Origin: Chromera velia
Taxonomy: Eukaryota
Direction of reading: 5' to 3'
Length of the DNA stretch: 48,207 nt
Assembly: GCA_018398765.1 (NCBI GenBank)
Contig: JAHBMJ010000496.1
Location: 1-48,207 of the forward strand
Under the pieces are notes generated by a model. That model was given only the letters and a program-made list of their open reading frames with translations. It searched no databases and was not told where the DNA came from. Below are positions 1 through 48,207 of the stretch, one piece after another (position 1 is the stretch's first letter; every line of letters starts with the position of its first letter). The position numbers and the translations under genes were made by a program.

Positions 1-64
1 CACTGAAGAACTGATGCTTCATTTCCATTCCTTTTGTTCTGTCTCATCTTGCACTTCAACGCAG

Positions 65-426
65 ACTCTGAGGATGCTGATGTCGACATGGTTCAGGAGA
101 CAGAGCGTGGACGTCGCGTGCGATCACGCTGCTAACCTGTGGACACTGGGAGTGTTGTGGATCTCGACCCCGACGAGCTTGCGATCGAAGGTGACATCGA
201 TGATGAAGATGGGCAGGACGAAGACGAGGACAACGAAAGGGACGAAACCTATGAGGACAACAGTGACGACAACGGCGACGAAGATGAGGACAATGACGAG
301 GAGTTGGAGGGCGAGGAGGACGAAGATGATGACGTTGAGAACGACAACACCGCCAACAACTCCGGAAAGCGACCTGCGTCGCAGAAAAAGGGGGGACAGA
401 AAAAGAAGCCGAAGACGGGCCGTTGA
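65..426 (+). CDS. 3' terminal exon(s) of an acidic (D/E-rich) low-complexity protein with a basic, NLS-like C-terminus
   Basis: ORF 139..426 is a D/E-rich tract ending KRPASQKKGGQKKKPKTGR*. A pyrimidine tract plus 'acgcag' acceptor ends at ~64. The start lies outside the window or is uncertain. Confidence 0.45.
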
Positions 427-519
427 CTAGGTCGTGCATCTCTGGCCGGCCGTGTTCCTGCTTTAGTCAGACAAGTTCGACAGAAAGCGGAAAGCGACCC
501 TTTCGCCCTCTGGCAAGGG

Positions 520-1113
520 TTGGGCACTTTGGCTGGTACGGTTGCGCTCGAAAGCATTTGCTCTTCGTTTCTCGAGTTGCAAGTGCATTTTGCATCTGAA
601 GGGAAGATCTTGAAATCTTTGGCTGACTTTGGAGCGGGGATTGCTCTGCCTGCCGTCTGTGCCCTCCTTGGAATTGTGCCTGCGTTGCAGTCTGCATTAT
701 GCTTTGAAGTCAGTGAGGAGGTGGTTCAGCTAGAAGTATTCTTCGTTACCTCTTTTTCTCTGTCGAGTGCAATAACCTTTGTAAAGAAAGAGGTAGGGGC
801 AGGGTTAATCGACGAAATTGCAGCGATGCTCAATTGTCATGAGATCGACTGTGTGTACGTGTACGTAAATGTTTCTAATGTGTGGTCGACCTTCGATGAG
901 TCAGTCTACCGCATAGTTGAGAAAGTGTCTTGCTGTCGGGCTTTGTTAGTTTTTTCGAGACCGCTTGCAAAGGCGGTGGAAGAGTTAGGATTCTCAATCT
1001 TTTGTAAAAAAACCGTGCAAATGGAGGGCAGCAGAGATGAAGAGACGCTCTACCTACTCATAAGAGACACTGGCCCATATGATGGTGATGGCTCTTCTTC
1101 CGGACGGGTTTAA
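520..1113 (+). CDS. Hypothetical protein (197 aa ORF, no recognised domain)
   Basis: Open frame with globular-looking composition. Non-ATG start; no motif recognised. Confidence 0.3.
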   Translation: MGTLAGTVALESICSSFLELQVHFASEGKILKSLADFGAGIALPAVCALLGIVPALQSALCFEVSEEVVQLEVFFVTSFSLSSAITFVKKEVGAGLIDEIAAMLNCHEIDCVYVYVNVSNVWSTFDESVYRIVEKVSCCRALLVFSRPLAKAVEELGFSIFCKKTVQMEGSRDEETLYLLIRDTGPYDGDGSSSGRV

Positions 1114-1362
1114 AGGAAAAACTTTGCTTTCATTCTTGTTGTATGTCTGTGGGGGAGAGAGCTTCGGGAGAGGAGAGAGGGAGGGCAGCTCAGGCCCAGC
1201 CAGAGAGAGGAGAACATTTATTTATTTTCTCGTACTGCCTGCCAGTGCTCGGTCATTTAAAGTCACTCATGCTGTATTCATTGGTATGAACCGCAGCCAT
1301 GCTGATCATCGCACGTACATACATATTGCTGAAATCACTCAATGCAAATAAGAGTGTAGCTC

Positions 1363-1363
<1 letters not shown>

Positions 1364-1419
<56 letters not shown>

Positions 1420-1517
1420 ATGCTTGTGTGTGCGTGTGTATGCGTGTGCGTGCGTCTGTGTGTGTGTACGTGTGTGTATGTGTGTGTGTGTGTGTGTGTG
1501 TGTATGACACTGTATGC

Positions 1518-1549
<32 letters not shown>

Positions 1550-1595
1550 GTGTGTGTGTATGTGTGTGTGTGTGTGTGTACGTGCGTGTGTGTCT
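1364..1595. repeat. Degenerate (TG)n/(TGTA)n microsatellite
   Basis: Directly visible; generates spurious CVCV/HTHT ORFs. Confidence 0.95.
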
Positions 1596-2128
1596 ATCTG
1601 TAAAGACGTGCCTCATCTGCATGATTTGAATCCATATCTACCAGATCATGTCGCTGCTGGATTCACTCTCACCTTCTTCCTAACCTGCCCGTCTACACTT
1701 CCTGCACTCCAGCCAGTGTAGTGAAGGGATCGATGTTATCGCATACTAACACGGTGGCTAAGAAAGCTGTCCCAGAAGCGGTACATAACCTGCATGTATA
1801 GACGCGCGCTGCATAAGCAAACAGTATAAATAACACATTATCCCGTATAGCAGGATAAGATTGTAAATCTCAGTGTAGAATAAATAACAGTACAAAAGTA
1901 TAAATTCAATTGAGTGATATTGAATTAAACCTAATTATGTTATAATAAAATATAAATTCAATTATTATTAAACTTATTATTAAAAAATGAGAATTGTATG
2001 TGTTTTAACATTATAAGTGTTTTTTGTATTTAAAAAATTGATTTTAATTATATATTTATGAATTAAAGCACACTGTCACTTCAATTAGTTTTTTAAAGTC
2101 CGACTTAGGGGCAAAAGTCCATTTGTGA

Positions 2129-3757
2129 GGGCACAGGCCTCTAACAGAAGAAAGAAATACAAAGTTGAAAAGACACTTACAGGAATGGAAAGAAACCTTT
2201 GAGTCAGCGGTGGACTCAACCTAAGCAAGAAAAGGCCTATTTCTATCGCCCATTTGTCCGCTTTCGGCCTCTTTGATGCGCCGTCTAAGAAAGTCTTTGT
2301 CAATTATGTTGGTTGATCGCTCCAAAGGCGATTTGGCTTTTATGTGCCCGAGGGCTTATAAGCATTTTGGGGTTTTTGAGCTCTTTCCTGCCTCTAAAGC
2401 ATTTGAGCATCTGACGGAGGAACAAGTGAAAGAAAAGACAAATCGATGGTTTCGGCCTGCTTGGCCGAAGGTGCTGCTGGAGGCAGTTGAAGTCTTCCCT
2501 CCTAGAAGTAAAGCATCTTACCAGTGGGGGCTTGGGGTAGCTCTTTCAAAAAGAAAATCTTGGAACGAGGAAGGAAAGCCTCCAAGTGGTTGGGGAGAAA
2601 TGAAATTTTGTCCTTTATCTTCGTATTTTCATCATGCTTGGAGAAAGGCTCTTTCTGTTGTTTGTCGGGCTCTGAATTTTTTGACATCTTCTATGTCTCC
2701 TCATGTCACATTGATAGCACCTGATCAATTCATCACTGCAGTAGACAGATTGAATTCAGGAGAGTCAGATTTGACATGCGAACAATTTTCTTTGTGTAAT
2801 CCACAAGGCCCGGCTCATGGAGCAAAACTGTCTGTGAGAATAGAAGATATTAAAGAGTTCTTCCCTTCATGCCTGTGTGAAGAAGTACTTCAGGAAGTGA
2901 ATAAACACATCCGTGAAGTACATGAGGAAAAGAGAGCGAGGTTTATGTGTTTTCCGAAGGGATTGGTTGAGAGAGTTTTTCGTCGGCAAATTAGACCTAG
3001 AGGTGGTCGATTTTTGGCATCATCTGTGTATGTGCGCCTCGTCCCGTTCTTTTCGTCACGTTGCAATTATTTTCATGCTGATGCCCTTCCTTTGTGGTGG
3101 GTGCCTGAGTTCTTGAAACTTGATTTTGAGACTTGTTGCATTAGAGTGGGTAAGTGGTTTCTTCATCAGAAAGAAGGGTGGCCACAGGGGGCGCCAGTGT
3201 CTCCGGGGGGGACGCAGTTTTATGCTGCCCGCAAAGAGAGGCAATGGGCTCAGCATAGGGGTGTGGATTCTTTTAGAACTGATGCATGGTTAATAGCTCG
3301 TTGGATTGATGATCGTCTGATTGTGTTTCGGCATCAGGAGTAGCTTTCACTTAGTCAATCTTCTTTTCTTTCTGCTTTCTTCAATCCATAATTTTATGCT
3401 CCTACATGCAAGCTTGTGCAGCAAGAAAAGAATGACTTCTTGCAGTTTCATTTGTCAGTATATCCAGTTACTGCAAGACTGTTTTGTACGCCTAAGAAGT
3501 CAGTAGCTCCTTTTCCTCGCTATATGCATGCAACTGCTGCTCATCCAAATTTCTTGAAAAAGAGGATTTTGAAGGGTCATTTCATGCGTACGATGTTGTA
3601 TTGTGTCGGTCCCCCATCCATGTTGATTACTGTAATGCATGATTTAATTAATGAGTTGTGCTATTTTGGGTACCCACGAGAGTTATGTGTACATACAGCA
3701 AGGGAGGTGTATTATATGTTGTTTCGTTTGCCGTTGCCGGACTGTTTATCAGATTGA
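2129..3757 (+). pseudogene. Penelope-like element (PLE) reverse transcriptase, inactivated by in-frame stops
   Basis: One reading frame carries EWK...IMLVDRSKGDLAFMC, RT motif A EDIKEFFPS, motif B' HQKEGWPQGAPVSP, motif C ARWIDD, then PLE-type thumb motifs FLQFHL...RYMHATAAHPNFLKKRILKGHFMR...C...LCYFGYP. ORFs 2273..3343 and 3416..3757 share a frame, broken by TAA 2222, TAG 3341 and TAA 3389. Confidence 0.85.
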
Positions 3758-5236
3758 TTAGAAGAGTGTGAAAGCGTAGGCAGTATGCCCCGTGTGTGCA
3801 TGTGTTTATGTGCTGTTGGTGTTGCTGGGCCGTGAGGCCCGGTAACGCCAACAGCTCTTCGTTTTCTTCATGCTTATCGGTATGCGCAAGCGCATACCTC
3901 CAAGCACTTCGTTCACTTCGAGCTGTTGGTATTACATTTGATTTGGTGTGTATGTGGATGCATGTTGGTGTTCCATTATGTTGCATGCATGCTAGTGTTG
4001 CTTTTTAAGGTCTCTCGCATGATGCACAGCGAGAATAATCTGCGCACACACACGTTTGACCACAAAATTTGATCAAAAACATGCCGTGCGTGATTGCATT
4101 GGATCAAGTGACTGTGGCTAGCCGGATAGCTTTCTTTTGAAGCATCCTTGCTTGTCAGTCACAACAAATCGAGACCTTAAAAAGAAAGTCGGCGCAGTGA
4201 AGACTACTGACTAGATTGTCCATCTGGCCTACAGCTTATCTTATAAGCTAGTTACAAGTTAGTTAGTTCAAAGTCATGTCGCCACGATTTGGCAGGGTGG
4301 CGGGCAGCTTGACCTGGCGGGGCCCTGAAGTCTATCAATGCTTGGACCCCCCCGCCAACGAAAGAAATACCCGCTAAAAGAAAGTCTACCGCGCTCTTAT
4401 GTCCCCGTCCGCCCCCCGCCAGCCCCCTACCACCATCCGCCAGCCTCCCGCCACCACCCACCGCCTGGATCTGCCGCCCCAAGCAGTTGGTTCACACAGT
4501 TCTCTCTACCCAAACCCATTGGTTAATATTGGTTGGCATAGAATGGCATAGAGAAAAAGGAAGCGGATCAGATGAAGAGTTTCCCACAGAGTTTGACCGA
4601 TGCTAGACATACAGCGCCTGTCACATAGGCACCACACGCGACCATACGCCACATATCCTTCCTACTTACCTGTATCTGCAGCCACCGCAGAGGTCTTGCT
4701 CCTCTAAGGTGGTTGAAGCCTGCATCCAACGAGCACAACAGATGTACATCACTGCACTGACCTTGTCTGTAGCGGATGACATAGACGGAAGAGCCTCTGG
4801 GTGGAGCGGGGGGCTCTTTGTTCACCACCTGCACAAACTGTCCTACAAGAAGGCAACAGACTCTTCAACTCCACAAACAAATCCCCGAAGTATCAATATT
4901 GGCTGCAGCCGGCTGCAATGCAAAGAAACAAGGAAGATGCATTGTTCAGCATGGCAGGGGAGAGAACAAGAAGCCTACTCGGTGTCACAAAGGGACTGCT
5001 GGAGGGGTAGACAGGTGTTGCTCACACCGTCTCCAGATGAGGTCACACTCGAGGGTCTCATCTCAAAAACCACCACAAAAGGTGAAACCCGGACATAGAA
5101 CAGAGTCCATGGGTATTGTAGAAAGAGAACTGTACCAGTTTGTTGGAAGGATCTACTTCCCAGCCACTCTTGTACATTGAGGACACTTCAGACTGTGTGA
5201 CTGAATGTATGTTTCATTGAGCTTTCGGAGCCGATT

Positions 5237-5398
5237 TTGAAAGCCGATTTTGAACAGTGACGCACGCACGAGCGCGGGCCCGGCCCGGGCCGGCCGGCAA
5301 GCGTCGTCAAGCCCGGCCGGGCCCATGCACGCGCGCGCGCCCCCGGCCCGATGGGCACTATATATACGTGTGCGTCACTGTTCAAAATCGGCTTTCAA
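5237..5398. repeat. 162-bp hairpin/MITE-like element with perfect 29-bp terminal inverted repeats and a GC-rich core
   Basis: ttgaaagccgattttgaacagtgacgcac (5237-5265) is the reverse complement of gtgcgtcactgttcaaaatcggctttcaa (5370-5398). Confidence 0.8.
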
Positions 5399-5439
5399 TT
5401 CGCGACGTACGCGCATGCATGCAACACGCCGATTCGCTG

Positions 5440-6156
5440 ATCTGACGCAAGTAAGCTTGCGAACGGCCCCGGAAAGCAAGAAAAATGAGAACTTCACGAT
5501 TGATGCACGCCGGCCAGCTGATCGGGTGGTCATGCCGACTCCCCCCCCCCGTGGGAAAAGCCGCAGAATCCCCCCTCCCCTAGGAAAAAAGCCCGGGGAT
5601 GCAGCTTGTGACGTACGCATGCATGATGACGTGGGTTCATGCACGCTTTTCTGGACTATTTGGGGCGGGATCTTTCCGGAGCCTTTTTTTGGTGAAAGAC
5701 ACCTGACGCACACATATTTGGCGCACATTCAGCCTTTCGGGGCCGGGTTTTTGCTAAAAGACAGCGTACGTGCATGCACGTGGGCTGGGATATCTGACAC
5801 AAGCAAGCTTTCGAACGGCCCCGGAAAGCAAGAAAAATGACAACTGCACGATTGACGTACGCCAACCAGTTGACTACCCCCCCCCCACCCCTTCGCTGGA
5901 AAAGCCGCGGAACTCTCCCCCCCCGCGCGGGAAAAAAGCCCAGGGGAAAGCGCCGATCGATCTGAACCCCATCTGACGCACGCATAGCGCAATATTCAGC
6001 CTTTCGGGGCCGGGTTTTTGCCGAAAGACAGCATGCATACACGTGGGCTGGGGTATTTCTGTTTTCTAAGTGCCCCCCGCTTCGCTTTCCGGGGCCAAGT
6101 GCTTTCCGGGGCCATTTCTGTTTTCTAAGTGCCCCCCGCTTCGCTTTCCGGGGCCA
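5440..6156. repeat. Complex GC-rich direct-repeat block (non-coding, probably transposon subterminal repeats)
   Basis: cgaacggccccggaaagcaagaaaaatga at ~5460 and ~5812; attcagcctttcggggccgggtttttgc at ~5727 and ~5994; tttctgtttt(t)ctaagtgccccccgcttcgctttccgggg at ~6056 and ~6115. Confidence 0.75.
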
Positions 6157-7159
6157 CTTAAAGAGGACTGCAACTCTGTGTGCAGACTGCAGAATTTTTT
6201 GTCCCCGGAATCGCCGTGGCGTCTCTCAACAACTCTACATCGCGTCCAGCAGCTAGTGGGACGCTGGGAAGCGAGACTAGATCCGTTGTTTTCCCTTACT
6301 GCAGCTGGGTGTTGTCCGTCTCGATCCGGTGCGCTTGTGCTTCGAACTGGACTGGGCAAGGAGGCATTTCCTACCCCGAGTGGAGGCCTCTCAGTGGGCA
6401 GCGACTCAGGGAGTAGCAACAACTCGGGGAGGCGCGAGAATATGTGGGGGGGGGGAGGAGGAAGTCGGGGGGGCAGGTTTTGAGTGGAGGCTGAGGGCGT
6501 CAGTCTTATCCCGTCTCTGCTTGAGCGTAGACGTCTGTAACCAACACATTGGGTCGGGGCCTGCTCCAAGGCTTCATGAGGAGGGCAGCCACGAGTACAC
6601 CGGTGGGGATGTTGATCAGGGGGCGGACTCTGGAACAAGAGGGCAGGTGCTCTTGGATGAGCAGAAACTGCCGGACTGGCGAGATGTTGACGAGACAGGT
6701 CCGTCGTGAAGCCTGCCTGTTGTCTTCCCAGCCCTAGTCCCAGCCTTGCGTGCTCTACGATTCCTGTGCCCACTCGGCCAAAGTGGTTTTGCCCTTCCTG
6801 TTCTTCTGTCCTGGACCTCAAGCTCAGTGACCTCCCTACTCTCCGCAGCTCCTTCTGCTCCCCTTCCCTTTTGTGCCTGCCCCTTCTGCCCGTTGGGTTC
6901 CTTCCTCCCCACCTTTTGCCTCCCCCTTTCGATTTGTCTGCTCCTTCCTGACCGTCCTCACCCTCCCAGGTCCTTCCACAGCTCCTGCCCTCAGTGACAC
7001 CAACTCGGAATCCCTTTGGTTCGGAGTCTTCTTTCCGATCAACCTCCAAGCACCTCTACGTGTGGTTTCTTCTTGTACCCTGTTCTTCTGCCCTTCCCTC
7101 CCTCCACAGTCCTGCCTGTCCCCTCCCCTTCTGTGCTTATCTCCAGTGGTTCCGTCTTT

Positions 7160-7760
7160 CCCCCTGTGGTTCGGTTCTGCTGCGTCCTCGGTTCAACCAT
7201 GCCCTTCGTTCTCCCCTGCCGTTCTGTCCTCACCGCTTGCCCCCTGTTTCTCTGCCCTTCGTTCCCCCTGCCGTTTTGTCCTCATGCACCTCTTGCCCCC
7301 TGTGTCTCTTCCAGCCATGCCCTTTGTTCTCCCCTGCCGTTCTGTCCTCACCTCTTGCCCCCTGTTTCGCTTCCAGCCATGCCCTTCGTTCCCTAATGCC
7401 GTTCTGTGCTCACCTCTTGCTCTTTCAGCCCTCCCCTTCGTTCCCACCGGCCGTTCTGTCCTCATCTCTTGCCTTTCCAGCCCTGCCCTTCGTTGCCCCC
7501 TGCCGTTCTGTCCTCACTTTTTGCCCCCTGCTTCTCTTCCAGCCCTGCCCTTCGTTGCCCCCTGTCGTTCTGTCCTCGCATCTTGCCCCCTGTTTCTCTT
7601 CCAGCCATGCCCTTCGTTCCTTGATACCGTTCTGTGCTCCCCTCTTGCCCCTTGTTTCTCTTCCAACCGCCCTTCGTTCCTTCATGCCTATTTCTCTTCC
7701 AGCTCTGCCCTTCGTTCCCCCCTGCCGTTTTGTCCTCACCTCTTGCCACCCCTTCGTAGT
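7160..7760. repeat. Degenerate pyrimidine-rich minisatellite, ~60-bp unit
   Basis: Recurrent unit gcccttcgttcccc(c)tgccgttctgtcctcacctcttgccccctgtttctcttccagccat, about ten copies. Confidence 0.85.
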
Positions 7761-7856
7761 TTCGTCCTCTCCTTGCCTCATGGGACCTCCGTGGTTTCTT
7801 CCTGCCTTTCACACTTCTTCTTGTGTCCCTCAAGCTGGATCTGTCTCGGAAGGCCG

Positions 7857-10203
7857 AATCATTCTTTCCCCTCTCCTTCCTGCAGGAGTTTTGAAAGATC
7901 TCGGGAGGACCTCTGTCCTGCCCAACCTGGGACAGGAACACGGCCTGTCTGCAGCCCAACGAGAAGTGGTCAGTCACGTGTTTCCGGCTTGTAGATAGTA
8001 ACCATGTTTGATTTGATTATATTTGATTTGATTTGATTTGATTTAACCTTCAACCTCAAATATTTGATATTTGAGGTAAGATTTGAGGTTAACCTCTTAG
8101 GGTTCCTCACTGAGTCACTGACTTACTGTCACTCTAATTATTTTTCTCATGACAATAGTTATCAGATTGATAGGTCTTTAAACACTAGGTCCTCCCTGAC
8201 TGGATATTTGATTTGAGCTTAAGCCCTACCTCAAATCAAATCTACCTCCCTGAACCTAATGTCCACTTGAATGGTGGGGCCACATTTTTAGATAGGCTTG
8301 AACGCCCGCGCCGCAGGCGCGGGCGGTATCTTGAAGGCCCGCGCCGCAGGCGCGGGCGGTGTCTTGAAAGGCAGCGCCGCAGGCGTAAGCAGTGTCTTGA
8401 CCAGCCGCGCCGCAGGCGTGGGCGGTGTCTTGAAAGGCAACATGCAGCTGCATGCTAAAGAATCGCAGCTGCATACGTGTCCACCCGTCTCCCGAAGTGC
8501 AAATGTATCTAAACAACCCCGAAGAAAAAAAGATCGACGAGATTGACGGACTTTCAGACTTTTCGTTCAATTACCTTACCTCTCAGAGTACCCAACATGA
8601 CCCAACAGAAGAAGGATTCATAGCATCAGAAGTATAATTGCCTACAAAGTGTTGGTGGTTAATCTTGCTTTGCCAGAGTCTAAGAGAAACTGAGACTTGC
8701 AGAAGGCTTTCCGGCAGGAAACTCCTCGTGCGACACCCGGACCCCCAACTCCACCCTCGGGGTTACTCCTTCAACATATCGAAGGAAGACCCCGCCTTCT
8801 TGCAGAGCATGTTCAAGGCTCTAGAAAAGCCGCTCGGAAAGGCCGACAAGCGGCAAGAGGTGTACACCAAGCTCAGAGAAGCAGTCGGCGTGAAGAATGC
8901 TGAATCGGTGAGGGAGTTCGATCCCGAGAATCCCAACGATAGATCCCTCGTCGGCCTTTCAGACAGAAGTTAAGCAAGGGCAGTCGCACGCTGTCTACAG
9001 TCCCTTGTCCCGGCCTCACAAGCCCCCGCNAATCATTCTTTCCCCTCTCCTTCCTGCAGGAGTTTTGAAAGATCTCGGGAGGACCTCTGTCCTGCCCAAC
9101 CTGGGACAGGAACACGGCCTGTCTGCAGCCCAACGAGAAGTGGTCAGTCACGTGTTTCCGGCTTGTAGATAGTAACCATGTTTGATTTGATTATATTTGA
9201 TTTGATTTGATTTGATTTAACCTTCAACCTCAAATATTTGATATTTGAGGTAAGATTTGAGGTTAACCTCTTAGGGTTCCTCACTGAGTCACTGACTTAC
9301 TGTCACTCTAATTATTTTTCTCATGACAATAGTTATCAGATTGATAGGTCTTTAAACACTAGGTCCTCCCTGACTGGATATTTGATTTGAGCTTAAGCCC
9401 TACCTCAAATCAAATCTACCTCCCTGAACCTAATGTCCACTTGAATGGTGGGGCCACATTTTTAGATAGGCTTGAACGCCCGCGCCGCAGGCGCGGGCGG
9501 TATCTTGAAGGCCCGCGCCGCAGGCGCGGGCGGTGTCTTGAAAGGCAGCGCCGCAGGCGTAAGCAGTGTCTTGACCAGCCGCGCCGCAGGCGTGGGCGGT
9601 GTCTTGAAAGGCAACATGCAGCTGCATGCTAAAGAATCGCAGCTGCATACGTGTCCACCCGTCTCCCGAAGTGCAAATGTATCTAAACAACCCCGAAGAA
9701 AAAAAGATCGACGAGATTGACGGACTTTCAGACTTTTCGTTCAATTACCTTACCTCTCAGAGTACCCAACATGACCCAACAGAAGAAGGATTCATAGCAT
9801 CAGAAGTATAATTGCCTACAAAGTGTTGGTGGTTAATCTTGCTTTGCCAGAGTCTAAGAGAAACTGAGACTTGCAGAAGGCTTTCCGGCAGGAAACTCCT
9901 CGTGCGACACCCGGACCCCCAACTCCACCCTCGGGGTTACTCCTTCAACATATCGAAGGAAGACCCCGCCTTCTTGCAGAGCATGTTCAAGGCTCTAGAA
10001 AAGCCGCTCGGAAAGGCCGACAAGCGGCAAGAGGTGTACACCAAGCTCAGAGAAGCAGTCGGCGTGAAGAATGCTGAATCGGTGAGGGAGTTCGATCCCG
10101 AGAATCCCAACGATAGATCCCTCGTCGGCCTTTCAGACAGAAGTTAAGCAAGGGCAGTCGCACGCTGTCTACAGTCCCTTGTCCCGGCCTCACAAGCCCC
10201 CGC
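7857..10203. repeat. Tandem duplication 7857-9029 / 9031-10203 joined by a single N; probable assembly overlap artefact
   Basis: Copies look identical at offset 1174 (duplicate ORFs in the track); N at 9030. Confidence 0.85.
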
Positions 10204-10640
10204 CGCAACAAACAACAACGCCCCCCCTATTTCCATGGGTGCAAGCCCGTGAAACCTGCAGGTTGAGCAATCTTGCTAATTCTGATTCAGAAGATGAATG
10301 AATAGAGATGTTATATATGACCCTATACTGGCACCAAGCTATGTATGATATAATCTAGGATGTAATATTGATATTGTATAATTATATATGATGATATGTA
10401 CAAAACCTAGGCATGAATAGTATTTTAAAGGCAATATATCGATTTATTTATACTAATTTATACGTTATTATTTTTTAATTTTTTTTTATATTCTTTGAAT
10501 GAGATTTGCTAGGCCGCAAATTTGGATAGACTTGATTGGCCGCGCCGCAGGCGCGGACGATCTTGATATTTTTTTTTCAAGTGGACATTAGGTTCAGGGA
10601 GGTCATCAAATCAAATCAAATCAAACATGGTCACTAGCTA
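9166..10640. mobile_element. Non-autonomous TIR element with (TTTGA)n subterminal repeats, hosting a nested element
   Basis: Left end gtagatagtaaccatgtttgatttgatt (also at ~7992 in the duplicate copy) is an imperfect inverted match to right end aatcaaatcaaacatggtcactagctac. An uninterrupted right end of the same family lies at ~21270-21415. Confidence 0.7.
9418..10603. mobile_element. Nested 1186-bp non-autonomous DNA transposon with perfect 28-bp TIRs
   Basis: acctccctgaacctaatgtccacttgaa (9418-9445) is the reverse complement of 10576-10603. Four ~33-bp subterminal repeats (ccgcgccgcaggcgcgggcggtatcttgaagg) on the left, one more near 10540. Only short ORF remnants inside. Confidence 0.85.
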
Positions 10641-10646
10641 CCTGCA

Positions 10647-10687
<41 letters not shown>

Positions 10688-10697
10688 AAATATATAT

Positions 10698-11407
10698 ATG
10701 TTAAGGGAGACAACGAATATAGATGAACGACAGGTGGGTTTCAGGAAGGGGGTCGGTACAAGAGAAGCGATAGCTACTCTTTATGCTCTCACGACTTCAG
10801 CAAAGAAGAGACACAGACGCCTCCTTGCAGCGTTTGTTAACTTTAGCAAGGCATTTGACCGAGTATCCAGAAAGAAAATGATTGACAGACTTAGAGAGGA
10901 AGGAGTTAGCGAGAAGGACGTGTGCATGATTCATTCCATATATATGAATATGTCGGGAAGGGTGGATAGGTCGGATTGGGTTTTTTCCGAAAGTGCAGGG
11001 GTAAAACAGGGAGATCCACTTTCTCCTCTTCTTTTTCTTTTGTTTATTAATAATATTCATTCTGCTCTGAGTGTTGAAGGGAGGGAAACTGTTAACGGCT
11101 TGGATGGGGAATCAGATACGGATGAAAGACAGAGGGGGGGAGAATGTGGAGAGAGGAGGGAGGAGAGTGAAACAACGGAGCAGCGATCCCGTATCCCTGA
11201 GGAGGTAAGATTGGCGGACTTACTGCTTGAGAGCATAGGTTATGCAGACGATCTTGTTATTTTTGCTCACTCTTCTTCTGACCTGCAGTGGTGTTTGGAC
11301 CGTTTGGCCTCTTATTGTCAGGAACATGGGTTGAAAGTGAATTTAAAGAAAACAAAAGTTCTCGCACTCTCAGGCTCAAGAAGGGAAATAGAAGGGGAAG
11401 TGACTTT
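10698..11407 (+). pseudogene. Non-LTR retrotransposon (LINE) ORF2, RT part; 5'-truncated at a (TA)n tract
   Basis: QVGFRKG, AFVNFSKAFDRV, GVKQGDPLSPLLFLLFI, GYADDLV, GLKVNLKKTKV. Confidence 0.93.
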
Positions 11408-12996
11408 ATGACATAATGAGACCTACCGGACTTTAACATCATTTTGGACTTTGAAATATAGGAATAACATAGGGTGTTCTATTGTATTTAATCGTTGTTT
11501 ATAAGCTTTTAAATTTAATAAACATTCTTTAAAACGTGATTCTTTTAAAACAAAAGATAAAACAAAGAATTGAAGCTAGTTGTATCAATGTTAGATTATA
11601 ACTATATTTTAGTAACCATAATAGTAGCTGCATAATTGGCATATCTATGCATGATGCAATAAATGCGATCGAAAAGTAGATAGTTACCCCTGAAACTATT
11701 TAGTTTTAATTGACCCTACCTAACCAGGTCTGGCGACTGGATTTGCTCCCCCACTCCCCCAAGAAGGACCAATTAATAAATGACCTACCTAGGTCCTTTC
11801 GGGCAAAACCGTCCCCCACTCTCCTGGAGGTGGAGGTGAGAGGCAGCCCCAAAGCGACAAAATCTGCAATTGGTTCTTGTGGGGGCGGCGACCCGCGGCG
11901 ATTCATAGGTGCTGATCTGCTAGTGCTCCTCTTAATGCTCCGAAAGATGCTTTTCAGTGTTGTGGGTGCAGTCAACGCGCACGGAAAGGCAAACAAGCTA
12001 GCCAGATCTGACAGATTGAGCCTCTCCAATGACCTGCACAAAAAGAAACTTTATGCACACGAATTGCTTTGAGATAAAAGCCCCCCCAAAGCCACTTACT
12101 GATGACACTGTNNNNNNNNNNNNNNNNNGCAGACGATCTTGTTATTTTTGCTCACTCTTCTTCTGACCTGCAGTGGTGTTTGGACCGTTTGGCCTCTTAT
12201 TGTCAGGAACATGGGTTGAAAGTGAATTTAAAGAAAACAAAAGTTCTCGCACTCTCAGGCTCAAGAAGGGAAATAGAAGGGGAAGTGACTTTATGACATA
12301 ATGAGACCTACCGGACTTTAACATCATTTTGGACTTTGAAATATAGGAATAACATAGGGTGTTCTATTGTATTTAATCGTTGTTTATAAGCTTTTAAATT
12401 TAATAAACATTCTTTAAAACGTGATTCTTTTAAAACAAAAGATAAAACAAAGAATTGAAGCTAGTTGTATCAATGTTAGATTATAACTATATTTTAGTAA
12501 CCATAATAGTAGCTGCATAATTGGCATATCTATGCATGATGCAATAAATGCGATCGAAAAGTAGATAGTTACCCCTGAAACTATTTAGTTTTAATTGACC
12601 CTACCTAACCAGGTCTGGCGACTGGATTTGCTCCCCCACTCCCCCAAGAAGGACCAATTAATAAATGACCTACCTAGGTCCTTTCGGGCAAAACCGTCCC
12701 CCACTCTCCTGGAGGTGGAGGTGAGAGGCAGCCCCAAAGCGACAAAATCTGCAATTGGTTCTTGTGGGGGCGGCGACCCGCGGCGATTCATAGGTGCTGA
12801 TCTGCTAGTGCTCCTCTTAATGCTCCGAAAGATGCTTTTCAGTGTTGTGGGTGCAGTCAACGCGCACGGAAAGGCAAACAAGCTAGCCAGATCTGACAGA
12901 TTGAGCCTCTCCAATGACCTGCACAAAAAGAAACTTTATGCACACGAATTGCTTTGAGATAAAAGCCCTCCCAAAGCCACTTACTGATGACACTGT
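11244..12996. repeat. Tandem duplication 11244-12111 / 12129-12996 around a 17-N gap; probable assembly artefact
   Basis: Offset 885; only one difference noticed (C12084 / T12969); N run at 12112-12128. Confidence 0.85.
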
Positions 12997-14009
12997 GTTG
13001 TTGCATTGCCCACAAACGGCCCACAAGGCGAACTGAGTAGCCAAAAATGGCAAGCCACAAATGGCGAGGCAGCACAAGTGGTATGTAGTATTACATTGGA
13101 CTCTTTTGATCTTTAAATCGTTCATGCACAATAGATGACCTCAGAGGGGCCTGATAGCTGTTTTGGGTAAAGAGATTGTTGAGAAAAGAAGATGTACAGT
13201 TGTCTATCTGTATAGAAGACGCTCATAAGGCAAGCCTACCACTAGATGGTCTCTCGGATCAATGTGCATGAGGTAGGACAAGCAGACTGAACGCCGGTTT
13301 GAACGTTGTGTAATTAAAAGCCACAATGAGCGAATCTTGCCCTCTACTACGCAGCAATCGCACTGTCGAGAGGTTGTCTGTGACTTTGAGCTCTTTTTAT
13401 GTGGAGCCGTTTTCGATCTGCTCTCAGATTGTAGTTCGGTCTGATGCAAATGTCAGACAAAAGCAGCATGAAGCAGCAAGATCAGACATTTTGAGTACGT
13501 TCGCACGCGCGCTAATTATTTTTACTTGACTTGGGAGGCACTTTTGTTGCGTGCCCCTCAAGCAATCATCGGAGTGCGTACGAAAGTGTATGCATGCATT
13601 TAATATGCGCGCGTCTGACCTTCAAGTTGTTGTCTTAGTTCTGATTTGCTTTCTGGAATTGCTATTGAAGCAAGCTTGTATCTGAAAGCATTCCAACAAC
13701 ATAAAGACAAGCCGGCATAACCTCTGGTGGTGTATATTGTCTTATCGCCTCTCCGGGCATGTATTGGTCTGGCATAGATATATAGATGCGCCTGACCTAC
13801 ACAGATCGATCCACCAGTTCCGGAAGCGTCCAGCTGCATAAAGATCTTTGCATGTGCCAATCAATTGACCTCTGGCCGCCTCTGGCCTATTCCCATCTGT
13901 ACAGACTGCGTTACCCCTCATTTGTCTCTGCCGGTTTGTATTTGACCATCGTTTTGACTCCAAACGACTTTTTTATTGTCTGTGTTTCTTACCGCTGTTT
14001 GAGTCGGTT

Positions 14010-16138
14010 CAAGTACATACGTACAGCTCGGCGCAGAGAGACGATAGCCTTACTTTTGAGAGAGTGGGAGGGCTCCCTCCCGTTCTCAACCCGTGTGACA
14101 GTCCGGCTGAAGAGAGATCTGGGAGAGGGGGGCTTTGAGCAGCTAGTAAAACTTCTAAACAAAATGACGAAGGGGTATGTTGCGGCAGCGCGGTTTCATC
14201 GGGAGGTTCTCCTACCAAAATTGAAAGACTACTTCGAGAAAAACAAAGCCTCTGCTTACGTACTCAATACTGCTACCGAGCTGGCGGCGTCTTCAGAGTC
14301 TACGATGATTGCACTTCTTTTCCTCTTTGAGCTGCTGTCCCGACTGGATCTTTCCCTGATAGTCAAGAGTGCACTAGAAATTATGGAGAAGAATTTTAAT
14401 CGAGAGGAGTTCTCTGTTCCTCAGGTAGCTATCCTCTATGGCGGCGACGCCGCCGGCCGTGACTTCACCCTGTCTGCTATCGAAAAGCAGACCCCAATTC
14501 TGGTTCTTCAGGTACGTTTAGATCCTCACCAGCTAGGCAGGCATCCATGTGTGTACATTTCATTCTCCTTTTTCAGGCAATGGATATGTTGTCTGGCGTC
14601 TGCCGTCTCTACAATTTGTTTGTGCACGGTTTATCTCTGTTTTGAGTGAAAAAGCATTACATTGTCAAGTGGTGCCTTTTTGAGCTGCGTCTTTGGTTCT
14701 TTAATGTCTAGAGGTCTACCTCCGAACTCTTTGATGCCTGGTTGCACATTCTCACATACTGTTATCTCAGGGATGCGGACTTGGGAGGCGACTGTATGTT
14801 CCCTCAGCTCTTCAAGCTGATAACTACAAAGGGGCTCGAAGTGATGCTGATGAGGAGGCTGTCCCAGTCCTGGCACACTGGAGCTGTATCCTTTGGTAAG
14901 TCGATGCCTTTGCCCTCGATATGTGATTGTGCAGGGGGGGCGGGGCGGGGTGGGGTAGGGCGGGGGGGGGTAAGGCGGCGGCAGAGTCGGGGCCGGGGCC
15001 GGCGGCACATATAGAGAGGAGGCCCCAAGATGTTAGAGAGCGGCTAGATGGAGCTTTGACGACCTAGGAGGGCGTTCTAATTGTTCCAGTGCAGATATTT
15101 GGCAGTGGAGCAGAGACGCCGAGTGTCGAGAGTGTCAGCGGGCGGGCTGGGGGGCAGGCGGGGGGGTTGGGCGGGCCGAGGGTGGGTGAGGGCCGGGCCT
15201 AGACCAGGCCGGGGCCGGTGGCACAGGACACTGTGCGTGAAGGGGCACAGAGGAGCCAGTGGGAGGCTGGTGAGAGACAAGTGTGAAGAGTTAGGATATG
15301 AAAAGATGATGTCCTTGCTTCTTGATCGGTACCGGTGACGGCTGTGCTGCTCCCTAAGTCTGGTTTCATACTTTTTCTTGGACTTTTTTGTCTCACCTTC
15401 TCGCTCACGAATGTTTCAAAACCTCCGGACAAATCAGGTCTGATTTGTCTGGAGGTTTTTTTCAAAATTTTTTGAATAAGTTGGACAAGAACAAAAGCGG
15501 TCGGAATCGCTTTGTATCGACGTAAAAAGAGTTTTCCGACCGCTTTTGTTCTTGTCCAACTTATTTAAAAAATTTTGAAAAAAACCTCCAGACAAATCAG
15601 GCCTGATTTGTCCGGAGGTTTTGAAACATTCGTGAGCGAGAAAGTGAGACAAAAAGGTCTAAAGAAGAGTGTGAAACCAGACCCAGGGAGCAGTACGGCC
15701 GTCAGCGGTACCCTTCAAGGAGCCAAGACATGCACGTTTCATGTTCTAACTTTTCATAGTCCCCTCTCACCAATCCTCCACTGGCTTCTCTGAACCCCTT
15801 GAGACAAAGTGTCCTGTGACGACTCCGGCCCGCCCACCCCCCCGCCTGCCCACCAACTCATTCGATACTTACCTTTGCTCCACTGCCAGTTGTCTGCACT
15901 GGAACAATTGAAACGCTCCCCTAAGGGGTTAAAGCTCTATCTAGCCACTCTCTGACATCTTGGGGCCTCCTCTTTATATGTGCTGCCGGCCCCAGCCCCG
16001 ATCCGGCCGCTGCCCCCACCCTAGAGCCTCCGCCTCCTACCTGCCCTGACCTTTGTCTCTCCCCTTTTGACCCCTTCGCTGGGTGATTCACACATTGCTG
16101 GGCCTTTCTCTTGTTTGTTTCTCCCTGTTTTTTCCCTC

Positions 16139-16174
<36 letters not shown>

Positions 16175-17071
16175 GTGTGTGTATGTGTGTGTGTGTGAGC
16201 GTGCGTGCGCGCGCGCGCGTGCATGCATGCATGTGTGTGCTTATGTGTCTGTGTGCAGGTCGTGAGTTTGGAATCCACAGCAACAAGATTCAGAGAAGCC
16301 TTTAGTCACTTGTGAAGGAAGTGCAGATGATGAGAAACGCCATTCTGAAGGAGCAAGTCAGTTGATTTAATTTATACTCATGTAGCGGCAACCAGTTAGA
16401 CCGTGGAAGACTTCTGCCTCTTCACCTTTCTCCACATGTATTTGAAACCAAGACAGATGCACAGTTTTTCGGTTGCCTCGTCAGTGTTTTGTATGCCTTC
16501 TTATGCATACGCGCGTGCAAAAAGCATGTTCACAAGGGCTTGCTCATCTCTCGGTATATGATGCCTGCATCTGCAGGAGCAGCAGCTGCTTTGTCATTCC
16601 TTGAGTCGTTGGTGAATTCGCTCATTGGTATTCTTGCTAGTCGGCTCTCTAGTTCACTGAGCGACTGCGAGAGAGAAAGACCGAAGGAGCAGCGGGTTGA
16701 CATCTCGATTTGCTGCATCTGTATCTTTGTCTACAAGTGGGTTTGTCTCGCTGTGTGTGTATGCACATGTGCTTCTCACGCTCGTTTCAATATCTGATTG
16801 AACGTCAAGTTTTATTTTTACGGATACCTCTCTGCAGGCCGCTTCGTTTACAGATGAGAAAGCCATCCTAACGGTTGCGACAAAGATCGCTGAAGTGACG
16901 GGGCCCCCGACGACGCCCTCTGATTTCGTTGACATCATCAAAAACATCATTCAGCTTGAGGCTGCCTTCAGTGAGGAGGTCATCGTCCGGATGAACCAGA
17001 ACTTCATGGAGACCCTCATCCGAGTCAAGGGAACCGCAAAACAAGACAGTCTGACAGTCGGCGCCGGACGA
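14010..17071 (+). pseudogene. Multi-exon cargo gene inside the TIR element; one exon resembles the SLOG (LSDAT/TRPM-type) C-terminal motif
   Basis: Candidate exons ~14010-14511 (ends cag|gtacgt), ~14710-14895 (ttg|gtaagt), 16259-~16356 (in-frame TAG at 16303), ~16577-16736 and 16838-17071 (cga|gtgagt). Peptide VPQVAILYGGDAAGRDFTLSAIEKQTPILVLQ. Confidence 0.5.
14935..16050. repeat. ~1.1-kb imperfect palindrome (foldback element) in an intron of the cargo gene
   Basis: Centre ~15520: aagttggacaagaacaaaagcggtcggaa ... ttccgaccgcttttgttcttgtccaactt. Outer arms gaggaggccccaagatgt (~15016) and acatcttggggcctcctc (~15955). The track shows mirror ORFs 15199..15465(-) and 15575..15793(+). Confidence 0.9.
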
Positions 17072-17099
17072 GTGAGTCAGCTTTTAAGAGCACTTTTAT

Positions 17100-17241
17100 G
17101 CTGTGTATGTTTGCGCACGCACGCGCGCGCGTTTGTATATGTGTGTATGTATGCGTGTGCGTGTGTTTATGTGTGTGTGTGTATGTGTGTGTGTGTGTGT
17201 ATGTGTGTTTGTGTATGCATGGGTATATCAGCGTGCACACG

Positions 17242-17284
<43 letters not shown>

Positions 17285-17308
17285 CGTGTATGTGTGTGCG
17301 GTTGTGTA

Positions 17309-17339
<31 letters not shown>

Positions 17340-17456
17340 ATGTGTGTCTATGTCGTATGTATGTGTGTGCATGCGTATGTGTGTGTATGTATGTGTGTGT
17401 GTGTGTGTATGTGTATGTATGTGTGTGTGTGTGTATGTGTGTGTGTGCGTGTGTGT

Positions 17457-17499
<43 letters not shown>

Positions 17500-17592
17500 C
17501 GTGTATGTGGTGTGCATGCATATGTATGTGTGTGCGTGTATGTGGTGTGCATGCATATGTATGTGTGTATGCGTGTCTGTATGCATATGCGT
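17100..17592. repeat. Compound (TG)n/(TC)n microsatellite
   Basis: Directly visible; a similar tract lies at 16142-16256. Confidence 0.95.
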
Positions 17593-18620
17593 TTTTCACT
17601 CCCTCCATTCTGTGGATAGATGTGCATGGTCATCGGTGAGTTGCGCATGTGTGAGTGCTCCTGTCTACGTACCTGCTTTTCTCCTCCCTATGCCTTTCCT
17701 TCTGATCTTACTCCCCCCCTTACACCTTTCCTTCTCCGCTCTCGCTCGTTATGCCCTAACAGTAACCAAAAGCTCTCTTTTTGGCTTCTTATGTCTGCTC
17801 TCATTTAACCCACAAGGAGAGTATGGTGCATTGTCTGTCGGGTGGGGTGACGACAAACTGTGTGTGCATGATTCGTGTATTCGTTGTAATGATGACTTCT
17901 TACACAAGCTTTCTTCATGCGAGAAACGATGAGAAACGGTCGGATGAAAGGGAGTCCTCACGCCAGATGGCTGCATTGAAATCAACTCGGATTGATCATA
18001 TAATGATTGTAACGTATGCTCCTCTCTCCGGCGCATCTGCATCCGATCTATTCGTCCGTAATGTTATCCGATCGCATTTGTTCTCGCTCCTGACCCGCCT
18101 GTTCGATATCTGCCGCGCGCTGCTGACAAGTGAATAACTTTTTGCTCATTCTAGCAAAAACCAACCAACTATGCATGCGCCGCCCGGGAGCCTAGCGCTC
18201 TAACTAGGGTTAGGCATCTTCTAACTCACTAACTTAGTGACCAACACTATTTAAGTTTAGATTTAATTTAGTAAGATAATGTGAATTCAGTTATTCTACT
18301 AAGCATTCATGTTGACATGATATTGTACTTAAACATTTATTTATGTGTAATCGAAATTATAAAAAAAAAATTCTAGATACAATGTTATACATTATCATAA
18401 TTGAATGCTAAAAGAACTCAGAAATTGAAATCTCCTAACACTGGCACTGACAGGTTCAGCTTTAATTTTTTCTTTAATGTTAATTTTATCTTAAAAGAAT
18501 CAAGTTTTAAAGAATGTCTATTTAATTTAAAGGTATATAAACAATGTTAAAATACTATAGAACATCCTATATTTCAAAGTCCGAAATGATGTTAAAGTCC
18601 GGTAGGCCTCATTATGTTAT

Positions 18621-19996
18621 ACTTTTGAAGAGAAGACAGTTGAACGTGTAGAGAGCTATAAATACCTTGGGTGTCGTGTGTTTGAGGGAGAGGACCCACG
18701 AAAGTCAGTCAGGGACCGACTTGAAAGTGCTGAACGCTGTTTAGAGGCAGTGATGGGCACTTATTCATCCTTAGGTCCTTTGCCCCCCCGATGCAAAGTT
18801 CGTTTACTGCAGGCGCTCTGGGAGCCGGTAGCAATGTACTCGCTGGAAGCCTTGCCGGTAAGTCAGAGAGATATCGTTGCACTTGATGCATTGCAGCTTC
18901 GATTTGTGCGCTGGACATTCCGTTTGCCCTATAACTCTTTCAAGGTGCCAACTTTGGTTTCGGTTGGTGTGCGTCCCATGAGAGAGATCCTTTCTTGTCG
19001 GTTGGAAGGTTTCATAGAAAGCATACAGAGAACAGAAAGGGAGGTTCCTTGGGCAGTCTGGGATGCATGACATAGATCGCTGACCCCGGTATAGGCCAAT
19101 TCAGCCAGTAGCATGCTTCAGACAATCGCATCAGATCTTTTGAGAAAAGAAAGCTAGAGAGGGAGAAACAGAACGAATAAATGGACACTCAGGCAGAAAG
19201 CAAGGGAAAGGGAAGCCTCAGAATAGTTGTCGGAATGGTTGACTTCAAGACCCGTTGGTGAGCATAGGCTCACCCGTTTATGTGGCATCTATCCACGCAA
19301 CTCCCGACTAAGTAATTTTCAGATAGAGAACCGATCGCATCAGCGTCTGGCCATATTGCTTTTAGGGGGAAGGGTTAGAAGGAGGTGGGGTTACACAGTT
19401 CAATTGCGTACTCTGCCTCGCTCTCTCTTGTCTGGTAGTTCTCTTTTCACTTCTCTCCTTCGAGCATGTGCTGGTGGGGGAAAGAGACACGGTGGATCCT
19501 GCGAAGAACACTGTATTCACTGTCCTACAGTCGAAGGTAAAAAGGTGATCGACGATGCAGTGCATCGATTGTCTGCGTGCGTGCGAACAGAACAGCTTAG
19601 ATTCAAACTTCATTCGCTGGCAGAGAGAGTGAAAGAGAGAACAGGAATTGGTGAAAGGGTCTGCAGAGCAAGATGGACTGCTACAGCTGGGGGAAGAGGT
19701 ATCGGGGAAGAAAAGACATATGTAAGAGAGCTCGTTTCATTCATTGTAGACCGGGAGCCGAAGAAGGCAAGTGCACTGATCGAAGCTTATCTGAAATGAG
19801 TGCGCGCGCGTCTTGTGTAGTTGTTCAGCCTTTAGCTTCAGCCTAGGCTGCAGAGGGTCGTGGTTGTTCATATTCATGCGGAAGCAGGCTAAGTTGCGGC
19901 GGTTTGCTCCTTTTGTTTACAACTGCATGTATGGGTTGCCATTTGTCTCTGGTTTCAGAGACTTTAGGCTTAACCACAATTAAGTAAGTAAGTAAG
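18621..19996 (+). pseudogene. 3' half of the same LINE: RT C-terminus, CCHC-type knuckle, 3' UTR and (TAAG)n tail
   Basis: TFEEKTVERVESYKYLG continues in frame into ORFs 18678..19070 and 19227..19799 (stops at 19068, 19092, 19155, 19224). CIHC...DDAVHRLSAC motif; taagtaagtaagtaag at 19981-19996. Confidence 0.88.
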
Positions 19997-20452
19997 TTAT
20001 CAGAACATTTCTGATGTATGTTTCAAAAATTTAAAAAAATATATATAAAATTATAACTTATCAGTTCCGTAAAAAACATATGCCTGTGTGGCAGTGTATA
20101 TATACTAGTCACTGAGACTCACTCTAGTACTAATAGAGATTAAGAACGTAAAATTAATAGATTTAAAATTGTATATGACTTTTTGTTGATACGATAAAGT
20201 TAGAGTACGTACCAAAATTGAGGTGACAATCACTCAGCTTTATGGTACTTTCTTTTCCTCTTCTTTATGATCACTTTCTTCAATGTGAATCAAATCGATC
20301 AGTAGTGGGAGCTGCTGAGAGCTTTTTTTCTAGCTTTTCGGCTTTTCAGGAGTGGGTGCTCCTGGACTTCTATTCAGTTGCGGAGAGATGATAACGGGGT
20401 GAGACAAAGAACCACGCACACGTTTGCTATTACTGTTGGTGTTGGAACCGTC

Positions 20453-21031
20453 CTATTTCTGGGCAGCTAAGTATCCAGAGTTGGTAAGTTCGGCTATCCT
20501 CTGTGCCGCGCTAGGGCCGACAACAAGCCCCTTGTGTTGGAGGTGAATATAGAGAGGTCGGTAGCCTTCCTCACCCGGAGTGATGACTTTCTCAGGAGGG
20601 GGAAGTTTCCCCCCAGCCTTCACAGCATTTGCGTCTGCGGCCGCCTCCTTTGGTTTCAAATTGGTCCTCCCGCCGGGCCCTGCAGGAGCGGCCCCCCCTC
20701 CAGCACTGTCAGCAGCCCCCCCGTTGCTTTTTCCCTTGCCTTTCTGGAACTGCTCCACACCGACAGAGAATGTGGTCGCAGCCTTTCGACGCTTGGGGTC
20801 AGGGGTATGCTGCAATCTCTTGTGGTTCACATCCAAAATGTCCCAGTCATACAGCATGTCTCCGGTGGCGAATCGGTCAAAAGTGGGGTACCTCATCCGT
20901 GGATCTATCTCGTAGGTGACAATCTGCTTCTCATACACTTTCACCAATTTATCAGCCCAGTTCCGTTGAGCCAACGGGAGGAGGCACGTCAGATTGTTCT
21001 GAAACCTCAACCAGCGGATAGTCGTATGCGT
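20453..21031 (-). CDS. Terminal exon of a hypothetical protein (possibly gag-like, unproven)
   Basis: Clean ~190-codon frame with coding-like composition, after a microsatellite-containing GT-AG intron (21121-21032; gtaaac...gttgcag). Stop at 20453. Confidence 0.55.
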   Translation of the reverse strand, partial: THTTIRWLRFQNNLTCLLPLAQRNWADKLVKVYEKQIVTYEIDPRMRYPTFDRFATGDMLYDWDILDVNHKRLQHTPDPKRRKAATTFSVGVEQFQKGKGKSNGGAADSAGGGAAPAGPGGRTNLKPKEAAADANAVKAGGKLPPPEKVITPGEEGYRPLYIHLQHKGLVVGPSAAQRIAELTNSGYLAAQK

Positions 21032-21039
21032 CTGCAACA

Positions 21040-21108
<69 letters not shown>

Positions 21109-21269
21109 CTGATCGGTTTACCTCTGCATGAAGTAAAAAGGGGTGAAACGTCAATTTCAGTGCAGCTCAAAACGTTTTTTTTTTTGAGAGCAAACCATCA
21201 AGATTTAGGTTTTTTCATTTGAATCAGCATGCGTGACGGATTGGTACTGCAAAAGTTTTTTCGGAACCT

Positions 21270-21415
21270 TCATATTTGAGGTTAAAAGTCATATTGATCA
21301 AATATTTGATCGTATTTGATAGGTCTTTAAAGACTAGGTCCTCCCTGACTCGATATTTGATTTAAGCTTAAGCCCTACCTCAAATCAAATCAAATCAAAT
21401 CAAACATGGGCACTA
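21270..21415. mobile_element. Right end of the (TTTGA)n TIR family seen at 8-10.6 kb
   Basis: gataggtctttaaagactaggtcctccctgactcgatatttgatttaagcttaagccctacctcaaatcaaat nearly equals 8169-8241 and runs straight into caaatcaaacatggg. Confidence 0.8.
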
Positions 21416-24365
21416 CTTATAGACGCGTTTCCTCCAGTGGTGGACTTACATCTTTCGCCCTCCGTGTGCAGCCTCTCGAGACTCCCCACGCCCCACCAGA
21501 GGTCGACTGGGACGCTTCTTCTTCCGCAGGTGCGTCCCCCAATAGATGCGTTTATCGCCTTTTTGGTTTTCTGTCTGCAAAGCCACGCAGTTCTCTCATT
21601 TCTCCTTTCCCGGTTCGACTCAAGGCTGCAGTCCCCTTTTTTCGGAGTGTCACCCTCTGAGAAAGAAGCGTCATCCGGCTGTCACCACCATTTGAAGGTG
21701 AAAGCAGGGAGCTAGTGACAGTGGTAACAATTGTGACACCTTTTTCTAAAACTTCTCTTTTCTATACAGCCCCCTCTTATTTTTCTCTACATACTTTTTT
21801 AAAAAAGGTGTCATTAGTGTCACCACTGTCACCGGTGAGGTGCTTTCACCTTCTTGGATGGGTGACACTTCGGTTCAAAGACTGTCACCAGCGATTGGAA
21901 GTGTCACCTCTCTCTCTTGCCTGTCTGTCTGGCCTCTTTTTCAGGCTTGAGACTTCAAGCTTCTTTCTTATTTCTCTTTGGTCTGCCTCTCTAACGGTGT
22001 TGCGGTAGGAACACTCCCTTCCTTCTCCCCCCCTCCTTCTCCCTACTTCTCCTTCTCTTCCTACTCTCTCCCCCCTGCTTCCCGCCACCCGACCTTCTTG
22101 TCCTGTTGCGATCCGACCTGGACTGTTCATGCCCCCCCTTCTTCCGTTCTCTGTAGCCCTGGGCTCTCTTCTGTTCTGTCTGGTCCCTTTTCACTTTTTC
22201 TCTTCTACCCACTAGTGCCTCTTTTACGTCCTCTTTCCTTTTTTCCCCACCCTTTTACCTGCCTCCAGCGGTGCCGGTTTCTCACACCTTCTCCTTGGGG
22301 GGAACGTGCAGTTCCATTCTTTTTCTCCTTCCGAGTCCCTCACTTCTTTCTCAGCTCGTGTTGACTTTGTTTTGTATCCTTGATACAGGCCGATGGGAAC
22401 GTCTTGGAGAGACCTTTGCCCTCCAGAACATGAGGCCGAAGGACGACGTCTGCCCCCACCTGTTTGCAACCTTACGACAAGAGGTGAGCCAAGCATACCA
22501 GCAGGGGTCTCAACCGCTTTTCTGTCCCATCTTTTGTTCGTATGTCTCTGCCCCCCCCTTACGTTTCTCTATCCTTTTTCCCGCCCTGGTACCCTGCGTG
22601 CAGCCTCTAGAAATCTCTGTCGCTCTCTTGGATGGCCGCGCAAGTCCTGCAGGTGGGTCTGTAGGCAAGCTGTCCCGCCTCCTTCGGCTCTCCCGTTTTT
22701 GTTCTCCCTCCTTTCGCTCTCCTGTCGTCTTGTCTGTCCGTCCGTCTGTCCTCCCTGTCCTGCTTTCCACTTTCATGAGCTTGTGTACCCATGTGCTGGC
22801 CGTCTCTTCCCGCGTTCCTGCTCCAAACCGCTTTTCTTTCCCTCCTGGCTCTTTGCAGGTCCCTGCGGGCGTCTTGATAGAAACCCTGTGGGGAGGAAGG
22901 TGGCCGAGTCGAGCCAGGGTGCAGCCCAAGAGCTTTTCCAAGCGGTGAGTAGAGCATGCCTGCGCTGGTGGTCTCAGGATCTATTGACTGCGCAGTTTGG
23001 TTCCAAGCAAGACCTTCGCCATTGTGTATATGTGTGCAGGCTTTCTACACCTCCAGTCTGCTGCCAGATGAGCGGGACCCTGCCAGAGGCAGTTCAATTC
23101 CTCCCAGAGGTGCGTCTGTCTTCCTTCATTTTTTTATGTGTCTGGGTAGTCTGCTCACTTGTGTTACACCGCCTGATGCCTTTGTGTTGCTTGTCGTGCT
23201 CTGCTGGCTGGCTAGGCTGTATGGTCATCCGGTTTCGATCTTCTCCTGCCCGTAAGTACAGAGATGCCTTTTCCTTCCATCTTCTCCCAGAAAGAACCGA
23301 CCTTTTATCCCGAAATCAATTCCAAACGACCAAAACGAACTGCTTGAATAGCCCATGTTGCCCTCACTTCACCTAGAGTGGGCACACCTATCTCGTTTGC
23401 ATGTCCCGAGTCCCCAGTCTGATCGACAGCGGGCTATAGGGCAGCACTTCTAGATAGAACCCTAGTACCGTGTATGTTTATGCTGTAATTGAAGATGATA
23501 TAATATAGGTTTTAATAGGTTCTAACACTGTTTTTTGCTTTTCCAGACTCGTTAGTGTAAGGTTCTTTCATATTTTCAAAGGTTCTTTAAAGAAGAATCA
23601 AGTCTACGTTGCATCAAAGTGGTGTCTCCATCATTTGGTTCTTACTCTCTAGAGAAACTGCTAAAACCTGGGTTCTAGGAACCTAGACAAAAACCTGTAA
23701 GAACCATGAAAACCCCCCCCCCTAAAGCTTCAAAAAGACTAAAAACCTAATTTAGATGATTAAAATGATCTAAACAAATAAGACAGATGCTTATATATGC
23801 CAAAATTGACCGTCAAAATCATAAAACTCAGCTGTCAACTCGCTTTTTCTTCTCAGAGTCTTCAAACAGATTTACAAGATGAACAAGCTCTTCATCTTTC
23901 ATGAAGAGTCTGACGGTTTCATTTATTTTATGTGCATGTTAAATATAAAAGAACACAGAAGAAAGGAGGACGTTATCGATGCAAATCTTTTTGGGCTTCC
24001 TGTTTTAGCCTAACTGCCAAAGGAGAGAGAATTTCAAAGCATGCATGTTGCTAGCGTATGTTGGCTAAGTTGGTCGAAGCCTCGTCGGACTTAGGATATG
24101 TATGCACAGCAATCTCTGCCAGTCCGATATAGTTCATCTAGGTCCCTTTCTTCATCTTCAATATGTGTAATCGCTCGCAACCCTGAGGGCTCAAAAGCTT
24201 TCTTCTTATCATTCTATAGAGAAAAAGCAGAAATGTGTAGCCCACATAGAGAGCAACGTAACGGTTGACACTTTCATGAAGCACATCAAAGCAAAGAGCG
24301 GTTGTCACGCATTAAACAGTGATACCATTACTATTCAAGAAAATGGTTTCAAAGCTTAATTCAGT

Positions 24366-24491
24366 TAGAAAAGAGCCAACCTCGCATAACAGATTTCTTG
24401 TTGGAGTCTTGATAAATTTTGGAACCCTCTAGAAGAGCCAACCTCACACAACAGATTTCTTGTTGGAGTCTTGATAAATCTTAGAACCCTC
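24366..24491. repeat. Two-copy ~62-bp tandem repeat in an AT-rich, GAACC/GGTTC-rich block
   Basis: aagagccaacctc(g/a)ca(t/c)aacagatttcttgttggagtcttgataaat occurs twice. Confidence 0.8.
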
Positions 24492-24848
24492 TTTTTCCTT
24501 TTTCAATCTTTACTATCTGGAACCTTCTTTGTCCCTCTACCTCTCACAATCCTTTTCCAACGTTTTTCAGTCGGATTGGTGGACAAACTTTTGAATATTT
24601 TCATCGTGTTTAATGTTTCATAACTGGTTTTGGACAGGTTCTTTGGGATTCTTGGAGGGTCAGACTGAGAAGGCTAGAACCTAGATTCTAGGAACCTAAG
24701 AACCTAGAGGTGGAGACGTATAATTTTTAAGCTCGAACCGAGTAAGAACCTTCAATCAATACTCTAAAAGTATCATTTTTTTGTTTTTTAGAACTTCTTT
24801 TGCTGATAAAATAAGTGTGGAGTTCATTTTAAATGTTTTAGAGCTTAG

Positions 24849-25565
24849 ATTGCTACTGCAAAGTCGTTCGACGACCACCTCTATATTTCAGAGTGCCTCC
24901 CCATAGACAGCGGGGCCGATGTTTCGTTGCTGCACTCAAAAAGAATAGAAAACCCGGATCTTTCTCTCTCTTTTGTACCTATTCACATCACTAGTGAGGG
25001 AGAGAAATCACTGGAAAGCGAAGGGTGTGCGTTTTTGTTCGTTTTCATTCAAGGCGAGATGAAAAAGCATCACTTCTTTGTGACTCCTTCCATCCGACAC
25101 GATACAATCATTGGACGTAACTTCTTCGTCAAACATGCCATCTCTCTAAATTTTAGCCCAGATGTTCTCCTTTTTAAGGGAAGGGAGAATGGGATAACGA
25201 TCAATGTGTCTCTCTTTCTGATGGTTGCCCCCTACAAAGAAAAACAATATAGCTCTTCTCCTTTGTTTCTATCCAGATCTGGATTTCTCCTTCCCCAAAC
25301 TGTCTCTGCTGTAGAAATACGGCTGGCCGATGACTCATCCATTCCCAATGGGGCAGTTGTGCACGTCGAACCGAAGTCGTTGGACACGAAGGGGGAGATG
25401 CATATACTTGCGGGACTGCAAATACAAGATACAGTGGCAAGGGTGGATGAAAGAAAGATCCTACTGCCCATTATGAACTACTCCTCTCAACCGACCTCTC
25501 TTCCTCTTCATTTCTCCCTTGCTTATGCTACACTCTTGCTGTTGCGTTTGTTGGAATGTATATGA
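24849..25565 (+). mobile_element. LTR retrotransposon (Ty3/gypsy-like) aspartic protease remnant plus downstream spacer region
   Basis: Frame upstream of ORF 24927 reads LPIDSGADVSLL (retropepsin D-S-G motif); later DTIIGRNFF (ILG-x-D/N-F motif). No RT, integrase or LTR seen. Confidence 0.75.
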
Positions 25566-26144
25566 ATGTATATATCTTTCTTGCTGAAATATTGTTTGGC
25601 ACTAGGTTTGGCAGCGGTGAGTGGCGGCGACATGCGGCGACGACGCTCAAACGCTCGGCTAAAGGCTCTGCAGGAGCCGCCACGCCTTCCATGCATGCCC
25701 AGCCACGTACGCGATCCCAGTGCAATTGTTTTTAAGTGCCCGCCAGAGCTTCGCTTTCCGGGCCATGTTCAATGATGTTCAATCATTGTTCAATCATCAT
25801 AACTTCAATGATTTCAATCTTGCTGCTTGGTGTTGCAAGTGTCAAGTCTCAAGCACCATTGACAAGTTCGACGACAACCTGTATGTAAGCTTCAATTGCT
25901 CTTGGGTAGCCTTCACTACACAACACCGTCTTTCACTCAAAGGTGCCGAGCAACGTAGACACCATCCTTCTTTCATGTGTCAGACTGAGTGCAACTGACT
26001 GGTCAGAGGTTGATTTGTGTTTTTCCCTTTACAGAACAAGAATAGAGCAAACTTTACCCTCTCTGCTGAGCCAGAAGGGGGAGTTGTTCTCGGCAGTTCT
26101 CCTGTGAAACCTGTTGTCCTATACCTGTTTCTTAGCAAGATTGA

Positions 26145-27635
26145 ATGCTCTCTTTAGAGGGTTTTCTCTTTCGTGTGCTCGCCTGGGTGCTCGGAGTGCC
26201 TCCAGATGTGCAAAGGTTCTTCGAGAGACGGCAGAACCCTGTCGATACTTCTCTCGAGTGGGCACAGAGGCAGAGACGCAGACAGAAGTACCGTCTCCCT
26301 CAGAATGCTGAGGAGACGCACAGACGCACGGCACTGTGCCACTACAGCATATTCCCAGATGTCGATATGTGCAGACAGCTCTTGAGAGAAGGGGCAGATT
26401 CGAATGAGCTTGGATGTAAGGGAGAGGACGATGGATGGGCTCCCATTCATTGTGCAGCCTCTCACGGGAATGCTGAGATCCTTCTTGTCCTTTTGGAAGG
26501 AGGCGCCTTGGTGAATTTGCGAACCTCTGTACAGCAACAGACGGCACTTCACTGTGCTGCTCTCTCTTTGAACAGAGATTGTGTGCTCTGTCTTTTGGCA
26601 TTCGGGGCAGATCCCCGACTAAGAGATGTCGATGGACACTCACCCCTCGACTTTGCCCTTGCAGTTCAGGAGGGGGAAGGGGCGGATAGTGAGGGTCTCG
26701 TGCCCGTCTCCTCTCTACTCCGTCTGAGTCTCAAAGCCCGTATGCCCACCCCAGAAACGAGCCTTCTCCTCCCGTCTGTAGGTGGCATGATGTCAGAAGA
26801 TGTACAGAGAGAGGGGGACAAGGATGCAGGAGAAACGGAGTTTGGTGAAGGGGAAGAGGTGAAGAAGGTGAGACAGGCAGTCGGCCCCCTCGTGAGATCC
26901 GAAGATCTGCACAGAGAAGGGACCGCCACACCAACAGACGCACATGACGGCCCTTCCCTGTCTGTCAACTGTGACTACACGATAGCTGAAGGTCTCACAG
27001 CCCCCCCCTCCTCCCGCCACCCCGACTCTATGGGGTTTCCCTTCTGTGGGACCTTGACGGCCTCATCTTCACGTCCGCTGTCCGGGATTCCTCGGCCCTT
27101 AGAGCCACAGCGCCTTGAGTCAAACTCCTCTGCTGCAAAGCTGTGGGGGCAGACGAACACTGCCTCAGCAGCCTTTGCCCGTCCTGCCTGTTGCCTCTCT
27201 TGGAAAACAACCGGTTTGGTTGGAGGGGAGGCAGGCATTCAAGCGACATCTTGTCAGTGTGACTTCTGTCTGCCCTCGTGTGCATCTGTTTCCGATTCTG
27301 CAATGTCCCCAGTGTCAACAGAGAGACCACAGCAAACGCGCAAGACGAGCGAAACGCACCCACAGGGTTCTTGTGTAGAGCCCCCCCATTCAGCATACTC
27401 CCCCCCTCTCAGTGATGGCGGTGCAGAGAGATGTTTCTATGAAAACATTTCCCCCGTGGACTTTTTGCCCTCTCCTGTAGAGAGGGAGACTTTCTCGGAG
27501 GGGAAAGGGGGGGGGGCAGGGTTTTTTGCAAATGCTTCTTCTGTGCAAGGAGCAGTTGAAGGGAATGGCGACGGGGAGAGCGGGGAGGAAGATGAGAAGG
27601 AGACGGTACTGCATCAATGTGCGCTTCCTGACTGA
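26145..27635 (+). CDS. Ankyrin-repeat protein with long disordered C-terminus
   Basis: DGWAPIHCAASHGNAEILLVLLEGGALVN, QTALHCAA...CLLAFGADP, DGHSPLDFA. An upstream exon is possible (ttttccctttacag at ~26033). Confidence 0.85.
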   Translation: MLSLEGFLFRVLAWVLGVPPDVQRFFERRQNPVDTSLEWAQRQRRRQKYRLPQNAEETHRRTALCHYSIFPDVDMCRQLLREGADSNELGCKGEDDGWAPIHCAASHGNAEILLVLLEGGALVNLRTSVQQQTALHCAALSLNRDCVLCLLAFGADPRLRDVDGHSPLDFALAVQEGEGADSEGLVPVSSLLRLSLKARMPTPETSLLLPSVGGMMSEDVQREGDKDAGETEFGEGEEVKKVRQAVGPLVRSEDLHREGTATPTDAHDGPSLSVNCDYTIAEGLTAPPSSRHPDSMGFPFCGTLTASSSRPLSGIPRPLEPQRLESNSSAAKLWGQTNTASAAFARPACCLSWKTTGLVGGEAGIQATSCQCDFCLPSCASVSDSAMSPVSTERPQQTRKTSETHPQGSCVEPPHSAYSPPLSDGGAERCFYENISPVDFLPSPVERETFSEGKGGGAGFFANASSVQGAVEGNGDGESGEEDEKETVLHQCALPD

Positions 27636-27845
27636 GTGTTAATGTTTGTAATAAAGAATAGGAGGTCGGGAAAAAACGGTGGGAAACGGTTGGGAATGGT
27701 CTAACGAAACTTGATACGATTTTTTCAGGTGCATGTGCGGTAAAGGGGATTGAGGCTCGTGGGGCGCTTCTTTGTACGTTTTTCCTCCGTCCTGGCAGAG
27801 ACCAAAGCACTGTGTGCGACTATACCGGCCTATATGTCACTATGA

Positions 27846-28087
27846 CTAGGCGACGCACAGTGGTAAAAAAAAAAAAAAGAATAGACATGTCAAGATTTTT
27901 TTTTTCTTTTTTTTTTTTTTAGTCTGGTGGTCAAAGGTCCAAGCAAACTTAGCAAAGGTAGGTTTTTTAGTTAGATGTGTTTTTGTTATATGTTCGGCAC
28001 TTCCAATAAAATAATAGAAAAAAAAAAAAAAGATTAGGCTTCTCCAAATTTTTTTTTTCTTTTTTTTTATCACTGTGCGTCGACTAG
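27846..28087. mobile_element. 242-bp MITE with 8-bp TSD (CACTATGA) and TIRs containing CACAGTG
   Basis: Left ctaggcgacgcacagtggtaaaaaaaaaa; right ttttttttatcactgtgcgtcgactag; cactatga at 27838-27845 and 28088-28095. Confidence 0.88.
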
Positions 28088-28832
28088 CACTATGACCTCC
28101 TTCCTGCGGGCACCCCTGTTCTCGCCCACTAGTTTTTCAGACATCTGCCTTTTCTCGAACTCGCGACTACATCGTGCTCACTCTCCTCTTCAATCATAAT
28201 AGTTTTAACATATGCTAGCTAGTCTCGGTTTGAGGCCTTTATGCTTGAAAACGGACTTTTATGCTGAAGATGATGATGATGATGATAGATCGATAGAAGA
28301 AGACTTAACCCCTAGCCCCTGTTGGGCTTGGGTGGTCCGTTCATTCATGCATTCATGCATAGGGTGTATGATGATGATTGAGGGTTAAATCCTAGATTTA
28401 GCGACGCCAAATCCCGACCTTTATAACATTAAATATTATCACGGATGATTTCAAAAACTGCGTAGAGCGACATGCATATAAAGCGACACTAAAAATCATT
28501 ATCACAAAAAAATTTTCATATTATTATAAATTATTAAATACTATTAAAATATATTATCTCACAAATAGCTATGAATAACTGCTAGTGGTGATAGCGGCAT
28601 GGATGAGGTTTGAGATGATAGCGGTATGGATGTCTTTACATGAATGTGAACTACCAAATCAATTAAAATATATTTGTTAGGATCTCCGCTGAATTGTATA
28701 ACAGTAATATAAATTTTACAATTAATCATTTGATTTCTGATTCCGTCTCAAATATTCACATCAATGTACACAAAGTATGATTATAGTAATAAATATAAAA
28801 TTATTAGTATACAGCTCTGCGTTGATCTTGTG

Positions 28833-29341
28833 TTAGCTCATCGAACATACCGATGGATAATGAATGCCTAGATGAATACGCAAGGTTTGTTGGGTTATAA
28901 AAACGTCGATCTCTTTCTTCCACTCTCCAAACTTCTTCTTTCGGTCTTCGACATCTACTTGGGGGGGCAAACCTCTTTTCTTTCTCTTCTCCTCTTCTCT
29001 CTCATGGGCTTCTATGTCTTTATCGATGTACTCTTGTAACCCCAACTCCAGGGCTTGCTCACAGAGGTCAGGATTTTCCTCAAACCTGAATCGTGCTCCC
29101 TCAAACAACAGCTCTGCAATCCGACTATCCTTCAGCGCCGAGTACTCAAGGGTGAGCACGTGGCCTTGATGGATTGTCTCTGATGAAAGTGCGGAGTCTT
29201 TGAGGTGTTTCTTGCAGGGGCAGTCTTCAGGGTGGGCACAGACAGACAGACAGAGAGACAGACAGAAAGAAAGAAAGAAAGAAAGAAAAGAAAGAAAGAA
29301 AGAAAGAAAGAAAGAAAAGAAAGAAAGAAAGAAAGAAAGAA

Positions 29342-29405
<64 letters not shown>

Positions 29406-30104
29406 GAGCCACAGCATAGACAGACTATATGGTTTCTTTCCAGACAGACTATATGTTTCTTCCAGACAGACAGACTATATGTTTCTTCTTCTCCCTTGAC
29501 AGACAGGCAAGACAGACAGACAGACAGATAGACAAGCAGGTTAAAGGACAACGAAGATTTCTGACTGTGGTTGCCTGTCCTTCTGTCTTTCAGCCATTCT
29601 GGCAGAGTCACAGGGAAGAGATGCTTGCTCATTCCTCCCGTGAGAAAATGGCCTCCGTCTCCCAGTCTACCTCTTTCTCCTTGCAACCCCAGTCTCTGCA
29701 GACTCAAAGGAACTAGCTGGTACGGAAATGAAAGTGTTCCTCTTCTCATCCCTTCAGTCATGGAAGGATATTCGCGTAGCTCGGCAGTTTTCCAGTTTGC
29801 CCCTGTACTTGTTCGGCCCGTTAACGTCGTACCCCGCCACGGCGATGGGGGGAAGCTTGACCTGGCCTTTCTCATAGACCATCAGGCCCATCCTGATGGC
29901 CCTCTTGAACCGTTTTCTGATCGGCAGGCGTTGCACTGCTTGGAATATGACAGACTTGGATTTCTTGTGGAAGTCGCACCGCTGGTTCAGGATTGAAGGC
30001 GAGAGGGGGACCGCAGACATGGAAAGCGGATCAGTGCAGGCTCGGAGTGAAGAAGAAAAAGGGGTACTCAGAAGTGAAATCCCATGACGAATCGAAGAGA
30101 ACAT
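28833..30104 (-). pseudogene. Second Penelope-like element fragment (region N-terminal to the RT core), split by a microsatellite block
   Basis: CPCKKH...GHVLTLEYSALKDSRIAELLFEGARFR...FGEWKKEI resembles the CxC..GHVxT..L..G.KYR..EWK region recalled for PLE ORFs. The EWK also aligns with LQEWKETF at 2177-2200 in the first PLE. Confidence 0.6.
29236..29532. repeat. (GAAA)n and (CAGA)n microsatellite block
   Basis: Directly visible; source of the FLSF/ERKK ORFs. Confidence 0.95.
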
Positions 30105-30750
30105 TGCGCCCTCTCCTTATTTGAATGAGTACGCAGCCCCCACCTTTCCCTTTTCCCCTCTCTACAGGTCAACCAGCTTGAGCTGAAAGAACAATGAGCC
30201 CGCCGGAGGAGACAGCCAAAGCCCACTTTCGAGGGTGGACAGGGCCAGAACAAGTCAAGCCACTTATTACGACATGTGGCTTCTCACAACTTAATTATAT
30301 ATGGAAACCTTCGCTGATGGCATCGATTGCCGGCACACATCCTCAGTACTGCGTTGTAGACGGAGAATCTTTGAGCATCTTTGAGTCTAAGTTTGAGCTA
30401 TGTTTGAGCTAGATTCTTTGAGCCGTCTACGTGCATGTGACCCGTGGACCGGCGGCGCCGCGGCGGCGGGCGGCCCTGGGCGGCGGCGCCGCGTACGTAC
30501 GTACGTATATATATATATATATATACATATACACAATTAACGCGCATGCATGCAGCGGCGCGCCGTTCGGGCCCAGTATATGCGCGCCGCCGCGGCGAGC
30601 CGCAATCTCGCTACACTGCAACAGATCACTCTCCATCTTTCCCTTGATTCCCTCCTCTGAGCCTGCTCGGAGGATCACACTGATCTGCAAGCAAGCAGAG
30701 ACCTGCATTCTGACAAGTTCCTACTGGATCACGAGAAGAGCACCGGGATC

Positions 30751-32513
30751 ATGGCTGACGACGGCAGAACTGAGCAGTTGGTGGCTGTGGAAGAGGGTAC
30801 AGTCTCTTCCCAGTCAGGTGTTGTTCACCGAGTGAGGGGCTTCTTTGGTTTCGGGGCCTCCTCTGGGAGTCAGGACGGGAGACGGCGACTCTTCTCACGA
30901 CTTGTTCTTCTCTGTGCGGTGCTTATCACCGTGTGTGCACTCGTGTTCCTCGGAGTAGTCGTTTCAAGAAGCCTTGGTGAGTCAGTAAGCAATTTGGTAG
31001 GTCAGTCGTTTTGTCCTTGTCAGACCCCTCCTTCCTATGCACCCCCTCGCGCAAGTTAGGTGCCTCTCCCCATCTCCATTATGATACACACCTGATATCG
31101 TGCATCATATCAGCAATACACCCTCTTTTTCTCTTTTGTTCCTGTGCCTCAGGTTCACCTCGCAACTCCCCTGTAGACGGAGAGAAGCCCGTACCTCAGC
31201 CGCCCTTCCCAGACAACCCTGATGATCAGAAGAAGCCAGACAAGCCTGAGACAGACACAGGAGACGAAGAGAAACCCGAAGACGAGACGGGAGAGGGAGG
31301 AACAGGAGGAGGAAAGGATCAGGGAGAAGGGGGAGATGATCAGAAGAAGCCTGTCACTCCCACAGGTGCTGGGAACATTCGTCACGGCATCTCGTGGAAC
31401 CCTCTCTTGAAGGACGACAGCGGACCGGAGAAACTCAGGTCGGTGTGGTTACATAGAGGGGGGAGGGCAGGGCAGTGCAGGGCTGAGCCGAGTCCGTCTC
31501 TGGAGAGTTTTCAGGTGCGGTTTATTTTCTTTCCTTGTGCGGAGCGGGGGTTGACCAGAGAGAGAAAGCTGTCACAGAAAATTGATTCCTTCTTTACACG
31601 CAGTCTCCCACCTGTTCAGACACATCCCTCCCTTTTGCACCTGCTGGCGAGGGGGCGTTGTGTATGTGTGCGTGCGTGTGTGTGCGTATGTGTGTATGCA
31701 TGTTTGTACTTGGAGGCGTTTTCTACCTTTCTGTTCTCCCTTTTTGGCATACTGTGTGGGGTAACAACAACAGCACTTGTGGCTTGTGGATCGTTTTCTT
31801 GTATTTGTGTTTCTTCAATAAACGGATCATCCGACCATGCAGGTGGGACGACGTTGGCACTGTTGGTGGTGCTGCGTGGTGGGCCTCTCCTCCGGACGGG
31901 AGGGCAGATTTGGACACTGCAAGGAGACTGGGGGCAGGATCGGTGGGTGGGTAGGGGGGGGGACTGTCACAAAAAGGGCAGTGAGGGTGTGTGACTACTT
32001 TCATGGTCTGTTTCTGTTTATGCACTTTGAATGCACAGAGAGGGGAAGACAAAAAATTTGTCGGAGAAGAGTTTCACACCCACTTCCCTCCACTTCCCCC
32101 TTCTTCTGCTTTGCTGACTTCCTGTTCTTTTTTTAGACTTTAATGATCCTTCAAGCTGCACATTTCCAGAGGAGTGTAAGAGTAAGCTTCTTTGCTTTTG
32201 TGAGTGCAAGAACACAACAGGTACACGCTGTCATCAGAAGATCTCCTCGAAAGAAAAATATTTGTGTGTGTGTGTGTGTGTGCAGATCCGCGTTTACGGA
32301 CTGGCACCAATGGACGACCACCGTCCTTTTCTGGAGACTGTTGTGAACTCTGGTCTTTCTCTGTTCGCGGGCTCTTCCGATTTCCCCCTCATGCAACAAC
32401 CCGGGTCCTGCCTGGAGAAACCCGAGGGCTGCTTTGGTATAATGAAGGGATACTTCAGTGGGCTGCTGTCAGATCAAACGGGATTCATCGTCAGTCGTGT
32501 TTGTGTTTGTGAT

Positions 32514-32573
<60 letters not shown>

Positions 32574-34433
32574 TTTCTGAGAATGTTTCGCACTGCTTCA
32601 AGCGAACCCTCGCAGATGCACCAGACACCATCGGAACGAGTGCGTGTCCTTGTGGATGAAATTGTGGTTTTGCGGGGTCCTGGAAGGGACAGGGTGTCAC
32701 GGGGGATCTGTTTGACTTTCTGTGTGTAATAAGTGCAGGCTGATGGCAAATGGCATCGCGCCGTTTCTCTGTATGCCCTTGTGAATGAGCCCGATCTGAA
32801 GTTCAAAGGGGGTCGGTCAGGGCTTTGGCTTGATTCATATTTTCCTGTTTTCACTGTTTGCCTCTTACGTGCACATGCTTCGGTCTCACTTGTCCTTCTT
32901 TCTCTCTCTGTGGACTTGGAGGAAGGCGTTCCTTTGCGTACCGTTGTGAAAAGAGAGAAAGGTGACAAAAAGGAGAAGGTCGTCAGCTGGTCTCTCTCAC
33001 GTATCGACTTACCGACATGAGGTGCTGCTTCCAGAGTCTCCGTGGTGCTTCATCTGCAACTCATACGTGTCTAGCGGTGTACGTATGTTTGTTTATGTGT
33101 GTGCGTGAGTGCGTTTGAGCAGGTTGGGCTCGTATGGCCAAGTTGGTTGTCACCGTCCTCGACGCTCTCCTGGTTGTCGAGAAGGAGAGGGGGGTCACGG
33201 AGGGCCCTAAACTGACTGTCCCCATGTCTGTGGCAACAACCGCGGCATACGACCCTGAGTCCCTCTGCCACAAACAGGGAAAGGTCAGTCAGTCGGTGGG
33301 GGGGGGGAGACTATATCTGCTTGGGAGAGAAGAACGTTAAGACAAACTTCGTTCTCTTTCCGAAGTTGTTTCTCTTGGCTTTCGTTGGTGCTGTTGGGTG
33401 ACTTTAGTCATTACATAGACCCCGCTGAATCCATCCCTTCCTCTCCCCTGCCTGCAGGTGAGCCTGGAGGCCGCAGGTGTTGCCCAGATGTGCGATTTGG
33501 CCTCTGTGATCTCTGACCCCTCTCTAGTCGGGTACTCCCCTGTCTCGGGAGAGGAAGCCTTCCGCACCGTTCTGGAGGAGAGAATGGAGTTCTCCTTCAA
33601 CGCTTTCTTCCCCCCTCCCACGGTCAGTCTCTCATTCTGAGCTAGGCAGGTTCGTTTGGCTTTGCGTCTATACTCGCCTGGTTTCCAGAGAAAGTCACGT
33701 GTGCTAGATGCTAGATGCATCAGGACTTCAAAAAGAGATCTGAGAAAGAGCAACAAGATGAATCGAATGAATTGGTTCTGCAGGCTGCGTCTCTGGTAGT
33801 GGAGCCCTACAAGCAGATCGATCTTCTCAAGGACCGCCCGCTTCACCTGACTGAGTGGCAGAATACCGGGGATGTCGCAGGGCTCCCCAAGGCCCTCAGT
33901 GCCCTGTTGGACCTTCTGGAACCTTTCCAGGGCCGCGTTTTTTTCTTCGAATTCGAGACGGCATACTGGAAGGGGGGCAGCGAGATGGGATTCGGGATGT
34001 TCTCAAATGGAGACCAGGTGGTGGCACAGTGCAGGTCGGTCCGGCAGTTTGTACAGCTGTCTTTTGTGTGGATGGTCATGCATCCTTTGCGTTTCTCTTT
34101 CTTTCCCTCTTCTGGATCTTCTGCATTGTTATTCTCAGGCGTTTTTTGGCATTCTAGAAAGCAGCCAATGCAATGGAAGTCCTCGTCGAAGTGTACTCAA
34201 CAAGCAGAGTGTGGAGAGAGTATCCTCCCTCCTTCTGTTCTCTTTCATCTTCTTTCAGGTGGCCCAACTGCTTCGGAGAGCAGCCTGTGTACTGCAAGAG
34301 AACGGTGAACTTTAACGACCAGCCCGTGGGGCAGGCAGTCGCGAAGGCATTCGGAGGAGAGGCGCCAAGTGCCTCGTGGCCGGGATTCTGTCCTGCTGAG
34401 GAGGGCGAACAGCAGACTGCTGTGATCGCCTAG
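30751..34433 (+). CDS. Multi-exon type II membrane protein with a clan GH-A (GH5/GH17/GH72-like) glycoside hydrolase-type domain
   Basis: ATG 30751; TM helix LVLLCAVLITVCALVFLGVVV; exon 1 (to 30976) joins in phase to exon 2 (31153). Acidic/Pro linker, then GISWNP, IRVYG (32286), ALVNEPDLK (~32775-32801), RVFFFEF; stop 34433. Internal exon borders are approximate. Confidence 0.7.
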
Positions 34434-36020
34434 GTCGCTTCTGTTTAGTGCGGGGGGGCTTGAGCAAAAGCACTTGTGGAAACAGGTTCAGAAGACAGGA
34501 CGGAGGGGACTCCTAAAAGTAAGTAAGAGGCGAATTTGTTGAGAAGAGGTGGAAACGCATGCTTTGATGAAAGGAGAGGGAAGCACGCACTTTACTGAGG
34601 GGAAGATGTATGACTCCCCGCTTAAGGGATGAGTGACGTGACCAGAGAGAGACGCAGGGGTGGTTTTTTGTTGCATGTGAGTCTCCGGCCCTCGGAAGGA
34701 AGGAACCGTTTGGACTGCGGGAAGTGCGCCTCAGGGCCGGCATATAGATAAGCATGTGTGGAAAGATGTCGAGGGAGGCTGAGTCGAGGAGACCACAAAA
34801 TCCTTCCACGGTGACCGAATTTTGATGCTTAATATCTCTCACACGTACAGATCGATTGTTTAATTCTGATCAGCACCCCGCGAGAGCGGAGGTCGCGATC
34901 TTTCAGAATTCAATTTCGGGTTGTTTGATTTGAATTGTCGCGTGCACATGATTTTCGTGAGTCCACTTTTGTCTGGTTGGTTGTGCTGTTTAACTTTAAA
35001 GAATGTGATGAAATTATTTTAACGTCGGAGTCTCAAACCGAGACTCGTTCACGTGCGTCTGCCTTCTGCATACACTTTGAAGCACACTGCCAGTGGCAGT
35101 GGCACTACAGAAGCACACAAATCGCAAGTCCTTTGTCTTTTAAACTCTTTTCCGTGGATCAGTGACACAAGATCACCCTGGCTACGCCTAGGGCTGCGCG
35201 TGACTGGCCGACCGAGGCCTTACATCATTTGCTAAAGGCTTTGGCCTTCCACTTTCAAAGAATAACGTCCTGACTCTAGAGTAATCCCGGCCGGCAATAC
35301 TGCAAAATCAATTTAATGGAAAATTCAATTAATTTTCATCCGTTTTCATTAGCTTTCATTCCCGCTTAATTTTGATTATCTAATTTCTAGTTTAATTTTC
35401 AAAGGTTAACTTTTAGATCTATGTGCATTTCTCGAATTTATCAGCTGATACGACAGCTATTATTTCTATAATTATGATTACCATATTAATTCAAGGTTCT
35501 AAATTCAGCTAAATTTAGCTCTATATTTTAGTAATGATAACTAGGATAATAAGTGATAATGATTAAGCACTCAATAATTAATTACTAGATTAATTATTAA
35601 AATAAGATAATGGTACTTAATCATATAACTTTTATGTGTGTATTTCCATGCATCAGTTTTGTTACTTCATGAAGCGGACTCCACAGAGGGGGGAGGAGGT
35701 TGGAAAGCGGTAGAACAAGTTTTTTTTTTGAGGGGCCGGGGGGGGGAATACATGGATCATGTACCTCCTTTCCTAATTAAACTAGCGGAGGGATGAAGGT
35801 CAATAAGTTCCGATCGAATAGGGCCCGGACGGGGCCGGACCCCCCCCTCTTTATGAGGGATACCTCTGGGCCCGGTCATATTATATGTTATATTTTTTTT
35901 TGTTTCTAGTTTTTTTGTATAAGAATTTATAAATTATATAGTTTATATTGAATTCTGTCAAGACTGAAGCGATATTACGATGTGATTAGACAAATCACCC
36001 TTTGAGTCGGTTTAATTATA

Positions 36021-39000
36021 TTACCCTTCACCCCTGCTGTATGCATACAACAACGGGGCATGCATAAGATCCGGAGGGAGGCCGACAGCTCTGAAACCTG
36101 CCAGTCTCTTCGTCCATGCCGCAAAAGACGCCGTAAAGCGCCTTTGTCTCTCCTCTTCCGCACGATCCTTCGCCCCCCCCGGCCCTCTTGGGGCCCCCGT
36201 CCCATCTCCAGACCGCCTCTCCTTCACTCTCGGCAACGAAGGAGACAAACCGATGTGGGTGTGTCGTCGCATTTGTGCATTCAATGCACTTTGTTCGCCC
36301 TGTTTTGATGAAAGGAGAGATGAGGAACTCGGCGGAGACGCGTCTGCCTCTCTCCCTCTGTCTCGTGCTTTCAGAGCGTCACCCCTGTCTTCATCTTCCA
36401 TGTCCAAGAACCCCGACTCAGAGGCATTCTCTTGATCTGATTCGGGTGGGGTGTCAATCTCAAACACCTCCACGCTCACGTTCATCCCGGAAGGAGACGG
36501 CAAAAGCATTTCGTTATCCCTCGGAGACAGGACAGAGGCCGGCGTAGGGCTTGGGTGAATGAGTCGGGAGACGGGACCGTTTGAGGGGGGGGTCACAGCA
36601 AAGGATACGGAGGGATGGGGGAGAAGGGAAGAGGGCTGAGGAGTACTTGACACTTCTTTCTCTATCTCTCCCTTTTCTTTTTCGGTTTTCGCTGCCTGGT
36701 GATTCTGCCGTGGAGCCTCCTTCTGATCTTGTTTTGAGAACCTCGGGGTGTGTGATGAAAGGGGAGACGCAGCAATACTCAGCTGGGGGGACAGAAGGAG
36801 GGCAAGGGGGTTGATCAGAGGGGAACGCACTTGGGTCGCACTTGGAGAGATCTGGAGGGATGGTGCCCCCGTATGTCGAAGAGGATGAGTAGTGGACTCA
36901 TCTGTATCCTCACCCCCCTTCTTTGACATTATTCCAGTCTGGTGAAGGAGTAATCGAAGAACGACACGTGGAGGAGGGGGGGGGGGGGGNNNNNNGGGGG
37001 GGGGGGGGGGGTGTTTTCTCTATGGCCTGCAGCACGGCACTCATCCAACATGAGAGCAGACCGCTCCGTAATTCCTCTGAAGCAATCGATTCGCGCAGAC
37101 CCAGAAGAAAGAGACGACGGGACCTTATGACCCCGCGGGAACGGAACGCTTGTGACACCGTCTCCCTGTCACCCCTGGCGTCTTTACTTTCTCTCTGCTT
37201 TCTCGCAGAGCTACTTAGCCCTCCATTGGCGAGGATTAAACCCTCAGCAGGGGCAGGGGGGAGACTGGCACCGAAAACGTCTTTCGATACTGCAGAGACA
37301 CACACTCCTGATTTTGTCTCAGATGGCAGAACCGAAATTTCTGCTGCTTCTGGGGGAAGTGTCCTTGAAGCGATGAGGAGACAGAGGGTGACCATCCTCC
37401 GAAATTGGAGGCTGGACAGGGCTGTGCCTTTGGACTCTGCTGAAAAGAGGAAACACTGGATAGGAGTCGTCTCTCGAACACCCCAGGCAGCACCCGCAGA
37501 ATCCTCGAGGGGGGCTGAAATTTCAATTTCCCTCACTTGTAATGACTTCAGGGGTGCGCTGTTCCTGTCAACCTTCCACGAGGAAGACGCGAAACGCGCC
37601 AGGCTCATAGCCGAAACCCGCCCCCCCTTCTGTAGAGCCTCGACTGCTTTCTTGAGGGCTTCGCTGTTCAGAACAAAGGAGGGAAGTGCTTGGGTAGATG
37701 TAGATGCTGCAGCTGCAGTTTCTCTGCTTTGGGTCATCCGGGGTGATGAAAACGAAGAGAAAGAGGAGGCCAGAGGGAACAGATATTCGACTCGTCGAAT
37801 AGCATTCCGGCCTTCTCGTTCTGCATTGAATGTTCTACGTACAGGCGCGAGTGCTAGAATGGAAATCTCGGGGGGCAGTTGTTGGCTCACAAAAGAAACC
37901 AACCGGGCACAAAGCGTGTCTGCAAGCGCTTCCGCCTCTCTCCTTACCCTTCCTGATCTTATTTCGTAATTCTGCTTTTCGGGCCCAGCCGCATCTTCCC
38001 CTATATAACTACACCCGCCACATTGCTTCTCTTCCTTCTCCCCCTCCATCCAACTCCCTTCGCTGAAGGTGCCCCTACTATGCCGACACCCCCTTTTCCT
38101 TCCTTGAATCTCCCTCAAAACTTCCGAGTTACCGAACCCCGTCTCCCCCCTCTCCAAACTACCAGGCGACTCTCTCCAATCCATCTCAAACAATTCCGAT
38201 ATTGTCGCACTCTGAAAACGTCTAGGCCCCTTTTCACCCCCCGCACCCCTGTCACCCCCCAGATGCCCATACAACATTGCAAGAGGCACCTCTCCCTCTG
38301 TACTCCCCTCATGAGTCTCATTCACCACTTCACTCAACCTACCCCCCTCCGAAAAGGGAAAATTCAACCCCCCCAAGACCCCCCCTCTGCCAAGTGCCGA
38401 TGGAAGCGTCACGGCCCGTCTGAAGAGATTCAACGCCACACCGGGGGTCTGTCCGTCTCCCCCTCCCCCCTCGACCCCCCCATTCCCCGACAGGAGCGTC
38501 TCAGGGGAGGCCGGGGGACTCCCACTCGACCCAGACGGGGCCGACACCTCCAGCCGTCCCGTCACAATCTGCCAGGAGGCAGAGACCCCCCCCTCAGTTG
38601 GGGCCAGACAGGACCAACGGGTTCTCAGAGAGTCCTGAAGGGCCGCGTGAGGAATCAGACCTGCATCTCGGGCGGGCGCCAAGAAAAACAAGAAGGGGAG
38701 GGAGAAGAAAACGTGTTGAGGATGACAGCAAGAAGAGAAAGGCAACAACAAATGGACGTTACGATGCTCCCTCCACAGCATGAGGACATGAAGCACAGGC
38801 TAACCATCCACAGGAAGACAAACAGATCCGACGAGCAAAGCAATAACCAAGAAAGAGTCTGAAAGACAGCCCACGAAACCTCCTACTGGGGTGCTTTCCC
38901 AATGATCCTTTCCGTTTCTCTTCATGCATTTACTTACTCACCTGCTTGAAAGAATGCCGCCTCCAATTCGGAGAGCAGAGAGGGACCATTGGACGACCGC

Positions 39001-39528
39001 TCCCATCCGTGGAGGCCCAGTCCGTTGTACGCAACCTGAGTGGACAGGAAGGAAGGACAAAACAGTCGGGCAGATGGATTGAATCAGGAACTTCGGAAAG
39101 CATTGTGGAGAGATTCGAAACTTGAATAAGCTCCTAAATAAGCACGTAGACGGTCTGCCTGGTGGGTGAGTGAGTACGCAGACGGGTGGAGAAGGGATTC
39201 ACTGGAAGCTTCGGGAAAGGAGAAGGCAGGCAAAGGACAGGAGCGAGAGGGTGGGAAGAGATGTGAAGCATCAAGAAGACTCTATTAAATGGTCGCAGGC
39301 AGACAAGACGATTTGCCCGACCAGCATTGCCACATTGATCCCCTCAGTGTGACTTGACTTCGGATTGGCACTGGGACTCGTTTCTTCATCGTCTCTTCGT
39401 TCTTTTCGTTTCAAGGCTGCGAGGTAGATCACAGCTGCTGTCGCAACACCCAAAGCAGAGGCAGGCAGGAGAAGGGAGTGGTGGACTTGTTTATCCATTG
39501 GGCGACTGTGTGTAGAAATGAGCTGCAC
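36021..39528 (-). CDS. TruA/Pus1-family pseudouridine synthase-like protein, catalytic Asp absent
   Basis: Exon 39035-38942 VAYNGLGLHGWE...ELEAAFFQA splices in phase to 38660 GLIP...WSCLAPTEGGVSASWQIV; then LPPEISILAL...FNA...RRVEYLFP, GTALSSLQFRRMV, PPAPAEGLIL. The frame change near 36990 coincides with an N gap in a G run. The first exon (39528-~39355) is tentative. Confidence 0.78.
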
Positions 39529-40464
39529 TGCTTCAAGATTGCATGGAAAGGTTCATATATATATATAGCTTCCTCAGACCACATCATTTTGTCTCATCGC
39601 GCCTCTTTGCGGCTCCTTCGGGTTGCACGAAACAGAGAATCGAGACCGTCCTCAACTGCTCCATCGATACTGGAAAGGTTTGGCTCGCAAAGTGTCCGAC
39701 TCTCGCTCTGTTCACCCATTTGAGCAACATCTCTTCGTCCACAGGACCAGGTAAACAGTGTATTAGACTGCAAGTAGCAAAGCGAGCCCAGGGCCCCAGG
39801 CCAATGCATCGTACTTCGTCAATTTGACAGCACAGACTTTCTGGTCTGGACCACAATTAACCAGGATAGCGGAAGCAGCAGAGATCAGCAGAGTCGGACG
39901 TAGAATGGACGGGTACGTCATCTATATATAAGACTCATAACTTGCTGCTGCAATGCTAGCGCAAACACCAGAAATGCATCATAATCAGGAGTTGCCGTGC
40001 AACACATGGCAGCTATATAGTGTACGCGCAACACTGCCAATTAACACATCGAATCGCGCGGCCCGCGTAAAAGCCCCGCATGCAGGAAAATGACTGACCT
40101 TCGATCATGCATGCATGCATGCAAACACAGAGCCTGTGACAGAGGTCCTTCGTTCAAGTTTACAAACTGTGATATTAATATGAATATCCTTTCCGCAGTC
40201 AATCCCATCCCATCCCGCCTAGCTGTCTCCTGCCTGCCTGGCTGCACGGCGTTTCTTTCTCATGATTGGCATTTCTTTCTTCTCATGAAAAAGCTAATTA
40301 ATTACTCATGCTCCTCAAATTTGCCGCCCGCCGGACTGTCGTGTATCTGTGCTTTCCCAGTGCATGCATGACTCCCTCATGTGTATACATCTTCCAACAG
40401 TGAGGTTCAAAGTGTAAGCTCATTCAAAGACTTTCTACTCAACCAGATTGCCCTCCTACTCAAC

Positions 40465-42947
40465 ATGAACTTGAGTGCAATTCCGGTCGAGCTTGTTGAC
40501 TTGTTCTCTGAAGCCCCATCTCCATGGCACGGCACTTGCCTCAGATCACTCTCAATCGCTTCTAAGTACCGAGAGAATGGCATTGAAGGAATGATGGAGG
40601 GTTGTACTCTCGTCATTTGCGATGCCGACCCCTTTCTTAAAAGAGTCAATCCGTCAGAAGATGACTCGGCGCAGAGACGGACAGAGCAGGGCGCTGTGCT
40701 CGAACGAAACATCGAGCCCCATCCTCAACTAGACATTCGATCAGACAGAGGAAAAAGCAGACTGAGGCGACGGATGAACAAAGACGGAGCCCTCATCATT
40801 GATGGATGTACAGGGAGATTTATGGCGTCAGAAGTTTTCTTGAAGTACAATGGGACTGCTCCACGGCTTGGGGGGGGTCTGGGGACCGCCGTTGCAGAGG
40901 AGGTCGCGAGAAGTTCGGGGGCTTTCTGCATCAAGGTATCAAGGGATGGGGCCATTTTCGTGTTTTGCGGTGAGGCACGGCCACAAAAATGGAAAGGGGA
41001 AGATGCCCGTCTTCTGAAAGAGAATTATGGTGGTCATCTCGGTATCGATCTCGAAAAGGCGAAGCTTCACTTTCAGCATGAGCTTCCAGAGAACTACCAG
41101 ATCGTGAAAGAAGTGGGAAGAGGGAGATTTGGCTGCTGCTTTCTTGTTGCCAAGAAGCCTGAGCGATTGTACACTGCCGATTGCAGGAATAGTGAATGGC
41201 TGAAGCACCCATTGAAACCTTATCTGAGTCTCCCTCCCTTCCCGCCCCAAACAGAAGCCCGTGCGTACTCCGACGAAGAGTACGATCAGATGCGACACAA
41301 GAAGCTGAGAAACGAAGAAGATGACACAAGCCCGCAGCTGGTCGTCAAAGTCGTCCTAGGGCAACTCATTGACAAGCCGAGAAGACCTGCAATCTTCTAT
41401 AAGAGGAGCTCCGGGTACACTCTCGCTCTTTCCTTCAGAGCTTTTCCCCTCTCCCTCGATGATCTCCCCTTCACCCTGTGTATCCTCAAACACCACCATC
41501 TCCGGTATAAAGAGGTGCACGGCGACTTGAACCCCAGCAACATGTACTACTTTGCTAAAGACGTGAAAGCGCATGACAGAAACACGCTGTACCCGAGCAC
41601 AGAAGAAGATGGTTCCATCACCTACACAAGGACCGCTTTGCAGCATCACATAGTAGATGTCATGATCAACCCAGAGTTTCAGCTCTCATACAAGTGGGAG
41701 GGGGGAGAGGATGAAAAGACGTGGTGCATAATCGACAGTGATCAAGGAGGAACAATCGCTTCACCTAAGCAAATCGTCAGCACGTACCACCATGACCCCC
41801 GAAACGCCACATGGGAAGTGTCCGATGACCTCATTGGTCTTCTCAACTGTGTGGTTGTCCGCATTGTTGGGCCACACGGCCTCAAGGTCGATACCGCGAA
41901 GGGGTTTTGCTATTCCGTCAGTCTGGACTCTTTGCAGGGTCTCTACCTACGCATCAAAAAGCTGTATGAGGACATAGAAAGTGATCCAAGCCGAGGCTAC
42001 CCCGTCCCAATCCCAGACCCTGAAAAGTGGAAAAAACCGTTGGAGTGGCAACCTGTCCCCGGCACAAGTTTTCTCGATGAGTTAGTGGGAGGAGGGCCGA
42101 TGCTTCGCTTCGTGCGGCCCTTTACTGATGCTTATTCCGTCCTGGATTCTGTCTCTCTCACTCAGCCGTCTTGTATCGCCATCACATCCCCTGTCGTGCC
42201 CCAGCAACAGACTCCCGTGAAAGTCTCTGCAGTTCTCCAACCACACACGCTTGCAACAGGCCTCCGGGAGTGGAGAGTGTTTGAGAGACTGCGGTGGCAG
42301 TGGAGAAGCACGTCGGAAGAATCAGAATTTCTAGACACCCTGACGAGACTTGTCAGCATTGCCGTTGAGAGGCCTCCAAAAGGAGGTACGGGGGATAGAA
42401 GTCTTGGGGGATGGTTGGTGGCTTTGGTGGAGAAAGAGAGGAAGTCGGGGATTCCGATTACTGTCCAAGACGGGGGCACACTTTTGGATGTCTTGCGTCA
42501 GGTGGGTGGGTTGAAGGTACATAGTGAGACCTTCAAGTCAGTCATAACGGCATTTTCTGTGAAGACCGGATCAGACAGGTGGGAAAGCCGCCTCCTCGAC
42601 AGTCTCTTTCAAACTCTTGCACGCTCAACAGTGGCAGACAGGCATATGCACTCGAGGACCATCCGAAAGACGGAGGGTTTGTGTGTACCTTCAGTGGGAC
42701 TGTGGTTGCAGCCACGGTCTTGTTGCAGGGTGACACTGCTCCCTACTGTCTTGAGGGGTTGGACGGGAAGTCTGCAGCTGGCAGGCACGACGGAGCTTTC
42801 AAAGGCGCGGAGTGGATGAGTGCAAAAGGCATGAAGGGGGTGGTGGTTGTGAAGTCTGAGAGTGGCAGAGTTCACATGGTTTTTCCCGGCAGACCCGCCC
42901 AAACGACGCCGGCAGTATTGCCAACAGTGTTTAAAATTGAACTGTAA
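40465..42947 (+). CDS. DAC (DisA_N/diadenylate cyclase-like) - protein kinase-like - DAC fusion protein
   Basis: N-terminal domain IASKYRENGIEGMMEGCTLVICD...KDGALIID...IKVSRDGAIFVF. Kinase motifs VGRGRFG, VVKVV, VHGDLNPSN, IIDSDQG. C-terminal domain PKDGGFV..SGTVVAATVLL...GRHDGA...VVVKSESGRV in the overlapping ORF 42579..42947, joinable by a 53-nt GT-AG intron (42579-42631). Confidence 0.82.
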
Positions 42948-44389
42948 GGTGATAAACCTAGTGATAGACTACTTTTTCGCCATCCTTAATTTCATATTCA
43001 CAATAAACTTTTCATCTTCTCAGTTTATATTTTTCGATAAACATCATACTACTACTAAGTAAAAGGTTATATATATTGTAGCATCATGATACGACTAGTG
43101 TAGACTAGTGATATGATTTGATGTGCTCTTCATAGCTCTTCATTACTAGCTTCATTATTTGTTAAGATAAATATTTCTAGAAATATTTCTTTAGCTTATT
43201 ATAAAATGTAAGCATCTTTCTCGCCGGTAGACTAGTATTAAAACTATAGTTATGGAGCACTTTTTGTTTTTATCGCTAGACCTTGAAGGTGGAGTTTTAT
43301 ACTACCTCTAGAGAAACCTCTAGTCTAGTGTCTAGTGATGTCTTAGCCTACTGAGCCTAGGCTGGGACTTCACAGTAATTTCCACTAAAAATTTCTGTTT
43401 CCGACGTTTCAGTCAACCTCTTATATATTTACTAGTACAATAACTAAAAAAACTCTTAATCAATCTGAATTTTATTCATGTTATCATCGCTTACTATCTT
43501 ATTAAACTGTAAAACTACATTCAATCTAGTATTCAATACTGTTCTAATTTATTTGTATTCTTTGTTTGATCAAAACTGACTTAGAAATCATTGTGATATT
43601 GATTAAGTCAATTTATTAAGTCTACATATCAACAGGTTTAAATTTGCAAACTTTAGTTAAGATTAGTAGCTAGATTGATATCTCAAACAGTTTTGTTCTT
43701 TCAATTTTTTTTTTAATGTGCACCTCTTCTCTTCTTCACCCTTGGAGCAGGATCAAAATTTTAATGGTATGCCTCCTTTTGAGATGCAGGTCGAATCGGA
43801 TGCGGCGAGGCTGATCCAATGGAGGCGGAATGGCCACGGGTGGCACAGAGAGGCAAACGCTGCATTCAAACTAGGCATTCAAAAGGCAAGAAAAAATGTG
43901 GATCCACAAACTATTCACAGTGAAAAGAGCTAAAATTTTGGAGGATTTGCGAAAGAACAAATGAAAAGAAAGGTAAGTGTGACCTGTCGTCACTGACTAG
44001 TTAGTTTAGTCACCTAGGTAGTCACAAATCTCTCCCATCCCTGTGGGTGAGGTGATCGAGTTCCTGCAGGTTGCGGGACTCCAACATATGCTTCAAAAAA
44101 CCCTTTTTAACCTTCTTGGGAAGCGGTTTTCTCAAGAACCCCGCCCCATTTTGGATCTCTCTCCATGCAGCTCCCCGGGCCTGCAGGTCCAGACATCCTG
44201 CAAAGGGATCAAAGAAACCGCATGAGTCTGTGCAATTAAAAGAGGAAGGAGAAGATAGGAAAGGTTATAAACTGTCGAAGACATACAGAGAGGACTCTTG
44301 TGACTGTATGGGCCAATGCGCAGACTGTTGGTCTTTCTGCCTATCTGACAGTATTTGTCTGCCTCTTTGTTCACTTGCCTCAGGCTGCT

Positions 44390-45087
44390 CGCATGAGTAT
44401 CCTTGAATACTCGTCTTCATCTTCTGTGAAGCCTTCATGAAGGTCTTTTGGGCATACGGCCACGCATAGGAGCTTCGTCCCCTCTTTCGCTCTCGTCACA
44501 ATCTATGAGATATGAGAAGGGACTTCCGACAGATGAATGCGTTGATTGCCAAACCCCCTGCAGCAAATGTTAGAATAGATTTATGGAGGCCGGGCCAGGT
44601 AGTCCTTCCGTCCTTTTGGAAGGATTCTCCGGCCGTTTGTTCTCTCTACTTTTGCAGAAGACCTGGCTCGGGGGTCGAGTCTTTTTTTCCACTATATGTT
44701 TACTTCTTTTTACTTCTTTTTCCCTCTTGGAGCAGCGAAGAAAGAAAAGAAATTAGAGGAGGGCCCTTTAATATTGAAATGGAAGAGAGCGAGGAGACGA
44801 GGCGCAGATGCCGAGCGCCACTCCCCCACTCCTTTTCTCTGTGTCTGTATGTGTGTGCCACGATCCGAGTCCTGGAAGGGACTACAGGATCGAGGCATGT
44901 CTTCTTTGCTCTCTGTTTTTTGTCCTCACAACCGTTAACCTCTCTCCCTTTCTTATTCTTCCCCTTCGATTGCCTCCATTCTTCTCTCTTGGACTATATA
45001 GAGTGATGAGGGAGGAGGAGACAAAGGAAAGCAAAAGGTTTTTACACACAAAAAAGACCCTTCCCTACATACATAGAGGGAGGGAGG

Positions 45088-45130
<43 letters not shown>

Positions 45131-47600
45131 AGGGGGGTAGGAGGGCAGGGAGGCAGGGTAAGGGGGGGGGAGAAATCAGAACCAGACCTACAGCCAACGT
45201 GAGACGAGTGAGAGAAAGAGCATTCAAAAGAAGTGCAGGTGCATTGTCCCCTTCAGCCAACCCATCCCCCCCCCTCCACCGTGTGACCCGCCCCTTCACC
45301 GCCTTCAGCTGGAGGGTCATCAGGCTGCGGAGGGCTAGGCGGAAGGATTCTGCGGGCAGCGAAGCGAAGAATCTTGCGACGCTCGGCAGGGTTAGCGATA
45401 AGCCAGGCACTCCCTCCACTCCTTTTTAAAATGAGGAACACCATGTGGAGGCAGGGCACGTCACAGAAAAATTCCCCCAGGGTCTGCAGGTTCGAATCCT
45501 GCAGATTTTTCAGATATGACCCGACGGTCGTGAAGGAGCGGGGGAGAGACGTTCTGTTCCTAAGCGTAATATAGAGAGCATCCATTACTGGACTTATTTC
45601 ATTTCCCCCGTCTCCCGCAGGCCTTTGAGCTGAGGGAGGGACCTGTACATCGTAGGGGCTTTGAGGGAAATCAGACTTTCCCTCTGGAGGACAAAGTGCC
45701 TAGGCCACATTGTGCAGAGCTGAAGGAGCTTCCCACTGTATGCCAAGGGCTTGTACAGCTTGAAACCCAAGGGAAGCTTCTTCGGGTAGAATAAGTGTGT
45801 TGAGGGCAGGGAAGCCTGCGGAGGTTTCCTGAAGACCGCACCACAGCCGTTCGCTGGTGGGAGGGGCAAGGTTGCATCCTGCAGGAAGCGTGTAAAGAGA
45901 ACCAATTGAATGAACAGATGTGACAAAAATTTAAATGGTTAAAAGACTTCAATGAGGCAGAACAACTAAAGAACAGATAGAAACAAAGGCTGGCAAAGGC
46001 AAACCTGGACAAAAAAAGGAAGGCAGCGCCAAAGAAGGAAAGAAAAAAAGGAAATAAAAGACAAACACCATCCACAGAAGATGGAAACATAGCCTACAAC
46101 GGCCATAGATCGACTGAGTTCCCCTAGTACTTACCTGAAAGGTTCAGCAGCTTCATCCTCTGCAAAGCCTTTACGAAGGCCTTTCAGGCATAGGGCTACA
46201 CATGGCAGGGTTCCATCTTACTGAAGATAAACAGGACGTCCTCGGGTGTGCCTTCATCTTGGGCCCCCTCCTCTTCATCTTCCTCCTCTCCTTCATCGTT
46301 TTTGTCAACGTTTTCATCTCCGTCAAGGTCCTCATCTTCCTCATTTAGAATCTCTTCTTCTTCTTCCTCCTCCTCCTCCATGTCCCCGTTGTCGTCTGCC
46401 TCTGCTTCACTCTCATCGTCTGCATCAGATAACTGAGACCCTGCAGAACCTAGTACATTCAAAGGAAGACAAGATTGAGAAAAAAGTTTTCGAGAAACTC
46501 ATGGAGACCAACTAGGAAATTTAACTTGATGCAAAAGAGTTGCATGTACTATTCATTCTGGGTCACTCAGCTACCTCTATGTCAAATGAGAAAAACATCT
46601 GCTAAATTCTTTAGAACGAAGCCATTACATGATAACCGCTTGACTGATCCCAGTATTTCCTCACACATGCACCTGGAAGCGATAGATCCTCCATGGAGGA
46701 CGGAAGAGACACAAATAGCACCCCAGAAATTTTAGCCTTCACTGACGACTCTGCATGAAACGTACACATACCAATTATGTACGAAATATGACACTCATTT
46801 GCATTCCTTTAGGCAGTCACCCGCATACCCGAAGACAAAAGAGAAAAAGAAAAAAGAAGACCCACGGGCCACTTTGTTTACTCATCCCAAGAATCCATTC
46901 ACTTAAAACAGAAGGGATAGAGGGGGGGAAGAAGATTCATCCATTTCTTTTTTCTTTGATACCAGCATGCAGTCATTTGATTCGGCAGTACCTACCTGCT
47001 GTATGTAGTATGTTGAAGGCTGGAAAATCCCCTTTTCGCAAACATGAAACGAAAGACAACCAGCCCCTCTTGATCCCTGGATTGTCTGCACAGAGATAAA
47101 GAAAATAAACACACGTAATGAACAAATGACTTAGAGGATTCAGACGAGACTTGGAGAACTGAATCTATTGACAATGATGGAAGGACCCTAATTGGGTAAA
47201 GACCGCCAATTTAAATGAAAATCAAACACACTCAAAATGTTGTTGGGATACAGGAAGTCCCCGACAGATGCAGGCGGTAGAAATTGCAACAAACTCTGTT
47301 TCTCAATCATTCAGAAAGATTTGATGCAGATCCTTGAGTGTGCGGTGCAAAACAAGAGGAATAAATCGATATCATACAGCAACTGACAGTCGGCAACAAG
47401 TTTCTGCTGGCTTGCAAGGAGAGCCTTAAAGACAATGACAGATGGCCGTTCTTTCAGATCATACCCTGCAAAACATACAAATATGCTTAGAAAGTGGAAA
47501 CAGCTTGAGGTGCGTGTCCATGTGCAAGCAACAGCTAAGCTGGAGCTGAAATCACTATTTTGGCTGGTGAAACAAAACCACACTTTCGTAAGGCAGACAT
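44390..47600 (-). pseudogene. Fragmented, stop-containing multi-exon gene or TE remnant including an acidic exon
   Basis: Acidic exon 46440-46135 bounded by ttctgcag and gtaagt. Several coding-like but broken frames (45042-45926, 47311-47583). No recognised domain. Confidence 0.35.
45077..45127. repeat. (GGGA)n(GA)n microsatellite
   Basis: Directly visible. Confidence 0.9.
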
Positions 47601-48207
47601 ATTTGAAAATGCAAGGTCACCATCAGGTTCAATTAGTTGTGCAAAGTAACTAAACTGCATGAGAAGTCCAACAAGATGATTCATAAACTTCATATCTCCT
47701 CAAAACCTCTCCTCCCTTTAGTCTGACTCATGCTTAAAGCCTTTGCAAACATATAGACACATTGTCAACTAACCGCTCAGGTTCAGTTCCTGCAACCGCT
47801 TGAGCTTCACAAACGCGCAGCCAGAGAACTCCACCAAGACAAATCTATCCCAAACCGTCTCCAACATCAAAACGGTCTCCAAAATTACCATATCTATCAA
47901 ACATTTCTAGGTACTAAACAATGATTAAAAACTTAAAATAAAGAGTTTTAAACGGTTTGAGAGTGCAATTAAGTGTTTTTTAAATCCTAGTTAGTAAGAG
48001 AATTATATAAAAATTTGATTTATGATAACTATATATATATTTAAATTTGAATGTATGATTTGAAGTTTTTAACTCTTTAAAATATTTTCTTTACAATGAA
48101 TCTTAAGGTTTTAACAGAAAGATTGAAAACATATAAAACATAGTGTAGAGCTTTTACAAGTATCACAATTGATGTTATTAATATGTTGATATATATATAT
48201 ATATATA

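What the first reader, a model, noticed from the sequence alone, without database searches (positions are those of the whole stretch)
40465..42947. Eukaryotic DAC-kinase-DAC fusion: candidate cyclic-dinucleotide signalling or defence enzyme
Seen: a ~809-aa product with two DisA_N-like domains around a kinase-like domain. The first has the EG..G..VxxD entry strand, DGA at 40783-40791 and the terminal VSxDG hairpin. The second has DGG at 42669-42677, RH at 42783-42788 and VKSESG. Established: DAC domains (DisA, CdaA, DacZ) make c-di-AMP using DGA and RHR motifs and are regarded as bacterial/archaeal. Inference: in this spliceosomal-intron eukaryote, the protein may couple phosphorylation to cyclic-dinucleotide synthesis or sensing. 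I know of no characterised protein with this architecture.
Basis: partly seen in the sequence, partly recalled or inferred. Interest (0 to 1): 0.92.

Follow-up and report, generated by a model that had tools for sequence, protein, structure and literature searches.

The report
Eukaryotic kinase-fused diadenylate cyclase family
A gene of a single-celled alga joins a kinase-fold domain to two copies of the domain that bacteria use to make the messenger cyclic di-AMP, and kinase-plus-cyclase relatives sit in stony-coral genomes, so algae and corals likely carry an overlooked cyclic-dinucleotide-making enzyme, although the copy in this genome is broken by a small deletion and no activity has been tested.

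Summary
The three domains are real: an N-terminal DAC (DisA_N) fold, an atypical protein-kinase fold with all catalytic residues, and a C-terminal DAC. (1) There is no intron: the window copy lacks 7 bases behind 42643; a spliced RNA run of another isolate carries them, which opens one 829-codon frame and restores the family's 37-residue motif spacing. This copy therefore loses the catalytic half of the second DAC. (2) The first DAC has no Arg-His and is likely a pseudo-enzyme. The larger result lies outside the window: 53 kinase-DAC relatives, the two named ones in Acropora millepora and Pocillopora damicornis, share the kinase-DAC join (33% identity over 642 columns). They belong to a clade of some 90 divergent DAC domains (named members: Chromera velia, Polykrikos) that mostly keep Asp, Arg and His (73 of 94) and are fused to kinases, channels, C2 and SAM domains. 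Ten literature searches found no eukaryotic DAC family; the main DAC survey could not be read. Best reading: a eukaryotic cyclic-dinucleotide synthase family, likely shared sideways between corals and algae; activity untested.

The parts
40465..42947 (+). Single-exon gene; 829 codons in the open allele, frameshifted in this genome (784-aa frame ends at 42819)
   Evidence: RNA contig with 7 extra letters
40573..41010 (+). N-terminal DAC-fold domain, likely pseudo-enzyme: EGCTLVICD 40597-40623, DGA 40783-40791, GGGLGTAV in place of GTRHR 40870-40893, VSRDG 40936-40950
   Evidence: Atlas structure TM 0.66-0.73 to DAC; NCBIfam DisA E 0.079; 56% identical to C. velia P0237, which keeps GGGLGTA; positions
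41020..42087 (+). Atypical protein-kinase-fold domain: GRGRFG 41116-41133, Lys295 41347-41349, HGDLNPSN 41518-41541, IIDSD 41728-41742, DDLIG 41824-41838
   Evidence: fold; invariant residues; positions
42238..42642 (+).
   Evidence: family profile E 2e-18, profile positions 15-127
42643..42644 (+). Frame break: 7 bases missing in this genome relative to an RNA contig of another isolate
   Evidence: table 4 (run X3, one contig, depth 2.7); both DNA runs X1, X2 read as the window; spacing test
42645..42947 (+). Second half of the C-terminal DAC in the shifted frame: PKDGG 42663-42677, AGRHDG 42777-42794, VKSESG 42849-42866, stop 42945-42947
   Evidence: family profile E 2.4e-28, profile positions 120-221
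37000..39932 (-). Spliced neighbour gene, head to head with the DAC gene (context that ties the locus to the eukaryote; not part of the system)
   Evidence: CT..AC joints 38658/38940 and 39033/39320 in runs X3 and X8

Best explanation
The gene encodes a pseudo-DAC, a kinase-fold domain and a DAC domain in one frame that is broken by a 7-base deletion in this genome, and its open allele and its coral relatives are likely cyclic-dinucleotide synthases whose output the kinase domain would control. Shown: the three folds, the break, the open allele in one RNA contig of another isolate, the coral kinase-DAC relatives and the kept Asp/Arg/His. Inferred from known DAC chemistry: two C-terminal DAC domains would meet face to face and join two NTPs into a 3'3' cyclic dinucleotide; c-di-AMP for the coral type (Thr kept at the DisA T107 position), perhaps a mixed product for the algal copy, which has Gly at both the T107 and T111 positions, like cUMP-AMP-making PanS. 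Inferred, weaker: the kinase (all catalytic residues kept) would switch the cyclase by phosphorylation or by changing its pairing, and the Arg-His-less first DAC would act as a built-in regulator, not as a catalyst. The allele in this window would make no cyclic dinucleotide. The organism is likely Chromera velia, and the kinase-DAC unit was likely passed sideways between the coral and algal lineages, direction unknown.
For: Fold: model of the Acropora protein (mean pLDDT 81) matches solved DACs over its C-terminal part (2fb5 Z 11.3, rmsd 2.9, 148 aligned; DacM 7dg0 Z 11.0; DisA 3c1y Z 10.3) and kinases over its N-terminal part (Wee1 Z 11.7). 7 of 9 first relatives pass the Pfam PF02457 cut-off; 16 of 17 PDB matches of the family profile are DACs, best E 0.0099. 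Catalytic residues across 94 non-redundant family domains: Asp 86, Gly 94, Arg 79 (+9 Lys), His 88, Ser 88; Asp+Arg+His together 73 of 94; 14 of 14 coral-type; the window has D, G, R, H, S. Asp and this Arg are the residues whose mutation kills PanS (PMC13640721 passages), and active PanS enzymes read DGF/GGR, so loss of the Thr and of the second Arg need not be fatal (10.64898/2026.08.10.743927 passages). Kinase residues in 27 rows: Lys 26, His 27, Asp 27, Asn 27, Mg-site Asp 26 (+1 Glu). Break: 7 extra letters in X3 give a DRW-to-DG[AG] span of 37, as in 41 of 49 coral-type proteins and the Chromera paralog; 1, 4 or 10 letters would give 35, 36, 38. X3 is spliced RNA with its own SNPs. Coral link: 53 kinase-DAC-type proteins, the named ones Acropora millepora (19.5-Mb contig) and Pocillopora damicornis; colinear alignment over window residues 181-810, 33% identity, E 2e-94; window plus coral kinases form one side of a 99/97 branch against the kinase-only relatives.
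Against: No activity, ligand or expression level was measured. The window copy is broken, and the open allele rests on one contig of depth 2.7 from one study. The family departs from canonical DACs: the second Arg of RHR is mostly replaced (Ala 41, Ser 15 of 94), and the acidic residue after the conserved Ser sits at +1 (Asp 74, Glu 9) while the position of CdaA's metal-binding Glu is mostly Ala, Ser or Gly (active-site list from PMC7288161); a long insertion lies before the DGA motif. The window's own C-terminal DAC also lost the GT of GTRH (AGRH; Gly at the Thr column in 1 of 94). The window's DAC domains have no Pfam hit and were poorly modelled in my own fold (pLDDT mostly under 50). Nothing shows that the kinase acts on the DAC; most family DACs have no such kinase. 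In the DAC tree the Chromera pair is a long, unplaced branch; joining it to the corals is not rejected (p-AU 0.635) but not shown. Only 2 of the 53 coral-type proteins and 3 of the other DAC proteins looked up carry a source name, so the range is thinly named.
Confidence: 0.5

Rival explanations
1. The family DAC is a nucleotide sensor, not a synthase: it would bind ATP or bacterial c-di-AMP and switch the fused kinase, channel or other module.
For: Fusions to output modules: Pkinase in P0053, P0061, P0065; Ion_trans in P0071, P0125; C2/DM9 in P0113, P0124; SAM in P0123. Second Arg and the CdaA Glu position are not kept. An Arg-His-less DAC is kept in two Chromera genes.
Against: Asp, Arg and His of the catalytic site are kept together in 73 of 94 domains and in 14 of 14 coral-type domains; active bacterial DACs with non-canonical motifs exist.
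Confidence: 0.25
2. In this alga the gene is a decaying relic; whatever the coral genes do, the three-domain protein has no function.
For: Frameshift in both DNA runs; long branch in both trees; only short, low-depth RNA contigs; the three-domain order was found once; coral-type copies also break (L001 has two in-frame stops).
Against: Another isolate has the open frame at the break; 726 codons are free of stops and every kinase catalytic residue is kept at 33-38% identity to corals; an unbroken paralog with DGG and GSRH exists (P0050).
Confidence: 0.2
3. One reading: 42579-42631 is an intron and the product is 809 aa.
For: The stretch starts with GT after CAG, ends with CAG, and its removal joins the two frames.
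Against: It codes the conserved DRW helix; the X3 contig keeps 42 of its letters and crosses its acceptor unspliced; dozens of other GT-AG pairs join the frames equally well.
Confidence: 0.03
4. The stretch is foreign DNA (coral or bacterial) wrongly joined into the algal assembly.
For: The closest kinase-DAC relatives are coral genes; the gene has no intron.
Against: One contig in each of two DNA runs spans 39500-43600 at the depth of the neighbour (these runs may be the window's source); identity to corals is only 33%; GC 0.525 against 0.566 for the neighbour; the closest relatives of both DAC domains are Chromera proteins; RNA of another isolate covers it with SNPs.
Confidence: 0.02

Closest known systems
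DisA, CdaA, CdaS, CdaM and DacZ diadenylate cyclases (Pfam PF02457 DAC)
   Same: Fold (Z 10.3-11.3 to 2fb5, 7dg0, 8ofj, 3c1y for the coral relative; TM 0.66-0.73 for the N-terminal domain); DG[AG] and G-T-R-H motifs; conserved Ser.
   Different: Eukaryotic; long insertion with GG..D and DRW motifs before DGA; second Arg of RHR and the (V/I)SEE Glu not kept; fused to a kinase-fold domain instead of TM, linker-HhH or PK_C-type domains; no activity shown.
PanS of PanDA/Panoptoo (minimal DAC, makes 3'3'-cUMP-AMP or c-di-AMP; PMC13640721, 10.64898/2026.08.10.743927)
   Same: Divergent motif with Gly at the DisA T107 position; the window's C-terminal DAC has Gly at T107 and T111 positions (PanS: Gly and Ala). 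The best Atlas feature hits of the N-terminal domain are 114-158-aa proteobacterial DAC clusters (score 0.87-0.88, a lead only).
   Different: PanS is a stand-alone bacterial protein next to a 2TM-beta effector; here the DAC is part of a multi-domain eukaryotic protein and no effector is known.
CdaG / DS-2C (DACNG-DACNH-DAC)
   Same: An intact DAC behind a degenerate DAC-like domain: PMC13640721 says DACNH is distantly DAC-like without catalytic residues (passage).
   Different: No DACNG or DACNH hit in the window protein; a kinase-fold domain lies between the two DAC folds; no CBASS context.
Protein-kinase-like superfamily (ePK fold)
   Same: Fold match to Wee1, CDC7, CK1, SRPK, PknG; G-loop, beta-3 Lys, HxD, Asn and Mg-site Asp kept.
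   Different: HGD/HAD for HRD, Asn/His/Ser for the catalytic-loop Lys, D-x-D for DFG, no helix C between beta-3 and beta-4 in either model; below Pfam Pkinase cut-off; substrate unknown.
Eukaryotic cyclic-dinucleotide synthases cGAS/cGLR and Dictyostelium DgcA
   Same: Would give a eukaryote its own cyclic dinucleotide (role as described in the two preprints' introductions).
   Different: Unrelated folds (nucleotidyltransferase, GGDEF); this is the DAC fold.

Membership tests
DAC (DisA_N) domain | DAC fold, N-terminal domain | tested here: met
   Atlas model, residues 1-140 of P0001: 10 of 10 rows are PF02457 DAC, TM 0.66-0.73. My own model of this part was low-confidence.
DAC (DisA_N) domain | DAC fold, C-terminal domain | tested here: met
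   Shown on the coral relative P0186 (Z 11.3, rmsd 2.9, 148 aligned) and carried to the window by profile hits E 2e-18 and 2.4e-28 on the two halves; the window's own domain was not folded whole.
DAC (DisA_N) domain | Pfam PF02457 gathering score | tested here: not met
   No hit on any window piece at E<=1. Relatives: 7 of 9 pass; of 88 further hits scanned, 39 match at E<=0.001 and 6 pass the cut-off.
Active diadenylate cyclase | Catalytic Asp of DGA | tested here: met
   D107 in the N-terminal domain, Asp of DGG in the C-terminal domain; 86 of 94 family domains.
Active diadenylate cyclase | Arg-His of RHR, C-terminal domain | tested here: met
   RH at 42783-42788, but out of frame in this genome; Arg 79 and His 88 of 94.
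Active diadenylate cyclase | Arg-His of RHR, N-terminal domain | tested here: not met
   GGGLGTAV; the same in P0237.
Active diadenylate cyclase | Full G-T-R-H-R and (V/I)SEE consensus | tested here: not met
   Window AGRHD and KSES; family mostly GTRH[AS] and RSD[ASG]. Active PanS enzymes also depart from the consensus.
Active diadenylate cyclase | Both halves of the domain in one reading frame in this genome | tested here: not met
   Break behind 42643 in the window and in runs X1, X2; open in X3.
Active diadenylate cyclase | Face-to-face pairing of two DAC domains | not tested
Active diadenylate cyclase | Synthesis of a cyclic dinucleotide from NTPs | not testable with these tools
   Needs an enzyme assay.
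Protein-kinase-like superfamily | Two-lobed kinase fold | tested here: met
   Foldseek E 6e-5; Z 9.5, rmsd 5.3, 198 aligned; coral relative Z 11.7, rmsd 3.8, 188 aligned.
Protein-kinase-like superfamily | G-loop, beta-3 Lys, catalytic Asp and Asn, Mg-binding Asp | tested here: met
   G218/G220/G223, K295, D354, N359, D424; kept in 24-27 of 27 rows.
Canonical eukaryotic Ser/Thr or Tyr protein kinase (Pfam Pkinase) | HRD, DFG, helix C Glu, Pfam cut-off | tested here: not met
   HGD, DSD, no helix between beta-3 and beta-4 in both models; no Pkinase hit in the window; best relative 19.1 bits against cut-off 31.7.
Protein-kinase-like superfamily | Phosphotransfer to a protein or small molecule | not testable with these tools
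   Needs an assay.
PanDA / Panoptoo | Stand-alone ~150-aa DAC | tested here: not met
   Multi-domain protein.
PanDA / Panoptoo | Adjacent 2TM-beta effector gene | tested here: inconclusive
   Pfam scans of 22 other frames of the window named no such family, but spliced genes were not modelled; no PADLOC DAC-system hit.
CdaG / DS-2C | DACNG and DACNH domains before the DAC | tested here: not met
   No Pfam hit at E<=1 on the N-terminal 202 residues or the whole frame; a kinase fold lies there instead.

The most novel reading that the evidence does not exclude
Stony corals, chromerids and dinoflagellates share an undescribed eukaryotic family of active DAC enzymes, so an animal makes c-di-AMP-type messengers with a bacterial-fold cyclase of its own genome; the kinase-gated form crossed between reef corals and a coral-associated alga and serves host-symbiont or innate-immune signalling (corals have STING, recalled), with the algal copy tuned to a mixed dinucleotide by Gly substitutions and a built-in pseudo-DAC.
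Probability: 0.3. Interest if true: 0.93.

Novelty: new variant of a known kind. Interest (0 to 1): 0.8.

Why it matters
DAC enzymes are treated as prokaryotic in the papers I could read: the 2020 review lists them among prokaryotic synthases and the two August 2026 preprints on DACs in immunity survey bacteria only. A DAC clade with kept catalytic residues in coral genomes and in alveolate algae would add a third route, beside cGAS/cGLR and GGDEF, by which eukaryotes make cyclic dinucleotides, and would be the first DAC of an animal. It is directly testable with two public coral proteins. A kinase-DAC gene shared by corals and a chromerid is also a candidate for gene transfer between reef partners. 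The window's own copy matters less: it is broken here and its three-domain order is a singleton.

Tried and rejected
Intron model: rejected (see rivals). Pfam on five pieces of the gene: 0 hits at E<=1; phmmer of the 784-aa frame against the PDB: 1 chance hit, E 1.3; NCBIfam: only DisA at E 0.079 for the N-terminal domain; PADLOC: weak kinase hits only. My fold of the 784-aa frame was good only for the kinase part, so the DAC folds rest on the Atlas model and the coral relative. No relative in viral contigs, prokaryotic genomes, plasmids or phages; these are exact-pattern or tblastn searches that reach close relatives only, so a bacterial or viral donor is not excluded; the viral structure search listed only generic kinases and two unrelated polyproteins in its top 50. 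Profile scans with the wider DAC alignments could not be run for want of a conserved stretch. Atlas search with the coral DAC: nearest clusters are bacterial DAC/DACNV/DACNK-type, best score 0.91, no close one. Profile comparison of the N-terminal DAC pair with the family: probability 61%, so the two DACs of the gene are probably not a recent duplication (inference). No RNA holder was listed on record; runs X8, X9, X10 have no contig on the gene, which says nothing on expression. The first AU test on 94 rows did not finish; the one reported used 32 of the 94 rows, chosen by me across the clades, quick tree, no mixture model. No bacterial outgroup was at hand, so the DAC tree has no root. The complex predictor was not available, so DAC pairing is untested. 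No whole genome was held, so copy number in this genome is not known beyond two named paralogs. Literature: ten searches (listings only) showed no paper on a eukaryotic DAC family; the phrase search gave 0 papers. Galperin 2023 'All DACs in a row' (PMC10127676), Burroughs 2015 (PMC4678834) and He 2020 (10.1093/nar/gkaa112) are not held; they or their supplements may mention eukaryotic DAC hits or a DAC-kinase family, which would lower the novelty. No supplements were read.
Full report
What is in the sequence. An open frame runs from ATG 40465 to a stop at 42819 (784 aa) and holds the DGA motif, the kinase motifs and the start of a second DAC-like region. The DGG, RH and VKSESG motifs lie in another frame, 42528-42947. 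Pfam finds nothing in five pieces of the gene at E<=1, so other evidence was needed.

The break is a deletion, not an intron. That stretch codes residues 705-723, with the DRW motif whose Trp is kept in 71 of 72 family domains. Run X3, of the same species label but another study, has a contig over 42590-42767 that keeps these letters and carries 7 more behind 42643. X3 and X8 skip two CT..AC introns of the neighbour gene and share three SNPs against the window, so they are spliced RNA of another isolate or allele. Seven letters open one frame of 829 codons and give a DRW-to-DG[AG] span of 37 residues, the value in 41 of 49 coral-type proteins with both motifs (52 examined) and in the Chromera paralog; 1, 4 or 10 letters would give 35, 36 or 38. 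Both DNA runs X1 and X2, which may be the window's source, read as the window in one contig over 39500-43600. So the deletion is in this DNA and is not a fault of one assembly. Caveat: the open allele rests on one contig of depth 2.7. Four short, low-depth contigs of X3 and X4 (one study) lie on the gene; they show presence in RNA runs, not strand or level.

The three folds. N-terminal domain: the Atlas model of residues 1-140 of P0001 matches PF02457 DAC models at TM 0.66-0.73 in all 10 rows shown. Its only clear relative is P0237, named by UniRef 'DAC domain-containing protein' of Chromera velia, 56% identical; both have GGGLGTA where DACs have GTRHR, so neither has the catalytic Arg-His. 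Middle domain: protein-kinase fold, with G-loop, K295, H352, D354, N359 and D424 kept in 24-27 of 27 aligned rows, but HGD for HRD, D-x-D for DFG and no helix C in either model. C-terminal domain: both halves hit a profile of the family (E 2e-18 and 2.4e-28); read through with X at the break it scores 152.8 bits on a profile without Chromera sequences, against at most 0.5 for 500 shuffles. The intact coral relative folds with mean pLDDT 81 and matches solved DACs at Z 10.3-11.3 and kinases at Z up to 11.7.

Relatives. The first search gave 9 kinase-DAC-type proteins, 7 of which pass the Pfam DAC cut-off. A search with one of them gave 55 hits, 53 of this type; the two with names are Acropora millepora LOC122957725 on a 19.5-Mb contig and Pocillopora damicornis pdam_00011303; 51 are unnamed, and I call them coral-type because they form one 97-support group with the named two in the DAC tree (14 representatives). 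35 of the 53 match all four motif patterns I tested; the others are fragments, truncated or variant. The Acropora protein aligns colinearly over window residues 181-810 (33%, 642 columns, E 2e-94), across the kinase-DAC join. None has the N-terminal DAC. The profile search of 1.84 billion representatives gave 140 hits: beyond the coral type, a wide set of DAC domains with the same insertion and PKDGA/GTRH motifs, and a small kinase-only group. Of 20 such and coral-type proteins looked up by name, named ones are Chromera velia Cvel_7208 (P0050), Polykrikos kofoidii (P0125), Phalansterium solitarium (kinase-only P0145, P0156), the two corals and one EukProt transcript without taxon. Partners of the DAC in 88 hits scanned include Pkinase (3), Ion_trans (2), C2/DM9 (2), SAM, ankyrin and DUF4116, which points to eukaryotes (inference). 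No close relative was found in prokaryotic genomes, plasmids, phages or viral contigs.

Origin. The nearest relatives of both DAC domains are Chromera velia proteins, so the window is likely from that alga (inference). The gene stands head to head with a spliced gene on one contig and has a similar GC content, which argues against a mis-join. In the kinase tree, the window and 18 coral-type rows are one side of a 99/97 branch. In the DAC tree the Chromera pair is a long branch without supported place; a tree that joins it to the corals is not rejected and scores 4.5 log units better than the free quick search (p-AU 0.635, 32 of 94 rows). With the colinear join this favours one origin of the kinase-DAC fusion. 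Chromera velia lives with stony corals (recalled), so sideways transfer is the simplest reading; direction and route are unknown, the trees are unrooted, and loss from an old ancestor is not excluded.

How it likely works. DACs join two NTPs at the face-to-face interface of two domains, using the Asp of DGA and Thr-Arg-His, a Ser and, in CdaA, a Glu (PMC7288161, passages). Among 94 non-redundant family domains, Asp is kept in 86, Arg in 79, His in 88, Ser in 88, and Asp+Arg+His in 73; the second Arg and the Glu position are not kept. In PanS, mutation of the Asp or this Arg abolishes activity, the motifs read DGF and GGR, and Gly/Ala at the DisA T107/T111 positions goes with cUMP-AMP synthesis (PMC13640721, section 5 and passages; 10.64898/2026.08.10.743927, first fifth of the text and passages). 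The window's C-terminal DAC has Gly at both positions; corals have Thr and Ala or Ser. I therefore take the open allele and the coral proteins as likely cyclic-dinucleotide synthases (about 0.6 for the family), with control by the kinase as the weakest step (about 0.3), and the first DAC as a regulator, by analogy to the DAC-like DACNH domain of CdaG. The allele in this window cannot make a whole second DAC. Rivals are a nucleotide sensor (0.25) and a decaying relic (0.2).

Novelty. The fold is known and databases already tag some of these proteins automatically (PF02457; the UniRef name). Ten searches of the held library found no paper on a eukaryotic or coral DAC family, but three key surveys are not held. 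An earlier unchecked note of this scan reports another, also broken, DAC gene in a eukaryote, and one reports a dead-plus-intact DAC pair in bacteria; neither was tested here. Verdict: a new variant of a known enzyme kind, interest 0.8, carried by the family and the coral link more than by this broken copy.

Noticed in passing
P0186, P0205 and 51 further proteins: Stony corals carry a kinase-DAC gene family with Asp, Thr, Arg and His kept in 14 of 14 representatives; several copies are truncated or broken, as in fast-turnover gene families.
   Followed up: yes
P0053, P0061, P0065, P0071, P0125, P0113, P0124, P0123, P0069, P0078: The same DAC clade is fused to canonical protein kinases, ion-channel domains, C2/DM9, SAM and DUF4116, and occurs as a tandem pair in P0078; the one taxon-named member is the dinoflagellate Polykrikos.
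   Followed up: partly
P0145, P0156, P0161, P0163, P0165, P0167, P0171, P0090: A kinase-only sister group (two named from the amoebozoan Phalansterium) with HGD..PxN, DxD, H[HE]DPR and DDLIG motifs and no Pfam hit at E<=0.001: an unnamed atypical kinase family.
   Followed up: partly
P0237 (C. velia, UniRef A0A0G4F0C9): Second Arg-His-less DAC with the same GGGLGTA loop, in front of a long coiled-coil-like repeat region.
   Followed up: partly
L001:209-2443 and L001:2870-3040: A coral-type kinase-DAC copy without introns and with two in-frame stops; its 3' flank looks like a cnidarian short interspersed repeat (recalled, not tested).
   Followed up: no
window 37000-39932, minus strand: Spliced neighbour gene; weak likeness to tRNA pseudouridine(38/39) synthase (E 0.42), a lead only.
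   Followed up: partly
window 10683-11411 and 2225-3343: Reverse-transcriptase fragments (RVT_1 E 1.8e-23; E 0.046), likely retroelement remains.
   Followed up: no
window 26145-27635: Ankyrin-repeat frame of 496 aa.
   Followed up: no
window 13786-14649: Exon-like frame that reads like the SLOG/LSDAT region of TRPM-type channels (recalled); Pfam gave no hit at E<=0.1.
   Followed up: no

What the first reader, a model, noticed from the sequence alone, without database searches (positions are those of the whole stretch)
40783..42788. The two DAC halves carry complementary catalytic motifs (possible intramolecular pseudo-heterodimer)
Seen: DAC-1 keeps DGA but has GGGLGTAVA where GTRHR is expected (no Arg-His). 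DAC-2 has DGG and keeps RH (AGRHDGA). Established: DAC catalysis occurs at a head-to-head interface of two DAC domains, with Asp and His residues from opposing protomers contributing. Inference: one chain could form an asymmetric centre with one complete and one degenerate half-site, like the C1/C2 halves of animal adenylyl cyclases. This could give a linear or non-canonical dinucleotide, or an allosteric site gated by the intervening kinase.
Basis: partly seen in the sequence, partly recalled or inferred. Interest (0 to 1): 0.8.

Follow-up and report, generated by a model that had tools for sequence, protein, structure and literature searches.

The report
Two unlike DAC domains, one gene
A eukaryotic (likely chromerid alga) gene joins two different diadenylate-cyclase-fold domains around a kinase-like region; the two likely act separately rather than as one complementary pair, and this copy is broken by a 7-base deletion.

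Summary
DAC-1 (40465-41004) is a true DAC fold: AF2 pLDDT 92, and VIA Z 14.4 to DisA. Two points change the picture.

1. DAC-2's motifs (DGG, AGRHDGA) lie in a different reading frame from the rest of the gene. Homology runs in frame 1 to about 42642 and resumes in frame 0 at 42645. Two DNA runs confirm this state. One small contig of another run carries 7 extra letters behind 42643 that restore the frame.

2. The two DAC domains belong to two separate families.
- The DAC-1 type has no RHR in any of 21 sequences, but keeps Asp, Ser and a second Asp in 20 of 21. None of its 22 relatives carries the kinase-DAC-2 part; three are fused to NB-ARC. The closest are Chromera velia proteins.
- The DAC-2 type follows a kinase-like region in 33 relatives. 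All 33 keep DGA, 32 keep RH, and none has DAC-1.

DAC-2 therefore carries both Asp and RH, so the motifs are not complementary. The RH loss in DAC-1 is a conserved family trait, not decay. An intramolecular DAC-1:DAC-2 centre remains untested and I rate it unlikely (about 0.1). This is a new domain architecture of a known fold, of moderate interest.

The parts
40465..42819 (+). Frame-1 ORF as it stands in this assembly, from the likely start ATG. It gives 784 aa; the last 58 aa, from 42643 on, are out of frame.
   Evidence: The start is chosen because the N-termini of the relatives P0096 and P0097 align here. An in-frame stop lies just upstream, at 40378-40380.
40465..41004 (+). DAC-1: a DAC-fold domain of the RHR-less type.
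   Evidence: AF2 pLDDT 92.2. Foldseek gives 63 PDB matches at E<=1e-3, and all listed are DACs. VIA Z 14.4, rmsd 2.8, 138 residues aligned to DisA. The family profile hits CdaA at E 2.9e-5.
40783..40791 (+). DGA motif of DAC-1.
   Evidence: Asp is kept in 20 of 21 family members.
40870..40896 (+). GGGLGTAVA loop, at the place of CdaA's L-G-T-R-H-R-A-A.
   Evidence: The HMM alignment to CdaA puts G-T-A of the window on R203-H204-R205.
40936..40950 (+). VSRDG of DAC-1, aligned to CdaA's VSEE(T)G. Ser and the second acidic residue are kept.
   Evidence: Ser is kept in 20 of 21 and Asp in 20 of 21.
41005..41870 (+). Kinase-like region. Its motifs are GRGRFGC at 41116-41136, VVKVV at 41341-41355, HGDLNPSN at 41518-41541 and IIDSDQGG at 41728-41751.
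   Evidence: The motifs are conserved in 34 of 35 relatives. Similarity to protein kinases is only weak: Pfam Pkinase E 0.004-0.19, below its cut-off; PDB profile E 0.053; Foldseek on a poor model, pLDDT 50.8, lists only kinases.
41871..42258 (+). Conserved linker region of unknown fold between the kinase-like region and DAC-2.
   Evidence: It aligns with the relatives. The model has low confidence here.
42259..42642 (+). First half of DAC-2, in frame 1. It holds the helices, the GGWLVALVE strand and the SDRWESRLLDSLF stretch.
   Evidence: Homology to the kinase-DAC family continues in frame 1 up to here.
42643..42644 (+). Frame break. The window lacks 7 letters that one contig of run X3 has behind 42643.
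   Evidence: table 4. tblastn switches frame here. With the 7 letters the linker is 15 residues long, as in most relatives.
42645..42947 (+). Second half of DAC-2, in frame 0, with its stop codon. Its motifs are DGG at 42669-42677, AGRHDGA at 42777-42797 and KSESG at 42852-42866.
   Evidence: It is 37-45% identical to the C-termini of 17 relatives.

Best explanation
The window holds a single-exon eukaryotic gene that joins an RHR-less DAC-fold domain, a kinase-like region and a second DAC domain of a different family. In this assembly a 7-base deletion breaks it inside the second domain. The two DAC domains likely work as independent modules, each pairing with its own kind, and not as one complementary pair.

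Shown:
- DAC-1 has the DAC fold.
- Its family keeps the Asp of DGA, the Ser and a second acidic residue, but has a Gly-rich loop where RHR should be.
- Three of its relatives (all Chromera velia proteins) have NB-ARC behind it. One has weak GTPase matches below Pfam's cut-offs, and one is a long, Glu/Lys-rich protein with no confident Pfam match.
- DAC-2 belongs to a kinase-like + DAC family whose members keep DGA and G-T-R-H and have no DAC-1.

Inferred:
- The motif differences are family signatures brought together by domain shuffling.
- DAC-2 would pair with another DAC-2 to make or bind a c-di-AMP-like nucleotide, with the kinase-like region as its conserved partner.
- DAC-1 would pair with DAC-1 domains, its own or those of the NB-ARC proteins. 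This would tie the protein to an NLR-like, oligomerisation-driven pathway, either as an enzyme with altered phosphate binding or as an adaptor.
- In the strain sequenced here the product would lack DAC-2's catalytic half.
For: DAC-1 fold: with sequence support.

Conserved remodelling in 21 DAC-1-type sequences: D 20/21, G 20/21, S 20/21, second acid D 20/21; R203 position is Gly in 19/21; His 0/21.

Partners of DAC-1-type domains: NB-ARC above Pfam's cut-off in 3 of 20 scanned (P0097, P0099, P0112). Weak GTPase and COR-A matches, below their cut-offs, occur in P0100 and P0106. Seven of the closest relatives are Chromera velia proteins.

No DAC-1-type relative among the 22 has the kinase-DAC-2 part.

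Kinase-DAC family: 35 relatives at 30-38% identity. PF02457 is found in 32 of 35. DGA is kept in 33 of 33 with a C-terminus and G[TS]RH in 32 of 33. None has DAC-1; their N-termini are low-complexity.

DAC-1 and DAC-2 are not close to each other: 14% identity, hhalign E 0.11, and no significant blastp match.

Frame break. Two DNA runs show 0 differences over 39800-43300. The X3 contig has 7 extra letters.

Head-to-head pairing is required for DAC catalysis (PMC8573169, passages).
Against: - No experiment and no structure of the whole protein exists, so independence of the two domains is inferred from co-occurrence only.
- The fusion exists and its 2.35-kb frame is otherwise open, which could mean selection for the combination.
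- The relatives of the kinase-DAC part come from unnamed assemblies, so I cannot say how far they are from this organism.
- DAC-2's assignment rests on Pfam scores near the cut-off: only 4 of 11 relatives reach 27 bits. The family profile found no DAC chain in the PDB at E<=10. The window's own DAC-2 half gets no Pfam hit.
- The intact allele rests on one 185-base contig of depth 2.7, which could be an error, another haplotype or a recent paralogue.
- The homotypic-pairing role of DAC-1 is by analogy only.
Confidence: 0.5

Rival explanations
1. DAC-1 and DAC-2 of one chain would fold back head to head and form an asymmetric centre with one complete and one altered half-site. That centre would give a linear or non-canonical dinucleotide, or an allosteric site.
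For: - Both domains sit in one gene.
- RH loss in DAC-1 is conserved, not random, and its metal-type Asp/Ser/Asp residues are kept.
- Asymmetric DAC active sites and non-c-di-AMP products are known for the bacterial PanS (10.64898/2026.08.10.743927 and PMC13640721, passages).
- The window's DAC-2 has Gly where DisA has T107, as EcPanS does. This is a lead only.
Against: - DAC-2 keeps both Asp and RH, so nothing is split between the halves.
- 33 of 33 DAC-2-type relatives lack DAC-1, and 22 of 22 DAC-1-type relatives lack the kinase-DAC-2 part.
- The architecture was found only in the window's own protein.
- About 420 residues separate the two domains.
- In this assembly DAC-2's motifs are out of frame.
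Confidence: 0.1
2. The copy in this strain is a decaying pseudogene, and the deviant DAC-2 motifs are part of that decay rather than a functional design.
For: - The frame break is seen in two DNA runs at depths 30 and 15.
- The window's DAC-2 alone departs from positions otherwise fixed in its family: DGA becomes DGG (33 of 33 others have Ala), G-T-R-H-A becomes A-G-R-H-D.
- Neither window piece gets a Pfam hit at E<=1.
Against: - Apart from the one break, the frame is open for 2.35 kb.
- All four kinase-like motifs and all conserved DAC-1 residues are intact.
- A frame-restoring allele exists in run X3.
- Small contigs of two runs guessed to be RNA lie on the gene.
Confidence: 0.25
3. DAC-1 is not an enzyme. 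It would be a nucleotide-binding sensor or a pure adaptor that would read the product of DAC-2 or of other cyclases and would gate the kinase-like region.
For: - The RHR motif, which contacts phosphate and ribose in known DACs (10.64898/2026.08.10.743927, passages), is absent in all 21 family members.
- The domain sits where NLR-type proteins carry signalling domains.
Against: The Asp of DGA, the Ser and the second acidic residue are each kept in 20 of 21 sequences. This fits a retained metal-nucleotide site better than a dead scaffold.
Confidence: 0.15

Closest known systems
Bacterial diadenylate cyclases DisA and CdaA/DacA (Pfam PF02457)
   Same: Same fold for DAC-1 (Z 11-14.4). DGA Asp, Ser and an acidic residue sit at the aligned places. 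The DAC-2 family matches PF02457 and keeps DGA and G-T-R-H.
   Different: - DAC-1 has no RHR.
- The DAC-2 family has R-H-A rather than R-H-R, and the window's copy has DGG and A-G-R-H-D.
- The host is a eukaryote.
- The domains are fused to a kinase-like region. There is no membrane anchor and no DisA helical spine.
- No activity is known.
PanS minimal DACs of the PanDA / Panoptoo anti-phage systems (PMC13640721 abstract and passages; 10.64898/2026.08.10.743927 listing abstract and passages)
   Same: Divergent DAC domains used in immune-type signalling. PanS forms an asymmetric active site and makes products other than c-di-AMP (3'3'-cUA). EcPanS has Gly at the DisA T107 place, as the window's DAC-2 does.
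   Different: PanS is a stand-alone bacterial homodimer that keeps the G-R of the RHR region. Its asymmetry arises from two conformations of one protein, not from two different domains in one chain.
Chromera velia DAC-like/NB-ARC proteins (UniRef A0A0G4FHP4, A0A0G4FBS7, A0A0K6S6C6; also A0A0G4HC97 and A0A0G4F0C9)
   Same: Their N-terminal domain is 44-56% identical to DAC-1 and has the same GGGLG-x-A loop.
   Different: They carry NB-ARC, a Glu/Lys-rich tail or other domains behind it. They do not carry the kinase-like region and DAC-2.
C1/C2 pseudo-heterodimer of animal class III adenylyl cyclases
   Same: Two related catalytic domains in one chain, one of them with an altered site.
   Different: In C1/C2 the catalytic residues are divided between the halves and the halves always co-occur. 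Here DAC-2 has a full set for its family, and each domain type normally occurs without the other.
NOD1/2-RIPK2 type pairing of an NLR and a kinase through a shared domain (recalled, no call)
   Same: One domain type is shared between NB-ARC/NACHT-type proteins and a kinase-bearing protein.
   Different: The shared domain here has an enzyme fold (DAC), not a death fold. No interaction has been shown.

Membership tests
DAC domain (PF02457, DisA_N) | DAC alpha/beta fold, tested on DAC-1 | tested here: met
   Model pLDDT 92.2. VIA Z 14.4, rmsd 2.8, 138 aligned to DisA; 72 chains reach Z>=8, and the next other fold scores Z 2.5. All listed Foldseek hits are DACs.
DAC domain (PF02457, DisA_N) | Sequence match to the family model, tested on both domains of the window | tested here: not met
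   No Pfam hit at E<=1 on window:40381-42819 or window:42579-42947. Relatives do match: 32 of 35 kinase-DAC relatives at E<=0.01, and 4 of 11 reach the 27-bit cut-off. The DAC-1 family profile hits CdaA chains at E 2.9e-5.
DAC domain (PF02457, DisA_N) | DGA motif | tested here: met
   DAC-1 has DGA at 40783-40791. DAC-2 has DGG at 42669-42677, so the Asp is kept and Ala becomes Gly.
DAC domain (PF02457, DisA_N) | RHR motif | tested here: not met
   In DAC-1, G-T-A aligns to R203-H204-R205 of CdaA, and no His or Arg-Arg occurs there in any of 21 family members. DAC-2 has R-H-D. Its family has R-H-A or R-H-S in 32 of 33 members.
DAC domain (PF02457, DisA_N) | Head-to-head pairing of two DAC domains and synthesis of c-di-AMP | not testable with these tools
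   This needs biochemistry or a structure of the intact protein. The requirement itself is from PMC8573169 (passages).
DAC domain (PF02457, DisA_N) | DAC fold of DAC-2 | not tested
Eukaryotic protein kinase-like superfamily (middle region) | Gly-rich loop, beta-3 Lys, HxD...N catalytic loop, metal-binding Asp | tested here: inconclusive
   All four motif strings are present in the window and in 34 of 35 relatives. However, Pfam Pkinase stays below its cut-off, with a best score of 17 bits against 31.7. The PDB profile's best E is 0.053. The model has pLDDT 50.8, and its Foldseek hits are kinases at TM 0.17-0.29 only. No alpha-C Glu was identified.
Intramolecular pseudo-heterodimeric cyclase (C1/C2-like) | Catalytic residues divided between the two halves | tested here: not met
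   DAC-2 carries Asp and Arg-His together. Only DAC-1 lacks Arg-His.
Intramolecular pseudo-heterodimeric cyclase (C1/C2-like) | The two halves co-occur throughout the family | tested here: not met
   0 of 33 DAC-2-type relatives have DAC-1. 0 of 22 DAC-1-type relatives have the kinase-DAC-2 part.
NLR / STAND NTPase | NB-ARC or NACHT NTPase domain in the protein | tested here: not met
   There is no such Pfam hit on the window's ORF. NB-ARC is found only in DAC-1-bearing relatives.

The most novel reading that the evidence does not exclude
RHR-less DAC-fold domains are the signalling heads of a eukaryotic NLR-like network. NB-ARC oligomerisation brings them head to head to make a non-canonical nucleotide signal. 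This gene wires such a head to a kinase-like + DAC-2 module. In the intact allele, DAC-1 and DAC-2 can also pair into an asymmetric centre that makes a linear or mixed dinucleotide. This would be the first eukaryotic DAC-based second-messenger pathway.
Probability: 0.12. Interest if true: 0.85.

Novelty: new variant of a known kind. Interest (0 to 1): 0.5.

Why it matters
DAC enzymes are treated as bacterial and archaeal signalling enzymes. Only in 2026 were minimal DACs shown to act in bacterial anti-phage immunity (PMC13640721, abstract).

Here a eukaryote, likely a chromerid alga, has two separate families of DAC-fold domains. One follows a conserved kinase-like region. The other is a remodelled, RHR-less type that also sits in front of NB-ARC domains, the place where plant and animal NLRs carry their signalling domains.

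If either type is active, it would point to DAC-derived nucleotide signalling in eukaryotic NLR-like pathways, parallel to TIR- and cGAS-type systems.

For the finding as written, the value is corrective. The motif pattern reflects two families joined by domain shuffling, not a division of labour, and the copy in this assembly is frame-shifted.

Tried and rejected
- **Intron at 42502-42578.** I first read a 77-base GT..AG intron that would join the two frames. I rejected it because homology to 17 relatives continues in frame 1 through 42609 and resumes in frame 0 at 42648.
- **Complex prediction**. Chains were DAC-2 first half, DAC-2 second half and DAC-1 as partner, with 2 ATP. ipSAE was 0.00 and 0.00, the verdict was 'no answer', and my alignments were not used. 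This is no evidence either way.
- **Middle region 41005-42258.** The AF2 model reached only pLDDT 50.8, so its Foldseek list is weak.
- **hhalign of the DAC-1 family against the DAC-2 family.** E 0.11, probability 0.5, not significant, although the expected motif columns align.
- **DAC-2 family against the PDB.** The family profile found no DAC chain among 42 hits at E<=10. P0036 alone hit CdaA 8ofg at E 1.4.
- **No whole genome is held** for this window, so paralogues in the same genome could not be searched. tblastn of 15 relatives against the window finds only this locus.
- **Sequencing runs.** No RNA holder is listed. X3 and X4 are only guessed to be RNA. The second laying (X5-X8) gave only tiny identical pieces and nothing on orthologues.
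- **Near-length search with DAC-1 as the scored region:** only the window's own protein.
- **Viral contigs:** no relative of the DAC-2 half. **Metagenome contigs:** 3 loci, L001-L003. I looked only at the ORFs and composition of L002, which were uninformative.
- **Rfam and tRNA scans of the window:** nothing.
- **Earlier findings of this scan:** nothing.
- **ESM Atlas on P0007:** scores under 0.8, with kinases as leads only.
- **Literature**. No paper in the listings I saw (7-15 rows each) describes eukaryotic DAC domains fused to NB-ARC or to a kinase. PMC7159879 holds 'DisA' only inside a word of its reference list. bioRxiv supplements, where the alignments of the PanS papers lie, could not be seen.
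Full report
**What is there**

The window looks eukaryotic. ORFs are sparse, composition is patchy, no tRNA or Rfam family is found, and no prokaryote genome is held for it.

The finding lies in one long frame-1 ORF (40381-42819 from a GTG) and an overlapping frame-0 ORF (42579-42947). By alignment with the N-termini of the closest relatives, the likely start is the ATG at 40465.

- KDGALIIDG at 40780-40806
- GGGLGTAVA at 40870-40896
- KDGGF at 42666-42680
- AGRHDGA at 42777-42797

**The frame break**

I first took 42502-42578 for a small intron, but the alignment rejects that. Against 17 relatives, homology continues in frame 1 through SDRWESRLLDSLF (to 42609) and resumes in frame 0 at 42648. 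tblastn with three relatives switches frame at the same place. So the assembly has a net loss of one base (mod 3) between 42610 and 42647.

- Contigs of two DNA runs (X1 at depth 30, X2 at depth 15; either may be the source) match 39800-43300 with no difference. The break is therefore not a slip of this one record.
- One 185-base contig of run X3 carries 7 extra letters behind 42643 and one C>T at 42622. X3 has the same organism label, comes from another study, is guessed to be RNA, and has depth 2.7.
- Seven letters restore the frame, and the linker then has 15 residues, as in most relatives.
- As it stands, the window's product would be 784 aa, with 58 out-of-frame residues in place of DAC-2's motif-bearing half.
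- The intact form would be 829 aa (my arithmetic).
- Caveat: the intact form rests on one thin contig, which could also be a second haplotype or a recent paralogue.

**DAC-1 is a real DAC fold of a special type**

Pfam gives nothing on the window's protein at E<=1. Other evidence is strong.
- A full HMMER search with residues 1-208 of the ORF against 1.84 billion representatives gave 23 proteins at E<=1e-3, including the window's own.
- With 20 of these as the alignment, AlphaFold2 gave pLDDT 92.2. P0107 and P0109 were left out for length.
- Foldseek found 63 PDB matches at E<=1e-3, and all those listed are diadenylate cyclases.
- VIA-align gave Z 14.4 (rmsd 2.8, 138 residues) to M. tuberculosis DisA. 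72 chains reached Z>=8, and the next unrelated folds scored Z 2.5.
- The family profile hits CdaA chains at E 2.9e-5.
- The ESM Atlas also points to DAC clusters, with a score of 0.92.

The alignment to CdaA maps the motifs as follows:
- DGA lies on D171-G-A.
- The window's G-T-A lies on R203-H204-R205.
- VSRD lies on VSEE.

Counting the 21 aligned sequences:

| CdaA position | What the DAC-1 family has |
|---|---|
| D171 (Asp of DGA) | Asp in 20 |
| G172 | Gly in 20 |
| S222 | Ser in 20 |
| E224 (second acid) | Asp in 20 and Glu in 1 |
| R203 | Gly in 19, Arg in 2 |
| H204 | His in 0 |
| R205 | Arg in 0, Lys in 2 |

The loss of RHR is thus a fixed family trait, next to a conserved Asp/Ser/Asp set. 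This is a remodelled site, not random decay.

**Who carries DAC-1-type domains**

Of the 22 relatives, 20 were scanned.
- NB-ARC lies behind the domain in 3, above Pfam's cut-off (P0097, P0099, P0112).
- Weak GTPase (P0100) and COR-A (P0106) matches fall below their cut-offs.
- P0098 is a long Glu/Lys-rich protein.
- None has the kinase-like + DAC-2 part.
- The seven closest are named Chromera velia CCMP2878 proteins. The window is therefore likely from a chromerid or a close relative (inference).
- Two very long proteins, one from Amorphochlora amoebiformis, have G-A-R-T-R-A-A at the motif, an intermediate state.

**DAC-2 and the kinase-like region belong to another family**

A search with the frame-1 part gave 35 relatives at 30-38% identity. 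They are about 520-690 aa long and come from unnamed ENA/Logan/JGI assemblies.
- PF02457 matches 32 of 35 at E<=0.01. It was precomputed for 26 of 35. Scores sit near the cut-off: 4 of 11 scanned reach 27 bits.
- 33 of the 35 reach the C-terminus. All 33 have K/M-DGAF. 32 have G-[TS]-R-H followed by A or S, and one has G-T-C-H.
- None has a DAC-1. Their N-termini are low-complexity, with a short W-[IV]-D-x-G-Y-V-x-P motif.
- The window's DAC-2 is the only one with DGG and A-G-R-H-D.

For the middle region:
- The motifs G-x-G-x-F-G-C, VVLKV, H-G-D-L-N-x-x-N and I-I-D-x-D-x-G-G are each present in 34 of 35 relatives and in the window.
- Similarity to protein kinases is weak throughout.
- The model is poor, with pLDDT 50.8.
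- 'Kinase-like' is therefore the right level of claim.

**The two DAC domains compared**

They share 14% identity. hhalign gives E 0.11, which is not significant, though the DGA and S-x-x-G columns line up. blastp finds nothing significant between them. They are not a tandem duplication.

- Head-to-head pairing of two DAC domains is needed for catalysis, and DGA and RHR bind the ligand (PMC8573169, passages). That part of the premise holds.
- The motifs are not complementary, because DAC-2 has both Asp and Arg-His.
- Each domain type normally lives without the other: 0 of 33 and 0 of 22.
- The simplest reading is domain shuffling of two self-sufficient modules. I infer that DAC-2 would pair with DAC-2, as every relative must. 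I also infer that DAC-1 would pair with DAC-1, including those on the NB-ARC proteins. This is a layout like an NLR and a kinase sharing one domain (recalled analogy).
- Whether DAC-1 is an enzyme with altered phosphate binding or an adaptor/sensor is open. The conserved Asp/Ser/Asp set favours a live nucleotide site.
Bacterial PanS shows that DAC sites can be asymmetric and can make 3'3'-cUA (10.64898/2026.08.10.743927, passages). EcPanS has Gly at the DisA T107 place (PMC13640721, passages), as the window's DAC-2 does.
- The interface test gave no verdict (see Tried and rejected).

**Novelty**

In five literature searches the rows I saw held no paper on eukaryotic DAC domains joined to NB-ARC or to a kinase-like region. 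UniRef merely auto-names one relative 'DAC domain-containing protein'.

I file this as a new variant of a known kind. The specific claim of complementary motifs is not borne out, the copy here is frame-shifted, and the wider pattern (two eukaryotic DAC-fold families, one linked to NLR-like proteins) is the interesting part.

Noticed in passing
window 26145-27635 (+): A 496-aa ORF with ankyrin repeats (Pfam Ank_2 E 1.5e-14). It is the only other ORF of 10 scanned that got a Pfam hit.
   Followed up: no
window 40082-40123: Just upstream of the gene, several other contigs of runs X1 and X2 match 17-21 bases and then run on unlike the window (loose ends). This looks like a short dispersed repeat. 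A further 18-base match of another contig lies inside DAC-1, at 40828-40845.
   Followed up: no
window 36021-38796 (-): Two long low-complexity ORFs of 302 and 628 aa, rich in Ser, Pro and Gly, have no Pfam hit. The second holds a run of N at 36990-36995.
   Followed up: no
window 9030, 12112-12128, 36990-36995: The window holds 24 N in three places.
   Followed up: no
P0107 (1928 aa) and P0109 (2092 aa, Amorphochlora amoebiformis): Very long proteins with an internal DAC domain whose motif reads G-A-R-T-R-A-A. This is intermediate between the bacterial G-T-R-H-R and the RHR-less DAC-1 type.
   Followed up: partly
relatives P0004-P0034, N-terminal to the kinase-like region: The kinase-DAC family has a conserved short motif W-[IV]-D-x-G-Y-V-x-P after a low-complexity N-terminus that often starts MGN (a possible myristoylation signal, recalled). 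The window's protein has DAC-1 at this place instead.
   Followed up: no
window 40926-41124: A marine sediment metagenome run (X6) holds an identical 199-base contig that spans the DAC-1/kinase-like junction. Run X5, with another organism label, holds an identical 202-base piece at 41807-42008.
   Followed up: no
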